Source of the DNA: Dehalococcoidales bacterium
GTDB lineage: Bacteria; Chloroflexota; Dehalococcoidia; Dehalococcoidales; UBA2162
NCBI GenBank assembly: GCA_034416335.1
Contig: DAOULV010000023.1
Location: forward strand, 768-64,767
Length of the DNA stretch: 64,000 nucleotides
Direction of reading: 5' to 3'
Part shown: positions 1 to 64,000 of the stretch, in pieces
Layout: each line of letters starts with the position of its first letter
How positions within the stretch are numbered: the first letter of the stretch is position 1
Notes under the pieces: model-generated
What the model saw: only the letters and a program-made list of their open reading frames with translations
Told to the model about the DNA's origin: nothing
Database searches by the model: none
Program-made: the position numbers and the translations under genes

Positions 1-2
1 CC

Positions 3-134
3 CGGGAGATGGGTATACCGGGAGAAATGATAACCGATGACGTTCTTGACCAGGTGAAGAAGAGAGTTGAATGGGGACTAGAGTGCTGGGATGAAGTAAT
101 GAAGGAAGCTATCAATATGGCTCTCAAGAGCTAG
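3..134 (+). CDS. 3' end of a gene that starts left of the window (product unknown)
   Basis: The frame is open from the window edge to TAG 132-134 (...ECWDEVMKEAINMALKS*). There is no start codon in the window, so it is absent from the ORF track. Confidence 0.3.
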   Translation, partial: REMGIPGEMITDDVLDQVKKRVEWGLECWDEVMKEAINMALKS

Positions 135-203
135 GCAAACTCATCCGAGACAATTTCTACAGGGGGTACTATGCCCGAAAACTGAAAGGAAGGAGGTGTG
201 ACT

Positions 204-527
204 ATGCCGGTTAAATGGAGCGCTCTAAAGGTCATCGAAGCGATGGATGCGGTCGAGGAGTATGTCAGCCAGGCTATCGAACCGCTGGAGAAAGCCAGGG
301 TTGCCGCTCGGGAAGCCAGGGATATCCCGAACCTGCCCCAGTATGTCGACCAGTACCTGATACGGATTATCAGTGAGATAGACCGGACTATCGGTGGCAG
401 CCAGTGGGAACCGGAAGGACGGCTAAAGTCAGGGATACAGTCTGTCCGCGAGTCGTTACCCGATGGAGTGGTAGAGGAAGAGAAAAAGAAACTCGAAAAC
501 GGCAATCAGCTAAGCCTGGTTGGGTAG
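204..527 (+). CDS. hypothetical small acidic protein
   Basis: AGGAGG at 190-195 then ATG 204, in the frame of ORF-track 198..527. A hairpin terminator follows. The antisense ORF 131..505 is treated as a shadow. Confidence 0.45.
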   Translation: MPVKWSALKVIEAMDAVEEYVSQAIEPLEKARVAAREARDIPNLPQYVDQYLIRIISEIDRTIGGSQWEPEGRLKSGIQSVRESLPDGVVEEEKKKLENGNQLSLVG

Positions 528-574
528 TGCATCTTAACCTAAGTGTGAGGTATTAGTTTTCAGGTTCGGTATAT

Positions 575-608
575 AAAAAGGGGCCGGTGATTCACCAGCC
601 CCTTTTTT
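575..608. terminator. bidirectional rho-independent terminator between convergent genes
   Basis: Hairpin GGGGCcGGTG-att-CACCaGCCCC (580-602) with an A-run upstream and a T-run downstream. Confidence 0.6.
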
Positions 609-1329
609 ACTCTGTTGTAATACTGTCATTAACACCATATAGACCTTCCGCTATCTCTCTTAAAATAGTCCAGGACCTGTTAGCAAGGAATTGCAGAATA
701 TCCTTCTCTATAAGAAACCAAAAGCCATTTATATTAAGCGGTATTTCCTGTTGCCCTTGGATAATCTTTCCGAAATTATAGGTTTTACCTTCCACTTCAC
801 TTACTAGATTGGTTTTTTTGATTTTATTCTTCAGTTCAGGATCGAAAATACCAACTAACTCGACTAGAGTGTTGATATCCTTAAGGATCAGCTGATTTCG
901 AGTTTCCCTTTCTAATTCGGTAGATGTCGGTAAATCAATAAATACAGGATGGGCTGCGATATTATTGCGAAGATTATTTAATGTCTTGGCTTGTTGGATA
1001 TATGGTTGAAGCGAACTCACGTCACTACATCTGTAAATGACTTGACCGAAAGTGCATCTTTCAATGTCTTTATACTCATGTCCGGTAACCTTCAGGTATT
1101 CATACTTAAAAATCTGGTCAACTGCGCAGGCACAACAAAAAATTGTGCTGCGATAATTTCCGTTTATATAGCTTTCTGAGGCTTCACCGGCATAATCCCA
1201 TTCTCGTTGAGATGCAAAAAGACGTCCATCTGTTTGTATCGGGGTAAGTTCCTGGAGTCTTTGAGCCCGTCTTTCAAGCGTTCTTTTATCAAAATCTTCG
1301 ATTCTTGTAGTAAAACTATCCGGATTCAT
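607..1329 (-). CDS. hypothetical protein with a HEPN-like R-x5-H motif
   Basis: ORF track 240 aa with a strong SD (AGGAGGAGG) before ATG 1329. The motif LRNNIAAHP fits the HEPN R-x4-6-H pattern. No other family was recognised. Confidence 0.5.
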   Translation of the reverse strand: MNPDSFTTRIEDFDKRTLERRAQRLQELTPIQTDGRLFASQREWDYAGEASESYINGNYRSTIFCCACAVDQIFKYEYLKVTGHEYKDIERCTFGQVIYRCSDVSSLQPYIQQAKTLNNLRNNIAAHPVFIDLPTSTELERETRNQLILKDINTLVELVGIFDPELKNKIKKTNLVSEVEGKTYNFGKIIQGQQEIPLNINGFWFLIEKDILQFLANRSWTILREIAEGLYGVNDSITTE

Positions 1330-1417
1330 TCTAACCTCCTCCTGTGTAACTATAAGGAGCTTGGTTGAATTGTCTTGGACCTGAATATAGTATACTCTTA
1401 TATTCTTTAACTAACGA

Positions 1418-1446
1418 TTGACATTTTTAAATCACCAAATTACAAT
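1418..1446 (+). promoter_or_regulatory. sigma70-like promoter of the toxin-antitoxin pair
   Basis: TTGACA (1418-1423), 17-nt spacer, TACAAT (1441-1446). This makes the ORF-track TTG start at 1418 unlikely. Confidence 0.5.
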
Positions 1447-1489
1447 GTGTATACGTACGGAAGTATGCACGTCTGGAAGGAGGTATGGC

Positions 1490-1753
1490 ATGAAACGAAA
1501 GATGACGGTAGTCTTTCACGATGAAGACCTTTATAAACAACTAAAAATCGAGGCGGTTAAAAGAAGCACCGCAGCGAGTGACATTGTGACAGACGCAGTT
1601 CGTGAGTGGTTGGAAAGTCGTGAAGATGCGGAACTTTTACCTGAGATTGAAGCCGCCCGAACCGAATGGAAAGAAAAAGGTGGCCGTCCCTGGTCCGAAG
1701 CTGAAAGAGAATTGGAAGAAACTATCATTCAGGGTGAAGGATTACCGAGGTAA
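1490..1753 (+). CDS. ribbon-helix-helix (CopG-like) antitoxin
   Basis: GGAAGGAGG SD then ATG 1490, in frame with ORF 1418..1753. The N-terminus MKRKMTVVFHDEDLYKQLKIEAVKRSTAASDIVTDAVREWL is RHH-like. It lies directly upstream of the RelE-like gene. Confidence 0.7.
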   Translation: MKRKMTVVFHDEDLYKQLKIEAVKRSTAASDIVTDAVREWLESREDAELLPEIEAARTEWKEKGGRPWSEAERELEETIIQGEGLPR

Positions 1754-1756
1754 AGC

Positions 1757-2026
1757 GTGTTCAGAATAGAGGTTTCGCCGGCCGCTGATCGGGATTTAGA
1801 TAAACTCAAAGGAAGGATACGTAGACAGGACTTTGAGCGTTTACGAACAGCAATTAGAAATCTAGCTGATGAACCTCGTCCCCAGGGTGTGAGAAAAATC
1901 AAAGGCGCTGAGAGGGCTTATCGCATCAGGATTGGTAGTTACAGAGTCGTGTATGAGGTATATAATGATGATAACTTGGTCCTGATTCTTCAGGTATCAC
2001 GAAGGAGTGAAACAACCTATCGATAA
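1757..2026 (+). CDS. RelE/ParE-family type II toxin
   Basis: ORF track 89 aa. RAYRIRIGSYRVVYEVYNDDNLVLILQVSRRSE is the typical RelE/ParE core. It starts 4 nt after the antitoxin stop. Confidence 0.8.
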   Translation: MFRIEVSPAADRDLDKLKGRIRRQDFERLRTAIRNLADEPRPQGVRKIKGAERAYRIRIGSYRVVYEVYNDDNLVLILQVSRRSETTYR

Positions 2027-2038
2027 CAGGTAGAATCA

Positions 2039-5000
2039 ATGAGTGATGAAGCTAAACAATTCAATAGCTACATTAGTTCTCTTCAAAAGGAATTAGCTAC
2101 AGGAAACACAACCGAGCATACTCATAGGCCCGCTTTTAAAACTTTAGTAGAGTCTCTTGATAAGGGAGTAACCGCAACAAACGAACCAGGCAGAATTAAA
2201 TGCGGCGCTCCCGATTTTGTTGTTACGAAAGGAGCCCTCACCATCGGTTATATCGAGGCTAAGGACATCGGTAAAAGTCTGGATGAAGCCGAGAAAACTG
2301 AGCAGTTAACCAGATACCGTGAATCTCTCAATAACCTAATTTTGACCAATTACCTGGAATTCAGATGGTACGTGGATGGTGACCTCCGGCTAGTCGCTAA
2401 TCTGGGAACTCCTGCGAAAGACGGAAAGATAAAACGCAGCAAGACAGGAGCCGAAGACGTCCATGAGCTAATAAGCGGATTTCTAGTAAACAAGGCAGAG
2501 GCTATCGGCACGCCGAAAGACCTAGCCATCCGGATGGCACACCTGGCACATATGATACGCAACCTGATTATCAATGCCTTTGAGAATGAGGAGGAGACCG
2601 GCGGTTTACATACTCAACTAGAGGCTTTCCGGGATAACTTAATTCCTGACCTATCTGTAGAGTATTTTGCGGATATGTATGCCCAGACCATAGCCTATGG
2701 GTTGTTCGCAGCCCGTTGTACATCCAACAATGGTACGTCTTTCACTCGACTTGATGCCGCTCAGAACCTACCGAAGACAAATCCTTTCCTGAGAAAGCTA
2801 TTTCAATACATAGCCGGCTACGACCTTGATGACCGCATTGCCTGGCTGGTGGATGACCTGGCACAGGTGCTGGCACAAGCGGATATGGAAGCCGTGCTCA
2901 AGGGCTTCGGCAAGCACACAGGTAAAGAAGACCCGGTAGTGCATTTCTACGAAACTTTCCTGAAAGAGTACGACCCTAAGATACGGGAAATGCGTGGCGT
3001 CTACTACACGCCGGAACCGGTAGTATCTTATATCGTGCGTTCCATCGATCATCTGTTGAAAACAAGGTTCAATAAACCGCAGGGGTTGGCTGATGAAAAG
3101 ACGCTGATTCTTGATCCCGCGGTGGGTACTGCCACATTCCTCTATACGGTGATTAACGAAATCTATCAGGCTAACACTGCAAAAGGACAGCAAGGTCTGT
3201 GGAATAATTACGTGGCGGAAAAACTCCTGCCGCGTATCTTCGGATTCGAACTGCTAATGGCACCTTATGCCGTAGCGCATCTGAAGCTGGGGCTTCTACT
3301 TCAAGATACAGGCTACGAGTTTAAGAGCGACCAGCGGCTTGGTGTTTACCTGACGAATACACTGGACGAAGCGATAAAACACTCCGAAGCACTCTTCGCA
3401 CAATGGATAAGCGAAGAAGCCAACGCTGCAGCCAGGATAAAGAAAGATGAACCTATTATGGTTGTGCTAGGTAATCCTCCCTATTCAAAACAGTCAGCAA
3501 ATAAAGGGAAATGGATTACAGAACTAATTAATGGTGTTATTGATAAAGATGGACATGAAATGAGTAAAGGATATAAAACTGTTGATGGTAAACCTATTAA
3601 AGAGAAGAATCCAAAATGGCTTCACGATGACTATGTGAAATTTATACGTTTTGGTCAATGGCGTATTGAACTTACAGGCCAAGGAATCCTCGGACTAATA
3701 ACCAATCATGGTTATCTAGATAACCCGACATTCCGTGGTATGCGGCAATCGCTAATAGAGACGTTTACTGATGTGTATATCCTGAACTTGCATGGTAATA
3801 CAAGGAAAAGAGAGGTTACTCCAGATGGCAGCAAGGATGAGAATGTTTTTGATATTCAACAAGGAGTAGCTATAACGTTATTCATTAAAGAAAGAGATGA
3901 AACTAAATCAGCAAAAGTTCATTATATGGATTTCTGGGGAATACGTGAAAAAAAGTACGCTGCTTTATATGAAGCTAGTATCGATACTCTCGAATGGAAG
4001 GAAATAGAACCGCACAGCCCTTATTATTTATTCTTGCCGACACATGAAACAGAGCTAGAGGAATATAACACTGGATGGAAACTTAATGAGATATTCCCTG
4101 CAAATAACGCGGGTTTTTATACATCGAGAGATAATTTAGTTATAGATTACGATAAAGAAGCACTACAAAATAGAATAATGAATTTTCTTGAAAATACTCT
4201 CAGTGATGATGAAATCCGAGAACGATATCAGGTAGTGGAAAAAGATGATTGGAAAATAAATACTACTCGTAAAATTATCCGCAAGGAAAAACATATTTCT
4301 AAGTTTTTTAAAAGGTGTCTTTACCGTCCTTTTGATACAAGGAATATATACTATCATAAAGCCCTGATACAAAGGCCACGATTTGAAATAATGAATCACA
4401 TGATTAGTGGTAATAACATTGGACTTATTTCTGCAAGAAGTAACAAAACATCCGAAATGACTCAGTTTTTTTGTTCATCTAATATAACTGAACTAAAGTG
4501 TGGTGAATATTCCATAGGATCTTACTTGTTCCCGCTTTACCTCTATCCAGTCGAAGGTGAGATGCAGTTTGATGGCGGCAAGCGACGTTCTAACCTTAAT
4601 CCAGAGTTTATAAAGGACGCGTCTGATAAGCTGAGACTAGAGTTTATCGAGGACGGAAGAGGAGACCTGGAGGAAACATTCGGACCGGAGGATATATTCA
4701 ACTATGCCTATGCCGTCTTCCACTCACCAACATACCGGACACGCTACGCCGAATTCCTCAAGATAGACTTCCCTCGCCTACCGCTAACCTCGGATAAGCA
4801 GCTTTTCAAGGCATTAGCAGAGAAAGGCGCCGAACTAGTGTCACTCCATCTCATGGAGTCACCCGCGTTGAATAATCTTATTACCAGTTATCCTGTAGCC
4901 GGTCCCAACGAAATGAAAAAGGTAACCTATGATGACAATAGCCAGCGTGTCTACATCAACAAAACGCAGTACTTTAAGGGTGTTCCGCCTGAAGTCTGGG

Positions 5001-5173
5001 CATTTCATGTAGGCGGGTACCAGGTATGCCAGAAATGGCTAAAAGACCGCAAAGGCAGAACACTCACCTACGATGAATTAACTCATTACCAGAAAATAGT
5101 CGTAGCGCTCAACGAAACTATTCGGTTGATGGCAGAGATAGACAAGTTGATACTGGAGTGGCCGTTAATGTAG
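2039..5173 (+). CDS. type IIG/ISP-like N6-adenine DNA methyltransferase with an N-terminal PD-(D/E)xK-like motif (no helicase)
   Basis: ORF track 1044 aa. Motif I is LDPAVGTATF and motif IV is NPPY (nt 3473-3484). The N-terminus has APD (2210-2215)...IEAK (2255-2263). The C-terminal YAYAVFHSPTYRTRYAEFLKIDFPRLP resembles the type ISP/IIG C-terminal domain. Confidence 0.8.
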   Translation: MSDEAKQFNSYISSLQKELATGNTTEHTHRPAFKTLVESLDKGVTATNEPGRIKCGAPDFVVTKGALTIGYIEAKDIGKSLDEAEKTEQLTRYRESLNNLILTNYLEFRWYVDGDLRLVANLGTPAKDGKIKRSKTGAEDVHELISGFLVNKAEAIGTPKDLAIRMAHLAHMIRNLIINAFENEEETGGLHTQLEAFRDNLIPDLSVEYFADMYAQTIAYGLFAARCTSNNGTSFTRLDAAQNLPKTNPFLRKLFQYIAGYDLDDRIAWLVDDLAQVLAQADMEAVLKGFGKHTGKEDPVVHFYETFLKEYDPKIREMRGVYYTPEPVVSYIVRSIDHLLKTRFNKPQGLADEKTLILDPAVGTATFLYTVINEIYQANTAKGQQGLWNNYVAEKLLPRIFGFELLMAPYAVAHLKLGLLLQDTGYEFKSDQRLGVYLTNTLDEAIKHSEALFAQWISEEANAAARIKKDEPIMVVLGNPPYSKQSANKGKWITELINGVIDKDGHEMSKGYKTVDGKPIKEKNPKWLHDDYVKFIRFGQWRIELTGQGILGLITNHGYLDNPTFRGMRQSLIETFTDVYILNLHGNTRKREVTPDGSKDENVFDIQQGVAITLFIKERDETKSAKVHYMDFWGIREKKYAALYEASIDTLEWKEIEPHSPYYLFLPTHETELEEYNTGWKLNEIFPANNAGFYTSRDNLVIDYDKEALQNRIMNFLENTLSDDEIRERYQVVEKDDWKINTTRKIIRKEKHISKFFKRCLYRPFDTRNIYYHKALIQRPRFEIMNHMISGNNIGLISARSNKTSEMTQFFCSSNITELKCGEYSIGSYLFPLYLYPVEGEMQFDGGKRRSNLNPEFIKDASDKLRLEFIEDGRGDLEETFGPEDIFNYAYAVFHSPTYRTRYAEFLKIDFPRLPLTSDKQLFKALAEKGAELVSLHLMESPALNNLITSYPVAGPNEMKKVTYDDNSQRVYINKTQYFKGVPPEVWAFHVGGYQVCQKWLKDRKGRTLTYDELTHYQKIVVALNETIRLMAEIDKLILEWPLM

Positions 5174-5322
5174 GTATAAATAGGAAATCAATGATTTTTA
5201 TATTACGAAGTTACCTATCAAAGCGGATTTCGGATAATGTCTTTGTTTTAGTATAAAACCTGTTAATTCTCCAAGCTATAGCTTGATTACTAGTTAAGGT
5301 CTAGCATAGTAATCTAAAAACC

Positions 5323-5351
5323 TTGACGTTTGTTGAACATAACATTATAAT
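5323..5351 (+). promoter_or_regulatory. sigma70-like promoter of the six-gene operon
   Basis: TTGACG (5323-5328), 17-nt spacer, TATAAT (5346-5351), in the 213-nt gap after the MTase. Confidence 0.55.
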
Positions 5352-5386
5352 CGAATACTTCACATATGTGGGGGGAGGTAAATAAT

Positions 5387-6286
5387 ATGCCAAACTACAT
5401 TAGAGATTTGTTTCTATATGTACCTGAGCCAGTATTAAGAAATTTATGCAAAGAGCATGGAATAAAGACTTCGGGATTAAAAAAACTGCAACTTGCCGAG
5501 CAGTTAGTAAAAGGGATTGAAACCCAAGAGTATGAGTCTATACTAGATCAACATCGTTATGCCGGAAGGGGAAGCGTGGTTTGGTTTAGACCTACTCGAA
5601 ATGGAGATACTTTCACAATATCCGATACAGAATTGCGAAACCATATACGTAACTATTGTAATGGTGATCCTTTTGAGAACGACCTTACACCAGAGCTTGA
5701 CCGGCATCCGAAAATAATAAGCTCTAGATTCCTCCATAATGATAAAATAATTATTTTAATGGCTCATATTGAGTTGTGGCCTCGAATTGTTGGCTTTGAA
5801 GTACAGGAAACGGAAGAGACGGTATTTTCTAGATTAATCATTCGACAAGGGTCTTTGTTTTTCGAGGCACGCGCTAGTCAATATAAAGCCGTTCTTATGG
5901 CAGAAGATATTGCGGCAGCACTGGATTGTACAGATATAGGTCAGATAACTCTCGGAGATGATGGTATGAATACTCTAATAGATCGACTGGGTGCATCGAC
6001 TATTGCAGCAAAACATAAACATAATTCAGGCGATTATGATACCACCGAAGTAGTTGTTAATCCTCAAATCGGAGATCTGAGAGACTCTTCACAATATTCC
6101 AATGAACTAAGCGGTCTAGAAGGACGTAGGAAACGAGTTTCTTTTGATTGCACTTTCGGTTCTGAGGTGGTAGCCGTAAGAGCGGAGCTTTATCCAAGAA
6201 CTGGGAATATAGTTTTTCGGTCATATGTAGATGAGAGGGTGTTAGATTATGTATTTGAAACAGTTAGACAAATTAAGGGATTATAA
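5387..6286 (+). CDS. hypothetical protein with an N-terminal SAP-like motif
   Basis: GGAGG 5374-5378 plus ATG 5387 is preferred over ATG 5366. LRNLCKEHGIKTSGLKKLQLAEQLV resembles a SAP DNA-binding motif. The rest is unassigned. Confidence 0.5.
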   Translation: MPNYIRDLFLYVPEPVLRNLCKEHGIKTSGLKKLQLAEQLVKGIETQEYESILDQHRYAGRGSVVWFRPTRNGDTFTISDTELRNHIRNYCNGDPFENDLTPELDRHPKIISSRFLHNDKIIILMAHIELWPRIVGFEVQETEETVFSRLIIRQGSLFFEARASQYKAVLMAEDIAAALDCTDIGQITLGDDGMNTLIDRLGASTIAAKHKHNSGDYDTTEVVVNPQIGDLRDSSQYSNELSGLEGRRKRVSFDCTFGSEVVAVRAELYPRTGNIVFRSYVDERVLDYVFETVRQIKGL

Positions 6287-6638
6287 CATTGCACAAGAGA
6301 CCATAGCTAAGCTAGATGAATATCTAAATAGCATCGCTGAAGAAGGAACAAAACGTTTCAGCCCCAATCACATGGCCGAACGGACTGGGCTTGACATTCA
6401 AATTTCTCAAACGATACTTCTCCGAACAGCTCAAATAGGAACAATTCAAACTTACTATGAAATAGAATGTCCTGAAGGTGATAGTGATTTTTTTGTTACG
6501 AGAATAGAAGATGTTGATTGGAATACTGAATGTGTATGTAGAGTGTGTGGCACAGAATATATACCAAATCCTTCTAATATTTGGGTGACGTTTAGTATTT
6601 TAGACCCTCCTTCCCCAAAAGCATTATGCCGCCTGTAA
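6249..6638 (+). CDS. hypothetical wHTH-like / Zn-ribbon-like protein
   Basis: ORF track 129 aa with a GAGGGTG SD before ATG 6249 and a 38-nt overlap with the upstream gene. It has an HTH-like SPNHMAERTGLDIQISQTILLRTAQ and a Cys cluster ECPEG...CVCRVCG. Confidence 0.45.
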   Translation: MYLKQLDKLRDYNIAQETIAKLDEYLNSIAEEGTKRFSPNHMAERTGLDIQISQTILLRTAQIGTIQTYYEIECPEGDSDFFVTRIEDVDWNTECVCRVCGTEYIPNPSNIWVTFSILDPPSPKALCRL

Positions 6639-7240
6639 GTGGTACTCACAAATCAGGTGGCAGCCTACAAGAACTAACTAAAAGACCAGAGTGGATAGAT
6701 TTCATCCCATCTCAGTTGGTGGCACTTGATAGAGATAAATACTCAGAATTACTAGGACGAGTTGAAGAATCACTCCTTTCAGGAACCAATAAAGAAAAAG
6801 GAGATAGTCTAGAAGAACTCGCTGATTTTCTATTAAGCTCAATCAAAGCATTTATTGTCGGGCAAAAAACCAACACATCAACCGGAGAGCTGGATAGATT
6901 CTTGAAAATAAGTAAGATTCCCGGGACATTTTTATGCGACTGGTCATTGTATATTCCCGTAGAATGTAAAAATTGGAATGATCCTGTGGGTGGGGATATT
7001 ATTGACCATCTTTATGCCAAAGCAAGGAATATGGATGCAAATCGAGGAATTTTATTTTCTCGTGAAGGTGTTACAGGCAATATGAGTCATGATGGTTGGA
7101 GACAAATCGTAAACTTATTTCAAAATTCCCGTTATATAACCATTGTTGTGGACATTGATGACCTAAGAAGTATCAACGCTGGAACTTGTCCATTGCATAT
7201 AATAGAGCAATGCCAGGAAAAAGTAATATTAAGCGCATGA
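6626..7240 (+). CDS. Mrr-like restriction endonuclease-domain protein
   Basis: ORF track 204 aa. GDSLEELADFLL...ELDRFL...YIPVECKNW...GILFSREGVT follows the Mrr_cat PD-(D/E)xK layout (D...ExK). It overlaps the upstream gene by 13 nt. Confidence 0.6.
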   Translation: MPPVSGTHKSGGSLQELTKRPEWIDFIPSQLVALDRDKYSELLGRVEESLLSGTNKEKGDSLEELADFLLSSIKAFIVGQKTNTSTGELDRFLKISKIPGTFLCDWSLYIPVECKNWNDPVGGDIIDHLYAKARNMDANRGILFSREGVTGNMSHDGWRQIVNLFQNSRYITIVVDIDDLRSINAGTCPLHIIEQCQEKVILSA

Positions 7241-7283
7241 ATAAGTACTATTTCAAACCTTTCAATTCGGTAATGAGTTATAG

Positions 7284-8192
7284 ATGATGAACGAACTTAA
7301 CAGCTCACATTTAAATATAATCGACACCATTAAGCTCAGGGGAAGAGAATTTACAGATGATGAGTTGAGCACTATTCGTGAAAGTGTGATAAATAACTTT
7401 GACAAAGGTCGTACTTATATATCAAGAGATATTTGTAATACCCTCAATTGGAAACAACCAAATGGTTGGCTAAAAGATAGAGCATGCCGTGACGTGTTAC
7501 TTGAATTAGAAAAAAGAGAAATAATCAAACTTCCACCTCCTTTGGTAGTTAAGAACAACAAAAAATCTAACAAAGGCAATAGTATAAGTTATTTGAAAAA
7601 TTTTGATCTGAATACACCTATATCCGAATTCCCAAATTCTATTGAACTAGAATTTGCAAAAGGTAATATTCAAGAGAAAGTCTGGAATGAACTGGTCAAT
7701 CAATATCATTATTTGGGACATAGCACTACTGTTGGTAGGTGCATTAAGTATCTGATTAGATCTAACGACAGGTTACTAGGGGCACTCTCATTTTCATCTC
7801 CGGCATGGGAACTGGAGACTAGGAATAATATCCTTAACTCAATAGGTATTGAAAATCCAAGAGATTACACAATAAATAATTCTAGATTTCTCATTTTACC
7901 TATAGTGCAAGTAAATAATCTTGCATCACATGTGTTAGCTATAGCAGCAAAAAAGATTGTTAACGATTGGAAGGACTATTATTCCATAATTCCTCTGATT
8001 GCTGAAACTTTCGTTCAACCATCTCGATTCGATGGCACCTGCTATAAGGCAGCCAACTGGATAGAAATTGGTACAACAAAAGGTTATGCTAAAAGAGGAA
8101 GATTTTATCGAAACAGTCAGGAACCCAAGAAGATATTTTTGTATGGTTTAGATAAAAGAATACGAACAAAGTTGCTACAATTAGAGAAATAG
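7284..8192 (+). CDS. DUF4338-domain protein (DruA-like)
   Basis: ORF track 302 aa. QYHYLGHSTTVGRCIKYLIRSNDRLLGALSFSSPAW and ETFVQPSRFDGTCYKAANWIEIGTTKGY match my memory of the DUF4338 signature. Confidence 0.65.
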   Translation: MMNELNSSHLNIIDTIKLRGREFTDDELSTIRESVINNFDKGRTYISRDICNTLNWKQPNGWLKDRACRDVLLELEKREIIKLPPPLVVKNNKKSNKGNSISYLKNFDLNTPISEFPNSIELEFAKGNIQEKVWNELVNQYHYLGHSTTVGRCIKYLIRSNDRLLGALSFSSPAWELETRNNILNSIGIENPRDYTINNSRFLILPIVQVNNLASHVLAIAAKKIVNDWKDYYSIIPLIAETFVQPSRFDGTCYKAANWIEIGTTKGYAKRGRFYRNSQEPKKIFLYGLDKRIRTKLLQLEK

Positions 8193-8200
8193 GCATTATA

Positions 8201-9256
8201 ATGAATGCACGAGATACCTTAAAGAATGCGCGAGAATTTATTCGTAAACAAGGCGGGCAAATTGCACCGCTCCCTATAACTGAAGAGGAATTGGATCCTT
8301 CAGCTCAAGATGATCAGTCACTTGAAACTTTTTCCTTAGAACCTACAAATTGCCAGAATGTTGAGTATTCATATCCAGATGACTGTGGAAACAGCGAATT
8401 CTCCTTTTTTGAAGATGGTAAACAGAGAACTCTACATATAGGATTTATAGAAACCGAATATGGAGATCATACTGCTATAATTCCGGTACATTTTGTAGTT
8501 GTTGCCGCAGTAATCTTACAACGGCAAGAGCGTGAATTAAGCCTTTGGGATCAGCCAGTGATCCGAAGTGGAATATTGGTCGAAAAGTCACTTGTTCCGA
8601 ATACACATGCTCTTAATGAATTTGAAAATCTCGGATTAGAAATAATCGATACAGAAGGTCTTGGAGGAGACTACTACGTATTGAGGAATAAAGCTTTACA
8701 AAAAGCAAAATCTATGAGATTAGAAGTCGAGGATGAATTAATACGTCGATGGCGTACAAGCGATGATGCCCAAAACGGCTTTTTAATAGTAGATGGGACG
8801 TTGATGAATTTTCGCGACGAGGAGAATGTTAGGCATTGTATTGGTGTCAGTAAATCATTCGGTACTAGATATTTCACCACAAGTGAGCACAATCGTATAT
8901 TACAAATGCAAGAATTTCAAAGATCTTGGACATTTCGTTTCCACCATCCTGGAGATGCACTAAATTTGGGAGTACGTGACCGAGTAAGTTGGTACCTAAG
9001 ACTTAGAACTAAAACTAACGCCGATCCTGAGTTTGGTCTTATCCGAGTAGAGATAAGTCACTCTTATCATAACCAGGCAACCGATTATGCTAATCGATTC
9101 TCTAAATCATTAATATCAGAAAGGCTACCTACTTCCTATCCGGATAGTCGGTGGGATAAACTTTTATATCCTATTCAAGAGTGTGAGAGTTATTTGTCAA
9201 GTGTAATACCTTCAATTCAAACCATCGCTTCCAGTATGAAAGGAGCGCTGTCATGA
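8201..9256 (+). CDS. NurA-like nuclease
   Basis: ORF track 351 aa. NurA-type motifs are FEDGKQR, RLEVEDE, FLIVDGTL and GVSKSF. It sits directly upstream of, and overlaps, a HerA-like ATPase. Confidence 0.55.
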   Translation: MNARDTLKNAREFIRKQGGQIAPLPITEEELDPSAQDDQSLETFSLEPTNCQNVEYSYPDDCGNSEFSFFEDGKQRTLHIGFIETEYGDHTAIIPVHFVVVAAVILQRQERELSLWDQPVIRSGILVEKSLVPNTHALNEFENLGLEIIDTEGLGGDYYVLRNKALQKAKSMRLEVEDELIRRWRTSDDAQNGFLIVDGTLMNFRDEENVRHCIGVSKSFGTRYFTTSEHNRILQMQEFQRSWTFRFHHPGDALNLGVRDRVSWYLRLRTKTNADPEFGLIRVEISHSYHNQATDYANRFSKSLISERLPTSYPDSRWDKLLYPIQECESYLSSVIPSIQTIASSMKGALS

Positions 9257-11052
9257 CATATCAGTCGGTACCACAGGAAGAATCGCCTGAAATGCAAAAT
9301 GAAGAGTTTAGCCTAAGTAATTTTCTGAATATTAGCTACGGAGTCATTGGTAGAACTGCATCGACGAGATTTGAACCCAACACTTCCGGTAAATTCCACT
9401 TTTGGTTATCGAAACTTGCGCCTAATCTTCCAGCTGATGATGATCATGAAGTTCCTACTCCTAACGAAACTCAAGAAGTTGGTAGAGACCGGGAAGAAGT
9501 GGCGCCAATAGAAATAGGAAATATCGTGGCTGCATATTCAGATGATGAGGTAGATATTACATTTGGTACAGTAACAGAAATGAGATCATATAGCGATGTG
9601 GAGAGTTTCATTTCTGATTATTTAAGTCATGATTTTGGCGATGCCACTATTCAAGTTCCGACTGATATTACTGAAGTAATTGTTGTCACTTGTGCTGTAA
9701 TGCGTAATATATCACTTAAGACCAAGCCCGTGGGGAGATCTCGAGTATATTTCCCGAGTACATTAGGGATTCAATTTTCCTACGGAATCGTTGATGAAAA
9801 TGGTGAAATAACCTTTAGAGGTGCGCCTATACCCTTTGGAGTATTTGAAAACGGTGATGGCACTATTGCTCCAATCAGTGTAGACGAAAATTTCTTACTC
9901 GGACCGGAAGGCGCTCATCTTAATGTTTCTGGTATTTCAGGCTTAGCATCAAAAACTTCAGCAATTGAATTTACGATCAACTCTCTTCTCACTCACACTC
10001 GTAAGAGACTGGCTGTAGTGATGTTCAATGTTAAAAGTCAAGATTTACTTTACATCGATCAGGTGAATCCGAGACTCGCGGAGGAAGAATGGTCACAATG
10101 GGCATATGACATTTTAGGTGTACCTCAAGAACCATTTGCTAATGCAAGTTTCTATGCACCTGCAGATCCTAGAAATGCACCAGATGGGACACAGAGTTCC
10201 AGAAGTCTTGAAGTACAGCCCTTCGAATGGAATTTACCTATGATTTATCAGCAAATTCCAACTCTATTTGACCAGATGGATTGGGATGATAGGATGGAAG
10301 GAGTCTGGTTTACAATACAGGGCGATATAGAAAGTGGCCAAATTTTATCTTACGGGCAAATGGTTAATTCGGTTCAAAATCTTATCAATACAGCAACAAA
10401 TAATCAGCGACAATGGGTAAGAGGCAACCATATTTCTACTTGGCAAAAAATGTTATCACACTTAAGGCGATTTCCACAATCTTATCAAGGATTGATAACA
10501 CCTGCTGGTACGGGTAGGGACATACCATGGAATGAGTTACAGGAAAATAGTGTTTGGATCATCGACATTGAAATGCTCGCTGATCGAGGTCAAAGGCTGG
10601 TATTTGGTCGTTCAGTGTATGCTATTAGCGAGATGTTAGAATCTGATGATAGCAACCTAGACGCAGTTGTAGTATTTGTTGACGAATTAAACAAATTTGC
10701 TCCTTCAGGAAATGTTAGAACTCCACTGAAATCTAGGTTAATTGATATCACAGCAAGAGGACGAAGCATAGGAATGGTTCTTTTCGGTGCGGAACAATTT
10801 GTTTCATCAGTAGACAGAGAAATCGTCGAAAATAGTTCAACGTATCTATTCGGACACACTGAAACAAATGAACTACGTAGCCCTACATTTAGTGCGTTGA
10901 GTGATGAAGTAAAAACAAAATTGACGATGCTTCCTCAAGGACAACTGTTAATTAAATTTGCAAAATTCCCACAGCCAATATTCTTGAAATTCCCATTTCC
11001 CGCATGTTGTCCTGGTGATCAATATAGTTCAGAAGACGTGGGAGATCAGTAG
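9253..11052 (+). CDS. HerA/FtsK-superfamily (DUF87-like) ATPase
   Basis: ORF track 599 aa with an ATGA overlap with the NurA-like gene. It has a HAS-barrel-like N-terminus, a deviant Walker A SGISGLASKTS (nt 9931-9960), a Walker B VVVFVDE (nt 10665-10686) and ARGRSIGMVLFGAEQ. Confidence 0.65.
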   Translation: MTYQSVPQEESPEMQNEEFSLSNFLNISYGVIGRTASTRFEPNTSGKFHFWLSKLAPNLPADDDHEVPTPNETQEVGRDREEVAPIEIGNIVAAYSDDEVDITFGTVTEMRSYSDVESFISDYLSHDFGDATIQVPTDITEVIVVTCAVMRNISLKTKPVGRSRVYFPSTLGIQFSYGIVDENGEITFRGAPIPFGVFENGDGTIAPISVDENFLLGPEGAHLNVSGISGLASKTSAIEFTINSLLTHTRKRLAVVMFNVKSQDLLYIDQVNPRLAEEEWSQWAYDILGVPQEPFANASFYAPADPRNAPDGTQSSRSLEVQPFEWNLPMIYQQIPTLFDQMDWDDRMEGVWFTIQGDIESGQILSYGQMVNSVQNLINTATNNQRQWVRGNHISTWQKMLSHLRRFPQSYQGLITPAGTGRDIPWNELQENSVWIIDIEMLADRGQRLVFGRSVYAISEMLESDDSNLDAVVVFVDELNKFAPSGNVRTPLKSRLIDITARGRSIGMVLFGAEQFVSSVDREIVENSSTYLFGHTETNELRSPTFSALSDEVKTKLTMLPQGQLLIKFAKFPQPIFLKFPFPACCPGDQYSSEDVGDQ

Positions 11053-11147
11053 AGCACAATATTGTCTCTAGCATTGTCATTAATCGCAGTGTTATTTACT
11101 GCTAATGCAGTATATTGTACTGCAAAAATATACAAGTTGATACACGA

Positions 11148-11972
11148 TTAAGGGAGGACCTTCTTCAGATACTCCTGCCAGTATCCTTCATCATCACCTA
11201 CTATCTCATGAAGCCAGCAATACATCATCAATATCTCGAATTCTTGTTTCCTGCCTTTTGTGAAAGCTTTTTTGGGCATTTTCGTATACAGTGAGTTGAT
11301 ATTAAACAGGTTCGTACCTTTCTTGAAATCGTATTCATACTTCATCCAAGGATCTTGTGTCGTTAATTTATGAGTGGATGGCCAGAGGTCCTTATTGTCC
11401 CAAAAATAATTCACCCAATTCTCTGCGAACGTCATAACGTTCACTCGATATTTCATCCATGTCTTATTAATCCAGTCATTGATGTCTTCAGAGAAAAAAG
11501 GTGACTCTGATCTCCAGGCTTGCTGACTCTGTATTCGATGATATTCTTTTATAAACAGGAACAGCATTTCGGTCTGGTCTCTGAGGAAAGGATACTTCTT
11601 AATCAACTTAGAATAACAGTCGTATGATAAGCTTCTGAATTCTTGGTCTGTGTTGAAGAGAAAGAAGAACACATTTTGATCTAGAATGAAACCAATAGCT
11701 CTATTAACATAGCTCCCATGGTCAGTGTTTATCCCAACAAGCCAATCCTGGATTTCTGGATCGTATTCCCGTAGCTGTTTTCGGTACTTTTCTATCTTCT
11801 CATTTTGTAATACGGTTTTATTCTCTGCAACCGTAATATTCAGGTAGTTATTAAAATATTCGAAAACATAGTTAACACATATCCGTAGATTTTCCGTTCG
11901 AGTATCGGCATCAAATTCATCAATCTTATCTTCTTTCTTACGGCGAATAATATAGTCTTCAAGTCTTAACAT
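11148..11972 (-). CDS. hypothetical Trp/Tyr-rich protein
   Basis: ORF track 274 aa with an AAGGAGA SD before ATG 11972. No family was recognised. Confidence 0.5.
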   Translation of the reverse strand: MLRLEDYIIRRKKEDKIDEFDADTRTENLRICVNYVFEYFNNYLNITVAENKTVLQNEKIEKYRKQLREYDPEIQDWLVGINTDHGSYVNRAIGFILDQNVFFFLFNTDQEFRSLSYDCYSKLIKKYPFLRDQTEMLFLFIKEYHRIQSQQAWRSESPFFSEDINDWINKTWMKYRVNVMTFAENWVNYFWDNKDLWPSTHKLTTQDPWMKYEYDFKKGTNLFNINSLYTKMPKKAFTKGRKQEFEILMMYCWLHEIVGDDEGYWQEYLKKVLP

Positions 11973-12150
11973 GTCATCTCCTTGATAATGTTACTTCAAC
12001 AAAATCTTTTCTATTTCCAAGGTAGATGTCAAGACTTACAGAATAGCATCTTTATGGAATAATGGAATAGCAAAAGGCGACGAATCAGCCGGTCATGAAG
12101 AATCGGCAGGCATTGATGATGAAGACAAAAATTGCGGTAAGAATTTCGTA

Positions 12151-12179
12151 TTGACTTCTGTTTTAGCCTCAATTATAAT
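12151..12179 (+). promoter_or_regulatory. near-consensus sigma70-like promoter with no ORF downstream
   Basis: TTGACT (12151-12156), 17-nt spacer, TATAAT (12174-12179). AGGAGG at 12191-12196 is not followed by a start codon. Confidence 0.4.
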
Positions 12180-12242
12180 CCAAAACAGAAAGGAGGCAAG
12201 CGGTCGGTTCAGCAAGCGACTGGTTGCTTTTCTGCCGAGAAG

Positions 12243-12285
12243 CTCTTAATCAGCCGGTTGGAGGTTCGAGTCCTCCGCGGCTCAG
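12243..12285 (+). repeat. tRNA-Lys(CUU) 3'-half fragment, att-like direct repeat copy 1
   Basis: Anticodon loop CTCTTAA, stem TCAGC, variable CGGTT, T-arm GGAGG-TTCGAGT-CCTCC, acceptor GCGGCTC plus A. No matching 5' half (GAGCCGC) lies upstream. It matches 16412-16454 at 42 of 43 positions. Confidence 0.75.
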
Positions 12286-12327
12286 ACTCAATTCCTAGAA
12301 TCGATTTTTGGAATTTTTCATATTCTT

Positions 12328-12480
12328 TCAGTTTCTCAAATCTTCGTATATATCCTTGAAGTTTTCTTTCAATTCATCCGGAGATGTGCCCTGACTTCTA
12401 TAGTCGGGATATTCTTCTAGCCAGCCCACCCACATGCCATTCTCATGGTAGTAAATAAACTCAAGAGTTTCCATTTTCAT
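12328..12480 (-). CDS. small HicB/UPF0150-like protein (about 50 aa)
   Basis: Internal ATG 12480 of ORF 12328..12621. METLEFIYYHENGMWVGWLEEYPDYRSQGTSPDELKENFKDIYEDL resembles the HicB N-terminal fold. No HicA partner was seen. Confidence 0.4.
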   Translation of the reverse strand: MKMETLEFIYYHENGMWVGWLEEYPDYRSQGTSPDELKENFKDIYEDLRN

Positions 12481-12583
12481 CCTACCCGCTTGTAAAATCC
12501 AATCATTTGAAATTATATCAGAATTTCTATAATAAAAAATATGTTCTGTCAAAAGCAAATACAAAGAATGGGGGAAGATTAAT

Positions 12584-12985
12584 CTATTTCTTTCTGTCAG
12601 ACTTTCTAGGTTTTGATTCAAAGAATTTAATCACCTTCTCTCGCAGGTATCGTTCGGCAAATGAATTAACGGTGCCGTCAGGATATATTATTCTGTTGCC
12701 GATAAGAGGTTTCATTTTATTCTCTAATGCCACCTCAGAAAGAGAAGTCCCGAGTTTATCCTTGAGTTCTTTTAAACTGTAAGTAGTATTTTGCCAGAGT
12801 CATTCCCATAATTTATTTACCGATTCACCGGGAGAGCCTTTGATTTTACTGATACGCCTTATATCCAGGCTAGTCCATGCAACGATGATTTTTACCAGCT
12901 CTGGATTGTCATCGAGTAACAGCACAATCTCAGGCTTTTCATTCTGTTTGAACCAGTCCAACTTTTCGGTATATAGATTGTCCAT
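12584..12985 (-). pseudogene. paralogue of the 22150..22521 small protein, interrupted by an in-frame TGA
   Basis: It aligns end to end with the 127-aa ORF (DNLYTEKLDWFKQNEKPEIVL... and ...NRIIYPDGTVNSFAERYLRE). TGA 12800-12802 sits where the paralogue has Trp. ATG 12985 lies 4 nt after the ParB-like stop. Confidence 0.6.
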
Positions 12986-12989
12986 TGAA

Positions 12990-13637
12990 CTATACCCGGT
13001 ACCGAATATATGGGTAATTTTCAAGATAGAAACGTGCTAAGTGCGTGAGTGCATGGCTGCGTGATGGTTCTTCTTTTATTCTAGATATCAAATCCAGGGC
13101 GAGGTTTATTTCTCTGGCTTCAGATTCTTCTACCATAAAAGTAAAGCTGACGGGAATAGTGAACTTACCTCCTTCAGAAGTGTTTGATATGATTTCGTCT
13201 GCCTCAAGGTGTGATAGGCGTTTTAATTCCTCAATCTGTTTATTGTTATCTGGAAGAAGTGCCGTCAGTTCATCAGCTTCGTAGGATTTAAAAAGGTTTT
13301 CTAAAAGTATTGCTCTTCGCTCGGGGACTTCTTTACCAGACAGTCGATTAAGGGTTGCCAGATAAAGTCTTGTCTGAGAATCGTCAAGTTTCCAGACCAG
13401 GCAGTTTATTGTTCGATAACTAAGAGCGCGAAGTACACGTAAACGATTATGCCCATTGATAATCTGAAACTTACCTCTTTCGCTAGGATGCAGACGAACC
13501 GTCAACGGTTCATACCTGCCACTCCGCTCTATATGACGCCTTAGTTTACGGGCTGTTTCCGCATTCATAAAGTTACTGTTTTCTGGATGTTCGACCAATA
13601 ATTCAATAGGGATTTCCTGTATTTTTATATTATCCAT
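12990..13637 (-). CDS. ParB/Srx N-terminal-domain protein (ParB-like nuclease domain)
   Basis: ORF track 12990..13724. ATG 13637 is preferred because it avoids a 77-nt overlap. IPIELLVEHPENSN...YEPLTVR...FQIINGHNRLRVLRAL is the ParB-N pattern. Confidence 0.65.
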   Translation of the reverse strand: MDNIKIQEIPIELLVEHPENSNFMNAETARKLRRHIERSGRYEPLTVRLHPSERGKFQIINGHNRLRVLRALSYRTINCLVWKLDDSQTRLYLATLNRLSGKEVPERRAILLENLFKSYEADELTALLPDNNKQIEELKRLSHLEADEIISNTSEGGKFTIPVSFTFMVEESEAREINLALDLISRIKEEPSRSHALTHLARFYLENYPYIRYRV

Positions 13638-13647
13638 TTTATCTATT

Positions 13648-14595
13648 CTATTCGAATAAGTTTCCCTGAGAAGGAATCTCAGTGGAATTCGACCAGTGTC
13701 CGACAATATTACAGCTTCCGCCAATATCCGGGTTCATGCAGCCACAAACTGAGATCTCTATACCGTATATACCAGCGATTCTCTTTACATTCTCGTATAT
13801 TTCATTCCGCGTAGAGGGAGGTAGAGGGACGATAGAAGAATGAGGAGAAAGAACAGGCATACGCCCGGATAAATAGTGACTCATTATACGTTTGGTTATC
13901 GAACTGTCGTTTATATATTTTTGCAGGTTTCGAGCAATCATCGGACGTAGAAATAGTGTGCTTATTGCCGCTTTTTTTATGCCCGTATTAGCTAAAGTCT
14001 CTAATAGACTATTCATGGATACCTCAGTATCGGTAATTCCTGGTATTATGGGTATTATCCTAGCCTCAACTTGTATACCTGCATTGACCAGAGCTTCTAT
14101 TTGCTTGAGACGTACACTTACAGAAGCAGCATTGGGCTCAAAGATGCGTCTTACCGAATCATCTGCGGTGATTGTGCCTATCTGGACTCTGACGATATGA
14201 GCATGTTCTCGCAAAAGACCTAGAGTTTTCTCCGGTATTTTCCCCTTGGTTAAAAAAGCCACCCCAATATCTTTGGCAAGCAATAGATTTAAAACACGGT
14301 GACTTAGTTCCAGCACGTTCTCTAGAGGTTGAAAAAGGTCACTCGAGGGGCTGAAATACACTGCCTGCGGTAATTTCCTTTTTAATGAGAGTTCTTTTTC
14401 CAATTTTTCCAGGATGTTAACGTATAAAGAAACTTTGTTGTCGCCTGGATATACGGAGTATCCGCGAGCGTAGCAATAGAGACAACTATGAGCACATCCC
14501 AGGGTTAAATTAACTGTCGGAATATTAGACAGGCAGGAGAGACTGGATGGAGTGAGAATTGCAGATTTTCTTTCTGTATATTTCAACACTACCAT
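13648..14595 (-). CDS. radical SAM protein, COG1533 / SplB-like ('DNA repair photolyase') family
   Basis: ORF track 315 aa. The CxxxCxxC cluster GCAHSCLYCYARG lies near the N-terminus. Size and layout are typical of COG1533. Confidence 0.75.
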   Translation of the reverse strand: MVVLKYTERKSAILTPSSLSCLSNIPTVNLTLGCAHSCLYCYARGYSVYPGDNKVSLYVNILEKLEKELSLKRKLPQAVYFSPSSDLFQPLENVLELSHRVLNLLLAKDIGVAFLTKGKIPEKTLGLLREHAHIVRVQIGTITADDSVRRIFEPNAASVSVRLKQIEALVNAGIQVEARIIPIIPGITDTEVSMNSLLETLANTGIKKAAISTLFLRPMIARNLQKYINDSSITKRIMSHYLSGRMPVLSPHSSIVPLPPSTRNEIYENVKRIAGIYGIEISVCGCMNPDIGGSCNIVGHWSNSTEIPSQGNLFE

Positions 14596-16208
14596 ATGTA
14601 TTCACCTTTAAGATTCAGGTAATGCTCTTTAGACTTGTGTGAAAATATGTAAGCAAAGTTACCTCTAAGTTTTAAGGTTTTGGTCATATCACAGACCATA
14701 ATGTCATTAAGCGAAAAAGCAGTCATGTGATCGATGAGTTCACGAGAAGTCAGATCCATATCGATGATAATCGTGTAATCACAAACAGTCATGAGGCAAT
14801 CAATAATACTTCTCCCGTCTGTAGTTACCAGACATTCGGGGTTGAATTTCCGTGCGGGAAGTACGAAATCCTGGTTCTTTATATCTCCACATACTTTAGA
14901 ATCTAACAATGTCATGCTCTTATAGAACCGGGTAAGTGATACAAGAGAGTATATTTTTTCGTTCGTTCTATACTTACTTGAATTCGAAATTGCCAGATTG
15001 TCTACTCCCCCTCCGGTTGGAGACAGACTGTTTTCAGGAAGGACCGATTCGATGTTAGATGTAGGAAATAAATCTTTGAGCATCTCTGTTAACTTTTCAG
15101 AATCTAAATTTACAAAGAAGAAATTACCGCAGGTATCTAGCACTTTCGAGATCAAAGCAATTCTTATCCCGTCGGTTTTAGTTGACGGAAGTACCCGACT
15201 TAACCAATTCCTGTAGTCATCGCCAGTATATTCCAGACTACCAATTTACGCTTGCATATTATCTTGAAGAAAGAATCTGGCAGGATTAGGAGGTTCCAGA
15301 TCAACAGATCGCAGTCGGAATCTCGGTGTGAATCCGAATTGTCCTCCCAATTTCTGGATTTTACGGCAAAGTGTGGCAACAAGGCTGCTGCTTCCAGCTC
15401 CTATATCTAAAAACTCTATAGTAATATCATCATTGAAATATTTGTGCTCGGATTGGATTACAGGTTTAACAATACCCTGAAATATTTGTCTTCCTCGTTC
15501 GGCGGTCCATGGGTCGGTTGCATATTTAATACTATCTACAAATTTATTTAGTAGTTGGAAACTTTTCCCCCGCTTTTCTATAGACACTGCAGGATAGAAG
15601 AAGAGTGACATCGGAGAATCCTTAGATAGTGAATACTGCCTGTAATGAAAAAATAATTCCGGTTTCTTATCTCCATTAACTGTAATCACAGGAAGAAAAC
15701 GGGAGTCGTCTAAAGAGTTAGGAAACTTCAGTTTAGCTAAGAGATAGCAAGGATTCCGCGTTGTACAGATTCCGGCAGCGAGTATCTCAGCGTCGGAATC
15801 TGTTAAGATTATTCCGAAGCATTCGAAACCTAAAACCGCCCTAAGTGCGCTTAACCATGATTGAGTAGCGCAGGTTTCCGAATAATTTGATAGAAAAGTG
15901 TTGAGTAAAGAAAAGTAATGGTAACAGAAATCTTTCATTAATGAGGAACTAAATCCACAGTGAATATAATTTCTCCAAACAAAATGAAGCTTGTAAAGAT
16001 TATCCTCTAATTCCTTGTGTTTAAGTTCATACAATGGCTGCCAGTATGCATTCCAATCCTTTGTTTCTAAAATAAACCTTCCACTATTAAAAACCTTAAC
16101 ACTGGTAAGGATAGTATCTTTCTCCAGGACTGACAAAAGTAGTCCCCTATTACGGACTCTTATAAGATTATTTAGCGGTATCGCTGCTGTTTTCATTTCC
16201 GATTCCAA
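14589..16208 (-). pseudogene. about 539-codon class I SAM-methyltransferase-like gene interrupted by a single in-frame TAA
   Basis: ORFs 15246..16208 and 14589..15155 share one frame and are separated only by TAA 15246-15248, with 30 sense codons bridging them. Motif I IEFLDIGAGSS and RSVDLEP lie just before the stop. The 3' end overlaps the rSAM start (ATGGTAG). Confidence 0.55.
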
Positions 16209-16230
16209 AATATATCATATGTGTATGCAA

Positions 16231-16279
16231 AGAACAAGTGTTCTATTGGCATAATAACACTATATAATTTTTAAGACAA
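16231..16279 (-). promoter_or_regulatory. promoter plus LexA/SOS-box-like operator of the islet operon
   Basis: On the minus strand: TTGTCT (16279-16274), 17 nt, TATTAT (16256-16251), then the palindrome AGAACAAGTGTTCT (16231-16244, GAAC-N4-GTTC) 22 nt upstream of ATG 16208. Confidence 0.45.
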
Positions 16280-16411
16280 TGGTATTTTGACGTGATTATC
16301 GTGTGACGTTGAGTAAAGAAAAGCAGATTCGTTTTTTAACAAACCTGCTTTAACAAGATACGTACGTTCTTTATATCGATAAATATGATTCTTTTTATCC
16401 GGGAAAATCAC

Positions 16412-16454
16412 CTCTTAATCAGACGGTTGGAGGTTCGAGTCCTCCGCGGCTCAG
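16412..16454 (+). repeat. tRNA-Lys(CUU) 3'-half fragment, att-like direct repeat copy 2
   Basis: Same 43-nt sequence as 12243-12285 with one mismatch, in the anticodon stem. No 5' half lies upstream. Confidence 0.75.
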
Positions 16455-16496
16455 CATGAAGCTGGTAAGCCTGGTTGAAAATATAAGGCGACTGGT

Positions 16497-16949
16497 TCAG
16501 GTAACATTCCCTATAAACGGGTTCTCGGCGCGTTTCTCTATTTGTAGACAAATCGATGTTTCGATTCTGATAATCCCGTCTATCTTACCTATCTCACTTT
16601 CCAGCAAGTTGTAAAGTTCTTCGGTCGAACTAACCCACCAGACGGTCCTGACATTAAACAGTCCACTTGTTGCACCTACCCAGGCAGCATTCGGATATTT
16701 ACTCAGCGCCTTCAGGACCGATTTTATTTTTTCGTGAGAAACCTCAAGTGAAATGAACGCCACGACGGGTAACCCGACTTTTTCAAGGTTTGGGACCGCT
16801 CTGATGTGTATTATCCCCTGCTCAAGCAGGTTTTTCATTCTGCGTCTTATCGTGGAAGAGCTGGTGTTTAGTTGCTTGGCTAGTGAGGTACTGTTGACAT
16901 TAGCGTCGTGCATCAGTAGTTCTATTATTTGAGTATCCAGTAAATCCAT
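16497..16949 (-). CDS. Lrp/AsnC-family transcriptional regulator
   Basis: ORF track 16497..16976. ATG 16949 has a GAGAGG SD. There is an HTH (TSLAKQLNTSSSTIRRRMKNLLEQGII) plus a C-terminal RAM-like domain. Confidence 0.8.
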   Translation of the reverse strand: MDLLDTQIIELLMHDANVNSTSLAKQLNTSSSTIRRRMKNLLEQGIIHIRAVPNLEKVGLPVVAFISLEVSHEKIKSVLKALSKYPNAAWVGATSGLFNVRTVWWVSSTEELYNLLESEIGKIDGIIRIETSICLQIEKRAENPFIGNVT

Positions 16950-17132
16950 TGTAATACCTCTCAGGCAATTTAGCACAATATTTACGATTATACAAGCAAT
17001 ATAGTCAAATTACCTGACAATCCATCAATTATAAATCATGCCTGCGCGACATATGGGAACCCGACATCGAAAGCATTATTAGACCGGACCCAATTATATG
17101 TGTATAACCGGGGTCCTGTAGATATGCCGGGA

Positions 17133-18329
17133 CTAATATTTCGTACTCATCAGAACATGATAATGATTCGTTTCCGACAGGCAGCAGACATTCCCGAAGA
17201 CATTTCCCATAAGCCGGTCGTATCGAAGGAACTTACCGGCCACCACAACCAGTCTTCCGTCAGGTTCCAGAATCTCCCGGGCGTGAACGACGAGGGGACC
17301 GGCAATATCGAATCTCTCAAAACCTGTATGAAAAGGCGGGTTGGTCAGGATAATATCATATCGTTTTCCGTTCAAACCGCTGAGGAGGTCGCTTACGATT
17401 ACCTCCGCACCGGTGACATCATTCAAGATGATGTTTTCCCCGACAGACGCTGTCGACGGCAGGTCGACATCCGCAAGGTCGACGTGCCCCGCGCCTTTCC
17501 TGGCAGCGAGGAGACCGATAATTCCATATCCGCAGCCTAAATCAAGAACACTCGAACCCGGAGAGACATCCATTACCTCCAGAAGAAGCCTGGTCCCTTC
17601 ATCGATTTCATCGTATGAAAAGACACCGGGCAGGCTTCGTAAGAGGAAAGTTTCCCCGCAAACTTCGGCTTGGAACTGGCGCCACGTTCCCGGTAAGATA
17701 CCCGGTTCATCCGCCCAGCCGGTATCGCGTGGTATTGGGTCTTCCTTAGCAGCCACGCTTACCCGTCCGCCTCTTTTATAGGCAAGTGTCACGGAGTTCC
17801 CGAACAGCGATTTCATATCCGAAACCGCCGATTTGATTCCTTCCCTATTAGCCCCTGCAAGGTATAAACGACCGCCGTTTTTTAAAGCCGAGAATGATTC
17901 TACCAGCCATCTCCTTGTGAATTCTCTCCCTCGCGGCAATACCATAACGACAATATCGAAAGAATCGGCATATACCGGCAGCACGGAGAGGTCCGGATGA
18001 ATACGCGCATTGGATACGCCGTTTAACCTCAGGGTCCTTTCCGCCATCGCAAGTGCCACGGAGTTCGTATCCACCAGAAGAACGTCGGCGCCGGGAGCGG
18101 CGCGCGCCAGTGTCACACCAAGTGCGCCGTGACCGCAGCCCAGCAGAAGAATCCGTGAACCGGCGGATACTTCAACCGTATCCGCCAGCAAAGCCACAGC
18201 CGGTGTAACGGTATTCCAATATGAAATACCCGGCTTGGAGATAAAACGGACGTTCTGGTTACGCAGGGTTACGGTAAATTCTCTGGTTTCATAGTATTCA
18301 AGATATGAAGGTGCTTTATTCGACATCAC
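17133..18329 (-). CDS. RsmC/RlmG-like rRNA (guanine-N2) methyltransferase with two MTase lobes
   Basis: ORF track 398 aa. Motifs are LLLGCGHGALG, VLDLGCGYGIIGL and ILTNPPFH. Confidence 0.7.
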   Translation of the reverse strand: MMSNKAPSYLEYYETREFTVTLRNQNVRFISKPGISYWNTVTPAVALLADTVEVSAGSRILLLGCGHGALGVTLARAAPGADVLLVDTNSVALAMAERTLRLNGVSNARIHPDLSVLPVYADSFDIVVMVLPRGREFTRRWLVESFSALKNGGRLYLAGANREGIKSAVSDMKSLFGNSVTLAYKRGGRVSVAAKEDPIPRDTGWADEPGILPGTWRQFQAEVCGETFLLRSLPGVFSYDEIDEGTRLLLEVMDVSPGSSVLDLGCGYGIIGLLAARKGAGHVDLADVDLPSTASVGENIILNDVTGAEVIVSDLLSGLNGKRYDIILTNPPFHTGFERFDIAGPLVVHAREILEPDGRLVVVAGKFLRYDRLMGNVFGNVCCLSETNHYHVLMSTKY

Positions 18330-18470
18330 AAGTTTCCGGTACGTGGTGTAATTTCAGGAGGCGTGTCCTGGCTGAGAGTATAAACACTCTATTATTATAG
18401 GGTATATCCGCGAGCCGTCAATCATCCTCCTCGCGCCTGAAAGCAGCATGACCGTGTCTGAATGAAGTAA

Positions 18471-18507
18471 AAATAAGAGAGGCGGCTTTTACGCTACCTC
18501 TCTTTTA
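18471..18507 (-). terminator. hairpin terminator downstream of the HesB-like gene
   Basis: AGAGAGG (18476-18482) pairs with CCTCTCT (18497-18503), flanked by A/T runs on both sides. Confidence 0.4.
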
Positions 18508-18533
18508 TCCTTATCTGAGTCTATTAATAAAGT

Positions 18534-18818
18534 CTAACAGTTACCGTTCCCGCCTCTGAGTACGAAGCCTTCGGCGTCCGATCGTTTTACATAATCTATC
18601 ACCGTCCCCTTTACGTAAGGCTGTATTGGTTCGGTGACAAGTACGTCGATACCGTTAACCTTTACCGGTAGTTCATCCTTATCCGGCTCATCCAGAGCCA
18701 TCCCGATACTGGGACATCCTCATCCGATCCCCTGTATAAACAGCCTGAGGTGTTTCCCGGCGTTCTGATCAAGTATTTCCTGGATTTTATCCCTGGCCAC
18801 ATCAGTTATTTTTACCAT
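18534..18818 (-). CDS. HesB/IscA-like selenoprotein (in-frame UGA = Sec, codon 33)
   Basis: Not in the ORF track. GGAGGG SD, ATG 18818, TGA 18720-18722, TAG 18534-18536. Translation: MVKITDVARDKIQEILDQNAGKHLRLFIQGIG-U-GCPSIGMALDEPDKDELPVKVNGIDVLV...GNGNC. A GUCCC-AGUAUC-GGGAU hairpin lies just after the UGA. Confidence 0.65.
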
Positions 18819-18883
18819 CCTCACAAACTCCCTCCAGTTTATAGGTATATTGTACAGTTGCCGGAATAAGGGTGTATGTGACG

Positions 18884-19636
18884 TTAGTCGCCGCCGCGGA
18901 ATTTCCTGAGAGCCGATTCCGCTCCGTGTTTAAGGAATGCATCCGAATCATCTACGGTGTTAAGTGTAAAACCTTTTTCCTTCGCCCACTGTATGTTATC
19001 CGACAAAGCAAATATACCCGCAGGTTTCCCGGCTTTATCGGCAGCATCAAGGACCGTATCGAATGCCGCCAGGTATTCCGGATTATCCCAGTTCGGAGGG
19101 ATGTTTCCGTAGCTGAGACAGAGATCGTTCGGCCCTATATAGCAGGCATCGATTCCATCGACGGCCAGAATTTCATCGATGTTCTTTACCGCATCTTTCG
19201 TTTCAATCTGGACAATAACCATTATTTCATTATCTGCCGTTTGCATATAATCGGGATCCAGCATTTTCGCTCTTCTCGGGCCGTAGCCCCTCAGCCCGGC
19301 GGGTGGATATCTGCAGGCACGCACTGCGTACTCGGCTTCTTCCCTGTTATTCACCCACGGGACCAGAATACCGTGCGCGCCGATGTCCAGGATACGCTTG
19401 ATAACAACCATATCATTCCACTGGGGACGGACTATCGGAGTGCAGTCAGTGCCGTTCATCGCCTGCATCATCACCGTCATCGTTTCCAGACCGGTAACCG
19501 CATGTTCGCCGTCAATAAGCAGCCAGTCGAAGCCGATACGCGACAGCATCTCCGTTACATCGGGATGGGGCAGGGTAACGAAAGTCCCGATTACCTCATC
19601 ACCTCGCTTGAGTTTTTCCTTAAGTACGTTTTTCAC
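18884..19636 (-). CDS. HpcH/HpaI-family aldolase
   Basis: ORF track 250 aa. LLIDGEHA and the overall pattern are typical of 2-keto-3-deoxy-acid aldolases. Confidence 0.8.
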   Translation of the reverse strand: MKNVLKEKLKRGDEVIGTFVTLPHPDVTEMLSRIGFDWLLIDGEHAVTGLETMTVMMQAMNGTDCTPIVRPQWNDMVVIKRILDIGAHGILVPWVNNREEAEYAVRACRYPPAGLRGYGPRRAKMLDPDYMQTADNEIMVIVQIETKDAVKNIDEILAVDGIDACYIGPNDLCLSYGNIPPNWDNPEYLAAFDTVLDAADKAGKPAGIFALSDNIQWAKEKGFTLNTVDDSDAFLKHGAESALRKFRGGD

Positions 19637-19795
19637 TTAATCGCTCCTGATATCTATTGCTTGAGACAGTATTTTACTTTGAACAAGTTACTCTCATCAG
19701 TATATAGAGAAGCGTCACTCAAATCAAAGAGCATCTTTAATGGTGAGTAGGTTATAATAAATACTATTACATTTAGTGAAAGGGGTTGGTATTTA

Positions 19796-20728
19796 GTGGA
19801 TAAAACTACTCTTGGCAGAACAGGATTGACGGTGACCAAAATGGGTCTGGGCTGCGGTGGTCCGAGCCGCGTCGGAAAAGGAACCGGAAAGGAAGAAGCC
19901 GAATCGATTAAGGTTGTCAGGACGGCCTGCGAAGCCGGAATCAACATAATCGATACCGCTGAAATCTACGGAACGGAGGAAATCGTGGGAAAAGCTGTCA
20001 GCGGTCTGGACCGCTCTTCACTGGTCCTCTGCACCAAGAAGACGCCGACTGAAGGTCTTACCGGGGAACAGGTAAGGGAAAGCCTCGAAAACAGCCTGAG
20101 ACGTCTTGGCACCGATTACGTTGACGTTTATTATCTCCATGGAGTAAGGCTGAACCAGTATGAATATCTTTACAGTGAAATAGTACCTGTCCTCGAAGAA
20201 CTCCGCGGAGAGGGAAAACTGCGCTTTATCGGAATCTCAGAAATGTTTAATGCTGATACCCGTCATGAGATGCTGCAGCGTGCCCTGAAGGATGACGTCT
20301 GGGACGTAATGATGGTAGGGTTCAATATCCTCAACCAGTGTGCCCGTGAATATGTATTCCCGGAAGCGAAGAGGAAGAATATCGGCATCACGATAATGTT
20401 CGCCGTCCGCCTGGCACTGAGCAGACCGGAGCGCCTGAAAGAGGTTATGACTGAACTCATCGAGAAAAAGCAGGTAGACCCTTCGGAGTTCGATGTTAAT
20501 GACCCGCTTGGTTTTCTTGTCCACGAGGGAGGCGCGGTGAGTATTCCGGACGCCGCCTACCGTTTCTGCCATTATGAAGAAGGGCCCGACGTAATACTTT
20601 CAGGAACAGGTAATCCGGCCCATCTGGTGGCAAATTTGGAGTCGTTCAATCGCCCACCGTTCCCCGAAGAAGATGCCGAGAAACTCAGGTATATATTCAG
20701 GAAAGTGGATTCCGTTACCAGCCAGTAG
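19796..20728 (+). CDS. aldo/keto reductase
   Basis: ORF track 310 aa with a GTG start. LGRTGLTVTKMGLGC...IDTAEIYG...YVDVYYLHG. Confidence 0.8.
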   Translation: MDKTTLGRTGLTVTKMGLGCGGPSRVGKGTGKEEAESIKVVRTACEAGINIIDTAEIYGTEEIVGKAVSGLDRSSLVLCTKKTPTEGLTGEQVRESLENSLRRLGTDYVDVYYLHGVRLNQYEYLYSEIVPVLEELRGEGKLRFIGISEMFNADTRHEMLQRALKDDVWDVMMVGFNILNQCAREYVFPEAKRKNIGITIMFAVRLALSRPERLKEVMTELIEKKQVDPSEFDVNDPLGFLVHEGGAVSIPDAAYRFCHYEEGPDVILSGTGNPAHLVANLESFNRPPFPEEDAEKLRYIFRKVDSVTSQ

Positions 20729-20752
20729 CAACATTTTGCAGCAGAGTCAGAT

Positions 20753-22102
20753 ATGAAAACGATACGCGAAGAAGCCAGAGAAATAAAGGTTTTCAGCGAG
20801 ACCGAGGTCGTAGTTGTCGGTGGTGGTCCCGCCGGCATTGCCGCGGCGGTAGCTTCGGCACGGACCGGTGCCAGGACTACTCTCGTCGAGAGATACGGCC
20901 ATCTTGGCGGTATGTCCACCGGCGGCCTGGTTATCCTTATTCCGTTTATGAGCAGCGGGACAAGCGAAAGACAGATAGCCGGAATTTGCCAGGAAATAAT
21001 CGACCGGCTGGACGCCATCGGCGGTGCGGTACACCCCGCTGACGAAGAAGTGGGAGCGACCGACGAAAAAACCCTCCGGTACTGGAGAAGGCGGGGCACC
21101 TTTTCGATGGCACCGGGCGATTCGGTCAGGTACGGCGCCCTGGTAGATCCGGAGAAACTCAAGCGCGTTCTGAATGATATGGTCGAGGAAGCCGGTGTAA
21201 AGCTGCTGCTTCATTCGTGGGGAAGCAGAGCCGTGGTGGAAGATGAAGCTGTAAAAGGCGTTATCTTCGAAAGTAAATCGGGACGGCAGACGGTACTGGC
21301 ACGGGTCACGATAGATACTACTGGCGACGGCGATATTTTCGCTTCCGCCGGAGCGGAATTCGACGGCACTATCGACCGCAGCCTGAGGTCCTCGAACCTT
21401 GCCCTGGTATGGCGTATAGCCAACGTGGACAGCGAGAGATATCTGGACTTCCAGGAGCAGGAACGGGAAAAACACAGCGCATTAATGAAAGAGTTGACCG
21501 CAAAAGGCGGTTTTAATACCTACTGGAGAAGCGCTCACGACGATATTCTGTGGTGCAACAACTGGTTTTCGGACCTGAGTGCTATCGACGTGGAAGACCT
21601 GACGTACGTCGAAATCAGCGCCCGTAAAGCGATGCTGACATCGCACAAATTCCTCAGGGAACGGGTGCCCGGTTTCGAGAACAGCTTTATCATGGACACG
21701 GCTTCACAGACGGGGACGCGCGGGAGCCGCCGGCTTATCGGCGAATACATCGTCTCCTGGGATGACGTAATCTCGGGGACGGTTCATCCTGACTCGATAG
21801 CCCTGCTGCCGCACCTGCATCACAACCCTGAAAAAGGCTATCCTCTGGTAACGATGCCTTATCGGGCGCTGGTGCCGCGGAAAATCGAGAACCTGCTGGC
21901 AGCCGGACGGTGCTTCTCGTCGGATCCCGCAGCCAACAACGTGCTTAACTGGATCCAGCAGTGTATTCCTATGGGACAGGCGGCAGGTACCGCCGCCGCC
22001 CTGGCGGCCAAATCCGGAGTCACTCCCGGGAAGGTAGATGTACCGACCTTACAGGCAAACCTTAAAAAGCAGGGGGTAATTTTACCGGAAGGGATTTATT
22101 AG
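20753..22102 (+). CDS. FAD-dependent oxidoreductase
   Basis: ORF track 449 aa. The dinucleotide-binding motif is VVVVGGGPAGIAAAVASARTGARTTLVE. Confidence 0.75.
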   Translation: MKTIREEAREIKVFSETEVVVVGGGPAGIAAAVASARTGARTTLVERYGHLGGMSTGGLVILIPFMSSGTSERQIAGICQEIIDRLDAIGGAVHPADEEVGATDEKTLRYWRRRGTFSMAPGDSVRYGALVDPEKLKRVLNDMVEEAGVKLLLHSWGSRAVVEDEAVKGVIFESKSGRQTVLARVTIDTTGDGDIFASAGAEFDGTIDRSLRSSNLALVWRIANVDSERYLDFQEQEREKHSALMKELTAKGGFNTYWRSAHDDILWCNNWFSDLSAIDVEDLTYVEISARKAMLTSHKFLRERVPGFENSFIMDTASQTGTRGSRRLIGEYIVSWDDVISGTVHPDSIALLPHLHHNPEKGYPLVTMPYRALVPRKIENLLAAGRCFSSDPAANNVLNWIQQCIPMGQAAGTAAALAAKSGVTPGKVDVPTLQANLKKQGVILPEGIY

Positions 22103-22149
22103 CTTTCTGGATTGTTTGAAAGAAAGCTGATTCTTACTTGCTTTTCCTT

Positions 22150-22521
22150 TCAAACAATCTTACTACCCTGTTCCCGAAGGTATTTTTCGACGAACGAATT
22201 CAATGTGCCGTCAGGATAAATGACCCGGTTACTCATGAGAGGCTTAATCTTACTCTCCAGAGCTGCCACAGAGAGAGAAGTTCCGACTTTCTCCTTAAGG
22301 TCTTTTAAATCATACTCGGTATTTTCCCATAACCATACCCAGGACTCGACCTCTGATTCACCAGGAGTACCTTTGAGTCTCTTTACAGGCTTAGTATCCA
22401 GACTTGTCCAAGCAATCGATATCTTTATCAGGTCTGGCTCATCTTTGAGAAATAAAACGATTTCCGGCTTCTCATTCTGTTTGAACCAGTTCAGTTTCTC
22501 AGTGTATAAATCTTCAGTCAT
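22150..22521 (-). CDS. conserved small protein of unknown function (paralogue of 12584..12985)
   Basis: ORF track 22150..22533. ATG 22521 is chosen by homology. An alternative GTG 22533 abuts the rSAM stop. Confidence 0.55.
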   Translation of the reverse strand: MTEDLYTEKLNWFKQNEKPEIVLFLKDEPDLIKISIAWTSLDTKPVKRLKGTPGESEVESWVWLWENTEYDLKDLKEKVGTSLSVAALESKIKPLMSNRVIYPDGTLNSFVEKYLREQGSKIV

Positions 22522-22533
22522 TTCCTGATACAC

Positions 22534-23757
22534 TTATAATACGCAATTACATAGACCCAGGTTTTTCTCAATTCCCAATTTTGACCATAGCTGATGTTCC
22601 TCCAGACAGAGTGCAACCTCAAGGTCAGGACATATTTTTCGTGCCGCCTGGATAATAGTGGAGTATATCCTTTCTCTCAATTCTGGAGAATATCGGGCTC
22701 TACCATCCCCCGATTTTCTCAAAGTATTGTTAATATGATCCGATATGGAGTTATGCAAGCCTAACTTATGCTCCATAAGTTTACGCGCACCTTGATAAAT
22801 ACATATACCACCAAGAGTAAGTCGCTGAACGGGAATCTCTTTTAGGAGTCGAACCGTAAATGCAGTATATTTTTCTTCCCATCCATCAACAGGAATAACA
22901 GGCATCATAACTACACGGACCGGGTAACCGGCAGAAGCCACACTACGCATGGCTTCAAGGCGTTCCTCTATTCCAGGAACATTCTCTTCGTACATTTCAC
23001 ATACTTCGGGTGGGTTAACACTCCAGGACAGAATCGTGTTCCCATGGTGTTTAGTATCCAATAATCTATTAACGTTGGTACTTTTAGTTAAGAGTATCAA
23101 TCGAGCCTGGGGATGTTCCGCAAAAAAAGGAACCAAGATACTTGAATAAGCCGTCAGGGAATCAAGAGCTAAAGGGTCTTGGAGCTTGCCGATATAAAAT
23201 GGAGTGGGTTTTCCTATATTACAAGCGGTATTGTTTATTGTATTAATCATCTCTGGAAGGTTTACGTATATCTTAACTGTAGGAGAAAATCTGACGCCCT
23301 GAGTCCCAGCGAGGTAACAGTATTTGCAACCGAACGGGCAAAAACCATACGGAGAAAAATGCCAGTAGTTCGGGCAGGTATTCCCTTCTTCCCGGCTAAA
23401 CCGGACGGCGCTCTTAAGTTCTCCGAAAACAAGTGTCTTTTTACCTGCCTGATGTAAAGCAAGAGTTTCTCTCTCATCCAGAATTATCCGGTTATGAGGG
23501 GTGTCAGGACATTTTACTGTTTCAGTTCCTGGATAAAGGCTGCATATGCGTTCTACAAATCTGTGGCGTTCCGGTGTAGAGACGCTTCCCCTGGCCAGAA
23601 AAATCCTAGATATTTCCAGGTGTTCAGGACGAGTCGGCTGATAATCAATCGGTAGACCGATTCTTTGTTGCGTATTATCAAACAAACCAAGTTGTCTAGA
23701 TTTTCCACCCATCCGTTTCCTCATTATTAACTGGTAATATGAATCGCTTTCTTTCAA
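22534..23757 (-). CDS. radical SAM protein, spore-photoproduct-lyase (SPL)-like family
   Basis: ORF track 407 aa. Motifs are FCPFGCKYCYLAG (CxxxCxxC), LILLTKS and ILSWSVNPPEV...AGYPVRVVMMPVIP. Confidence 0.75.
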   Translation of the reverse strand: MKESDSYYQLIMRKRMGGKSRQLGLFDNTQQRIGLPIDYQPTRPEHLEISRIFLARGSVSTPERHRFVERICSLYPGTETVKCPDTPHNRIILDERETLALHQAGKKTLVFGELKSAVRFSREEGNTCPNYWHFSPYGFCPFGCKYCYLAGTQGVRFSPTVKIYVNLPEMINTINNTACNIGKPTPFYIGKLQDPLALDSLTAYSSILVPFFAEHPQARLILLTKSTNVNRLLDTKHHGNTILSWSVNPPEVCEMYEENVPGIEERLEAMRSVASAGYPVRVVMMPVIPVDGWEEKYTAFTVRLLKEIPVQRLTLGGICIYQGARKLMEHKLGLHNSISDHINNTLRKSGDGRARYSPELRERIYSTIIQAARKICPDLEVALCLEEHQLWSKLGIEKNLGLCNCVL

Positions 23758-23838
23758 CGAATTTTATATCCACCACAGGTAACCGCCTTATAGGAACAGT
23801 TTACTCTCACTGAAATTTAATGGTATTACATTTATATA

Positions 23839-23852
23839 CGAACATATGTACT
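23839..23852. promoter_or_regulatory. LexA/SOS-box-like palindrome (imperfect)
   Basis: CGAACATATGTACT has a GAAC-N4-GTAC core with one core mismatch. It lies 82 nt upstream of the rSAM ATG 23757, next to a TATATAAAT -10-like element on the minus strand. Confidence 0.3.
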
Positions 23853-23897
23853 ACTTACTGATTTTATCATCAGAACGCTAGAGGAGCAAGACTATTG

Positions 23898-23906
23898 TGC
23901 TATAAT
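23898..23906 (+). promoter_or_regulatory. extended -10 element upstream of aor
   Basis: TGcTATAAT lies 65 nt upstream of ATG 23971. No good -35 was seen. Confidence 0.35.
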
Positions 23907-23970
23907 AGTGCCGGTTTTATCAGGACTACCACAATGAAGGAATTACATCCAGTGCCGAAAGGAGAGAACA

Positions 23971-25788
23971 ATGCCGAACGGATATATGGGGAAATTGCTA
24001 TTCGTTAACCTTTCTACCGGTGAAATCGACGAAGAAACGCCGGATGAAAGTTTGTATCGCGACTTCATAGGCGGTTACGGAATCGGTGCCAGGGTATTGT
24101 ACAGCCGCCAGAAGGGCGGAGTCGACCCGCTCGGACCCGATAATACGCTGGGATTTATCACCGGTCCCCTCACCGGTACCCGGGCAACCTTTGCCGGAAG
24201 ATACTGCGTGGTAACCAAATCACCGTTAACCGGTGGCTGGGGAGACTCGAATTCCGGCGGGCATTTCGGTCCCAATATCAAATTCGCCGGCTATGATGCC
24301 GTTTTTATAAACGGAATTTCGGAAAAGCCTGTCTACCTGCTGCTGGATGACGGTAAAGTCGAGATAAAGGACGCCGGTCACCTGTGGGGAAAAGATACGT
24401 TCGCTGTCGAAGACACACTAAAGGAAGAGTATGGAAACGACCTGGAGAGTGTCAGCATCGGTCCTTCGGGCGAAAAGCTGTCGCTCATTTCCTGCATTAT
24501 CACCCGCAGAGGAGCCGCCGCGGGACGTTCCGGGGTAGGTGCGGTTATGGGATCGAAGAACCTCAAGGCAGTGGCGGCACGGGGAAAGATGGAGGTCCCG
24601 GTAAGGGACGCCGAACTGCTGAAAAAACTGAGAGACGAACACCTGGCGGCAATGCGGGGCGGTACCGGGACAAATGAGACAATCGAAGGATTTCACAAAT
24701 ACGGCACATCCAGTGTCGCCGCCTTCTTCGCCCATGGCGGTAATTCGCCCGTAAAAAACTGGGGAGGTATCGGTATCAACGAATTGCCCGATGTATCGGG
24801 GCTTACCGGTGACGCGGCAACTGCCAACATAGAAAGGCGAACCGGCTGCTGGGGATGTCCGGTCGCCTGTGAAGGCAGGCTGAAAGAGGGAGAAGGCGAA
24901 TACAGGTACCCCGCCGGAACACGCCGGGTTGAATACGAGACCCAGGCGGCTTTCGGCACGATGTGCCTGAATACCAATACCGAGTCTATTAATATGGCCA
25001 ACCACCTGTGCAACTACTACGGCATCGATACGATTTCCGCCGGCAGTACTATTGCCTTTGCCATGGAGTGCTACGAGAAAGGTATTATTACAAAAGCGGA
25101 CACCGGGGGTATAGAACTCACCTGGGGAAACCACCGGGCAATTATAGAAATGCTGGAGAAAATGGCAAAGAGAGAGGGATTCGGCGACATCCTTGCCGAC
25201 GGTGTTAAAACTGCCGCGGAGAAAATCGGCAAAGGCTCCGAAGAATTCGCCATACACGTCGGCGGACAGGAACCCGGTATGCACGACCCCAAAGTCCCCG
25301 CCGGCCCCGAAAGCACCTCCGGAGCACGTTACCAGATGGACGCTACCCCCGGAAGGCATACCCAGATGAATTTCGGTCCCGCCAGCTTCGGCCATCACCT
25401 GTCTAATGCCAGCGGTTTCTGTATTTTCAGCGACCTCGTAGGAGGAAACGCGGCAGGCTATATTACCGGCTTTATGCGTGCCATAACCGACTGGGACCGC
25501 ACCGAAGAAGAACTGTTAAAGTGCGGTGAGAGAATTGTAAATATGCGTCATGCCTTCAACCTGCGTGAAGGGATAAATCCCCTGCTGGACTATAAGTTAC
25601 CTCCCAGGATGACGGGCAACCCGCCGTTCAAGGACGGTCCGCTTGCCGGCGTAACGGTTGATATCGACGAACAGATAAAAGGGAACCTGAAAGAGCTTGA
25701 CTGGGACCTGAAAACGACCAGACCCAGCCGGGAAAAACTGCTCGAACTGGGCTTAAACGACGTAGCGAATGAACTGTGGCCGGAGTAG
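23971..25788 (+). CDS. aor: aldehyde:ferredoxin oxidoreductase (tungsten/molybdopterin AOR family)
   Basis: ORF track 605 aa. The N-terminus GKLLFVNLSTGEIDEE...YGIGARVLY is typical, and the length fits the AOR family. Confidence 0.85.
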   Translation: MPNGYMGKLLFVNLSTGEIDEETPDESLYRDFIGGYGIGARVLYSRQKGGVDPLGPDNTLGFITGPLTGTRATFAGRYCVVTKSPLTGGWGDSNSGGHFGPNIKFAGYDAVFINGISEKPVYLLLDDGKVEIKDAGHLWGKDTFAVEDTLKEEYGNDLESVSIGPSGEKLSLISCIITRRGAAAGRSGVGAVMGSKNLKAVAARGKMEVPVRDAELLKKLRDEHLAAMRGGTGTNETIEGFHKYGTSSVAAFFAHGGNSPVKNWGGIGINELPDVSGLTGDAATANIERRTGCWGCPVACEGRLKEGEGEYRYPAGTRRVEYETQAAFGTMCLNTNTESINMANHLCNYYGIDTISAGSTIAFAMECYEKGIITKADTGGIELTWGNHRAIIEMLEKMAKREGFGDILADGVKTAAEKIGKGSEEFAIHVGGQEPGMHDPKVPAGPESTSGARYQMDATPGRHTQMNFGPASFGHHLSNASGFCIFSDLVGGNAAGYITGFMRAITDWDRTEEELLKCGERIVNMRHAFNLREGINPLLDYKLPPRMTGNPPFKDGPLAGVTVDIDEQIKGNLKELDWDLKTTRPSREKLLELGLNDVANELWPE

Positions 25789-25827
25789 CTAAATTCTGAG
25801 AAAGCAGATGATATTACCGCATATCAG

Positions 25828-25991
25828 CCCAGTGCCAATAACGCTTGATTTTTCGGAATAGCATACTTTTGTTTCCTCTCCCTTGAGGGGAGAGGATTAA
25901 AGCCACCCTCATCCTGACCTTCCCCCGTCAAGGGGGAAGAGACCAGTTGTAGAACTGGCTTCAGACAGTTATTAATGTTACAACGTACTAG
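25828..25991 (+). mobile_element. MITE-like element, family 1, copy A (middle arm deleted)
   Basis: It shares ...cgcttgatttttcgg...cctctcccttgaggggagagg...ccttcccccgtcaagggggaag...cttcagacagttattaatgttacaacgtactag with copies at 26971, 39172, 51337 and 53777. Confidence 0.65.
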
Positions 25992-26521
25992 TAGTGAATC
26001 AGGGCATTTACCGGGACGTCGAGCTTACTCTGTCCGTTCAGCGGGTCTAACTGAACCAGGAATTGTGCTGCGGTAACCTCCCCGCCGAGTTCCCTGATAA
26101 GTTCTATCGATGCCTTGGCGGTACCTCCGGTAGCAAGAACATCGTCAACCAGGAGGACTTTCTGGCCCGATAATACTGCGTCGTGGTGAAGTTCGATTTC
26201 CACAAGACCGTATTCCAGTTCTGCCTGGGTCTTGAGTGTTTTACGCGGCAGCTTGCCTGCTTTCCTGATGGGCACGAAACCGGCGCCGAGTTCGACTGCA
26301 ATTGCCGGACCGAATAAAAATCCACGGGCTTCAAGGGCGACGACAACTTCGATGTCCTTATTCCGGTAGGGGAGTGTCATCATATCTATCGCATTTTTAA
26401 GCATTTCCGGATGCTGCAGCAGCGGAGTAATATCGCGGAAAATCACTCCCTTTTCAGGATAGTCCGGAATATCTGCAATGTATTTTTTCAGCTCTTCACT
26501 CTTACTGTATTCTTCCGACAT
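25988..26521 (-). CDS. apt: adenine phosphoribosyltransferase
   Basis: ORF track 177 aa. The PRPP motif is VLLVDDVLATGGTA. Confidence 0.85.
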   Translation of the reverse strand: MSEEYSKSEELKKYIADIPDYPEKGVIFRDITPLLQHPEMLKNAIDMMTLPYRNKDIEVVVALEARGFLFGPAIAVELGAGFVPIRKAGKLPRKTLKTQAELEYGLVEIELHHDAVLSGQKVLLVDDVLATGGTAKASIELIRELGGEVTAAQFLVQLDPLNGQSKLDVPVNALIHY

Positions 26522-26663
26522 TTCATTACCTCTATCCGTAGATTGATCATTCCTGGTACAGGATTTCAGGATATATCAAAGCTATTATATATCAGCCCCG
26601 TCAACCGTACAATCGAAACAACTGAATGCACTCCGGGTATTCCCTTCAATCACTTAAAAAGCT

Positions 26664-26970
26664 ACTATTCGGTTTTAGTTATGATTTTCGGTTCACCCCC
26701 CGCCTGCCAAAGTCTTGTACGGCGGGCAGGTCTTTATCCCCCTCAAACAGTAGCCTTATTCAGCAGAAATATTTCGATTGTTTGAGGGGGAAAGAGTTTG
26801 AGAGAGGGGCAAAGTCCCTGGCTATACGTCCCTCCTTCGTCATTGCGAGATTCCGCTTTCTCCCGTTCGTCCTTCGACAAGCTCAGGACGAACCCATCTC
26901 CTGCCTGCCCGCCGAAGCCTTGGCGCAGGCGGGTCATTGCGAGGAGTCCACCGAAGGCGAATGGCAATCT
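26664..26970. repeat. composite REP-like region (family-2 head plus GTCCTGAGCTTGTCGAAGGAC-type and GTCATTGCGAG-type hairpins)
   Basis: The head tactattcggttttagttatgattttcggttcaccccc recurs at 38389, 44220-44259 (reverse complement) and 58923. There is a 12-bp stem ccccctcaaaca/tgtttgaggggg. Confidence 0.55.
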
Positions 26971-27157
26971 CCAGTATCAGGTAATGCATAATTTATCGGA
27001 ATGACACACTTTTTGTTTCCTCTCCTTTGATGGGAGAGGATTAAGGTGAGGGTGATAAGTGGATTTATGCCACCCTCATCCTGACCTTCCCCCATCAAGG
27101 GGGAAGGGACTGGTTATAGGACTAGCTTCAGACAGTTTTTTTGTTACAGTATACCAG
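26971..27157 (+). mobile_element. MITE-like element, family 1, copy B
   Basis: Ends are ccagtatcaggtaat ... gttacagtataccag. The internal hairpins match the other copies. Confidence 0.6.
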
Positions 27158-27261
27158 TATTTATAGAGATTGCTTCGGTTTCCGCCGCAGGCGGATTGAC
27201 GGCGAATCTCGCAATGACAACAAGACCAACCAGATACAAACAGAACTTTTAAAAATAACTA

Positions 27262-27306
27262 TTGACATACCGATTTGAATGACTTAATATATGTATAGTC
27301 ATATAT
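27262..27306 (+). promoter_or_regulatory. promoter with an overlapping inverted-repeat operator (ArsR autoregulation candidate)
   Basis: TTGACA (27262-27267), 17 nt, TAATAT (27285-27290). Inverted repeat ATATATG-N6-CATATAT at 27287-27306. Confidence 0.5.
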
Positions 27307-27331
27307 ACGCATAAACTAATAGAGGTTAGAA

Positions 27332-27682
27332 TTGAAGCAAGAGGATCTTGATTTTTACGAACTTAAAGCTGAAGTATGCAAGACTCTCGCCGACCCTAAA
27401 AGACTGCACATAATAAATGAATTAAGGGGAGGCGAATTGAGTGTGGGCGAGCTTGCTGAAAAATGTGAGTTAAACCAGGCGGTGGTCTCGCGTCACCTTG
27501 CTATATTACGCAACGGCGGAGTAGTTACTTCCCGTCGTGAGGGTACCAATGTGTATTACACGCTGGCAGACCCGAGAATCGGCGACGCCTGTGATGTAAT
27601 GCAGCAGGTAGTCCTGGCTAAAATAGAGAAAAACAGGCAGCTGGCTGAAAGGCTGGCATCAACTGAAGAAACCGGTACATAA
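27332..27682 (+). CDS. ArsR/SmtB-family transcriptional regulator
   Basis: ORF track 116 aa with a TTG start. LADPKRLHIINELRGGELSVGELAEKCELNQAVVSRHLAILRNGGVV. Confidence 0.8.
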   Translation: MKQEDLDFYELKAEVCKTLADPKRLHIINELRGGELSVGELAEKCELNQAVVSRHLAILRNGGVVTSRREGTNVYYTLADPRIGDACDVMQQVVLAKIEKNRQLAERLASTEETGT

Positions 27683-27744
27683 TGCCATTCGCTCTTCAGT
27701 TCTGTCCTGAATAATGAATCGGAATCATCGGAGGTAAACTGATA

Positions 27745-28227
27745 ATGACGGAAGAACAAAAGAAAAAAGCAACTATAATACTGATAAGCGGAGACTTCGA
27801 TAAACTCTTTGCCGCACTCACCATAGCTACCGGAGCCGCCGCTTCGAATATGGCGGTGACTATATTCCACACTTTCTGGGGACTGAGAGCAGTCAAGAAA
27901 AATGTCCGTACCGGAAAAAGCTTGTTCGGTAAAATGGTCGGGCTTATCGAAGGCGGCGACATAACAAAAGCCAATCCCAGCAAGTACGGATTCCTCGGTC
28001 TCGGACGCTGGATGTTTAATAAAATGATGAAAAATAAAAACGTCACCAGCCTGACAGAGCTAAGACAGCTTGCCATTGACCTGGGAGTAAAGATGTATAC
28101 CTGCCAGACAAGTATGGAGGTAATGGAAATACCCAGAGAAACACTCATCGACGAGGTAGCTGATGTCGTCGGGGTCGGATTCATGCTTGAGCAGGCACAA
28201 CAGTCGGAATTCACATTATTTATATAA
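27745..28227 (+). CDS. DsrE/DsrF-like family protein
   Basis: ORF track 160 aa. KKATIILISGDFDKLFAALTIATGAAASNMAVTIFHTFWGLRAV matches the DsrE_2-type pattern as I recall it. Confidence 0.65.
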   Translation: MTEEQKKKATIILISGDFDKLFAALTIATGAAASNMAVTIFHTFWGLRAVKKNVRTGKSLFGKMVGLIEGGDITKANPSKYGFLGLGRWMFNKMMKNKNVTSLTELRQLAIDLGVKMYTCQTSMEVMEIPRETLIDEVADVVGVGFMLEQAQQSEFTLFI

Positions 28228-28238
28228 GGAGAATAATA

Positions 28239-28481
28239 ATGGCGGAAGATATTAAAGTCGATCTTGAACTGGACCTCAAAGGTTTACTCTGCCCGTTACC
28301 CATGGTGAGGATAAGTCAGAACATTACCAACGTACCTGTCGGAGGCGTAATTAAAGCAACGGCAACCGATCCGGGAAGCCTGGCCGATATTCCATCCTGG
28401 GCAAGGACCACGGGGAATGAAATCATGAAGACAGACCGACAGGGCGAAGATATAATCTTTTATGTGAAAAGAGTGAAGTAA
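28239..28481 (+). CDS. tusA: TusA-family sulfurtransferase
   Basis: ORF track 80 aa. The motif DLKGLLCPLPMVR is present. Confidence 0.8.
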   Translation: MAEDIKVDLELDLKGLLCPLPMVRISQNITNVPVGGVIKATATDPGSLADIPSWARTTGNEIMKTDRQGEDIIFYVKRVK

Positions 28482-28483
28482 CG

Positions 28484-29200
28484 TTGAATCCTTATTCATT
28501 TATAGTATCTATTCTGGTTTATATCGCCATATTCGTCCTTGTCGTCGGGCTTATCTACCGGATATATAAATGGATTAAGATTCCCAGAAGTAAATTAAGC
28601 CTGGGACTATACCCCAAGCCAAAAAGCGGAGCAGGAAGGCTGCTCAAGCTTGGAAAAGATACATTCCTGTTTCCCCAGGTATATGAGGTAGACCGCTGGA
28701 TGTGGATATTCGTGGTATGCCTTCACCTGACACTGGTATTCGCTTTCGTCGGCCACCTGAGGTTAATCCAGGAATTCACACCCCTGGTCAACGCCCTCGG
28801 TGATGAAGGCATGAACCAGTTTGCTTTGATTAGCGGAGGTATAGTAGGAATCGTTATGATGCTCTCCGCTTTTTACTTGCTGATGAGAAGATTCAAGTCT
28901 CCTTACAAGGATATCTCAACTCCGGAGGATTACATTCTACTCGTCCTGCTGCTTATCATAATACTGCTGGGTAACCACCTTCGGTTCTTCGGCAGCGTAC
29001 ACGTTGCCGACTACCGGGAATATGTGCAAAGTCTGCTGATGTTCAAACCGTCTTTTAACGCGGAACTGGCTGAATCGGGGACGAAGTGGGTACTCACCAC
29101 CCATATATTATTCGCTTCTATCCTTGCGATTTACTTCCCGTTCAGTAAACTGGTGCACTTCGTAGGTTCATTCGCGGTCAATCTCGTCAGGAGTGATTAA
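28484..29200 (+). CDS. NarI/DsrM/HdrE-like membrane cytochrome b subunit
   Basis: ORF track 238 aa with multiple TM helices containing conserved His. It is paired with an HdrD/DsrK-like protein. Confidence 0.55.
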   Translation: MNPYSFIVSILVYIAIFVLVVGLIYRIYKWIKIPRSKLSLGLYPKPKSGAGRLLKLGKDTFLFPQVYEVDRWMWIFVVCLHLTLVFAFVGHLRLIQEFTPLVNALGDEGMNQFALISGGIVGIVMMLSAFYLLMRRFKSPYKDISTPEDYILLVLLLIIILLGNHLRFFGSVHVADYREYVQSLLMFKPSFNAELAESGTKWVLTTHILFASILAIYFPFSKLVHFVGSFAVNLVRSD

Positions 29201-30495
29201 TGGTGGATATTGATACTGAAAATAAACTGGTAGGCATACTTGAAAAAGGTATAAACCGGCAGCTCCAATATTACCTGGATGTCTGTACCAGATGTTCCAT
29301 ATGCAAAGACGGCTGTCATCAGTACGTAGCTACGAAAGATATCAGGTATCTTCCGGCTTACCGTGCCGAACTGATACGCCGTATTTTCAAGAAATATCTA
29401 ACTGCCGAAGGTAAATTCATTCCCTCCCTCGGTGAAGCGACCGGGATAGACGACCGTCTTCTCGATGACCTGTTTATATCGACTTACGCCTGCACGGGAT
29501 GCCGGCGCTGTATGTATTACTGTCCGTTTTCGATAGACACCACCTGGGTGCTTTCCCTGGCGAAAGCCATACTCATCGCAGCCGGAAAAGCTTCGACGAT
29601 ATTGACGGAACTTGCCGACGCCTCCATTATGAAAGGGGAAAGTATAGACCTCTTTAAAGACATTATTATAGACACCCTGAAAGATACCGAAAAACAATTA
29701 CAGGAAATAGTAAAAGACCCGAATGCCGGAATTCCCATCGATAAAGAAGGGGCCGATATCCTTTATGCGGCGTTGTCCGGTGTACACAGTATATTACCAG
29801 CGGCGGTAATATTTCACCAGGCGAAAGCAGACTGGACTCTTTCGATGTTCGAAGCGGCAAATTACGGCTATTTCCTGGGCGATGCCGGGAAAGCCGTAAA
29901 AATCGCCGACCGTATAGTCGACGAAGCAAAAAGACTAAATGTCAAAGAGGTGGTGATAACCGAGTGCGGGCATGCTTACCGGGTAATGAAGATTCTGTAT
30001 GAATACTGGACAAAAGAGGAGCTTCCCTTCAAGGTTACCAGTATACTGGAAGTTATTTCACGGTACTTAAAAGAAGGGAAGATAAAGGTAGATACCGGGA
30101 AAATTAAGGAAATCATCACCTATCACGATCCCTGCCAGTTCGGAAGGAATGCAGGTTTCTTTGACCTGCCGAGAGAGATCATCGGTAATGTCACCAGCAA
30201 TTTCAGAGAACTTGAGCCTAACCGCGAAAAGAACTGGTGCTGCGGCGGTGGCGGCGGGCTTGTTGCCCAGCCCGACTTTGACGAACTCAGACTGGAAACG
30301 GGCAGAAAGAAAGCAGAACAGATACGGAGCAGTAAAGCGAAAACGGTCATCAGTCCCTGTGAAAACTGCCGGCTGCAGCTGGCTGACCTTAATAAAAAAT
30401 ATGAACTTGATATTACCACAAGTTCGATGATGGACTTTGTTGTTAATGCGATGATATTCGATTCACCGGAACCCGGGGAGGAAAAAGACGATTAA
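29200..30495 (+). CDS. HdrD/DsrK-like Fe-S protein with CCG domains
   Basis: ORF track 431 aa. Motifs are CTRCSICKDGC, CTGCRRCMYYCP and NWCCGGGGG...PCENC. Confidence 0.75.
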   Translation: MVDIDTENKLVGILEKGINRQLQYYLDVCTRCSICKDGCHQYVATKDIRYLPAYRAELIRRIFKKYLTAEGKFIPSLGEATGIDDRLLDDLFISTYACTGCRRCMYYCPFSIDTTWVLSLAKAILIAAGKASTILTELADASIMKGESIDLFKDIIIDTLKDTEKQLQEIVKDPNAGIPIDKEGADILYAALSGVHSILPAAVIFHQAKADWTLSMFEAANYGYFLGDAGKAVKIADRIVDEAKRLNVKEVVITECGHAYRVMKILYEYWTKEELPFKVTSILEVISRYLKEGKIKVDTGKIKEIITYHDPCQFGRNAGFFDLPREIIGNVTSNFRELEPNREKNWCCGGGGGLVAQPDFDELRLETGRKKAEQIRSSKAKTVISPCENCRLQLADLNKKYELDITTSSMMDFVVNAMIFDSPEPGEEKDD

Positions 30496-30519
30496 GCTAA
30501 ACCGATATCCAATGAGGTA

Positions 30520-30744
30520 TCAATGAAGGGATTCACATATCTCTCTCATCCTGGCTAAAGTCCGGTTAATTTCTTTCTCAAGCGTCATAAACTCTGCCCT
30601 GGATTTTTCGGTAATACATCCTACCCCTATTTTACGTATACCTTCGATTGCCGTAGCCTGAAGAACCAGTATTTTATCACTGGCATCCTTGTATTTTTCA
30701 TGAAGCTCCGTAAATTCATTTATTATCGATTCCGATACTCCCAT
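30520..30744 (-). CDS. hypothetical small helical protein
   Basis: Frame of ORF 30520..30801. ATG 30744 is preferred because of a GGGGAGG SD 6 nt upstream. Confidence 0.4.
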   Translation of the reverse strand: MGVSESIINEFTELHEKYKDASDKILVLQATAIEGIRKIGVGCITEKSRAEFMTLEKEINRTLARMREICESLH

Positions 30745-30810
30745 AACAAACCTCCCCGGTTTTCTCAATGCAAGTCTAGCACTTCTCCCCCTCGAATACA
30801 CCTCTCTTCA

Positions 30811-30848
30811 AATAAAAAGGAGGCAGCGGAATGTCCGCTGCCTCCTTT
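30811..30848 (-). terminator. rho-independent terminator of SBP gene 30902..32764
   Basis: An 11-bp stem GGAGGCAGCGG/CCGCTGCCTCC (30819-30845) is followed by a T-run on the minus strand. Confidence 0.7.
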
Positions 30849-30901
30849 AACAGGTCGTTTAGTTACATATTCTGTTTGTGCACCAAAAGGTGCGTAAGCG
30901 T

Positions 30902-32764
30902 CTACCTTCTGCCGGTCATATCCTCTTTGAGATCAAGGTCAAGCCAGGCATAAGGAAGCCAGAACTTAGTCGGGAATTCGCCGTAGTAGTTCTTCACCCA
31001 GGGTTGCCATACGCGATATCCCCACGGAGCCGGCATCTGAATATTGAATGCCTGCCCGAGACAATATACGAATATCTCTTTCGTTACTCTGTCAGCTTCC
31101 GGGTAGTTAACCATTACGTATTCTTCCTGCTTGTTATAAGCAGCTTCGATTATCGGATCCGTTCCCGGAGGATCATTGACATGACTCAGGTTGAAGATAT
31201 TAGGTCCGCGGTAGTAACCAAGACTGTACCTGACGAACAGGGCACCGTCACCACCAGCCCATTGGTTCAGCATAAGATCCTCTGCCTGGTGGCCTACCCA
31301 CATACCGATGAATATGGTAGGTTCAAGGACAACAAGTTCTACGTCGATACCGACATCTGCCCAGTATTCCTTGATAATCGACGCAGCCTGCTCAGAAAGA
31401 GTGTTATTCATCATGTTCATCTTGATCTTGAAGCCATCGGGATATCCGGCTTCAGTAAGAAGCTGCTTCGCTTTTTCCGGATAGTATCCGTAAAGTTCCT
31501 GCGTTTCTGTCGGTAACTCTTCGAGCGGGGTGTGGATTGTCGTATACCACTTGCGTGCAGGGCTGTCTATATATTCAGCTTTTCCGTCATACAGGTCTCT
31601 GACAATCGTCGGATGGTCGATGGCAAGCATCATCGCCTTCCTGACTCTTACGTCGGAATACGGTCCATCAAGATCGACTCTTCCTGAAACCTGATATGGA
31701 GCAGTGATGGTCTGGACGGATTCCAGTTCAGGATTGGACTTTACCAAGGTATCGTAATCCTCGACAGTAAGTGTATCGATCGCAGACCAGTCAGCTTTGC
31801 CGGTTCTGAGAGCGGCAAGCCTCGTCGACAGGTCGGGGATTATCTGGTAGTTAATGCTGTCTATATAAGGAAGCTGGTCTCCCATTCCGGGGCCAAGTGG
31901 ATTTATTTGCCAGTAATTGTCGTTCCTGACATACTTGGCTGCACTGGAAGTAACATAATCCTTCAGTATGTAAGGACCCGTGCCGACGGTGTCATACCAG
32001 TTGTTGCTTTTACCATAGCCGGCATCCAGGAAGTCTTTCGCCCATACGTACTGGGCACCGCCGCCACCCATCAACCACAGGTAGCCGGTACCCGCAGCCA
32101 CCGGTGTCCTGACTGTAATCTGCCATTCGCCTGTCCGTTCTACCGTCATATTTTGAATTAAGGCAGGTTCATTACAATTGGTACAGGTTAACGGCGTATC
32201 TCTCATGTACTCGAGACTGTAGGCAACATCCTCAGCCGTCATTTCACGTCCGTTTACCAGCCTTGAAGCCTCGAATTCGGTATCAAGGGCCCAGTGTATA
32301 CCCTGACGGATATTGAGTACCCAGACACCGACAGCCGGATTCTCCCAGCTCTCGGCAAGGTTTCCACCAAGCCACCTGTAATCGGTTACACCTTGAGAAT
32401 AATCGGTCTCGCCCGTTCCGGCCAGGCCTTTTTCTCTTTGTATACCCAGTATCTGCTCGAGGACATAGCCGTCCTGAGAAGGCCACTGGCAGGCTGCCGA
32501 AGCGACGTTCCAGTTCGTAATATCCGAACCGGTGAGGATTACCAGTTTCCCGCCGTATCTGGGTTTGTCAGGATCAACTGTAACCGAGGGTTTCCCCGGT
32601 TCCTCCCTTGTTTCTTCTCCGCCGCCTACGGTCACTGTTTGTCCCGTGTCCTGAGTGGTTACCGTTCCGCCGGTATCTTCACTCGTTCCACATGAAGGCA
32701 GTACCAGTGTTAGTACCATAAGGCAGCTAACTATCAACCAAACAAGCTTTTTTATCATAAGCAC
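30902..32764 (-). CDS. ABC transporter substrate-binding lipoprotein, family 5 (peptide/nickel type)
   Basis: ORF track 620 aa. There is a signal peptide with a lipobox-like LPSCG. It is a full-length paralogue of 36039..37889. Confidence 0.75.
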   Translation of the reverse strand: MLMIKKLVWLIVSCLMVLTLVLPSCGTSEDTGGTVTTQDTGQTVTVGGGEETREEPGKPSVTVDPDKPRYGGKLVILTGSDITNWNVASAACQWPSQDGYVLEQILGIQREKGLAGTGETDYSQGVTDYRWLGGNLAESWENPAVGVWVLNIRQGIHWALDTEFEASRLVNGREMTAEDVAYSLEYMRDTPLTCTNCNEPALIQNMTVERTGEWQITVRTPVAAGTGYLWLMGGGGAQYVWAKDFLDAGYGKSNNWYDTVGTGPYILKDYVTSSAAKYVRNDNYWQINPLGPGMGDQLPYIDSINYQIIPDLSTRLAALRTGKADWSAIDTLTVEDYDTLVKSNPELESVQTITAPYQVSGRVDLDGPYSDVRVRKAMMLAIDHPTIVRDLYDGKAEYIDSPARKWYTTIHTPLEELPTETQELYGYYPEKAKQLLTEAGYPDGFKIKMNMMNNTLSEQAASIIKEYWADVGIDVELVVLEPTIFIGMWVGHQAEDLMLNQWAGGDGALFVRYSLGYYRGPNIFNLSHVNDPPGTDPIIEAAYNKQEEYVMVNYPEADRVTKEIFVYCLGQAFNIQMPAPWGYRVWQPWVKNYYGEFPTKFWLPYAWLDLDLKEDMTGRR

Positions 32765-33229
32765 CTCCTACTGTTATCCTTTTATATTATTCGAATAAAA
32801 GGTTCTTGCACATCGTTCAGCAGCTCTGACGTAGAATCTGCAGATTCCTGTTTATCTAGGTCAAAATACACCTCCTTGGACCGGCCCTGCCGCTAACCCC
32901 GATTACCCCCAGGGCTCCGGACACGGGAGGGGTGTGGTTATTATTTAAGCTGATATGAGCTGCCAACATTCAGCACCCTGGTTTCCCCCGGCAGGGCCAG
33001 CTTCTCCCCGTCTTTATATTTCTTTGTTAAAACCATAAGGGTACCACAAGCCACCTGTACTATCTGGCAACTAATAGTACCCTCTTTATCATCATAACCA
33101 CCCGTTTCAGGAGAAAATACAAGATGGTAAAGGTTTATTCAGTTATATTGGAGTATATTAGGCTAAAGTGTAATTATTTTTTATGCACTTGTCAATACCT
33201 AAATAATATTGTGTAAAATCTGGTATTTT

Positions 33230-34948
33230 TTATAGTATACCTGCTAAACCCAATGCCAGCCTGATATCAACTACAGCCGGCCTGCCTTTTTTAACTTCCC
33301 CAAGGGCTTCTTTCAGGACCGGGAGAACATCCCCGGGTTCGGTTACTATCTTTCCGTAGCCGCCACAGGACTCGGCAACAAGAGCATAATCCGGAGGAGG
33401 AGATATATCAATTCCGGAAATAAATCCCATTTCCTCGGTCATCTGAGTTTCGGACATTCTTTCCACTAATGTTCTGATAGCACCGTAAGACTGATTGTTA
33501 AAAATAACCGATAGGAAAGGTAATTTATAAACATTCGAAGACCAGAGAGAAGCAACCGGACAACCCCACACAAATCCACCGTCGGTCATTACACTGACAA
33601 CCGTCCTGTCAGGGAGAGCTGCTTTGACTCCCAGAGCTGCCCCCAGCGCCCACATTATGGACCCTCCGGCACAGGCACACAATGTCCCGGGTTTAATCCG
33701 GTCAACCTGCCCGGCGATTGATGACGACTGGCTGATAAGATGGTTTACCAGCACGGTATCCTCGTCCAGGATTTCATTGATACAATATCCCGCCCAGTCG
33801 GCAGAAATCGGTTTCTCGGATGATTTACTTTTAGCCATCACGCGATTGTCTTCACGCTGCTTACTGTATTTTTTTTCAAGAATACCGTAACGTTCGCGAA
33901 GTCTGACTTCCAGCTCCGGTGTCAGTTTATTTCTAACAATTTCCGTCAGGGAAGGTATGGCTTCCCTGGAATCAGCCGTAATAAATACATCGGCACCGCG
34001 ACCCCACAAAGGTCTGCCCTGTGTCAGCGGGTCGATGTCGATATGAAGAATGGTCGCACTTTCTTTCGGGAATATCCCGGCCGGAACATAGGGCAGGTCA
34101 TAGTCCAAAGCTAGGATTACGTCGGCTTCTGCGAAAGGCTCATTTCCTCTGATTCCCCCACCCATTTCTTCCATTCCGGCACATAACGGGTGCGTCGTCG
34201 GAAAATTCATCCGCGTTAACCCGGGGACTACCGGTGTGCAAAGAGTCTCCGCCAGTTCAACCAGTTTATCAACCGATTCATGATGCCTCTCGATAGATCC
34301 TGCGACGATAAGCGGATTTTCCGCTGCCAGAAGAGTATCGGCTATCTTCTCCAGTTGAATACGATCTGCCGGCGGAAGCGGCTCTATATCCCCTTTATAT
34401 GAGTCGGGCTCGCGCCTGTTTATTCTCTGCGCCAGCGTGTCTCTGGGATATGTCAGATATACCGGGCCGCGGGGTTCGGTCAATGAAATATTGATAGCTT
34501 TCTGGAGTACTTCATGGATATCTTCATCGACCTTGATTTCATGGTCCCACTTGACGCTGTTGCGCGTTATCAGACGCTGGTCGTATGGTTCGTCATTCCA
34601 GTTCGTCCTTCCCTGAGCAGGAGCCATCAGCCCCGCCATTAAAACGACCGGGATTCTGCCCCACTGGGCATTATGCATAGCACCGGCTACCTGCTGAGTT
34701 CCGAGTTCACTGTGCACCAGGACTATCTGCGGCTTCCCCGAGACCACATAATGACCGTAGGCTGCCGTTAACGCCACGGATTCGTGCAGACATAAACTCA
34801 GCTTCGGAGCAGGTCTGCCAAGCGCGTAGTATTTCAGTGCAGCCGCGTTAATCGGCGCCAGATCTCCTCCTGGATTAAAGAAAATATTGTCTATGCCGTT
34901 TGCATTACAGATTTCCAGAAACGCTTCAGCTCCAGTATACTGTTCCAT
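33230..34948 (-). CDS. thiamine-diphosphate-dependent enzyme (acetolactate-synthase-like fold)
   Basis: ORF track 572 aa. The TPP motif is TDGGF-x22-NN (VMTDGGFVWG...VIFNNQSYG). Confidence 0.8.
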   Translation of the reverse strand: MEQYTGAEAFLEICNANGIDNIFFNPGGDLAPINAAALKYYALGRPAPKLSLCLHESVALTAAYGHYVVSGKPQIVLVHSELGTQQVAGAMHNAQWGRIPVVLMAGLMAPAQGRTNWNDEPYDQRLITRNSVKWDHEIKVDEDIHEVLQKAINISLTEPRGPVYLTYPRDTLAQRINRREPDSYKGDIEPLPPADRIQLEKIADTLLAAENPLIVAGSIERHHESVDKLVELAETLCTPVVPGLTRMNFPTTHPLCAGMEEMGGGIRGNEPFAEADVILALDYDLPYVPAGIFPKESATILHIDIDPLTQGRPLWGRGADVFITADSREAIPSLTEIVRNKLTPELEVRLRERYGILEKKYSKQREDNRVMAKSKSSEKPISADWAGYCINEILDEDTVLVNHLISQSSSIAGQVDRIKPGTLCACAGGSIMWALGAALGVKAALPDRTVVSVMTDGGFVWGCPVASLWSSNVYKLPFLSVIFNNQSYGAIRTLVERMSETQMTEEMGFISGIDISPPPDYALVAESCGGYGKIVTEPGDVLPVLKEALGEVKKGRPAVVDIRLALGLAGIL

Positions 34949-35010
34949 ATTTCCGTTTCTCCTTCGATTGATGACGGTTACCAGTTGACAGTCTAAACAT
35001 GCGGTGACTG

Positions 35011-35865
35011 TTAAGGAGTCAGACCACCATCGACATTTATCGACTGACCGGTGATATTCCTGGCTTCTTCAGAGGACAAGAAGACTACGGCCCTACCGAT
35101 ATCTTCCGGGGTCTGTTCTCTTCCAAGTGGTACCCGCGAAGCCACGTATTTGTCAAAATACTCACGGTAGGACAGTCCTTCCGCACCCGGCGTAGACTGG
35201 ATACGCCTCGGTGCACTCCTTTCATACAGGGGTGTATAGAGGACTCCCGGGCACACGCAGTTAACATTGATGTTGTAAGGTGCCAGTTGCAAAGCCATCA
35301 GCCTTGAAAATTGAATCACTCCTGCCTTTGCCACTCCGTAACTGGTCATCGGGGAAAGAGCCTCTTCCCTGCCGGACATTCCTCCGCTGGAAAGAGATCC
35401 TCCTCCGGCCATAGGTCTTCCGCCGATGGAAGATATGTTCACAATCTTGCCGCTTTTCTGATTAACAAAGAGCGGTGCCACGATTCTCGTCATCAGCATT
35501 GTCGCTCTCAGATTTAATTTAATGGTGTCATCCCATTCTTTTTCTTCAGAGTAATCTACTCCCGGCTCCTCATAGTAATATTTAGATTCACCGCCGACGT
35601 TATTTACAAGGATATCGATTTTTCCGAAGGTATCCAGAATTTGTTTCAAAGCATAATCCGCCTGGTCTTTTTCAGTTACGTTTGCGATTATCGCCAGTGA
35701 ACGGCGACCCGTATCTTTAACGCCAGCCGATACTTTTTCAGCATTTTCCCTGCTGATATCTATAACCGCAATATCCGCCCCCTCCTCAGCAAGACATTTT
35801 ACGATACCCTCGCCGATACCCGCGCCGCCTCCCGTAACTGCCGCTACTTTACCTTCAAGCTTCAT
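35011..35865 (-). CDS. SDR-family oxidoreductase
   Basis: ORF track 35011..35877. ATG 35865 has a GGAGG SD. Motifs are TGGGAGIGEG and YGVAKAG (YxxxK). Confidence 0.85.
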   Translation of the reverse strand: MKLEGKVAAVTGGGAGIGEGIVKCLAEEGADIAVIDISRENAEKVSAGVKDTGRRSLAIIANVTEKDQADYALKQILDTFGKIDILVNNVGGESKYYYEEPGVDYSEEKEWDDTIKLNLRATMLMTRIVAPLFVNQKSGKIVNISSIGGRPMAGGGSLSSGGMSGREEALSPMTSYGVAKAGVIQFSRLMALQLAPYNINVNCVCPGVLYTPLYERSAPRRIQSTPGAEGLSYREYFDKYVASRVPLGREQTPEDIGRAVVFLSSEEARNITGQSINVDGGLTP

Positions 35866-35972
35866 CTGGTCCTCCAAGAAACGTATTATCCTAAAACATG
35901 ATTCCGAATAAACTCAGAGAATGATAGTTCTTCCTGCACAACATTTCAAGTTCAATAACTGGTTTTCGCAGA

Positions 35973-36006
35973 TAAAAAGGAAGCCGCTTATAAAAGCGGC
36001 TTCCTC
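35973..36006 (-). terminator. rho-independent terminator of SBP gene 36039..37889
   Basis: A 9-bp stem GGAAGCCGC/GCGGCTTCC (35979-36004) is followed by a T-run on the minus strand. Confidence 0.7.
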
Positions 36007-36038
36007 ATATCGGTTTTGTTAACCGTTATTGGAAAGAA

Positions 36039-37889
36039 CTATCTTCGACCGGTCATATCCTCTTTGAGATCAAGGTCAAGCCAGGCCCATCTCAGCCAGA
36101 ACTTGACATCGTTCGCTCCGTAGTAGTTCTTCAGCCATGGCTGCCATACGCGATATCCCCAGGGTGCTGGCATCGGAATATTGAACGCCTGCCCGAGGCA
36201 ATAAACGTAAGCTTCCTTCGTTACTGTGTCAGCTTGCGGATAGTCTACCATGACGTATTCGTTCTGCTTATTATACGCAGCTTCGATTATCGGGTCTGTT
36301 CCCGGAGGATCATTAACGTGGCTCATGTTAAAGATGTTAGGTCCACGGAAGTAACCCATGCTGTACCTGACAAACAGGGCGCCATCGCCACCGGGGAAGG
36401 CAGACAGCACGAGGTCTTCGGACTGGTGTCCTACCCAGAGCCCGATGAATACGGTCGGCTCGAGTATCTGGAGGTCGACATCGATTCCTACTGCTGCCCA
36501 GTATTCCTTGATTATGGCTGATGCCTGTTCCTGGGCTGTACCGTTAGACATTACCATCTTCATCTTGAAGCCTTCGGGATATCCGGCTTCTGTAAGAAGC
36601 TGTTTCGCTTTCTCGGGGTTGTATCCGTAAAGTTCCTGTGTTTCCTCAGGCAAATCTTCAAGCGGCGTGTAGATAGTCGGATACCACTTTCTTGCCGGAC
36701 TGTCTATCAATTCAGCTTTGCCGTCGTAAAGGTCCCTGACGATTGTCGGGTGGTCGATGGCAAGCATCATCGCCTTCCTGACTCTTACGTCAGAATAAGG
36801 TCCGGGCAGGTCAACCCTTCCGGATACCTGCTGCGGTGCAATGATGGTCTGGACGTACTCGATATCAGGATTGGTTCCCTGGATGGTTTCGAAATCCTCG
36901 ATTGTCAGTACATCGATAAAGGACCAGTCAGCTTTCCCCGTCCTGAGTGCGGCAAGTCGGGTCGAGTAGTCGGGAATAATCTGGTAGTTGATACTGTCGA
37001 TGTAAGGGAGTTGGTCTCCCTGGCCGGGTCCGACCGGGTTAACATCCCAGTAGTTATCGTTCTTGATATATTTGGCTGCGCTGGATGTCACGTAGTCATC
37101 CAGCATATAAGGCCCGGTACCGACTACGTCGTACCAGTTGTTGCTGTTTCCGTACTGCTCAAGGAATTCCTTGGGCCATACGTACTGGACGCCGCCGCCA
37201 CCCATTATCCACAGGTAACCGGTGCCCGGAGCTACCGGGGTCCTGACCGTGATCTGCCAGTCTCCCGTCCTCTCAACGGTCGTGTTCGAGATAAGAGACG
37301 GCTCGGAACACATTGATGATGTGAAGGGTGTATCTCTCATGTATTCGATGCTGTAAGCTACGTCTTCAGCCGTCATTTCACGACCGTTAACAAGTTGAGA
37401 CGCATCCTGGTCGGGATGATAACCGAAATGGACGCCCTGTCGGATGTTCAGCACCCAGACGCCTACCGCGGGTGTCTCCCAGCTCTCGGCAAGGTTACCG
37501 CCGAGATACCTGTAATCCGTTACACCGCCGACGAAATTAGTCTCACCGGTACCGCCAGGACCCTTGGAAAAGTCTATGCCAAGGATCTGTTCGATAACAT
37601 AACCGCCCTGTCCTGCGCCACTGCAAGCTTTGGCTCCGGGATTCCAGGTGGTAATATCTGAGTTTGTCAGAATAACAAGTTTACCACCGTATTTCGGCTT
37701 ATTGGGATCAACGGTAACCGAAGGTGTTCCGGGAGCTTCCATCCCTTCTTCTTCGCCGCCCACCGAAACCGTCTGACCTTCATCCTGTGTCGTTACGGTT
37801 CCTCCGGTATCACCGGAGTCACAGGATGCTATAAGGAGCGATATCACTATAAGGCAGCTTACCAATAACCAAACGATTTTTTTTGTCAT
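36039..37889 (-). CDS. ABC transporter substrate-binding lipoprotein, family 5 (paralogue)
   Basis: ORF track 616 aa. Long stretches are identical to 30902..32764 (e.g. RVRKAMMLAIDHPTIVRDLYDGKAE, WLDLDLKEDMTGRR). Confidence 0.75.
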   Translation of the reverse strand: MTKKIVWLLVSCLIVISLLIASCDSGDTGGTVTTQDEGQTVSVGGEEEGMEAPGTPSVTVDPNKPKYGGKLVILTNSDITTWNPGAKACSGAGQGGYVIEQILGIDFSKGPGGTGETNFVGGVTDYRYLGGNLAESWETPAVGVWVLNIRQGVHFGYHPDQDASQLVNGREMTAEDVAYSIEYMRDTPFTSSMCSEPSLISNTTVERTGDWQITVRTPVAPGTGYLWIMGGGGVQYVWPKEFLEQYGNSNNWYDVVGTGPYMLDDYVTSSAAKYIKNDNYWDVNPVGPGQGDQLPYIDSINYQIIPDYSTRLAALRTGKADWSFIDVLTIEDFETIQGTNPDIEYVQTIIAPQQVSGRVDLPGPYSDVRVRKAMMLAIDHPTIVRDLYDGKAELIDSPARKWYPTIYTPLEDLPEETQELYGYNPEKAKQLLTEAGYPEGFKMKMVMSNGTAQEQASAIIKEYWAAVGIDVDLQILEPTVFIGLWVGHQSEDLVLSAFPGGDGALFVRYSMGYFRGPNIFNMSHVNDPPGTDPIIEAAYNKQNEYVMVDYPQADTVTKEAYVYCLGQAFNIPMPAPWGYRVWQPWLKNYYGANDVKFWLRWAWLDLDLKEDMTGRR

Positions 37890-38388
37890 ATAAGCTTCTC
37901 CTCCTCATGTTTTCTTTCACAGTCTATTTGTGAAAGAATTAACAATGCCGCTTAATTAAAAACCGCATTCAGTCTATTCAGTTGTATTAAGTCAATACTC
38001 CACCTCCTGAACTGGATCTGTCCTGAAACCATGATTATCCCACCGGGATCTCTCCGGTCACGGTAAAAGTCCGGATGATAATAAGCTATGTAAGAGCCGA
38101 AATCGGATGGATTCCAGGCCGGCAAACACACGTATTACCAGTATTACTTTGTTAAACGCACAAAAAGGTACCAGAACAAACAATATTTTTCCGCAGCTCC
38201 AGTACCTTTCTAGTCATAGAGGTGATATCAGTTGACTACTGTTTTTCAACAGATTTCTCTCAATACTAAGAAATGTAACCTTTTTACAGTTCAATGTCAA
38301 GCGAGATCATCGATTTTTCATATTTGACGGTTTCAAGTAAGTATTATTATGAATCCATAGTTAGGCAAATCAAGCGATAAAGCTAATG

Positions 38389-38610
38389 GTACTATTCGCG
38401 TTTCTGGTTGTTATTGTACTCACCCCCTGTATCCCCCTCTCACGCAGTACCCTGATTGAGCAGTAATGATTAGTTTGCATGAAAGGGGGAAAGTATTTTT
38501 GAGAGGGGGCTTTGCCCCCTCTCATTTTAACTCCCCTCTCCAGCTAGAAAAGACTAACAACAATTATCAATGGTTCTGGCTGGAGAGGGGTCAGGGGTGA
38601 GGTGAACACC
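38389..38610 (+). repeat. REP/MITE-like element, family 2 copy
   Basis: The head is gtactattcgcgtttctggttgttattgtactcaccccc, followed by hairpins gagagggggc/gccccctctc and cccctctccagc/gctggagagggg. Confidence 0.5.
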
Positions 38611-38678
38611 ACCAACCAAATGCAAACAGAACCAAGCTAATGCCAGAGTAGAACGTTTCTCATGAACTATACATTTAT

Positions 38679-39155
38679 CTAGAATTCATTACCGGATGTT
38701 CTTCCATATGCTTTGCTGTCACTGGCCGTCCAGAAGAATATCGGGCTGTCCACTCTGCGGAATATCAGGGGCAGGTGTTTCATCCCGGCCGGAACGAAAA
38801 TCAGGCAGCTTTTATCGATAACATACTTCTCATCTTCGAGCCAGAACTCAATTTCCCCGCCCAGTTCACGAGGGTCACTGAGAACGGAACCGACAAAACC
38901 TAGAGTCTCCCCAAAATCATGCGTGTGCGCGATCTCTGTCTGGACCCCTCCGTTACCGTGAACAGCGGTAATCCAGTGACAATCAGTATAAAACCCCCCG
39001 GGAAGAATCTTATCATCCAGGTGGAACATATAAACGCCCTCGAAATAATTACCGGCCTTTCTCTGTTCTTCAACGCTTCGGGGTGCTTTTAGCGAAGCCA
39101 GGTAATCTTTATCCGGTTCGGTCAATATATATTTTTCATACTTTTTCTCTGACAT
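38679..39155 (-). CDS. cupin-like protein, paralogue family member 1
   Basis: ORF track 158 aa. KYEKYILTEP start, HTHDFGETLGFVG and VPAGMKHLP (a two-motif cupin pattern). Confidence 0.55.
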   Translation of the reverse strand: MSEKKYEKYILTEPDKDYLASLKAPRSVEEQRKAGNYFEGVYMFHLDDKILPGGFYTDCHWITAVHGNGGVQTEIAHTHDFGETLGFVGSVLSDPRELGGEIEFWLEDEKYVIDKSCLIFVPAGMKHLPLIFRRVDSPIFFWTASDSKAYGRTSGNEF

Positions 39156-39171
39156 TTTCTTCCCTCCGTTA

Positions 39172-39359
39172 CTAATACTATTTTACATTAACAACTATCT
39201 GAAGCTGGTTCTGCAACCAGTCCCTTCCCCCTTGATGGGGGAAGGTTAGGATGAGGGTGACTTAAATCCAATTTTCACCTTCACCTTAATCCTCTCCCAT
39301 CACGGGAGAGGAAACAAAAAGTATGCTATTCCGAAAAATTAAGCATTCCCTGGTACTGG
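39172..39359 (-). mobile_element. MITE-like element, family 1, copy C (inverted)
   Basis: The reverse complement carries the same hairpin series. The ends are degenerate (ctaatac... / ...ctggtactgg). Confidence 0.55.
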
Positions 39360-39361
39360 TA

Positions 39362-39796
39362 TTATTCTGCGGGAACTAATACGGGTTCTTCTCCCATCGG
39401 CCAGAAATGACCGAACAGGAAAGGCCGGTCCATCTTTTTTACATGTATCGGGCAGTGCTGCAGACCTTTAGGGAAGTAGACCATTGCCGACGTGGAAAAT
39501 TCGGTCTTTTCCCAGTCTTCACCGAAAGCCACTTCCACGGTAGCACCGAGGTTCTTCATATCGTGAGGATCGGAAGAAAGGAACATAAGATATTCGTCGG
39601 CATAATGCGAATGGGGCGGTTCGGCGAACATACCGGCCCTGATGACGTAGTACAGTGCAAAATTGGGCCTGGCACCCTCAATTTCTTTCATAAATTCCTG
39701 GTTCCCGGAAAGGAAATCACTGTTCATATTGCCAAAAGACGGCCATGGTTTTTTTACATCACGCAAAATATATTTTTCATATTTATTATCTGTCAT
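39362..39796 (-). CDS. cupin-like protein, paralogue family member 2
   Basis: ORF track 144 aa. NKYEKYILRD start, PHSHYADEYLMFLS and FPKGLQHCP. Confidence 0.5.
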   Translation of the reverse strand: MTDNKYEKYILRDVKKPWPSFGNMNSDFLSGNQEFMKEIEGARPNFALYYVIRAGMFAEPPHSHYADEYLMFLSSDPHDMKNLGATVEVAFGEDWEKTEFSTSAMVYFPKGLQHCPIHVKKMDRPFLFGHFWPMGEEPVLVPAE

Positions 39797-39838
39797 CTTT
39801 TCTTCCTTAAATACAATCTTTGGATATGACGGGTATGA

Positions 39839-40261
39839 TTAACTTCCGGGTTTTTCCGGAGGAGTATATTTGGGCGGAAGGGTCAGGGTCAAAACCCAGG
39901 AAGTCTTTTCCGGATTCCCCGTGATACGGTGACTATAAGGGGTACCTTTGGGAACATATGTCATCGCGGCGGAATTTATTGTATATTTTTCCGGTTCTCC
40001 TCCCATCGTAATTTCTATTTCGGTATTTATTTCATCTATCTTTTCGGGGTCTCCGCCGGCATACATATTAACGCGGTCGGCATCTACGGCTTCCGGTGGC
40101 GCATCGATGAGCGGCAGTGCTTCTACCGGGGTAAGCTGCACGCCGAAGTCATATCCCCGGGCATCCTTTCCGTGAAATTCAAATACCTGGAGGTCTCCGT
40201 ACTGTTTTATTTCCGGAGCAAGTATGTATTTATCGACATCCTTTTTATCCGTCATTTCCAC
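39839..40261 (-). CDS. divergent member of the cupin-like family lacking the His motif
   Basis: ORF track 140 aa. It has DVDKYILAPE and VPKGTPYSH, but no HxHD motif. Confidence 0.45.
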   Translation of the reverse strand: MEMTDKKDVDKYILAPEIKQYGDLQVFEFHGKDARGYDFGVQLTPVEALPLIDAPPEAVDADRVNMYAGGDPEKIDEINTEIEITMGGEPEKYTINSAAMTYVPKGTPYSHRITGNPEKTSWVLTLTLPPKYTPPEKPGS

Positions 40262-40290
40262 TCCTTTCAGTTATAAGGTCTATTAGCTGA

Positions 40291-41259
40291 TTACTGTTTT
40301 CCCCACATCGGGGTGTTCCCTATGGTAAAACACAGCACCGGTCTATTTACGTTTCTGAACTCCAGCGGGCAGTGATTCAGGCCTTTCGGTATGTAGATAA
40401 GCGAACTCTGGTTAATGATATGTTTCTCATCGCCAAGAACGATTGAAACATCACCATCCACTTTCCTGGGGTCATCTTTCCCGCAGAAACCTATTATACC
40501 TATCATCTCGTCGAAATCATGGGCGTGTGGTTCCACCGACATCGTGGTATCCCCGCTCCATATCCAGACAAAGTCCACGTAGAAACCGCCCTGTGAAGCC
40601 TCGTCGTCCAGGGATACTATCTGGTTACTTTTTGCCGTTCTTGACCCGGGCGGCGGGGGAGGCGGCGGATTATTCGGGTCCCAGTGAGGTTTGGGCTCGG
40701 TAATAATGAATCTTCCATATCTTGTCCCGGAGGAATCAGGCTCGGGGCGCGGGAAGAAAGCTTCTTTCGATTGCCCTTCCTCAAGTTCCGTTGATTCCGA
40801 AGTGCGGCCGTACCGGCTTATCGGGGCAAGAGTAAAGAAAAACACCGGCCGGTTTACTTCGCGGAATGTCAACGGGCAGTGCTTCATACCTGCCGCAACG
40901 TGGACGAGACAGCTCTTCGTCAGATAGTGAGTCTCGTCACCGAGTATGATTTCCATCCTGGCATCCAGTTCGCCGGGATTAGCCTGGTCGGTACCGATAA
41001 AGCCGATAACCTCCGTAAAATCGTGATGATGAGGTTCTTCGGTGGTGCCGGACGTGGTTACTCCTTCCCATAACCACAGGCACTCCATATAAAATTCCGC
41101 CCCTTCCACCTTTTCATCATCCATCCATAACAGCCGGAGTCCTTCCACAGTGGACTCTACCGGACTCTTCTCCCTCATTTCTTCTATCTTTGCCATTTCT
41201 TCGGGAGTATATTCCCTCGTTTCCGTGACTATATATTTTGAATACTTCAGTTCACTCAT
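40291..41259 (-). CDS. tandem double cupin-like protein joined by a poly-Pro linker
   Basis: ORF track 322 aa with two repeats. The first has HHHDFTEVIGFIG/AAGMKHCP and the second has HAHDFDEMIGIIG/IPKGLNHCP. The linker is NNPPPPPPPG. Confidence 0.55.
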   Translation of the reverse strand: MSELKYSKYIVTETREYTPEEMAKIEEMREKSPVESTVEGLRLLWMDDEKVEGAEFYMECLWLWEGVTTSGTTEEPHHHDFTEVIGFIGTDQANPGELDARMEIILGDETHYLTKSCLVHVAAGMKHCPLTFREVNRPVFFFTLAPISRYGRTSESTELEEGQSKEAFFPRPEPDSSGTRYGRFIITEPKPHWDPNNPPPPPPPGSRTAKSNQIVSLDDEASQGGFYVDFVWIWSGDTTMSVEPHAHDFDEMIGIIGFCGKDDPRKVDGDVSIVLGDEKHIINQSSLIYIPKGLNHCPLEFRNVNRPVLCFTIGNTPMWGKQ

Positions 41260-41353
41260 CTTAAATTCCTTTCGTTCACATTCTTACATTCCGACAAAGT
41301 ATTTACTCATCCGGATGAAAAATAACGGTGTTTTTCGTAAATTTATTCTGGGA

Positions 41354-41980
41354 TTAATCATCCCAGAGACGGAAGGGAGGATATTCGTCTGTCATAAGGG
41401 CCATATATGCGTACGTCCGGTATGACCAGCGGTTCGTACCGACCACCAGTTTAAATATTTCTTCGGGATATTTACCGGTAAACAGCAGCGCACACCCGGC
41501 GAAGATAGCGAGGATAAATGTCAGACCCACCCGGCTGTGTTCTCCTCCGCCTCCCTGGAGAAGCGAAAGAATTATGCAGTGCGGAATAATCAGCAGCCAC
41601 CATTTCACCAATGCCAACCCTTTGGACAGTTTTTCGGGATATTCAATCTCAAGGTCGGCTGGATAACTGTCATCAGGCTCAAGGCTGAAAGGCGGATACC
41701 TGTCCGTTCCCAGAACCTGATAACTGTAGAAACCCACCCGCCACGACCAGCGTAATACACCCGTGATGAATTTGAACAGGCTCTCCGGATACTTCCCGGT
41801 GAACAGGATTGCAAACAGGGCAATTATCCAGGCGATGACCGCAGCCACCCACAGGAACGCCAGGCAAACATAATGCGGGATACCCAGCAGCCATTTGAGC
41901 AGCCATAGACCGGGGCCGGGTGGTACGGAAAGATCACCCCTTATATTCACAGGATAGGGGTTCTGTTTCTGAGACATCAT
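41354..41980 (-). CDS. DUF4389-like membrane protein (internal duplication)
   Basis: ORF track 208 aa. The repeated pattern is FTGKYPE..F....G..RWS.R...Y......D.YPPF. Confidence 0.6.
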   Translation of the reverse strand: MMSQKQNPYPVNIRGDLSVPPGPGLWLLKWLLGIPHYVCLAFLWVAAVIAWIIALFAILFTGKYPESLFKFITGVLRWSWRVGFYSYQVLGTDRYPPFSLEPDDSYPADLEIEYPEKLSKGLALVKWWLLIIPHCIILSLLQGGGGEHSRVGLTFILAIFAGCALLFTGKYPEEIFKLVVGTNRWSYRTYAYMALMTDEYPPFRLWDD

Positions 41981-42195
41981 AAACCTCCTGGTTTTAGTTA
42001 TTCGTTTTCTAGAAGGATATGAAAAATAAGAAAGAAGTATCTGTAATAAACGATTTCAAACATTGTATCAGGAAATTAATACAATAACACCCGAAGTATA
42101 TAAAAAACTTATTATCTGGTAACATTAATAACTTGAGCGGATTGCTCTCATCCGGTGAATCCTTTTTCTGTATTCAATTGAGGAGGAATAATATT

Positions 42196-42711
42196 ATGCC
42201 AGAATCCAGATATTCAAAATACGTGATTAGAAAGCCGGCTGTCATCGGTCAGGGAGGACACCTGGAGATACCGGACAGATACGACCTAGAAGGCAAGGTG
42301 GATACCGGTCCGCTGGTATGGGTCGGGAAGGAAATCATCCCCGAAGCGATAACGGGACTTGAATCCGGGATTATCTCAGGAGATTTCACCGTAGGTACCG
42401 GTACCGGCGGAGGTCTCGAACCCCACAAACACGACGATTTCGACGAGATGTTCCTGTTTATGGGAACGAACCCCGACGATATCGAAGATCTCGGGGCGGA
42501 CGTGGAGTTCTGGCTAGGCGAAGGAGACGAACTGGAGAAAATCGAGATAAACACTTCAGCCTGCGTCTTCGTCCCGGCAGGTCTGGCCCACTTTCCATTG
42601 ACATGGAAGAACGTAAAACGACCCTGTGTATTCGTAGTGGTTTCCTGCAGTCCTTTCGATCCCAGTACACAACGGCAGGACCCGGTTTCACGCAACGGCA
42701 GACCGCAGTAG
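42196..42711 (+). CDS. cupin-like protein, paralogue family member 5
   Basis: Frame of ORF 42133..42711. ATG 42196 has a GAGGAGG SD. SRYSKYVIRKP start, HKHDDFDEMFLFMG and VPAGLAHFP. Confidence 0.55.
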   Translation: MPESRYSKYVIRKPAVIGQGGHLEIPDRYDLEGKVDTGPLVWVGKEIIPEAITGLESGIISGDFTVGTGTGGGLEPHKHDDFDEMFLFMGTNPDDIEDLGADVEFWLGEGDELEKIEINTSACVFVPAGLAHFPLTWKNVKRPCVFVVVSCSPFDPSTQRQDPVSRNGRPQ

Positions 42712-42739
42712 CTGATACCAGTCCGGAGGATAGATAAAT

Positions 42740-43993
42740 ATGGACGTAACACCCGAGCAAAGATACAGGGAAAAGGGGAAAAGACTGGGCGACGTCGTCC
42801 GGCTGCAGATACCGGACAGAGTGCCGGTGATGCTGGAATTAAGTTATTTCCCGGCCTGGTACACCGGACTGACTTTTGAAGCTGCATACTACGACTATGA
42901 CAGGTGGCTCGAAGCCTGTATCAAGACTACGCTCGACTTCGACCCTGATCTGGTGCACATTACTCCGTTTTTCCCCGGTGAAGCGCTGGAGCTTCTCGAA
43001 CCCAGGCCGCTCAAGTGGCCTGGACACGGAGTGTCGCCCGATGACTCGCACCAGTACCTCGAACTGGAGAGTATGAAAGAGGATGAATACGATGCTCTTA
43101 TGGGCGACATATCCGACTTTATACTGCGGAAGCACCTGCCGCGTGTCTGCGGGGCAATGGAGGCTTTCAGCAAACTCCCCAGGCTTTCTGCACAGGGTTT
43201 CAGCTACCGGGGGGCGCTTGCCCTGGCGGAAGCGCTGGCAGACCCCGAAGTTACCGATGCAATCGGGAAGCTCAGGGAAGTCGGTCGGATTATGCTGAAA
43301 TGGCGTTCAAGGATGGACTCGTTCGGGAAAGAAATCGATAAACTAGGTTACCCCAGATTCAGTCCGGGCACGGCACAGGCGCCCTTCGATTCTGTTTCAG
43401 ACTTCCTGAGAGGAATGCAGGGTACCATGCTAGATATATTCCGCCAGCCCGACAAACTGCTCCGGGCCTGCGATAAAATCCTTGAAGACAGGATAAACAG
43501 GGGTATTCCCGCAGTAGAAGGCAGCGATGAATGTCCTCACCTGCTGTTTATGGGTATGCACCGGGGCTCGGACGGCTTTATGTCCGTACGGCAGTTCGAA
43601 AAGTTCTACTGGCCTACGCTTAAGAAGATCATTCTTGCCGTTATAGACGCCGGACTGACGCCGCTTATCTTCTGTGAGGGCGACTGGACGACCAGGATAC
43701 ATTATTTACTGGAGTTGCCGGCAGGTAAAAGCGTCGCCCGTCTCGACCTGACCGATATATATAAAGCCAAGGAGATTCTTAAAGGCCATACGGCAATAAT
43801 GGGGAACGTCCCTGCTTCCATATTGCAAACCGGTACACCGGACGATGTGAAAAACCGCTGCAGGAAACTGATAGATGTGATAGGTAAAGACGGCGGATAT
43901 ATCCTGACAGCGGGGAGTTCCATAGACAAGGCAAGACCGGAAAACATCAGGGCAATGGTGGATTTCACGAAAGAGTACGGGGTATACGGGTAG
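42740..43993 (+). CDS. uroporphyrinogen-decarboxylase (URO-D)/MtaA-like family protein
   Basis: ORF track 417 aa. FCEGDWTTRIHYL and the C-terminal KDGGYILTAGSSIDKARPENIRAMVDFTKEYG match the URO-D/methyltransferase family pattern as I recall it. Confidence 0.6.
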   Translation: MDVTPEQRYREKGKRLGDVVRLQIPDRVPVMLELSYFPAWYTGLTFEAAYYDYDRWLEACIKTTLDFDPDLVHITPFFPGEALELLEPRPLKWPGHGVSPDDSHQYLELESMKEDEYDALMGDISDFILRKHLPRVCGAMEAFSKLPRLSAQGFSYRGALALAEALADPEVTDAIGKLREVGRIMLKWRSRMDSFGKEIDKLGYPRFSPGTAQAPFDSVSDFLRGMQGTMLDIFRQPDKLLRACDKILEDRINRGIPAVEGSDECPHLLFMGMHRGSDGFMSVRQFEKFYWPTLKKIILAVIDAGLTPLIFCEGDWTTRIHYLLELPAGKSVARLDLTDIYKAKEILKGHTAIMGNVPASILQTGTPDDVKNRCRKLIDVIGKDGGYILTAGSSIDKARPENIRAMVDFTKEYGVYG

Positions 43994-44111
43994 ACCGAAT
44001 TTTCACTTAATCTGCTTGGGTAAAGACGCATATCGTTCTACGCTCATATGGTCGTTTATATACATCTCACCGCTGTCCCCTTTCCGGCTATAACCATCGA
44101 CGTTGTCCAGA

Positions 44112-44259
44112 AAAGGGGAGTTAATAAGAGAGAGGGGCTCCGCCCCTCTCTCAAACTCTTTCCCCCTCAAACTATCGAAATTTTTCTGCTGAATACGGTA
44201 ACTGTTTGAGGGGGATAAAGGGGGTGTACCGAATATTACAATCAGTACTGAATAGTACC
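44112..44259 (-). repeat. REP/MITE-like element, family 2 copy (inverted)
   Basis: The reverse complement begins ggtactattcagtactgattgtaatattcggtacaccccc. It shares tatccccctcaaacag...ctgtttgagggggaaagagtttgagagaggggc with 26740-26810. Confidence 0.5.
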
Positions 44260-44328
44260 ACGTATTTATCAAGTTGACGGATTATTCCGCCTTTAGTAAA
44301 GTTAGCTAGAAATATGGGGAGGTAATAT

Positions 44329-45582
44329 ATGGCAGAAAAATCACCGGAAGAACTGTACAGGGAAAGAGACCAGAGGCTTGCCGATGCAATAGAACTGAAA
44401 GTGCCGGACCGTGTGCCGATAGATATGTCATTCGGTTATTTCCCGGCAAGGTACACAAATCAGCCTTTTTCAATAGTCTATTACGAACCGCAGAAGTGGC
44501 TGGAGGCGGTCAAGAAGACGGTTGTGGACTTCCAGCCCGACTCTCTGTTCTATATACAGGGACTTCAACCCGGTAAAGCCCTCGAGAAACTCGACCCGAA
44601 GACACAGAGATGGCCGGGGCACGGCGTTCCCGAAAATACCGGTAATCAGGCAATTGAGGGCGAGTTTATGAAGGCGGACGAGTACGACCTGGTTATGAAA
44701 GACTCAACTAATTTCACACTTAGATACTTGATGCCGAGGACTGTCGGTTCAATGGAAGCCTGGGCGAATTTCCCGGACCTTTCCGATGCAGGCAGGGGGC
44801 AGATGGGTGCAATGATGATCGCGGAAGCATTAGCCAGGCCAGACATGGCTGCTTCCATAGCTACACTCCAGGAAGTCGGTCGCGAAATTGCCGAATGGAG
44901 AAAAACCTTACCTGACTTAAACGCCGCGGTGGAAGAACTCGGTTTCCCGGTAGGCGGGATGGGCGCCGGTGGGTCACCCTACGATCAGGTCATGAACGGT
45001 TTCAGAGGAATGCCGGGGACGATGATGGATATTTACCGCCAGCCGGACAAGCTTCATGAACTTATCGATTATTTCCTGGAAAGAAGTCTGAAACGAATCG
45101 AAGCGATGCCATACCGTGAACACCACAAGAGGAGTTTCATGGCTACGCACAGGGGTTCGGATGGATTCATGTCGAAAAAGCAATTCGAGGAATTCTACTG
45201 GCCAGGATTAAAGAAGATTTACCTTGCTGCCATCGATAAGGGAATCATCCCATGTATTTTCTTCGAGGGCGACTGGACAACCCGCCTCGAGTATCTTCTC
45301 GAGTTGCCGAAAGGCAAGATAATGGCGCACTTTGATTCCACGGATATTTTCCGAGCAAAAGACATCCTTAAAGGTCATATGTGCATCAGGGGTAATTTCC
45401 CCGGCTCACTGCTTACGGCCGGTACTCCCGACGAAGTGAAGGAACACGTCAAGAAGCTGATCGATTACGTAGGTAAGGACGGCGGTTACGTCATGTGCCC
45501 CAGGGTTGTTCCTGATTTTGCCAAACCGGAAAACCTGCACGCCATGATTGACTATACCAAGGAATACGGCGTCTACAACTAG
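44329..45582 (+). CDS. URO-D/MtaA-like family protein (paralogue)
   Basis: ORF track 417 aa. It is collinear with 42740..43993 (FFEGDWTTRLEYL, KDGGYVM...PENLHAMIDYTKEYG). Confidence 0.6.
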   Translation: MAEKSPEELYRERDQRLADAIELKVPDRVPIDMSFGYFPARYTNQPFSIVYYEPQKWLEAVKKTVVDFQPDSLFYIQGLQPGKALEKLDPKTQRWPGHGVPENTGNQAIEGEFMKADEYDLVMKDSTNFTLRYLMPRTVGSMEAWANFPDLSDAGRGQMGAMMIAEALARPDMAASIATLQEVGREIAEWRKTLPDLNAAVEELGFPVGGMGAGGSPYDQVMNGFRGMPGTMMDIYRQPDKLHELIDYFLERSLKRIEAMPYREHHKRSFMATHRGSDGFMSKKQFEEFYWPGLKKIYLAAIDKGIIPCIFFEGDWTTRLEYLLELPKGKIMAHFDSTDIFRAKDILKGHMCIRGNFPGSLLTAGTPDEVKEHVKKLIDYVGKDGGYVMCPRVVPDFAKPENLHAMIDYTKEYGVYN

Positions 45583-45676
45583 TTTGCTGTCTTATAGGTT
45601 CCTTGAAAAATTAGTCGGTTCCGGAGCCTCCGTTCATGGTTCGATAAACTCACCATGAGCGATCAGGACTCCAGGT

Positions 45677-45826
45677 ACCGCTTGTCCTGAGCCTATCGAA
45701 GTATGAGTCTTAAACACCGTTCATCCTGAGATTGTCGAAGTATGAACCTTAAACACCGTTCATCCTGAGCTTGTCGAAGGATGAGCCTTAGACACCGTTC
45801 GTCCTGAGCCTGTCGAAGGATGAGCC
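45677..45826 (+). repeat. 39-bp tandem repeat, 3 full units plus one 33-bp partial, each a TCATCC...GGATGA-type hairpin
   Basis: Full units are at 45677-45715, 45716-45754 and 45755-45793, with a partial unit at 45794-45826. There are no unique spacers between units. Confidence 0.7.
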
Positions 45827-45956
45827 TATTATTTAAGAGGTTTCGGGGACGCGAATCGAGAACCGAATAATCAGCCGGTCTACCATTCCGGCCCCGGTTT
45901 TCACCGGGATCGGTATGGTTTTTAGTACAGGTAACAGATGATAAAGGAGCTGTGTG

Positions 45957-46829
45957 ATGACATTAAAAATTGGATTTGTCGGGGTAGGAGACATCGGAAA
46001 CGTGATGGCAAGAAGCATACTGAAAGCTGGTATACCACTCGCGGTGTATGACCTGAATAAAGAAGCCGTCGACAGGGTTGTGGCTGAAGGAGCTTCAGCG
46101 GCAAATTCCTGCCGGGAACTGATGGAAACGAGCGACGCCGTAATCAGCATGGTACGCGATATCCCCCAGACGGAAGAAGTAGTTTTCGGTAAAGAAGGGC
46201 TGTGGGAAGGGACAAAGGAAGGAAGTATTATCATCCTTTCCAGTACAATCGGGCCGTATTACCCCTGTGAACTCTACGAAAAAGGCAAGGAAAAGGGCGT
46301 CAGAGTAATCGACATAGGCGTTACCAAGAATATCCCTACCAATGAGATAGGTCAGTTCACCCTGATGGTAAGCGGTGATGACGACGTTATAGATAAATGC
46401 TGGCCTGTTTTCGAAGCTATGGGGAGAAAAGTATTCAAAGCAGGAAAAATAGGAAACGGCCAAGCTTACAAACTTGTCAATAATATGGTTGCCTTCAATA
46501 TGGGGACAGTAATCCACGAGTGCCTGAATGTCGGTCTTAAAGCAGGTCTCGACATGAAGATGATGCTGGATGTAATGCAGGAAGGCACCGGTGGAAGCTG
46601 GATGGCGAACAGTATGAGAAATATGCTTGAATCCGGCAGGAGAAGGATGCCTCCCCCACCCCCTCCATCCGGTGATTCCCCACCGCCTAAATTCATTAAT
46701 AAAGACCAGGTACTGGCAATCGAGATGGCTGAAAAACTGGAAGCCGAAATACCTGTGGCAAAACTGATGGAGGAACTCGACGAGTCTAAAGTGTATGAAA
46801 CCTATACAAAATATATGAGGGGAGAATAG
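45957..46829 (+). CDS. NAD(P)-dependent 3-hydroxyisobutyrate/6-phosphogluconate-dehydrogenase-like oxidoreductase
   Basis: ORF track 45954..46829. AGGAG SD then ATG 45957. IGFVGVGDIGNVMARSILKAG is a Rossmann motif. Confidence 0.7.
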   Translation: MTLKIGFVGVGDIGNVMARSILKAGIPLAVYDLNKEAVDRVVAEGASAANSCRELMETSDAVISMVRDIPQTEEVVFGKEGLWEGTKEGSIIILSSTIGPYYPCELYEKGKEKGVRVIDIGVTKNIPTNEIGQFTLMVSGDDDVIDKCWPVFEAMGRKVFKAGKIGNGQAYKLVNNMVAFNMGTVIHECLNVGLKAGLDMKMMLDVMQEGTGGSWMANSMRNMLESGRRRMPPPPPPSGDSPPPKFINKDQVLAIEMAEKLEAEIPVAKLMEELDESKVYETYTKYMRGE

Positions 46830-47037
46830 TAATATCTAAGAAACCTCTGAAAAGTCCCCTCACCCTAACCCTCTCCCCTCAAGGGAGAGGAATGTCCCGA
46901 TCGATATTAAGCGGTGTTAATCAAAGGTTCCCTAAACACTGAAACCTGATTTGTAAATAAGCATTAATACTAAAATAAAAGGTTATAATCAGGTAATGAA
47001 TTATTTCGATATCTGGATTTATACTACACCGATTGTC

Positions 47038-47076
47038 ATTATTGCATCGTCCGCCTGCGGCGGACGATGCAATAAT
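47038..47076. repeat. perfect 18-bp inverted repeat (REP-like palindrome)
   Basis: ATTATTGCATCGTCCGCC-tgc-GGCGGACGATGCAATAAT. There is no U-run on either strand. Confidence 0.6.
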
Positions 47077-47107
47077 TATAAGATTACCACAAAGTGACAG
47101 TACCGGT

Positions 47108-47515
47108 TTATTCCGGCGAGGCGTAATTCGCCGTACGGTTGAATACGCGATTAATCAACTCGATAGTTCCCCATACCTTGCGCCTGACTCCGCCGCCTTC
47201 GCTGCCTATCCACTCGTAGAATTTCTCTTTAGGGATATTTCTTGCTTCTTCAATAGTGAGACCCCGCGTCAGTTCGCACAGGGCTTCGATAACCACGTTC
47301 GCCGTCGGGTCACAGCTGCATAAATATCTTATATCATCGATAACGTCGTCTTTAACCTTAACGTATACGTTGATATAATCGCTTTCTCCCTTACCGCAGA
47401 TATGTATACCTTCGGCTTTCGAATCTATAAAGAAGGTGGGGTTTTCGAAAGAGCCGGCATTCTTAAAGCCTTCTTTCATCAATTCTTTATATTTTTCGGC
47501 AACTATTTCGTCCAT
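47108..47515 (-). CDS. IscU/NifU-N-like Fe-S scaffold protein (divergent)
   Basis: ORF track 135 aa. The Cys positions (ICGKG, YLCSCDP) and ...GLTIEEARNI follow the IscU layout. It is adjacent to a cysteine desulfurase. Confidence 0.5.
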   Translation of the reverse strand: MDEIVAEKYKELMKEGFKNAGSFENPTFFIDSKAEGIHICGKGESDYINVYVKVKDDVIDDIRYLCSCDPTANVVIEALCELTRGLTIEEARNIPKEKFYEWIGSEGGGVRRKVWGTIELINRVFNRTANYASPE

Positions 47516-47548
47516 TACACGTCCTGCTCCGCGTTATTATGCTTAATT

Positions 47549-48892
47549 TTAAATATAGAAACGTTCTCTGAATACCTCTTCGAGCGTGTCAAGAAATATA
47601 TCACATTCCGCAATAGTATTATAAAAGTAAAAGGACGCTCTGTACATCATTCTCTGTTCACCCGGTAGCTGGGGACCCGACCATCCCTGACCGAATTCCT
47701 TATTCAGGAAAGAATGCACGCAAAACTGCCCGTCCCTGATCATTACATTACTTTTTTCACTTAATTCCTCGGCTATCCCGTTTGCATTTGGCCTTTTAAT
47801 TTCGAAAGAGAGTATTCCGCTTCTTTTCCCGGGATCTCTCGGCCCGAGTATGTGAAACCAGCCGAGGTCTCCGTAACGCTCCAGCAGCTTCTCCGACAGG
47901 TAGGTATTAAGGTTCTTTTCCTGTGCCCTGATATTTCCCATACCGACGTTCAGCAGGTACTTCACCGCCGCACCTGCTGCAATCTGGCCGGGATAATCCT
48001 GCAAACCCACTTCGAACCTTTCGGGTGGCATAAGAAGGTTGTATTCCTCGTAGGTGGTATCGATGATAGTATCTCCGCCGAGCATGGTGGGTAATACGAC
48101 GTCTTCGGTCTCATTTTCTTCCAGTGTTTCTTTACCCAGATATTCGGCTTTTCCGTAGAGAACGCCGACTCCCCTGGGACCACACATCTTGTGCAGGGAA
48201 AAAACCAGGAAATCCACGTCCAGTTCTTTAACATCGACAGCCTGGTGGGGGATGGTCTGAGCTCCGTCGAGCAGCACCCTGGCGCCGTACCGGTGGGCAA
48301 GACTGACAATCTCTTTCGCCGGTAAGGTATAGCCCGTAAGATTCGAGGTATATCCCATACTTACCAGTCTAACGCGGTTGTTTTTCAGCCTGTCTTCGAA
48401 CACATCGAGGTCTATCTCTCCGTCTTCAGTAGAGTCTATCGGTATCGTCTCGATAATTCCCTTTTTGCGTAAACGGAGCCAGGGTATCAGGTTCGAGTTG
48501 TGTTCTTTATCCGTATGAAGGACCACATCCCCCGGTTTGAACTGGGTACCGAGGGCAACGATATTTACGCCGTGACTGGAGTTCAGAGTAAAAATGATTT
48601 CTTTATGGGAATCGGCATTGATAAAATCCTTGATGATATGCCGTGAACCCTTCATTCCCCGGTCAGGGTTACCGTCGATGCGGTCGGTTACTTCTCTGGC
48701 AAACCAGTGCCTGCTCCTACCTTCTCCGCAAGCCGGAAAATCGTTGTAATATTCATTGAAAGCATCTATGACCTGTTTGGGGACAAGCGTGTTACAGGCA
48801 TTATCGAAATATATCGGCGGCGCACCGTTTTGAAGATTTTTTAAGGACGGGAAATCTTTCCTTACCCATTCGAGTGGATTCTCGCTGGTCAA
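47549..48892 (-). CDS. class V aminotransferase-fold cysteine desulfurase (SufS/CsdA-like)
   Basis: ORF track 447 aa. The PLP lysine motif is FSLHKMCGPRGVGVLYG. Confidence 0.8.
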   Translation of the reverse strand: MTSENPLEWVRKDFPSLKNLQNGAPPIYFDNACNTLVPKQVIDAFNEYYNDFPACGEGRSRHWFAREVTDRIDGNPDRGMKGSRHIIKDFINADSHKEIIFTLNSSHGVNIVALGTQFKPGDVVLHTDKEHNSNLIPWLRLRKKGIIETIPIDSTEDGEIDLDVFEDRLKNNRVRLVSMGYTSNLTGYTLPAKEIVSLAHRYGARVLLDGAQTIPHQAVDVKELDVDFLVFSLHKMCGPRGVGVLYGKAEYLGKETLEENETEDVVLPTMLGGDTIIDTTYEEYNLLMPPERFEVGLQDYPGQIAAGAAVKYLLNVGMGNIRAQEKNLNTYLSEKLLERYGDLGWFHILGPRDPGKRSGILSFEIKRPNANGIAEELSEKSNVMIRDGQFCVHSFLNKEFGQGWSGPQLPGEQRMMYRASFYFYNTIAECDIFLDTLEEVFRERFYI

Positions 48893-49099
48893 TTATGTCT
48901 CCTTCCTTCAAGTATTATACTTAAAGGATTTACAGACGTCCAATAATTAATATAATAATTATTATAATACTCAACTATCCGGAGTACCGGCAGAAGATTG
49001 TGCAGTATAATACAATTATTCGAACGATTTTCAGAGAATTGACAAACATTTCAGATATCCCTGACAATTATCCTTACTATAAAACACAGGAGTTGCAAA

Positions 49100-50860
49100 A
49101 TGGCAGAAAAGGACAGAATTTATAAGTGTCTCAACCCGGTGGGAATGCAGTTGCCCATCAAAACGTTCCCCCTTGCACCCCGTCTGGATACGCTGGATGG
49201 TAAAGAGATATATCTCAGCATCACCGGCGAACCCGATATTACTATCCCCCTGGAGAAAAAACTTAAGAGCGACTACCCGAACGTCGACTGGAAGATAAAG
49301 AAGACCTACGGCATAGTACCGGTCGAGATATCGGAAGAAGAGATGAAAACAGCCGACGGTCTGATACAGGCGATATGCTGGTGAAGCGGAGCTGTATGGA
49401 GGCAGTTGCCTTATCTGGCCAAACTGGAAAAAGCGGGTATTCCTACCGTAGTAGTAGACCTCGAAGACCAGGAACAGATGGTCAAACAGGAAGCCCTGGT
49501 AAGTGGTGTTCCTAAAATCCGCTACCTGCACGCTTCCCGTACGCTGCCCGGTCCCGAGGACGTGGACAACTGGATAGAGCCGATGTTACAGGAATTACTC
49601 CGCCCTTTGAACGACGAGGAAAAAGAAAGCGGGATGTATACCATTCCCCAGCAGAGAATAATATTCGAAGGCACCCTCGAGGAAGCCCAGGACTTCTACC
49701 AGCAGACCGAGTGGATTCCTCTCCCCGTTGAAGCTCCGATAGCCAAATACACCGACGGCTTCCCGATTGTAGTCCCCACCGAAGAAAAGGTGAAGTGGAT
49801 GCTTACCGGCACCAGCCACGAACCGGATGAAATAATTACCCACCAGGCCGACAGGCTGGCAACGCAGGGAGAAGCGACCAGCGAAGGCAGATTGGAGATA
49901 AGAAAAGGGGACGTAGTCAGGTTCCAGCCTCTGAAAAGGACGGCGACGGTCGAACAGGTAGCAGTAAATGCCGTGATGGCTGGATGTCGACCCGAACACC
50001 TTCCCATCGTACTGGCTATAGCTCAGTCGGGAACCCCTATCAGCACGACCAACTTTCCCAGCCAGGCGGTGTGTGTCTCCGGTCCCATCGTCAAAGAAAT
50101 AGGTATGAACACCGGCTGCGGTATGTTCGGACCGGGCAGCATCGCCAACTCACCCATCGGACGAGCCTACCAGCTGATGGCTATCAACCTCGGCGGAGCA
50201 GTACCCGGGGTCAACCGGATGGGCTGCCTGGGAAGTCCGCTCAACAACGGCGGCGTAGCCTATGCCGAGAATGCCGGCGGCCTGCCAACGGAATGGAAAG
50301 GACTCAACGAGGAGTACGGTTTCAGGAAAGATGAAAACATCGTGATGGTCCAGATGATTACCGGCGGTATACTCGGTTCCCAGTTCTCGCCGGGCGGCTA
50401 CCGGGCTCTTCAGAAGAGCGGTCACGGCGGAATCGCCAGGAAGTTCGACGTCAAGGGTACCCCGGGTCCGCACAACTGGCTCGACTACCTGGTACCGGAA
50501 CTTTACGCCGGGCGTGAAGGTGCCTGGGCGATAGTAATGGTCCCCGAAATGGCACAGCACCTGGTGGACCTCGGATTCAAGTCCAAGGACGATGTATACA
50601 AGTATCTCTGGGAGAAAGGATTCGAACCTCTGAAAAAATACAGGGGGCGGTCGTGGCCCGATTTCAGGAGAAACGGCTGGACGGGCATTGAGAAGACTTC
50701 CGGGAAACCCTGGAAGGAACTTCCCGACGACTACATGGTACCGGCTGCCGGTGACGACCCCAATCAGTTTTGCATTGTAATAGGTGGCGGACAGGAAGAA
50801 GCCTGTGTCCAGCTAGCCGGTGACCGCGGTAACGCCTTCAGCATTGATGCCTGGAAGTAG
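49100..50860 (+). CDS. about 586-aa selenoprotein candidate: GrdB/PrdB/UGSC-like N-terminal domain plus a large uncharacterised C-terminal domain (UGA 49382-49384 = Sec)
   Basis: ORFs 49100..49384 and 49406..50860 are in one frame, and the only interruption is the TGA. The paralogue has a TGA at the same aligned site (AICW-U-SGAVWRQLPY vs GVCW-U-HNAVRRQLPY). The bridge codons differ synonymously (gct/gcc Ala, gta/gtc Val). Hairpin GAGGC-AGUU-GCCUU lies at 49399-49412. Confidence 0.7.
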
Positions 50861-50967
50861 CCCTCACGCCAACGATAGAATAACCGGTATCCCACTTTTG
50901 TAAAGCGGGATTAAGGGGGATTTCTAAATCCCTCTCAATCTCTCCCGTATCAAGCACGGACAGGACT

Positions 50968-51177
50968 ATGGATGAACTTAAACTGCTCGAACTTATCAAC
51001 AAAGCTTACCGTGAACTGGAGCGGAGTCGTGAAGCGAACGCCAGCAGTTCGCTGATTAGAGTACTCGAAGAGGAAATCAAGGAGCTTGAGAATATTTTCG
51101 CTACCGGTGACGCGGAACGCCTCGAAAAGAGGGCTTTCCTCGACCAGTGCGCCGAAAAATTCGACAAACAATACTAG
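50968..51177 (+). CDS. small helical protein (paralogue of 53526..53714)
   Basis: ORF track 69 aa. It aligns with the 62-aa ORF (LL..I......E......A.S.....LE.E...L......E......AF.D.C). Confidence 0.5.
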   Translation: MDELKLLELINKAYRELERSREANASSSLIRVLEEEIKELENIFATGDAERLEKRAFLDQCAEKFDKQY

Positions 51178-51336
51178 TATCCTGTCTTACAAGTTCGCTG
51201 AATACGTTATTGGTTCTGCCGGACTCGTTCATGGTTCGATAAACTCACCATGAACGGAATAGAATAGCATAGTACCGCTCGTCCTGAGCTTGTCGAAGGA
51301 CGAGCAGATTATTCAAGGTATTTCCGAGACGCGATA

Positions 51337-51499
51337 CTGGTACGTTGTAACACAAAAATAGTCTGAAGCTGGTTCTATAACCAGTCCCTTCCCCCTTGAT
51401 GGGGGAAGGTTAGGATGAGGGTGATTTTAATCCTCTTCCTCAAGGAAGAGTAAACAATAAGCATGTTATTCCGAAAAACTAAGCGTTACCTGGTACCAG
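51337..51499 (-). mobile_element. MITE-like element, family 1, copy D (inverted)
   Basis: The ends are ctggtacgttgtaac and gttacctggtaccag, which match at 12 of 15 positions as inverted repeats. The internal hairpins match the other copies. Confidence 0.65.
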
Positions 51500-51612
51500 A
51501 CAAAAAAATGACCGACACAGGCTGAAATTCCACCTGATAGCGGATATATCGCTAACTTGAAAATACCAACCGCTTTGTTTAATATATTCCTATCAAAAAA
51601 AGGAGAGTTCAT

Positions 51613-53367
51613 ATGGCAGGAAAAATCTATAAATGCCTGAATCCGACAGGTGTCCAGATGCCAGCTCAGCAATTCCCACTTGCCGAGCGCATCGATACTA
51701 TTAACGGAAAAACTATTCACCTGAATATCTGCGGCGAGCCTGATATAACCATACGCCTTGAACGGAAACTCGTTGCGGAATATCCCCAGGTAAACTGGCT
51801 GATCAAGAAGACAAACGGCATCGATCCGGTCAGGATGAGTGAAGAAGAAATGAAGACGGTGGACGCCGCTATCCTCGGGGTATGCTGGTGACATAACGCC
51901 GTCAGAAGGCAGTTGCCTTATCTGATCCAGCTTGAAAAAGCCGGTATCCCCACCGTGTTAATCGATTTCTTCGACCAGGATGGATTCGTCGAGAGTGAAG
52001 CCCAGGTACTCGGCGTCCCCAAACTTCGCTACATGCATGCCCACCGAATCATGCGCGGGACAGAGGACGTAGAGAGATTCATCGACGAGATGTTCGACGG
52101 AATTACCCGCCCCCTGACTGATGAAGAGAGACAGGAAGGAATGTGGAGGCCTGAAGGAACAAGAATACTGTTCGAGGGAACCCTTGAAGATGCTGAAGAG
52201 TTCTATATGCAGGCAGAAAAAAACGAATGGCAGCTTGGCGCCCCCTATGCCAGATACACCGACGGTTTACCGATCGTGGTACCCACCGAAGAACGGGTGG
52301 AAGCAATGCTTAAAGGCACCAGCCACGCTCCAAATGAAATAATCAACCTCCAGGCAGACCTGCCGGTAAGAGCTGCTCCTGAAGCCATAGGTAACGACCC
52401 GATAATACGAAAAGGCGAACCGGTACGTTACATGCCTACAAGAAGGGTAGCTACAGTCGAACAGGTTGCAGTAAACGCGGTAATGGCCGGCTGCAGGCCC
52501 GAATACTTTCCCGTGGTACTTGCCATAGCCGAAGCTTCCGCCGGGACCGGTGACGGTCGCAACGGACAGGGCTTTATCGTCAGCGGACCTATCGCCGAGG
52601 AAATCGGAATGAATTATGGTTTCGGACTCCTCGGTCCCGGTAACCCGGCCAACATAACCATCGGTCGCTCCTCCAAACTGATGTGGCGTAACCTGGGCGG
52701 TGCTTTACCGGGTATTACCGTAACCAGCAACTGGGGAGATAACCCTGCGGTTAATACCGGCTTCTGCATTGCTGAGTACGCCGGCGGACTTCCAAAGGAA
52801 TGGAAAGGTCTCAACGAAGAACTCGGATACAAGAAGGAAGAGAGTGTAATCATGGTCACCCATCCGGGTTCATTCGGTATAGGACAGCACTTTATGCCCG
52901 GTGTCTACCGAGCCCTCCAGAAGGACGGGCACGGCGCGATGGCGAGGTATCTGGGTGTCAAGGGTGTTCCCGGCCCTCATAACTGGCTTGATTACCTGTG
53001 TGTAGGGCTGTGGGCGGACCGCGAAGGCGGCATTACTCTGTTGATGATACCAGAAATGGCACAGCACCTGGTGGATATCGGATTCAAGTCCAAGGAGTCT
53101 GTTGCCGAATACATCTGGAAGAAGAGCTTCGAGCCGGTCAAAGAATACCGGATGCGCGGCGCACCCGATTTCGCTACCAACGGCTGGAGATCTATCGAAC
53201 CTACCTCGGGTAAACCCTGGCTGGAACTGGATGACGACTATATGGTACCGGCCGGTGGTTTTTCTCCAAAAGCAAACCAGATTCTTGTCTGCGGCGGTGA
53301 CGAAGAGACCTGCCATCGCTTCGGCGGCGGACAGGGTCAGCCGTACCTCATCGACAACTGGCGGTAA
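51613..53367 (+). CDS. about 584-aa selenoprotein candidate, paralogue of 49100..50860 (UGA 51889-51891 = Sec)
   Basis: ORFs 51613..51891 and 51913..53367 are in one frame, separated only by the TGA. Hairpin CAG-AAGGC-AGUU-GCCUU-au-CUG at 51903-51924 starts 11 nt after the UGA. Confidence 0.7.
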
Positions 53368-53525
53368 TCGTATTCAAAATCAGACAATATAAAAGAGAGT
53401 CTCGGATGATCCGGGACTCTCTTCTTTTCAAGAAGCAAAACAACTGAAGAAATATGGATAATTTGTCCAGTATAGGATATGATATATCCTGTATAATAGA
53501 TCAAGAGTATAACAAGGAGTAAAAG

Positions 53526-53714
53526 ATGAACGAAGTAGAACTGCTTCAAAAAATCCACCGCAAGCAAATCGAGATCGAAGAGGGTAAATCTGCCAACGCA
53601 GGCAGTGACACCATCGCCACGCTCGAAAATGAATTGATGAAATTAGTCGATATTATGACGGCTTATGAAAAATCCGAGGATAAGCAGGCGTTCATGGACA
53701 ACTGCAGGGGATAG
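53526..53714 (+). CDS. small helical protein (paralogue of 50968..51177)
   Basis: ORF track 62 aa with an AAGGAG SD. It is followed by a strong terminator. Confidence 0.5.
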   Translation: MNEVELLQKIHRKQIEIEEGKSANAGSDTIATLENELMKLVDIMTAYEKSEDKQAFMDNCRG

Positions 53715-53730
53715 ACCACCCAAAACTGAT

Positions 53731-53766
53731 AAAAAAGGGGATGGTATTTAACCATCCCCTTTTTAT
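53731..53766 (+). terminator. rho-independent terminator
   Basis: A 9-bp stem GGGGATGGT/ACCATCCCC (53737-53759) is followed by a T-run at 53760-53764. Confidence 0.75.
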
Positions 53767-53776
53767 GCATTTTAAA

Positions 53777-53962
53777 CTAGTACCATGTAGCGCTTAATTT
53801 TTCGGAACAACGTGCTTTTTGTTTCCTCTCCCTTGAGGGGAGAGGATTAAGGTGAGGGTGAAAATCGGATTTGTATCACCCTCATCCTGACCTTCCCCCT
53901 TAAGGGGAATGGACTGGTTGTAGAACTAACTTCAGACAGTTATTAATGTTACAGCGTACTAG
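53777..53962 (+). mobile_element. MITE-like element, family 1, copy E (full length)
   Basis: The ends are ctagtaccatgtagc and gttacagcgtactag. There are three nested hairpins (cctctccc/gggagagg, ggtgagggtga/tcaccctcatcc, ccttccccc/ggggaatgg). Confidence 0.65.
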
Positions 53963-56900
53963 TTCTCTTTACACCACTTATATGCGTTCTGGAACATTTT
54001 CAACCAGGGTGAAGCCGGCAGGACATAGTCGCCGACTTCCTTCTTCCAGTCGCCTGTTTTCCATTCTTCGGGTACATAAGGCCACTGCCAGAGTAGAAAA
54101 GTACGCTCGGGGTGGGGCATTATCGCCAGGTGCCGGCCGTCTTTAGAGCAGAAAGACGCTATCCCGGCTGGCGAGCCGTTCGGATTGAACCGGTATTTTT
54201 CAGTCGGTATGCCATCATCATCCACGTAAGCAACCGGCGTCAGGTTCTGTTCCCTGGCGGCTGCCAGAATATCCGGGTCAGGACAATACAGCTTTCCGCC
54301 GCCATGGGCGGTCCAGATACCGAGTATGGAGCCTTCCATGCCCTTCAGCATCATCGCCGGACTTTCGGATATTCTCACCATTCCCCAGTGGGATTCGAAC
54401 CTCTCGGAGTTATTCGTAATGAACCTCGGCTGGCTGGTTTCGGGAATCCCCTCCCAGGGGACGATACCGAGGAAAGCCATCAACTGGCAGCCGTTACATA
54501 TGCCGAGAGAAAAAGTATCTTGTCGTTTGAAGAAATCTTCAAACTCCTTTTTCAACCTCGGGTTGAATTTAATAATTCCCGCCCAGCCTTTTGCCGGGTC
54601 GAGTACATCGGCGTAAGAGAATCCCCCGACGAAAACGATCCCCCTGAACTTTTCCAGGGTTATTCGCTCTTCGAGGATGTCTGTCATCGTGACGTCCCAG
54701 GTCTCGAATCCCGCCCAGTAGAAGGCGGAAGTCATTTCACGGTCGCCATTGCTGCCCTCGTCGCGGATGATAGCCACTTTCGGCCGGCTGTCGCCGCGCA
54801 GGCTTCCCGGAGTTACCGGTTCGGGTTCGAACGTCAGGGTATAATTAACCCCTGTCCTTTCGCGATAGGTTGTCTGTTCCTTTGCCATTCCGACATTCAT
54901 CTGTTCCTGTTCCAGCCTGTCGCTGGTGGACTCCCACCACGAAAGGAGTGTAATTGTATCTATATCCAGTACAATTTCCTCTCCCCGGTTAATTTTCACT
55001 CTCTTTTCACGGGAAGTTTCGCCTAGTACCGAATATGACAGGCCATGCTCCTCCAGGATAATCTTTATCCTGTTTTCATTATCCGGCAGGTACTCCAGCA
55101 CCAGACCGAGTTCTTCCGAAAACAGCCGGGCTACAATGTCATCTTCACCGGGAATATCAATGGTAAATCCGCAGTTACCGGCGATGGCCATTTCGACCAG
55201 GGTCGTAATCAGCCCGCCGTCACTCCGGTCGTGACAGGCAAGTATCAGGTCTTCATCGAGGATTTTCTGGACTACCCTGAACATACTAACAAGAAGCTGG
55301 TAGTCATCAACATCGGGAGACTCATCACCGATTTGACCGAAAGCCTGGCCTAATGCGGAACCGCCGAGCCTGTTCCTTCCTTCCGACGGATCGATGAATA
55401 CCAGCCTGCTTTCTCCGGGTCTTTTAATATCGGGGGTAAGTTTTCGCGTAATATCCGGCATGGTTGCGTAGCCGGAAACTACCACTTCCCCCGGAGCTTT
55501 CACATTTTCGTTATCCACCCTGGCTGCCATCGACAGGCTGTCTTTTCCGCCGTCCACGGCAATCCCGAGCTGCGTAATCAGTTCAGCCAGCGCCCTGGCT
55601 GCGTCATAAATCCTGGCTCCTTCGCCGGGAAGTTTCGCCGCCCACATCCAGTTCACCGAACACTTGATATGGCTCAGTTCGCTTATCCTTGCCGAGACCA
55701 TGTTAGTCAGCATTTCACCGACCGCCATCCTCGCCCCGGCTTTTTCATCGATAAGCATTTTTATCGGCTGTTCGCCGATAGCCATTGCCCCGCCGGTTAT
55801 ACCGAAATGGCTCTGAGCGATTACCGCCACGTCGGAAACGGGAAGCTGGAGAGGTCCGCAGCACTGCTGCTGGGCAATCAGTCCGGTAACACTCCTGTCG
55901 ACCTTGCGAACGAGGTAGCCCTTGGAACCCACCGACGGCAGTTTGAAAACGAGTTCCAGCGCTTTTTCGACCGCCAGTCCTTCCGGCAGGTTAAGCGGTT
56001 CCAGTTTTCGCGGTACTCTTTCGAGATTATATGATTTCGGCGGCATCTCGCCCAGGATTTTATCGAGCGGTAAATCGACTGGCGTCGAGTCATCTTCCTC
56101 GTCGTATACAATAACCCGTCCGTCACCGGTGATTTCACCGAGTATTTCACAGTTCACTTTTTCTCTTTCACAGATAGCCCGGAATTCGTCGATTCTTTCC
56201 TCATGTATCAGGAATGCCGAACGTTCCTGGTATTCGGCACACCAGATATCGGCTACCGTCATAGACGGGTCGCCGAGGCTGAAACGCCGTATGTATATTT
56301 TCCCGCCGGCCGGATCTATGATTTCCGCCAGCACGTTAGCCGGACCGCCGGCGCCCTGGTCATGGACTACGAGTAAGGGATTATCTCCCTCTTTCTCAGC
56401 GCAGGCCCTGATAACGCGGTTTAGTTTATTTTCCATTTCGGCATTACCGCGCTGTACTGCATTGAAATCCAGCTCGGCGATATTCTCTCCCTGTATCATA
56501 CTGGAGGCGGATCCTCCGCCCATTCCTATCCGGTAGGCGGGCCCTCCCACCTGGACGACAAGTATTCCGTTTTCCGGTTCCCGGGGTTCGACGTTCGTGT
56601 CGTCTATCTGGCCTATACCTCCGGTGAACATAATCGGCTTGAGCCAGGCCCGTCTTTCCTTATCGGGTAAAACCTGTTCGAACGTCCTGACGAATCCCTG
56701 TATCAACGGTTCGCCGAACTTGTTCCCGTAATCGGAAGCACCGTTACTGGCTTCAATCAAAATATTGAGGGGTGACGCCAGTTCGTAAGGATAGGTGAGT
56801 CCTTCCGGTTCTCCCGGTATCTCGAAATCCGGGATATTGAGTGATGCCGTACAGTAAGCAGCAGTTCCGGCAACCACAAAGCTGCCTTTACCGGTGGCAT

Positions 56901-57825
56901 GTCCATCGCGTATCCTGCCGCCCGTACCGGTAGTAGCGCCTTCAAAAGGCTGAATACCGCTCGGGTAGTTGTGGGTTTCGGCGGTAAAAAGAATGTGATA
57001 ATAGCATTCTTTTGAGATAAAGTGAGAACTCTTTCCCGGATTCGCCGGCAGAATCGTCCAGATTTTATAACCCCTGATCGCACTCGAATCGTCGCTGAAG
57101 GCGATGACGCTGTTGGACGGGTTTTTCTGTATCGTCGACCGGATTATCTGGAGAAGGGTATCAGGTATTTCCTTACCGTCGACTGTCATTCTGCCCTTGA
57201 AAAACCAGTGACGCGAGTGCTCGCTGTTATTGTTCCCGAGCATAAACAGTTCGGCGTTCGTAGGATTACGCTTCAGCTCGTTAACAAACAGGCTGGTGTA
57301 GAAATTTACATCCCAGTCATCCATACCGAGTCCGTTCTCACGGTTGAACACACGCAGAGCATCCACACCTTTTTCAATAACCGGAATCGTGAAAACTTTT
57401 TCAGGAACAGCCCCGGTAACGAATGATTTCAACGGTTCCGGGTACGGAGTCTCCGTCATACGGTCGTGGTTTTCGACAGTAAACTGATCTCTATCAGTAC
57501 CATCGGGGAGAAGGTATCGTCTTGAACGCTCGATGCGGGTTATCTTATCCAGACCGCAGGCGCTGCAGACAGCAACGGCATTCGTCGAATAGGCTGTATC
57601 GAAACTAAGCCTCGGACCGATTTCTACGACATTCGCTCCGGGGACTAAAAAAGGCTGCTTGCTGAAACTCTCGACTTCGAATGTTTCAGCAAGCAGCCAT
57701 TTGAGTATTTCAAGTTCTTCTGCGGTAAGCGGGGCTGATGTTTGTACGTTAAAACAGTACTCGAAATCCGGCTTAACTTTACGATAGAAATGCCGTACTT
57801 CCGGTATGCTTCTAACGTCCGTCAT
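53959..57825 (-). CDS. purL: phosphoribosylformylglycinamidine synthase, single-chain large form
   Basis: ORF track 1288 aa. It has AIR-synthase-like repeats plus a C-terminal glutamine amidotransferase (GICNGCQ). Confidence 0.9.
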   Translation of the reverse strand: MTDVRSIPEVRHFYRKVKPDFEYCFNVQTSAPLTAEELEILKWLLAETFEVESFSKQPFLVPGANVVEIGPRLSFDTAYSTNAVAVCSACGLDKITRIERSRRYLLPDGTDRDQFTVENHDRMTETPYPEPLKSFVTGAVPEKVFTIPVIEKGVDALRVFNRENGLGMDDWDVNFYTSLFVNELKRNPTNAELFMLGNNNSEHSRHWFFKGRMTVDGKEIPDTLLQIIRSTIQKNPSNSVIAFSDDSSAIRGYKIWTILPANPGKSSHFISKECYYHILFTAETHNYPSGIQPFEGATTGTGGRIRDGHATGKGSFVVAGTAAYCTASLNIPDFEIPGEPEGLTYPYELASPLNILIEASNGASDYGNKFGEPLIQGFVRTFEQVLPDKERRAWLKPIMFTGGIGQIDDTNVEPREPENGILVVQVGGPAYRIGMGGGSASSMIQGENIAELDFNAVQRGNAEMENKLNRVIRACAEKEGDNPLLVVHDQGAGGPANVLAEIIDPAGGKIYIRRFSLGDPSMTVADIWCAEYQERSAFLIHEERIDEFRAICEREKVNCEILGEITGDGRVIVYDEEDDSTPVDLPLDKILGEMPPKSYNLERVPRKLEPLNLPEGLAVEKALELVFKLPSVGSKGYLVRKVDRSVTGLIAQQQCCGPLQLPVSDVAVIAQSHFGITGGAMAIGEQPIKMLIDEKAGARMAVGEMLTNMVSARISELSHIKCSVNWMWAAKLPGEGARIYDAARALAELITQLGIAVDGGKDSLSMAARVDNENVKAPGEVVVSGYATMPDITRKLTPDIKRPGESRLVFIDPSEGRNRLGGSALGQAFGQIGDESPDVDDYQLLVSMFRVVQKILDEDLILACHDRSDGGLITTLVEMAIAGNCGFTIDIPGEDDIVARLFSEELGLVLEYLPDNENRIKIILEEHGLSYSVLGETSREKRVKINRGEEIVLDIDTITLLSWWESTSDRLEQEQMNVGMAKEQTTYRERTGVNYTLTFEPEPVTPGSLRGDSRPKVAIIRDEGSNGDREMTSAFYWAGFETWDVTMTDILEERITLEKFRGIVFVGGFSYADVLDPAKGWAGIIKFNPRLKKEFEDFFKRQDTFSLGICNGCQLMAFLGIVPWEGIPETSQPRFITNNSERFESHWGMVRISESPAMMLKGMEGSILGIWTAHGGGKLYCPDPDILAAAREQNLTPVAYVDDDGIPTEKYRFNPNGSPAGIASFCSKDGRHLAIMPHPERTFLLWQWPYVPEEWKTGDWKKEVGDYVLPASPWLKMFQNAYKWCKEN

Positions 57826-57952
57826 CTCGCCCTGTCAATCAGCATGCTTATTCGTCTTCGCTTGTCAATCGGTATTACGTACAGGTATGGTAAAGTGGCT
57901 ACACCTGATTATACCTCCGTACTTACCGTCCAATCAATACCCGGAGGGGTTA

Positions 57953-58834
57953 TTATTCGTCCAGTCTGTAACCGTATTCCGGCATCTTTTTCCCGTCCAG
58001 GAAAACATCCTTACCGTCCACTCCAACCCGGCCTTCGGCTATCAAACGCACAGCCACAGGATATATTTTCCAGTCACCCTCCACCTTTAGAATATCCTGC
58101 AGGTGAGAGCAGATATTACGCATTATTTCCTGAAGTTCTTCATCAGCCTTTTCTTTAAATTCTTCATATGTCCTGATACGGCTTGCACCGGCGAAAGCCA
58201 GTATTCGGTGGAGCCCCTCAAGCAGTTCCCGCGGTTCTTTCGAATCCAGTTCGACAAGAGTGTTCGCTATCTTCAAAGGTGCGGACTGCACCAGCACTGG
58301 ACCATTATCTTCGTTTTTATCCACGAAAAACAGTGTCGACCTTATCGCATCGTCACCGGCGAGAATCGCCATAGCCGAAGGAATCCAGTGCAGTCCCGCG
58401 TAGCCTCTGGTAGTATCTCCCGGGTGAACATTCAATATACGAGGATAATACCTGTCAACCATCCAGTCGGAATTCAACTGATCAAAACCTGCCAGGCATA
58501 TCAGATCAGGCTGCCTGCCGATTTCACCTTCAATCAGCCGGCATAAATCTGTCTCATATTCAATTCTTTCGGGAGCATTTCTGGGTACTTTACCCGGCCC
58601 GTACCTCTTCCTGACTTCCCTTAGATATGGTATATGACTCAATTCAAGGACTTTATGACCGTTTTTCCCGGCGATTTCTACCCCGCCGCAATCCGGCCGG
58701 TTGGTGAATACGATGTAATTGTGCTCAGGATTACCGGCAACAATCTCCCTGTAATTGGTACCGGAACCTGAAACAAAACAGACGATTGTCATTCTCTTCC
58801 CGGATTTCTCAGGGTCATAAACCGGTTCTCTCAT
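57953..58834 (-). CDS. PurN-like formyltransferase-family protein with a C-terminal extension
   Basis: Frame of ORF 57953..58882. ATG 58834 has an AAGGTGAGG SD. Motifs are VSGSGTNY and ILNVHPGD. Confidence 0.6.
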   Translation of the reverse strand: MREPVYDPEKSGKRMTIVCFVSGSGTNYREIVAGNPEHNYIVFTNRPDCGGVEIAGKNGHKVLELSHIPYLREVRKRYGPGKVPRNAPERIEYETDLCRLIEGEIGRQPDLICLAGFDQLNSDWMVDRYYPRILNVHPGDTTRGYAGLHWIPSAMAILAGDDAIRSTLFFVDKNEDNGPVLVQSAPLKIANTLVELDSKEPRELLEGLHRILAFAGASRIRTYEEFKEKADEELQEIMRNICSHLQDILKVEGDWKIYPVAVRLIAEGRVGVDGKDVFLDGKKMPEYGYRLDE

Positions 58835-58922
58835 AATATCCTCACCTTTACCAGTTTTCCGATTTGAGTTTATCCGGCTCAAGCCGGAGTGTCAATGCAG
58901 ATAGTCTCATAATTAATATTTG

Positions 58923-59053
58923 ATACTATTCGGTTCTGGTTGTGATTTTAGGTTCACCCCCCTTCTGGCCAGGATAGTCTTCCGGTCACCATCAATGGTT
59001 CTGACCGGAAAGGGGGCAGGCCTGCCCGCCTACTCCAAGGCTTCGGCGGGCAG
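58923..59053 (+). repeat. REP/MITE-like element, family 2 copy
   Basis: The head is atactattcggttctggttgtgattttaggttcacccccc, followed by hairpin ctgcccgcc/ggcgggcag. Confidence 0.5.
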
Positions 59054-59331
59054 TAAGGTATATATAAACAATCAGGTGTAAACAAAATCTAACTTCAAGA
59101 ATTTGAAAATTTTCTTTAATTTGTGTATTGTAAATCCTTTTTCACTATGTTAAGCTTTCGTGAAAAAAGTGTCCTGTTATCCATCTCGGTCTTGTTTTAC
59201 TCGTAGTTCCCCAACTTGATTATGGATTCAAGGTTAATCTAAAAAGAACTGTTAATCCGAGTAACGGAGGTGCAAGATGAGATGAGGTTACTATCATAAA
59301 TTAGTTAATATTTTTTGATAGGAGGACACAC

Positions 59332-60591
59332 GTGAGTAAGAAACTCTCGACAGTCATTATCTCCTCGGTTCTGATCCTGATCATAACGGCTCTCCCTTTC
59401 CTTGCTTCCTGCGGCGGGAGTGCTCCCGAAAAAGATAAAATCGTAATCGGAGCAGCAAGACCCATTTCGGGACCATTAGCTCAAATAGGTGATTACGCAA
59501 TGGGACCGATTATGGATATGTGGTCAGATGAAATTAATGCAAAGGGCGGGTTGAACGTAGCCGGTAAAATGATGCCGGTAGAACTAAAGATTTATGATGA
59601 CACCAGCGACCTTGGTACTTCTACAAGGCTGATTGAAAAGCTGATACTTGAAGATAAGGTCGACTTCCTCTTCCCGAACTGTTCAACAGCATTTCTTTAC
59701 GCTTCCGCACCTCTGGCAAACAAGTATAAATACGTATATCTCGGTGCTGAGGGCGGATGTACCACGCTGACCGATATGCTTCCGGAGTTACCCTATGTGT
59801 TCGGTGTATTGAACTACTCGGACTACTACCAGATACCCACGTTAGCGGACGTCCTGGTCAATAAAGGAGTGAAGACGGCGGCTATTATCTACATCAATGA
59901 CCTCCACGGCGTGGAATACTATCACACATCTCTCAGTGAATTCCTGAAAGCCGGTATCGACATTGTGATGGCTGAAGCCGTGCCGCCTTATTCAGAGGAT
60001 GTCGAGCTGGTACTGAAAGCGGCAAGAGATTCCGGTGCCGACGTGCTTTGCGCCTACGTTTATCCCCCCACGACTATGGCTGTAGTCGGACAGTCCATGG
60101 CCATCGGATACAGTCCGAAAGCAATGGTCCTCGGACCGGGTGTTAACTTCGAATTCTTTAAGGGAATATTCGGTGAACAGGTACTTGAAGGCCTTATCGG
60201 TTTCGGTGCTTATAACTCCAAGTCTTCACCGGAGATAGCAGACTTTATCGATAATTTCATCGACCGCTACGGTCTTGAAACGATGGACTGGTGGGGAGGC
60301 GCTTTCTATTACGCAGCCCTGCAATGTTTCGGCCAGGCAATAGAAAAAGCAGGAAGCCTGGACAATACCAAGGTGCGCGATGTAATGGCGTCGGAGCATT
60401 TCCAGACCATCCTCGGAGATACCTGGTTCGATATGACAGCCGATGGTGAAGGCGGCGGCCTATTAGCCAAGGATTGTCATCCCGGACAGGTCGGCCAGTG
60501 GCAGAGCGGAACCTACGAAGTCATCGGCCCGGCGGATAAGACCACCTCGGACAGGGTAATCTATCCGAAACCGCAATGGCCGGCACCATAA
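59332..60591 (+). CDS. branched-chain-amino-acid-type ABC substrate-binding lipoprotein
   Basis: ORF track 419 aa with a GTG start after TAGGAGG. It has a signal peptide plus lipobox LASCG and is followed by livHMGF-like genes. Confidence 0.75.
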   Translation: MSKKLSTVIISSVLILIITALPFLASCGGSAPEKDKIVIGAARPISGPLAQIGDYAMGPIMDMWSDEINAKGGLNVAGKMMPVELKIYDDTSDLGTSTRLIEKLILEDKVDFLFPNCSTAFLYASAPLANKYKYVYLGAEGGCTTLTDMLPELPYVFGVLNYSDYYQIPTLADVLVNKGVKTAAIIYINDLHGVEYYHTSLSEFLKAGIDIVMAEAVPPYSEDVELVLKAARDSGADVLCAYVYPPTTMAVVGQSMAIGYSPKAMVLGPGVNFEFFKGIFGEQVLEGLIGFGAYNSKSSPEIADFIDNFIDRYGLETMDWWGGAFYYAALQCFGQAIEKAGSLDNTKVRDVMASEHFQTILGDTWFDMTADGEGGGLLAKDCHPGQVGQWQSGTYEVIGPADKTTSDRVIYPKPQWPAP

Positions 60592-60725
60592 CGCAAAAAT
60601 ATAAGACCTGATATACCGAAACGACAGCGAGCAGGCTGTCCCGGGTGAATACCAGGACTGCAGTGAATGAACAACGGCTGCAGACATCTTCATGTGTTGC
60701 CGGGACAGCCTGTGAGAGACAATTT

Positions 60726-61598
60726 ATGGAACTAGTAACCGTTCTGGATATCGTTATCGGCGGCCTGTTGATGGGCGGTATATATGCCCTGATTGCGATG
60801 GGGTTAAGCCTGCAATACGGGGTGGCGCGTGTATTGAATATATCTCACGGCGAATTCATTATGATCGGAGCGTTCGCCACCTGGCTACTCTACACCTCAC
60901 TCGGCATTAATCCGCTGATTGCCCTCGTGATTGTCGGCCCGGTCGTATTTGTAATCGGGTACCTCCTGCACATCACGCTGTTCAGAAGTCTTCTTAAATC
61001 GTCGGTATCAACCGCGGTTTTTGAAGGTAATTCACTGCTGGCCACTTTCGGTCTCCTGTATATAATCCAGAACATAGCCATAATCATCTGGAGCACATCC
61101 TCGAAAGGATTTACTTTCCTGGCAACCCCGGTAAACTTCGGGGGGGCAATCTTCTCCATGAACCGTCTGGTTACTCTCGGATTCGCAATAGGTATCGGAC
61201 TGGCGTTTTATCTTTTCCTGGCCCGTACCCGGATGGGTAAAGCTATCCGGGCGGCAGCCCAGGACCCTTCGGCTGCCGAACTGATGGGGGTAGATATAAA
61301 CAAAGTATTGGCCCTGTGCTTCGGTTTCGGGGCATTGATGGCCGGTCTCGCCGGCGTACTCTACAGCATGAGTTTTTCAATCCAGACGACAATGGGGCTG
61401 GGATTCACCGTTATCGCTATTATTGTGGTTGTCCTCGGAGGACTCGGCAGCATCCCGGGGAGTTTTATCGGGGGGTTTATCCTCGGCATTCTCGGGCAGA
61501 TAGTAACGCACTTCGAGCCCAGTTTATCGCTGGCAGCCTATTATCTCATATTCATTCTTCTTCTGCTGTTAAGACCAAAAGGCATATTCGGGAAATAG
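60726..61598 (+). CDS. livH: branched-chain amino acid ABC permease (LivH-like)
   Basis: Frame of ORF 60645..61598. ATG 60726 is preferred. It is a polytopic membrane protein. Confidence 0.75.
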   Translation: MELVTVLDIVIGGLLMGGIYALIAMGLSLQYGVARVLNISHGEFIMIGAFATWLLYTSLGINPLIALVIVGPVVFVIGYLLHITLFRSLLKSSVSTAVFEGNSLLATFGLLYIIQNIAIIIWSTSSKGFTFLATPVNFGGAIFSMNRLVTLGFAIGIGLAFYLFLARTRMGKAIRAAAQDPSAAELMGVDINKVLALCFGFGALMAGLAGVLYSMSFSIQTTMGLGFTVIAIIVVVLGGLGSIPGSFIGGFILGILGQIVTHFEPSLSLAAYYLIFILLLLLRPKGIFGK

Positions 61599-61602
61599 AT
61601 AC

Positions 61603-62553
61603 ATGAAATTTACAGAAATTACGTCCAATAAGTGGTTTGCACCGGGAATCATCGGTATCATCCTGGTACTGCTGGCTACTCTCCCGGTATATGCCGCCGG
61701 CTATACTCCCATACTGTTTACAACATTCTTGATGTACATCATCCTTTCGGTAAGCTGGGCGCTATTTTCAGGGCCTACCGGTTATATGTCGCTGGCGACA
61801 GCCGCTTTCTTCGGGGTCGGCATATACACTGCGGCATTACTGGGCGATATATTACCCCTGCCGCTTTTTATCATCGCCGGAGGTCTGGCGAGTGCGGTTG
61901 TAGCACTTCTGGTAGGAGCTTTGACCCTTAGATTACGGGGTATATACTTTGCTATTTTTACCTTCGGTCTTGTTATGCTCATTGCACAGCTGCTCATGTT
62001 CTTTGAACTGCATGTGACGGGAACACGCGGACGTTTTGTAATCGTTATAGACTACAACACGATATACTATGTGATGCTGATTATTTTCATACTGCTGATG
62101 TTTACGATGTACCTTATCCGCCGCTCCAGGTGGGGACTTGCTCTTCAGAGTATTGGCGAAAATGAAGAGGCCGCATCGCACATCGGCATCAATGTTACGA
62201 TGGTTAAGGTACTGTTCTTCGCCCTCAGTGCCTTCTTCATCGGTACAGCCGGTGCCACCATCGCAACGAGGTGGACGTATATAGACCCTATTATCGCTTT
62301 CGATCCGGATATGTCCTTCCTGCCGGTACTTATGGCAATTTTCGGCGGAATGGCTAAATACTACGGCCCCGTGATAGGCGCTGTAATATTTGCTTATCTT
62401 CAGGAAATTCTCATTACCAGGTTTACCGAATTATATATGCTTATATTCGGTATAATACTGGTCGTCTCCATACTGTACCTGCCGAACGGAATCGTCGGTC
62501 TGGTCCAGAAACTCTGGAAAAGACTGGAGGTTAAACTCTATGCCGATACTTGA
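61603..62553 (+). CDS. livM: branched-chain amino acid ABC permease (LivM-like)
   Basis: ORF track 316 aa. It is a polytopic membrane protein. Confidence 0.75.
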   Translation: MKFTEITSNKWFAPGIIGIILVLLATLPVYAAGYTPILFTTFLMYIILSVSWALFSGPTGYMSLATAAFFGVGIYTAALLGDILPLPLFIIAGGLASAVVALLVGALTLRLRGIYFAIFTFGLVMLIAQLLMFFELHVTGTRGRFVIVIDYNTIYYVMLIIFILLMFTMYLIRRSRWGLALQSIGENEEAASHIGINVTMVKVLFFALSAFFIGTAGATIATRWTYIDPIIAFDPDMSFLPVLMAIFGGMAKYYGPVIGAVIFAYLQEILITRFTELYMLIFGIILVVSILYLPNGIVGLVQKLWKRLEVKLYADT

Positions 62554-63259
62554 AGGTAAAAGGGTAACCAGGTCTTTCGGCGGTCTTGTGGCCGTATCGG
62601 ATGTGAATTTCGACGTTGAACGCGGGGAAATAGTCGGTCTTATCGGGCCGAACGGTGCCGGAAAGACCACCCTTTTCAACCTGATATCGGCGGCACTACG
62701 CACCCAACAGGGCGTCATTACATTCAAAGGTACAAAAATTACCGGTATGAAGCCGTACCAGATATGCAAGCTTGGTATCGCCAGGACATTTCAAAGCGTT
62801 AAAATCTTCCCCAACATCTCGGTAATGGGAAACATCATGCTCGGGGCACTATTCGGTAAAAATACAAGTATATCATCGGATGAAGCAGCAGCCGAAGCAG
62901 AAGAACTGATGGAATTTGTCGGACTATCGCATATCAGGGATGCGCAGGCACAGGATTTAACGCTGGCCAACCAGAAACGCATTGAAGTAGCCAGGGCGCT
63001 GGCGACAAATCCTGAGTTACTTCTGCTGGACGAACTGATGGCCGGACTAAATCATACCGAGGTCACGGAAGCCATGAATCTGGTAACGAGAATACGAGAC
63101 AGAGGAATTACAATACTGATGATAGAGCACGTCATGAAAGCGATAATGAGTATCTGCAACCGTATTATCGTCCTTCATCACGGAGAGACTATCGCCGAAG
63201 GTACACCGGAAGAGGTTTCCACGAGTAAGCGAGTAATCGAGGTGTACCTTGGAGAATAA
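62540..63259 (+). CDS. livG: ABC ATP-binding protein (LivG-like)
   Basis: ORF track 239 aa. Walker A is GPNGAGKTT and Walker B is LLLLDE. Confidence 0.8.
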   Translation: MPILEGKRVTRSFGGLVAVSDVNFDVERGEIVGLIGPNGAGKTTLFNLISAALRTQQGVITFKGTKITGMKPYQICKLGIARTFQSVKIFPNISVMGNIMLGALFGKNTSISSDEAAAEAEELMEFVGLSHIRDAQAQDLTLANQKRIEVARALATNPELLLLDELMAGLNHTEVTEAMNLVTRIRDRGITILMIEHVMKAIMSICNRIIVLHHGETIAEGTPEEVSTSKRVIEVYLGE

Positions 63260-63263
63260 ACAT

Positions 63264-63968
63264 ATGCTGGAGATAAGAAACCTCAACACCTGTTATGGAA
63301 TAACTCAGGCATTATGGGACGTCTGCCTGAGTGTCGATGAATCCGAGATTGTCGCCCTGGTCGGTTCGAACGGTGCCGGAAAAACCACTCTGTTGAACAC
63401 TATATCCGGTCTGTTACAGCCCGTCTCGGGAACTATCCATTTTCTGGGAAAGAGAATTGACGGTCTGTCACCTCACTCTATTGTTGAAGCAGGTATCTCG
63501 CACGTGCCGGAAGGCGGCAGGATATTCACAGAAATGACCGTTATTGAAAACCTGGAGATGGGGGCATATCCTCTTCATGCATGGAAACAGAGAAAAGAAA
63601 CTAAACAAGAGGTCTACCGAATATTCCCCGTTTTGAAAGAAAGGGAAAAGCAGATGGCCAGAACTCTTAGCGGCGGTGAACACCAGATGCTGGCTATGGG
63701 ACGGGGACTTATGTCCAGACCCAGGCTATGTATTCTCGATGAACCGTCATACGGACTGGCGCCGAAATACGTGGAAGAAGTTTTCAGAATAATCAAATCT
63801 CTAAACGAACAGGGGATTACGATATTTCTGATTGAACAGAACGTAAAGCATTCACTGGAGATAGCCGATAAAGCCTATGTAATGGAGAACGGCCGGATAG
63901 CCCTCGAAGGTGACTGCCAGGAACTGCTGGAAACCGATCACGTGAGAAAGTCATACCTTGGATTATAA
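63264..63968 (+). CDS. livF: ABC ATP-binding protein (LivF-like)
   Basis: Frame of ORF 63249..63968. ATG 63264 follows the livG stop. Motifs are GSNGAGKTT, LSGGEHQ and ILDEP. Confidence 0.8.
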   Translation: MLEIRNLNTCYGITQALWDVCLSVDESEIVALVGSNGAGKTTLLNTISGLLQPVSGTIHFLGKRIDGLSPHSIVEAGISHVPEGGRIFTEMTVIENLEMGAYPLHAWKQRKETKQEVYRIFPVLKEREKQMARTLSGGEHQMLAMGRGLMSRPRLCILDEPSYGLAPKYVEEVFRIIKSLNEQGITIFLIEQNVKHSLEIADKAYVMENGRIALEGDCQELLETDHVRKSYLGL

Positions 63969-64000
63969 TCACTCAAAGTCACATTCCCTGCTAATAATGC

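Follow-up and report, generated by a model that had tools for sequence, protein, structure and literature searches.

Each of two loci on the forward strand of the 64-kb stretch of Dehalococcoidales DNA analysed here (the window) very probably holds one gene for a selenoprotein of about 585 residues, in which an in-frame UGA is read as selenocysteine (Sec) under the direction of a hairpin in the mRNA, and which belongs, as a divergent member, to the UGSC family; a type of redox chemistry is proposed for it below. The UGA would be decoded by the ribosome in the course of making a single cytoplasmic protein from each locus. The initial annotation had already interpreted the four open reading frames (ORFs) at these loci as two Sec-containing proteins, an interpretation that is supported by the comparisons with homologous DNA.

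Layout of the two loci

Copy 1 (49100..50860, + strand) would encode 586 residues with Sec at residue 95, and tblastn aligns residues 1-586 straight through the TGA in homologous loci; copy 2 (51613..53367, + strand) would encode 584 residues with Sec at residue 93, and is about 56% identical to copy 1. Gene callers split copy 1 into ORFs of 94 and 484 codons (49100-49384 and 49406-50860), which share one frame and have between them the TGA at 49382..49384 (+ strand; Sec95, motif C-W-U-S-G-A) and a bridge of seven sense codons (S G A V W R Q). The arrangement in copy 2 is the same, ORFs 51613-51891 and 51913-53367 lying in one frame around the TGA at 51889..51891 (+ strand; Sec93, motif C-W-U-H-N-A). 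The peptides flanking the TGA are AICW before and SGAVWRQLPYLAKLEKAGIPTV after it in copy 1, and GVCW before and HNAVRRQLPYLIQLEKAGIPTV after it in copy 2. These frames and coordinates are as the initial annotation gave them at both loci, and the synonymous differences (gct/gcc and gta/gtc) that it cited in describing the bridge as conserved are likewise real.

Each copy is preceded by a Shine-Dalgarno-like element read from the sequence, AGGAG at 49088..49092 (+ strand), 7 nt ahead of the ATG, in copy 1 and AAGGAG at 51600-51605 (+ strand) in copy 2. Promoter-like sites, assigned purely by their match to the consensus, lie upstream at 49039..49068 (+ strand; TTGACA-18-GACAAT) and 51557..51585 (+ strand; TTGAAA-17-TAATAT) respectively. 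Two other in-frame TGA candidates in the window, at 17133-18488 (- strand) and 26318-27004 (+ strand), were judged not to be selenoproteins.

Conservation of the in-frame UGA

The proposal that the TGA occupies the same aligned column in both copies, immediately after Cys-Trp, can be extended well beyond the window: of 96 informative homologous copies, drawn from 20 Dehalococcoidales or Chloroflexota genomes (MAGs), 95 have TGA in this column, never TAA or TAG, although since many of these copies are related to one another such codon counts, here and below, do not represent independent events. The column directly follows an invariant Trp, the protein is conserved on both sides of it, and in the bridge synonymous variation is free while the protein sequence is kept. 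Among more distant relatives and subfamilies for which DNA was available, TGA is present at the column in all eight. Given that TGA terminates only 4 of the 39 long ORFs in the window, where it is the rarest stop, conservation on this scale is far above chance; equally, the fact that some three or four ordinary genes in the window do terminate at TGA implies that the genetic code has not been reassigned.

What takes the place of the UGA in other relatives is also informative. Fused, full-length relatives have Cys, Ser or Thr at the column, and the search for Cys forms that the initial annotation had proposed yielded six, namely P0349 (in which the motif is CGSC), P0274, P0285, P0335, P0341 and P0350; in some relatives UGSC or USTC, both of them classic selenoprotein motifs, occurs at the same place. 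As to whether homologues are fused or split, none proved to be genuinely split, the break always falling at a TGA and full-length read-through relatives being present. No Cys form was seen within the close branch, a profile of the N-terminal region retrieving only 94-residue fragments among its top 120 matches.

The hairpin downstream of the UGA

The initial annotation also placed a hairpin after the UGA in the position of a bacterial SECIS element, and this holds at both loci. In copy 1 it spans 49399..49412 (+ strand), with a five-pair stem (49399-49403 with 49408-49412, comprising four Watson-Crick pairs and a closing G.U) and an AGUU loop at 49404-49407, which corresponds to nt 23-26 counted from the U of the UGA; pairing of 49391-49394 with 49416-49419 would give an optional lower stem. 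In copy 2 the hairpin spans 51906..51919 (+ strand), with its AGUU loop at 51911-51914 and a predicted fold that reaches 51901-51926.

Several observations bear on the conservation of the hairpin. RNAalifold applied to 93 sequences recovered only the inner two pairs, so the named structure was scored instead; pairing is seen in 93.5% of the hairpin cells, and none of 500 shuffles reaches its covariation score of 0.249, as against 0.143 in shuffled alignments. The outer pair is AU in 46 copies and GC in 42, and the compensatory changes GGA..TCC and GAA..TTC alter amino acids. The Leu codon within the hairpin is TTG in 91/91 copies, a codon that accounts for just 9.5% of Leu codons elsewhere in the same genes, while the Gln codon is CAG in 93/93. 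Since the hairpin is encoded by the codons of (R/G)-Q-L-P, constraints on RNA and on protein would overlap here.

In bacterial SECIS elements SelB recognises this geometry, a G-U in an apical loop at such a distance from the UGA. In all ten of the UGA-downstream regions that were folded the apical loop lies at nt 21-26, with G-U in nearly every loop; the loci L086 and L089 have GGUC at nt 21-24, and the E. coli fdhF control, treated with the same script, has GGUC at nt 22-25. The resemblance to the fdhF element (the SelB-binding hairpin after UGA140) thus extends to its location directly 3' of the UGA, within coding sequence, and to an apical-loop G-U some 22-26 nt from the U of the UGA; in contrast to fdhF, the conserved stem is far shorter, at 4-5 pairs, and has no conserved bulged U. 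The folding z-scores of individual sequences are modest (-0.5 to -3.2), and an Rfam scan of the window gave no match. Taken together, these features suggest that a compact mRNA hairpin 14 nt past the UGA would present its G-U apical loop as a candidate site for SelB. According to BSepDB, 12.6% of the selenoprotein entries it contains have no canonical SECIS, and a compact element inside conserved codons, as here, is a well-supported case that should be useful for widening models of the bacterial SECIS.

As regards the machinery needed for Sec insertion, a tRNA-Sec search of the 64-kb window and 60 related loci gave no match, nor did tblastn queries with E. coli SelA, SelB and SelD against the window and related loci totalling about 800 kb. 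Within the Dehalococcoidia, one cultured member possesses selC, selB and Sec-synthesis genes (PMC4918011), and the ten bacteria richest in selenoprotein genes include two Dehalococcoidia (PMC13326102).

Family membership and domain structure

Residues 11-144 of copy 1 (49130..49531, + strand), a stretch that spans the UGA, match Pfam PF24696, and it is this match, together with full-length alignment to proteins carrying the UGSC name at NCBI, that bears out the link to UGSC-type selenoproteins suggested in the initial annotation. Copy 2 scores 28.9 bits and copy 1 23.9 bits against a gathering threshold of 25, and 48 of 77 superfamily representatives match the same family. Against the equivalog NF041046 of NCBIfam the two proteins score 17.9 and 27.5 bits, below the curated cut-off of 125; the proteins named UGSC by NCBI score 76-86 bits. 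One of these, Ottowia P0395 (‘UGSC family (seleno)protein’), aligns over its whole length with 27% identity (E 2e-41). On such sequence comparisons the two proteins would belong to the UGSC selenoprotein family as divergent members hitherto left unannotated, a conclusion that we regard as supported.

The likeness to the family is seen in several respects: Sec falls in the U column, as judged by alignment to P0349 (CGSC) and to L084 (UGSC); a UGSC domain is joined to the same C-terminal 400 residues or so as in the NCBI-named members of 550 residues; and Sec forms are far more numerous than Cys forms. The family was first reported from marine metagenomes, and in the GOS survey 255 Sec forms were counted against 21 Cys forms (PMC2398784). 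There are also clear differences. The U-G-S-C (UxxC) motif is absent, both window copies having C-W-U-(S/H)-(G/N)-A and the defining Cys at +3 being missing from 94/94 copies; the branch has no Cys form among the top 120 profile matches; and in Dehalococcoidales it has multiplied to 12 paralogues or more per genome. No biochemical function was found in the literature for any UGSC protein.

A full-length model of the Cys-form homologue P0349 (pLDDT 94.9) matches flavodoxins and the flavodoxin domains of flavodiiron proteins, with target-normalised TM scores of 0.5-0.58 and E values near 1e-3. Judging from this homologue, the N-terminal 165 residues or so are predicted to form a flavodoxin-like alpha/beta domain, with Sec at a strand-to-helix junction, at the N-terminus of the helix. 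The flavodoxin matches argue against a thioredoxin-like fold for the Sec domain, which had been the guess made for UGSC in the GOS selenoproteome study (Zhang and Gladyshev 2008, PMC2398784). The same study mentions a ‘UGSC/Unknown_1 fusion’, to which, by description only, the proteins studied here correspond in joining a UGSC-type Sec domain to a conserved uncharacterised one.

A resemblance to GrdB/PrdB, also suggested in the initial annotation, was not upheld, there being no match to PF07355 at E<=1. Unlike GrdB/PrdB, the window proteins have no UxxCxxC motif, and genes for the partners GrdA, GrdE and PrdA were not found in the neighbourhoods examined. The likeness would lie in both being selenoenzymes of anaerobes with small nitrogenous solutes as substrates, and in a Sec shortly ahead of a conserved beta-strand.

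The linker and C-terminal domain of some 400 residues (49601..50857, + strand, in copy 1) have no Pfam or NCBIfam family match, and PDB sequence searches gave nothing significant. The part of copy 1 after the UGA was modelled with a pLDDT of 88.7, and Foldseek found no PDB match to it at E<=0.001; the description of this domain as unassignable therefore stands, and it constitutes a structural target. In a marginal PDB sequence match (E 0.5) the Sec column lies opposite a Cys of MbdN, a benzoyl-CoA reductase subunit.

Proposed redox chemistry and gene neighbourhoods

No Cys-type residue other than Sec95 and Cys296 is invariant across 94 full-length copies; Cys93 is present in just 68% of copies. 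The codon for Cys296 is TGT at 49985..49987 (+ strand; motif AVMAGCxPE) in copy 1, and the equivalent residue in copy 2 is Cys294 (TGC, 52492..52494, + strand). When lineages are compared, UxxC accompanies Ala296 in 5 of 7 and absence of the +3 Cys accompanies Cys296 in 6 of 8, a complementarity that suggests how the UGSC-type redox centre is built, and one that is testable. Cys296 may be substituting for the missing UxxC cysteine. Of 54 full-length relatives whose N-domain lacks both Sec and Cys, however, 37 also keep Cys296, implying an independent role for this residue that does not require pairing with Sec.

The scheme that we propose is that this branch lost the UxxC cysteine and that Sec, placed where the two domains meet, would serve as a redox-active nucleophile, cycling via a selenenylsulfide with Cys296 or, where it is present, with Cys93 of C-W-U. 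As substrate we envisage a small organic solute, imported by the ABC transporters that often adjoin these genes. In the Cys form P0349 a thioredoxin-reductase-like gene starts 13 nt downstream; no conserved reductase neighbour was found in the Dehalococcoidales loci, nor any conserved operon partner, neighbours varying among loci and including SBP_bac_5 genes, tandem paralogues, CoA-transferases, and URO-D-like and SufS-like genes. At one locus (L088) ferredoxin and flavoprotein genes adjoin the gene.

Alternative interpretations

The conventional reading of each locus as two genes, in which a protein of 92-94 residues stops at the TGA and one of 484 residues restarts at the TTG, perhaps by coupling through a GGAGG, agrees with all public annotations (for instance the adjacent tags ACFLUP_02760/ACFLUP_02765, corresponding to P0094/P0238), but it is very improbable. 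It would have to accommodate a stop that is TGA in 95/95 copies despite being the rarest in the window, seven bridge codons kept as protein through synonymous drift, a single Pfam domain (UGSC) that spans the junction, and fused relatives with Cys, Ser or Thr at the column. The GGAGG on which the initial annotation based its reservation does exist in copy 1 (49398-49402, 3 nt ahead of the TTG), but it coincides with Trp-Arg codons and with the hairpin's 5' arm; in other copies it is replaced by GGGGG, GGGAG or AGAAGG, and the TTG itself is fixed by the hairpin. That the genes are decaying, or that the stops are errors of sequencing or assembly, can be given practically no credence: two related fragments do seem to be degraded (L050, near 9837, which has TAA, and L070, near 4258), but across 20 independent assemblies 95 copies have an identical codon in this one column, thousands of metagenome proteins break at the same point, and there are no other disruptions of the frame.

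If the UGA is read through, the residue inserted could still be Cys, Trp or Gly, with the hairpin promoting near-cognate decoding or suppression. This too is unlikely to a marked degree, even allowing for the failure to find Sec machinery in the window or the 800 kb or so of related loci and for a hairpin unusually small for a bacterial SECIS, when set against the Cys found at the column in relatives (and UGSC or USTC in others), the agreement of loop position and G-U with the experimentally defined fdhF element, the use of Sec by the class (PMC4918011, PMC13326102) and the existing curation of NF041046 as a (seleno)protein family. A more serious possibility, though still an unlikely one, concerns the chemistry: the Sec of the protein could bind a metal or cofactor, or act as a lone covalent nucleophile, with Cys296 an independent catalytic residue. 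Retention of Cys296 in the 37/54 relatives without N-domain Sec or Cys would fit this, as would the limited occurrence of Cys93, the ferredoxin and flavoprotein neighbours in L088, and a distant Sec form with a Tat-type signal, which is typical of exported enzymes containing cofactors. Nevertheless, the simplest explanation for the complementary occurrence of the UxxC cysteine and Cys296 is that they are alternative resolving cysteines, the CGSC form is adjoined by the thioredoxin-reductase-like gene, and no metal-binding motif is conserved around Sec.

Implications

Clustered at 90% identity, public proteins with the C-terminal piece form at least 1,835 clusters and those with the N-terminal piece at least 2,328, and the top matches are all annotated as pairs of hypothetical proteins, none being labelled a selenoprotein. 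Thousands of public proteins would thus be misannotated, and the single-selenoprotein reading corrects the annotation for bacteria that are abundant in sediment and groundwater. A far broader picture, which is speculative and in its entirety doubtful, is that of a large, obligately selenium-dependent catabolic family with a catalytic domain of unseen fold, represented in a Dehalococcoidales genome by a dozen or more paralogues specialised for different substrates, each with its own ABC importer, making up much of the unusually large Dehalococcoidia selenoproteome and using an inter-domain Sec-Cys296 couple in place of an ancestral UxxC. More immediately, selenoprotein counts would rise by up to a dozen per genome, which may help to explain the richness of the Dehalococcoidia in selenoproteins.

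Reading frames at the two loci

At both loci the annotated genes fall into two pieces that share one frame on the forward strand. In copy 1 (49100-50860) an ORF of 94 codons (49100-49384) and one of 484 codons (49406-50860) are separated, on direct reading of the sequence, only by the TGA at 49382-49384 and seven sense codons; copy 2 (51613-53367) has the same arrangement, with ORFs of 92 and 484 codons (51613-51891 and 51913-53367) and the TGA at 51889-51891, exactly as the initial annotation had described. GenBank records the pieces as neighbouring hypothetical proteins (e.g. ACFLUP_02760 and ACFLUP_02765). Read through, copy 1 yields 586 residues and copy 2 584, about 56% identical, with the peptides AICW-*-SGAVWRQLPYLAKLEKAGIPTV and GVCW-*-HNAVRRQLPYLIQLEKAGIPTV around the stop. 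As far as consensus matches go, the short ORF is preceded in both copies by a Shine-Dalgarno-like sequence and a promoter-like site, while the same matching finds neither kind of site between the TGA and the TTG in either copy. It is very probable that each copy is a single Sec-encoding gene.

The 750 bp spacer between the copies (50861-51612) holds a 69-residue ORF (50968-51177) with no Pfam match and several short G/C-rich stretches resembling inverted repeats, e.g. around 50908-50950 and 51380-51450. Antisense ORFs of 166 and 142 codons lie over the N-terminal pieces (49031-49531 and 51466-51894, both on the reverse strand), and comparable ones recur in 20 loci; they appear to reflect the conservation of the sense frame rather than to be genes.

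Conservation of the interrupting TGA

A one-genome-per-species scan gave 78 loci from 20 Dehalococcoidales/Chloroflexota MAGs, and in related loci the read-through protein, used as a tblastn query, aligns directly across the stop from residue 1 to residue 586. Walking upstream in frame from every C-terminal match left 96 informative copies. The placing of the TGA in one column after a Trp, first noticed in the two window copies, now extends to 95 of these 96 (20 MAGs), the only exception being a degraded fragment, and neither TAA nor TAG occurs in that column in any informative copy. The context is [C/A/V/S/T/L/I]-W-TGA-[S/H/P/T]-[G/N]-A, with the preceding Trp invariant and a conserved stretch of 91-94 codons upstream. 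Among the 39 long ORFs of the window (G+C 46.6%), 35 end in TAG (18) or TAA (17) and four in TGA, which is strongly under-used; since a few ordinary genes here do end in TGA, there is no genome-wide reassignment of that codon.

The codons bridging the two pieces keep their amino acids and drift freely at third positions (Gly: GGC 35, GGT 22, GGG 14, GGA 5; Ala: GCC 40, GCT 30, GCG 10, GCA 8). Such a pattern is, as judged from codon usage across the copies, the signature of translated sequence, in keeping with what had been argued from synonymous differences between the window copies.

Cysteine forms, fused forms and distant Sec forms

Searching public protein collections with the full-length query gave at least 1,835 clusters, the best 120 of which are all pieces of about 480 residues (83% query coverage); a profile of the first 165 residues gave at least 2,328, the best 120 being nearly all 94-residue pieces (57% coverage). 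No close full-length Cys form occurs among the latter 120, and one would not be expected to have been missed, because such a protein would outscore the 94-residue fragments.

An exhaustive HMMER search with a C-terminal profile reached further, returning 3,954 cluster representatives of which 21, after alignment to the family model, are full-length read-through proteins. Six of these carry Cys in the Sec column (P0349, where the motif is C-G-S-C, P0274, P0285, P0335, P0341 and P0350), and in about fifteen the position is taken by Ser, Thr, Gly, Met or some other residue. A further set of about 55 representatives, 430-475 residues long, starts 7-27 residues past the Sec column and so has the look of split Sec forms; DNA was obtained for eight of them, and all eight have an in-frame TGA in the Sec column. 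Their motifs are H-U-S-T-C (L079 and L086), W-U-G-G-A (L081), L-U-G-S-C (L084), Y-U-G-N-G (L085), W-U-S-G-A (L087), C-U-G-A-M (L088) and H-U-G-N-C (L089). The initial annotation had proposed looking both for Cys in this column and for fused as against split architectures: the former exists in six full-length relatives, and the latter comparison finds fused relatives together with split forms that break at the TGA. Cys homologues, fused forms and distant TGA forms are together, at the level of sequence, what is ordinarily taken to define a selenoprotein family.

The H-U-S-T-C form at L079 (83-2077), which has a Thr-rich linker as well as a twin-arginine-type signal (SRRDFLV) and a lipobox-like LNAC, is probably a selenoprotein exported as a lipoprotein; signal peptides are also present in several non-Sec relatives (P0274, P0295, P0313 and P0321). 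A distant paralogue (about 30% identity) at about 9148 of L042 has the motif G-G-U-D-G-C, a classic UxxC; as the same MAG holds C-W-U-type copies, both types of centre coexist in one genome.

The hairpin downstream of the UGA

A hairpin 3' of the UGA had been put forward as a SECIS candidate, and the comparative evidence bears this out. In an alignment of 93 distinct copies, columns 24-28 pair with 33-37 (window positions 49399-49403 with 49408-49412), 93.5% of cells being paired; covariation scores 0.249, where shuffles give 0.143, a value that none of 500 shuffles reaches, and the score falls when the stem partners are slid. For the outer Watson-Crick pair 46 copies use A-U and 42 use G-C, the arms combining as AGG..CCU (46 times), GGG..CCC (30) and a G.U combination (once), and in two paralogues, with GGA CAG UUG UCC (G-Q-L-S) and GAA CAG UUG UUC (E-Q-L-F), RNA and protein are both altered with pairing kept. 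The loop codons do not vary: Gln is always CAG (93/93 copies) and Leu always UUG (91/91), a codon that accounts for only 9.5% of the Leu codons in the rest of these genes, while a conserved Leu six codons further on is CUU, CUG or CUC. Because the copies are related, there are fewer independent events than the counts suggest; even so, the direction of the evidence is clearly towards SECIS-like behaviour.

Folding the two window regions and those of eight distant subfamilies, which are unrelated in their local protein sequence, places the apical loop 21-26 nt from the U of the UGA in all ten. The loops are AGUU, AGUU, UUC, AGUC, CGUGA, GGU, GGUC, CAGGU, AGUUG and GGUC, with G-U in nearly all, and the experimentally defined E. 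coli fdhF SECIS, run through the same script as a control, gives GGUC at nt 22-25. The stem is short, at 4-5 pairs, the z-scores of individual sequences are modest, and no Rfam model matches the hairpin. The GGAGG before the TTG of copy 1, which had left some room for a two-gene reading, is indeed there; it consists of the Trp-Arg codons of the 5' arm of the hairpin and reads GGGGG, GGGAG or AGAAGG in other copies.

Family assignment and structure

Pfam UGSC (PF24696) matches residues 11-144 at 23.9 bits in copy 1 and 28.9 bits in copy 2 (gathering score 25), so that one domain spans the UGA; the match to NCBIfam NF041046, 'UGSC family (seleno)protein', is weak, with scores of 18-27 bits where the cut-off is 125. 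GrdB/PrdB (PF07355) gives no match at E<=1, so of the two likenesses originally suggested this one finds no support, and the UGSC one is retained on the strength of the PF24696 match and of end-to-end homology to NCBI-named UGSC proteins. NCBI and UniRef give relatives of the full-length Cys form P0349 (548 residues) in cultured Betaproteobacteria, e.g. Ottowia thiooxydans and Variovorax, the names 'UGSC family (seleno)protein' or 'UGSC-like domain-containing protein'. Over its whole post-UGA length the window protein can be aligned with P0395 (27% identity, E 2e-41), so its two domains are arranged as in long UGSC-family proteins already known; a possibly equivalent 'UGSC/Unknown_1 fusion' was already reported in the 2008 GOS paper (PMC2398784). 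P0395 itself, a 550-residue Ottowia protein bearing the NCBI name 'UGSC family (seleno)protein', scores 76.5 bits against the current NF041046 cut-off of 125; that model seems to be tuned to short stand-alone UGSC proteins and to miss the long two-domain branch.

The 491 post-UGA residues of copy 1 give a confident predicted model (pLDDT 88.7, pTM 0.90) with no Foldseek match in the PDB at E<=0.001. The best match, class I fumarate hydratase (E 0.02, TM 0.17), is not meaningful.

A proposed redox centre

Only two Cys-type residues, Sec95 and Cys296 (copy 1 numbering; AVMAGCxPE), are invariant across 94 full-length Dehalococcoidales copies, whereas Cys93 of the C-W-U motif is present in 68%. 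The window branch is without the +3 Cys that gives UGSC its name. UxxC or CxxC pairs with Ala296 in L079, L084, L086, L089 and P0350 (exceptions L085 and P0335), and lack of the +3 Cys pairs with Cys296 in the window branch, L081, L087, L088, P0274 and P0285 (exceptions P0349 and P0341), so the two cysteines are largely complementary across lineages. On the simplest reading the selenol would have its resolving cysteine either close by (UxxC) or in the C-terminal domain, which would put the active site at the domain interface. A thioredoxin-reductase-like gene 13 nt past P0349 (L080 4173-5084) fits a thiol/selenol redox cycle. Cys296 must also have a role of its own, because, of 54 full-length relatives whose N-domain contains no Sec and no Cys, 37 keep it. 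The proposed Sec-Cys296 chemistry is a tentative suggestion, somewhat less probable than not.

Genomic context and novelty

Gene neighbourhoods vary across related loci and include tandem paralogues (16 cases), a family-5 solute-binding protein immediately upstream (11 cases), CoA-transferases, URO-D/MtaA-like proteins, dehydrogenases and a SufS-like desulfurase, which suggests that these may be stand-alone catabolic enzymes for imported small solutes. In the window, tandem 417-residue paralogues (42740-43993 and 44329-45582, forward strand) have a C-terminal URO-D or MtaA-CmuA-like methyltransferase domain, a family found near selenoprotein genes in 13 of 78 related loci. Divergent from copy 1 lies a SufS-like class V aminotransferase (47549-48892, reverse strand; TIGR01979 307 bits, below cut-off; selenocysteine lyase SclA 122 bits), recurring in 7 loci, which might serve to deliver selenium or sulfur or might be there by coincidence. 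At L088 (1-359) genes for an FAD-binding protein and a 4Fe-4S ferredoxin precede the Sec form P0271. A DsrK/HdrD-like iron-sulfur protein (28484-30495, forward strand; 278 bits to NF045796, below cut-off) and an aldehyde:ferredoxin-oxidoreductase-like ORF (23971-25788, forward strand; match limited to the first ~230 residues) point to anaerobic redox metabolism.

Sec machinery was not found in the 64-kb window or in related loci totalling about 800 kb. The class as such does possess it: selC, selB and genes for Sec synthesis are present in Dehalogenimonas alkenigignens (PMC4918011), and BSepDB places two Dehalococcoidia in the top ten bacteria by selenoprotein gene number (PMC13326102).

The branch is not a new kind of selenoprotein, because the UGSC family is known and long two-domain members already carry NCBI names; the only UGSC entry in a review table of 119 families is 'UGSC-containing protein, UGSC motif'. 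What appears to be new, in the literature and libraries searched, is a branch with a C-W-U-x-x-A centre and no UxxC cysteine, the absence of Cys forms inside it, a compact SECIS whose AGUU loop is encoded within R/G-Q-L-P codons, the presence of at least 12 copies in one MAG, and the thousands of split 'hypothetical proteins' by which the branch is represented in public data.
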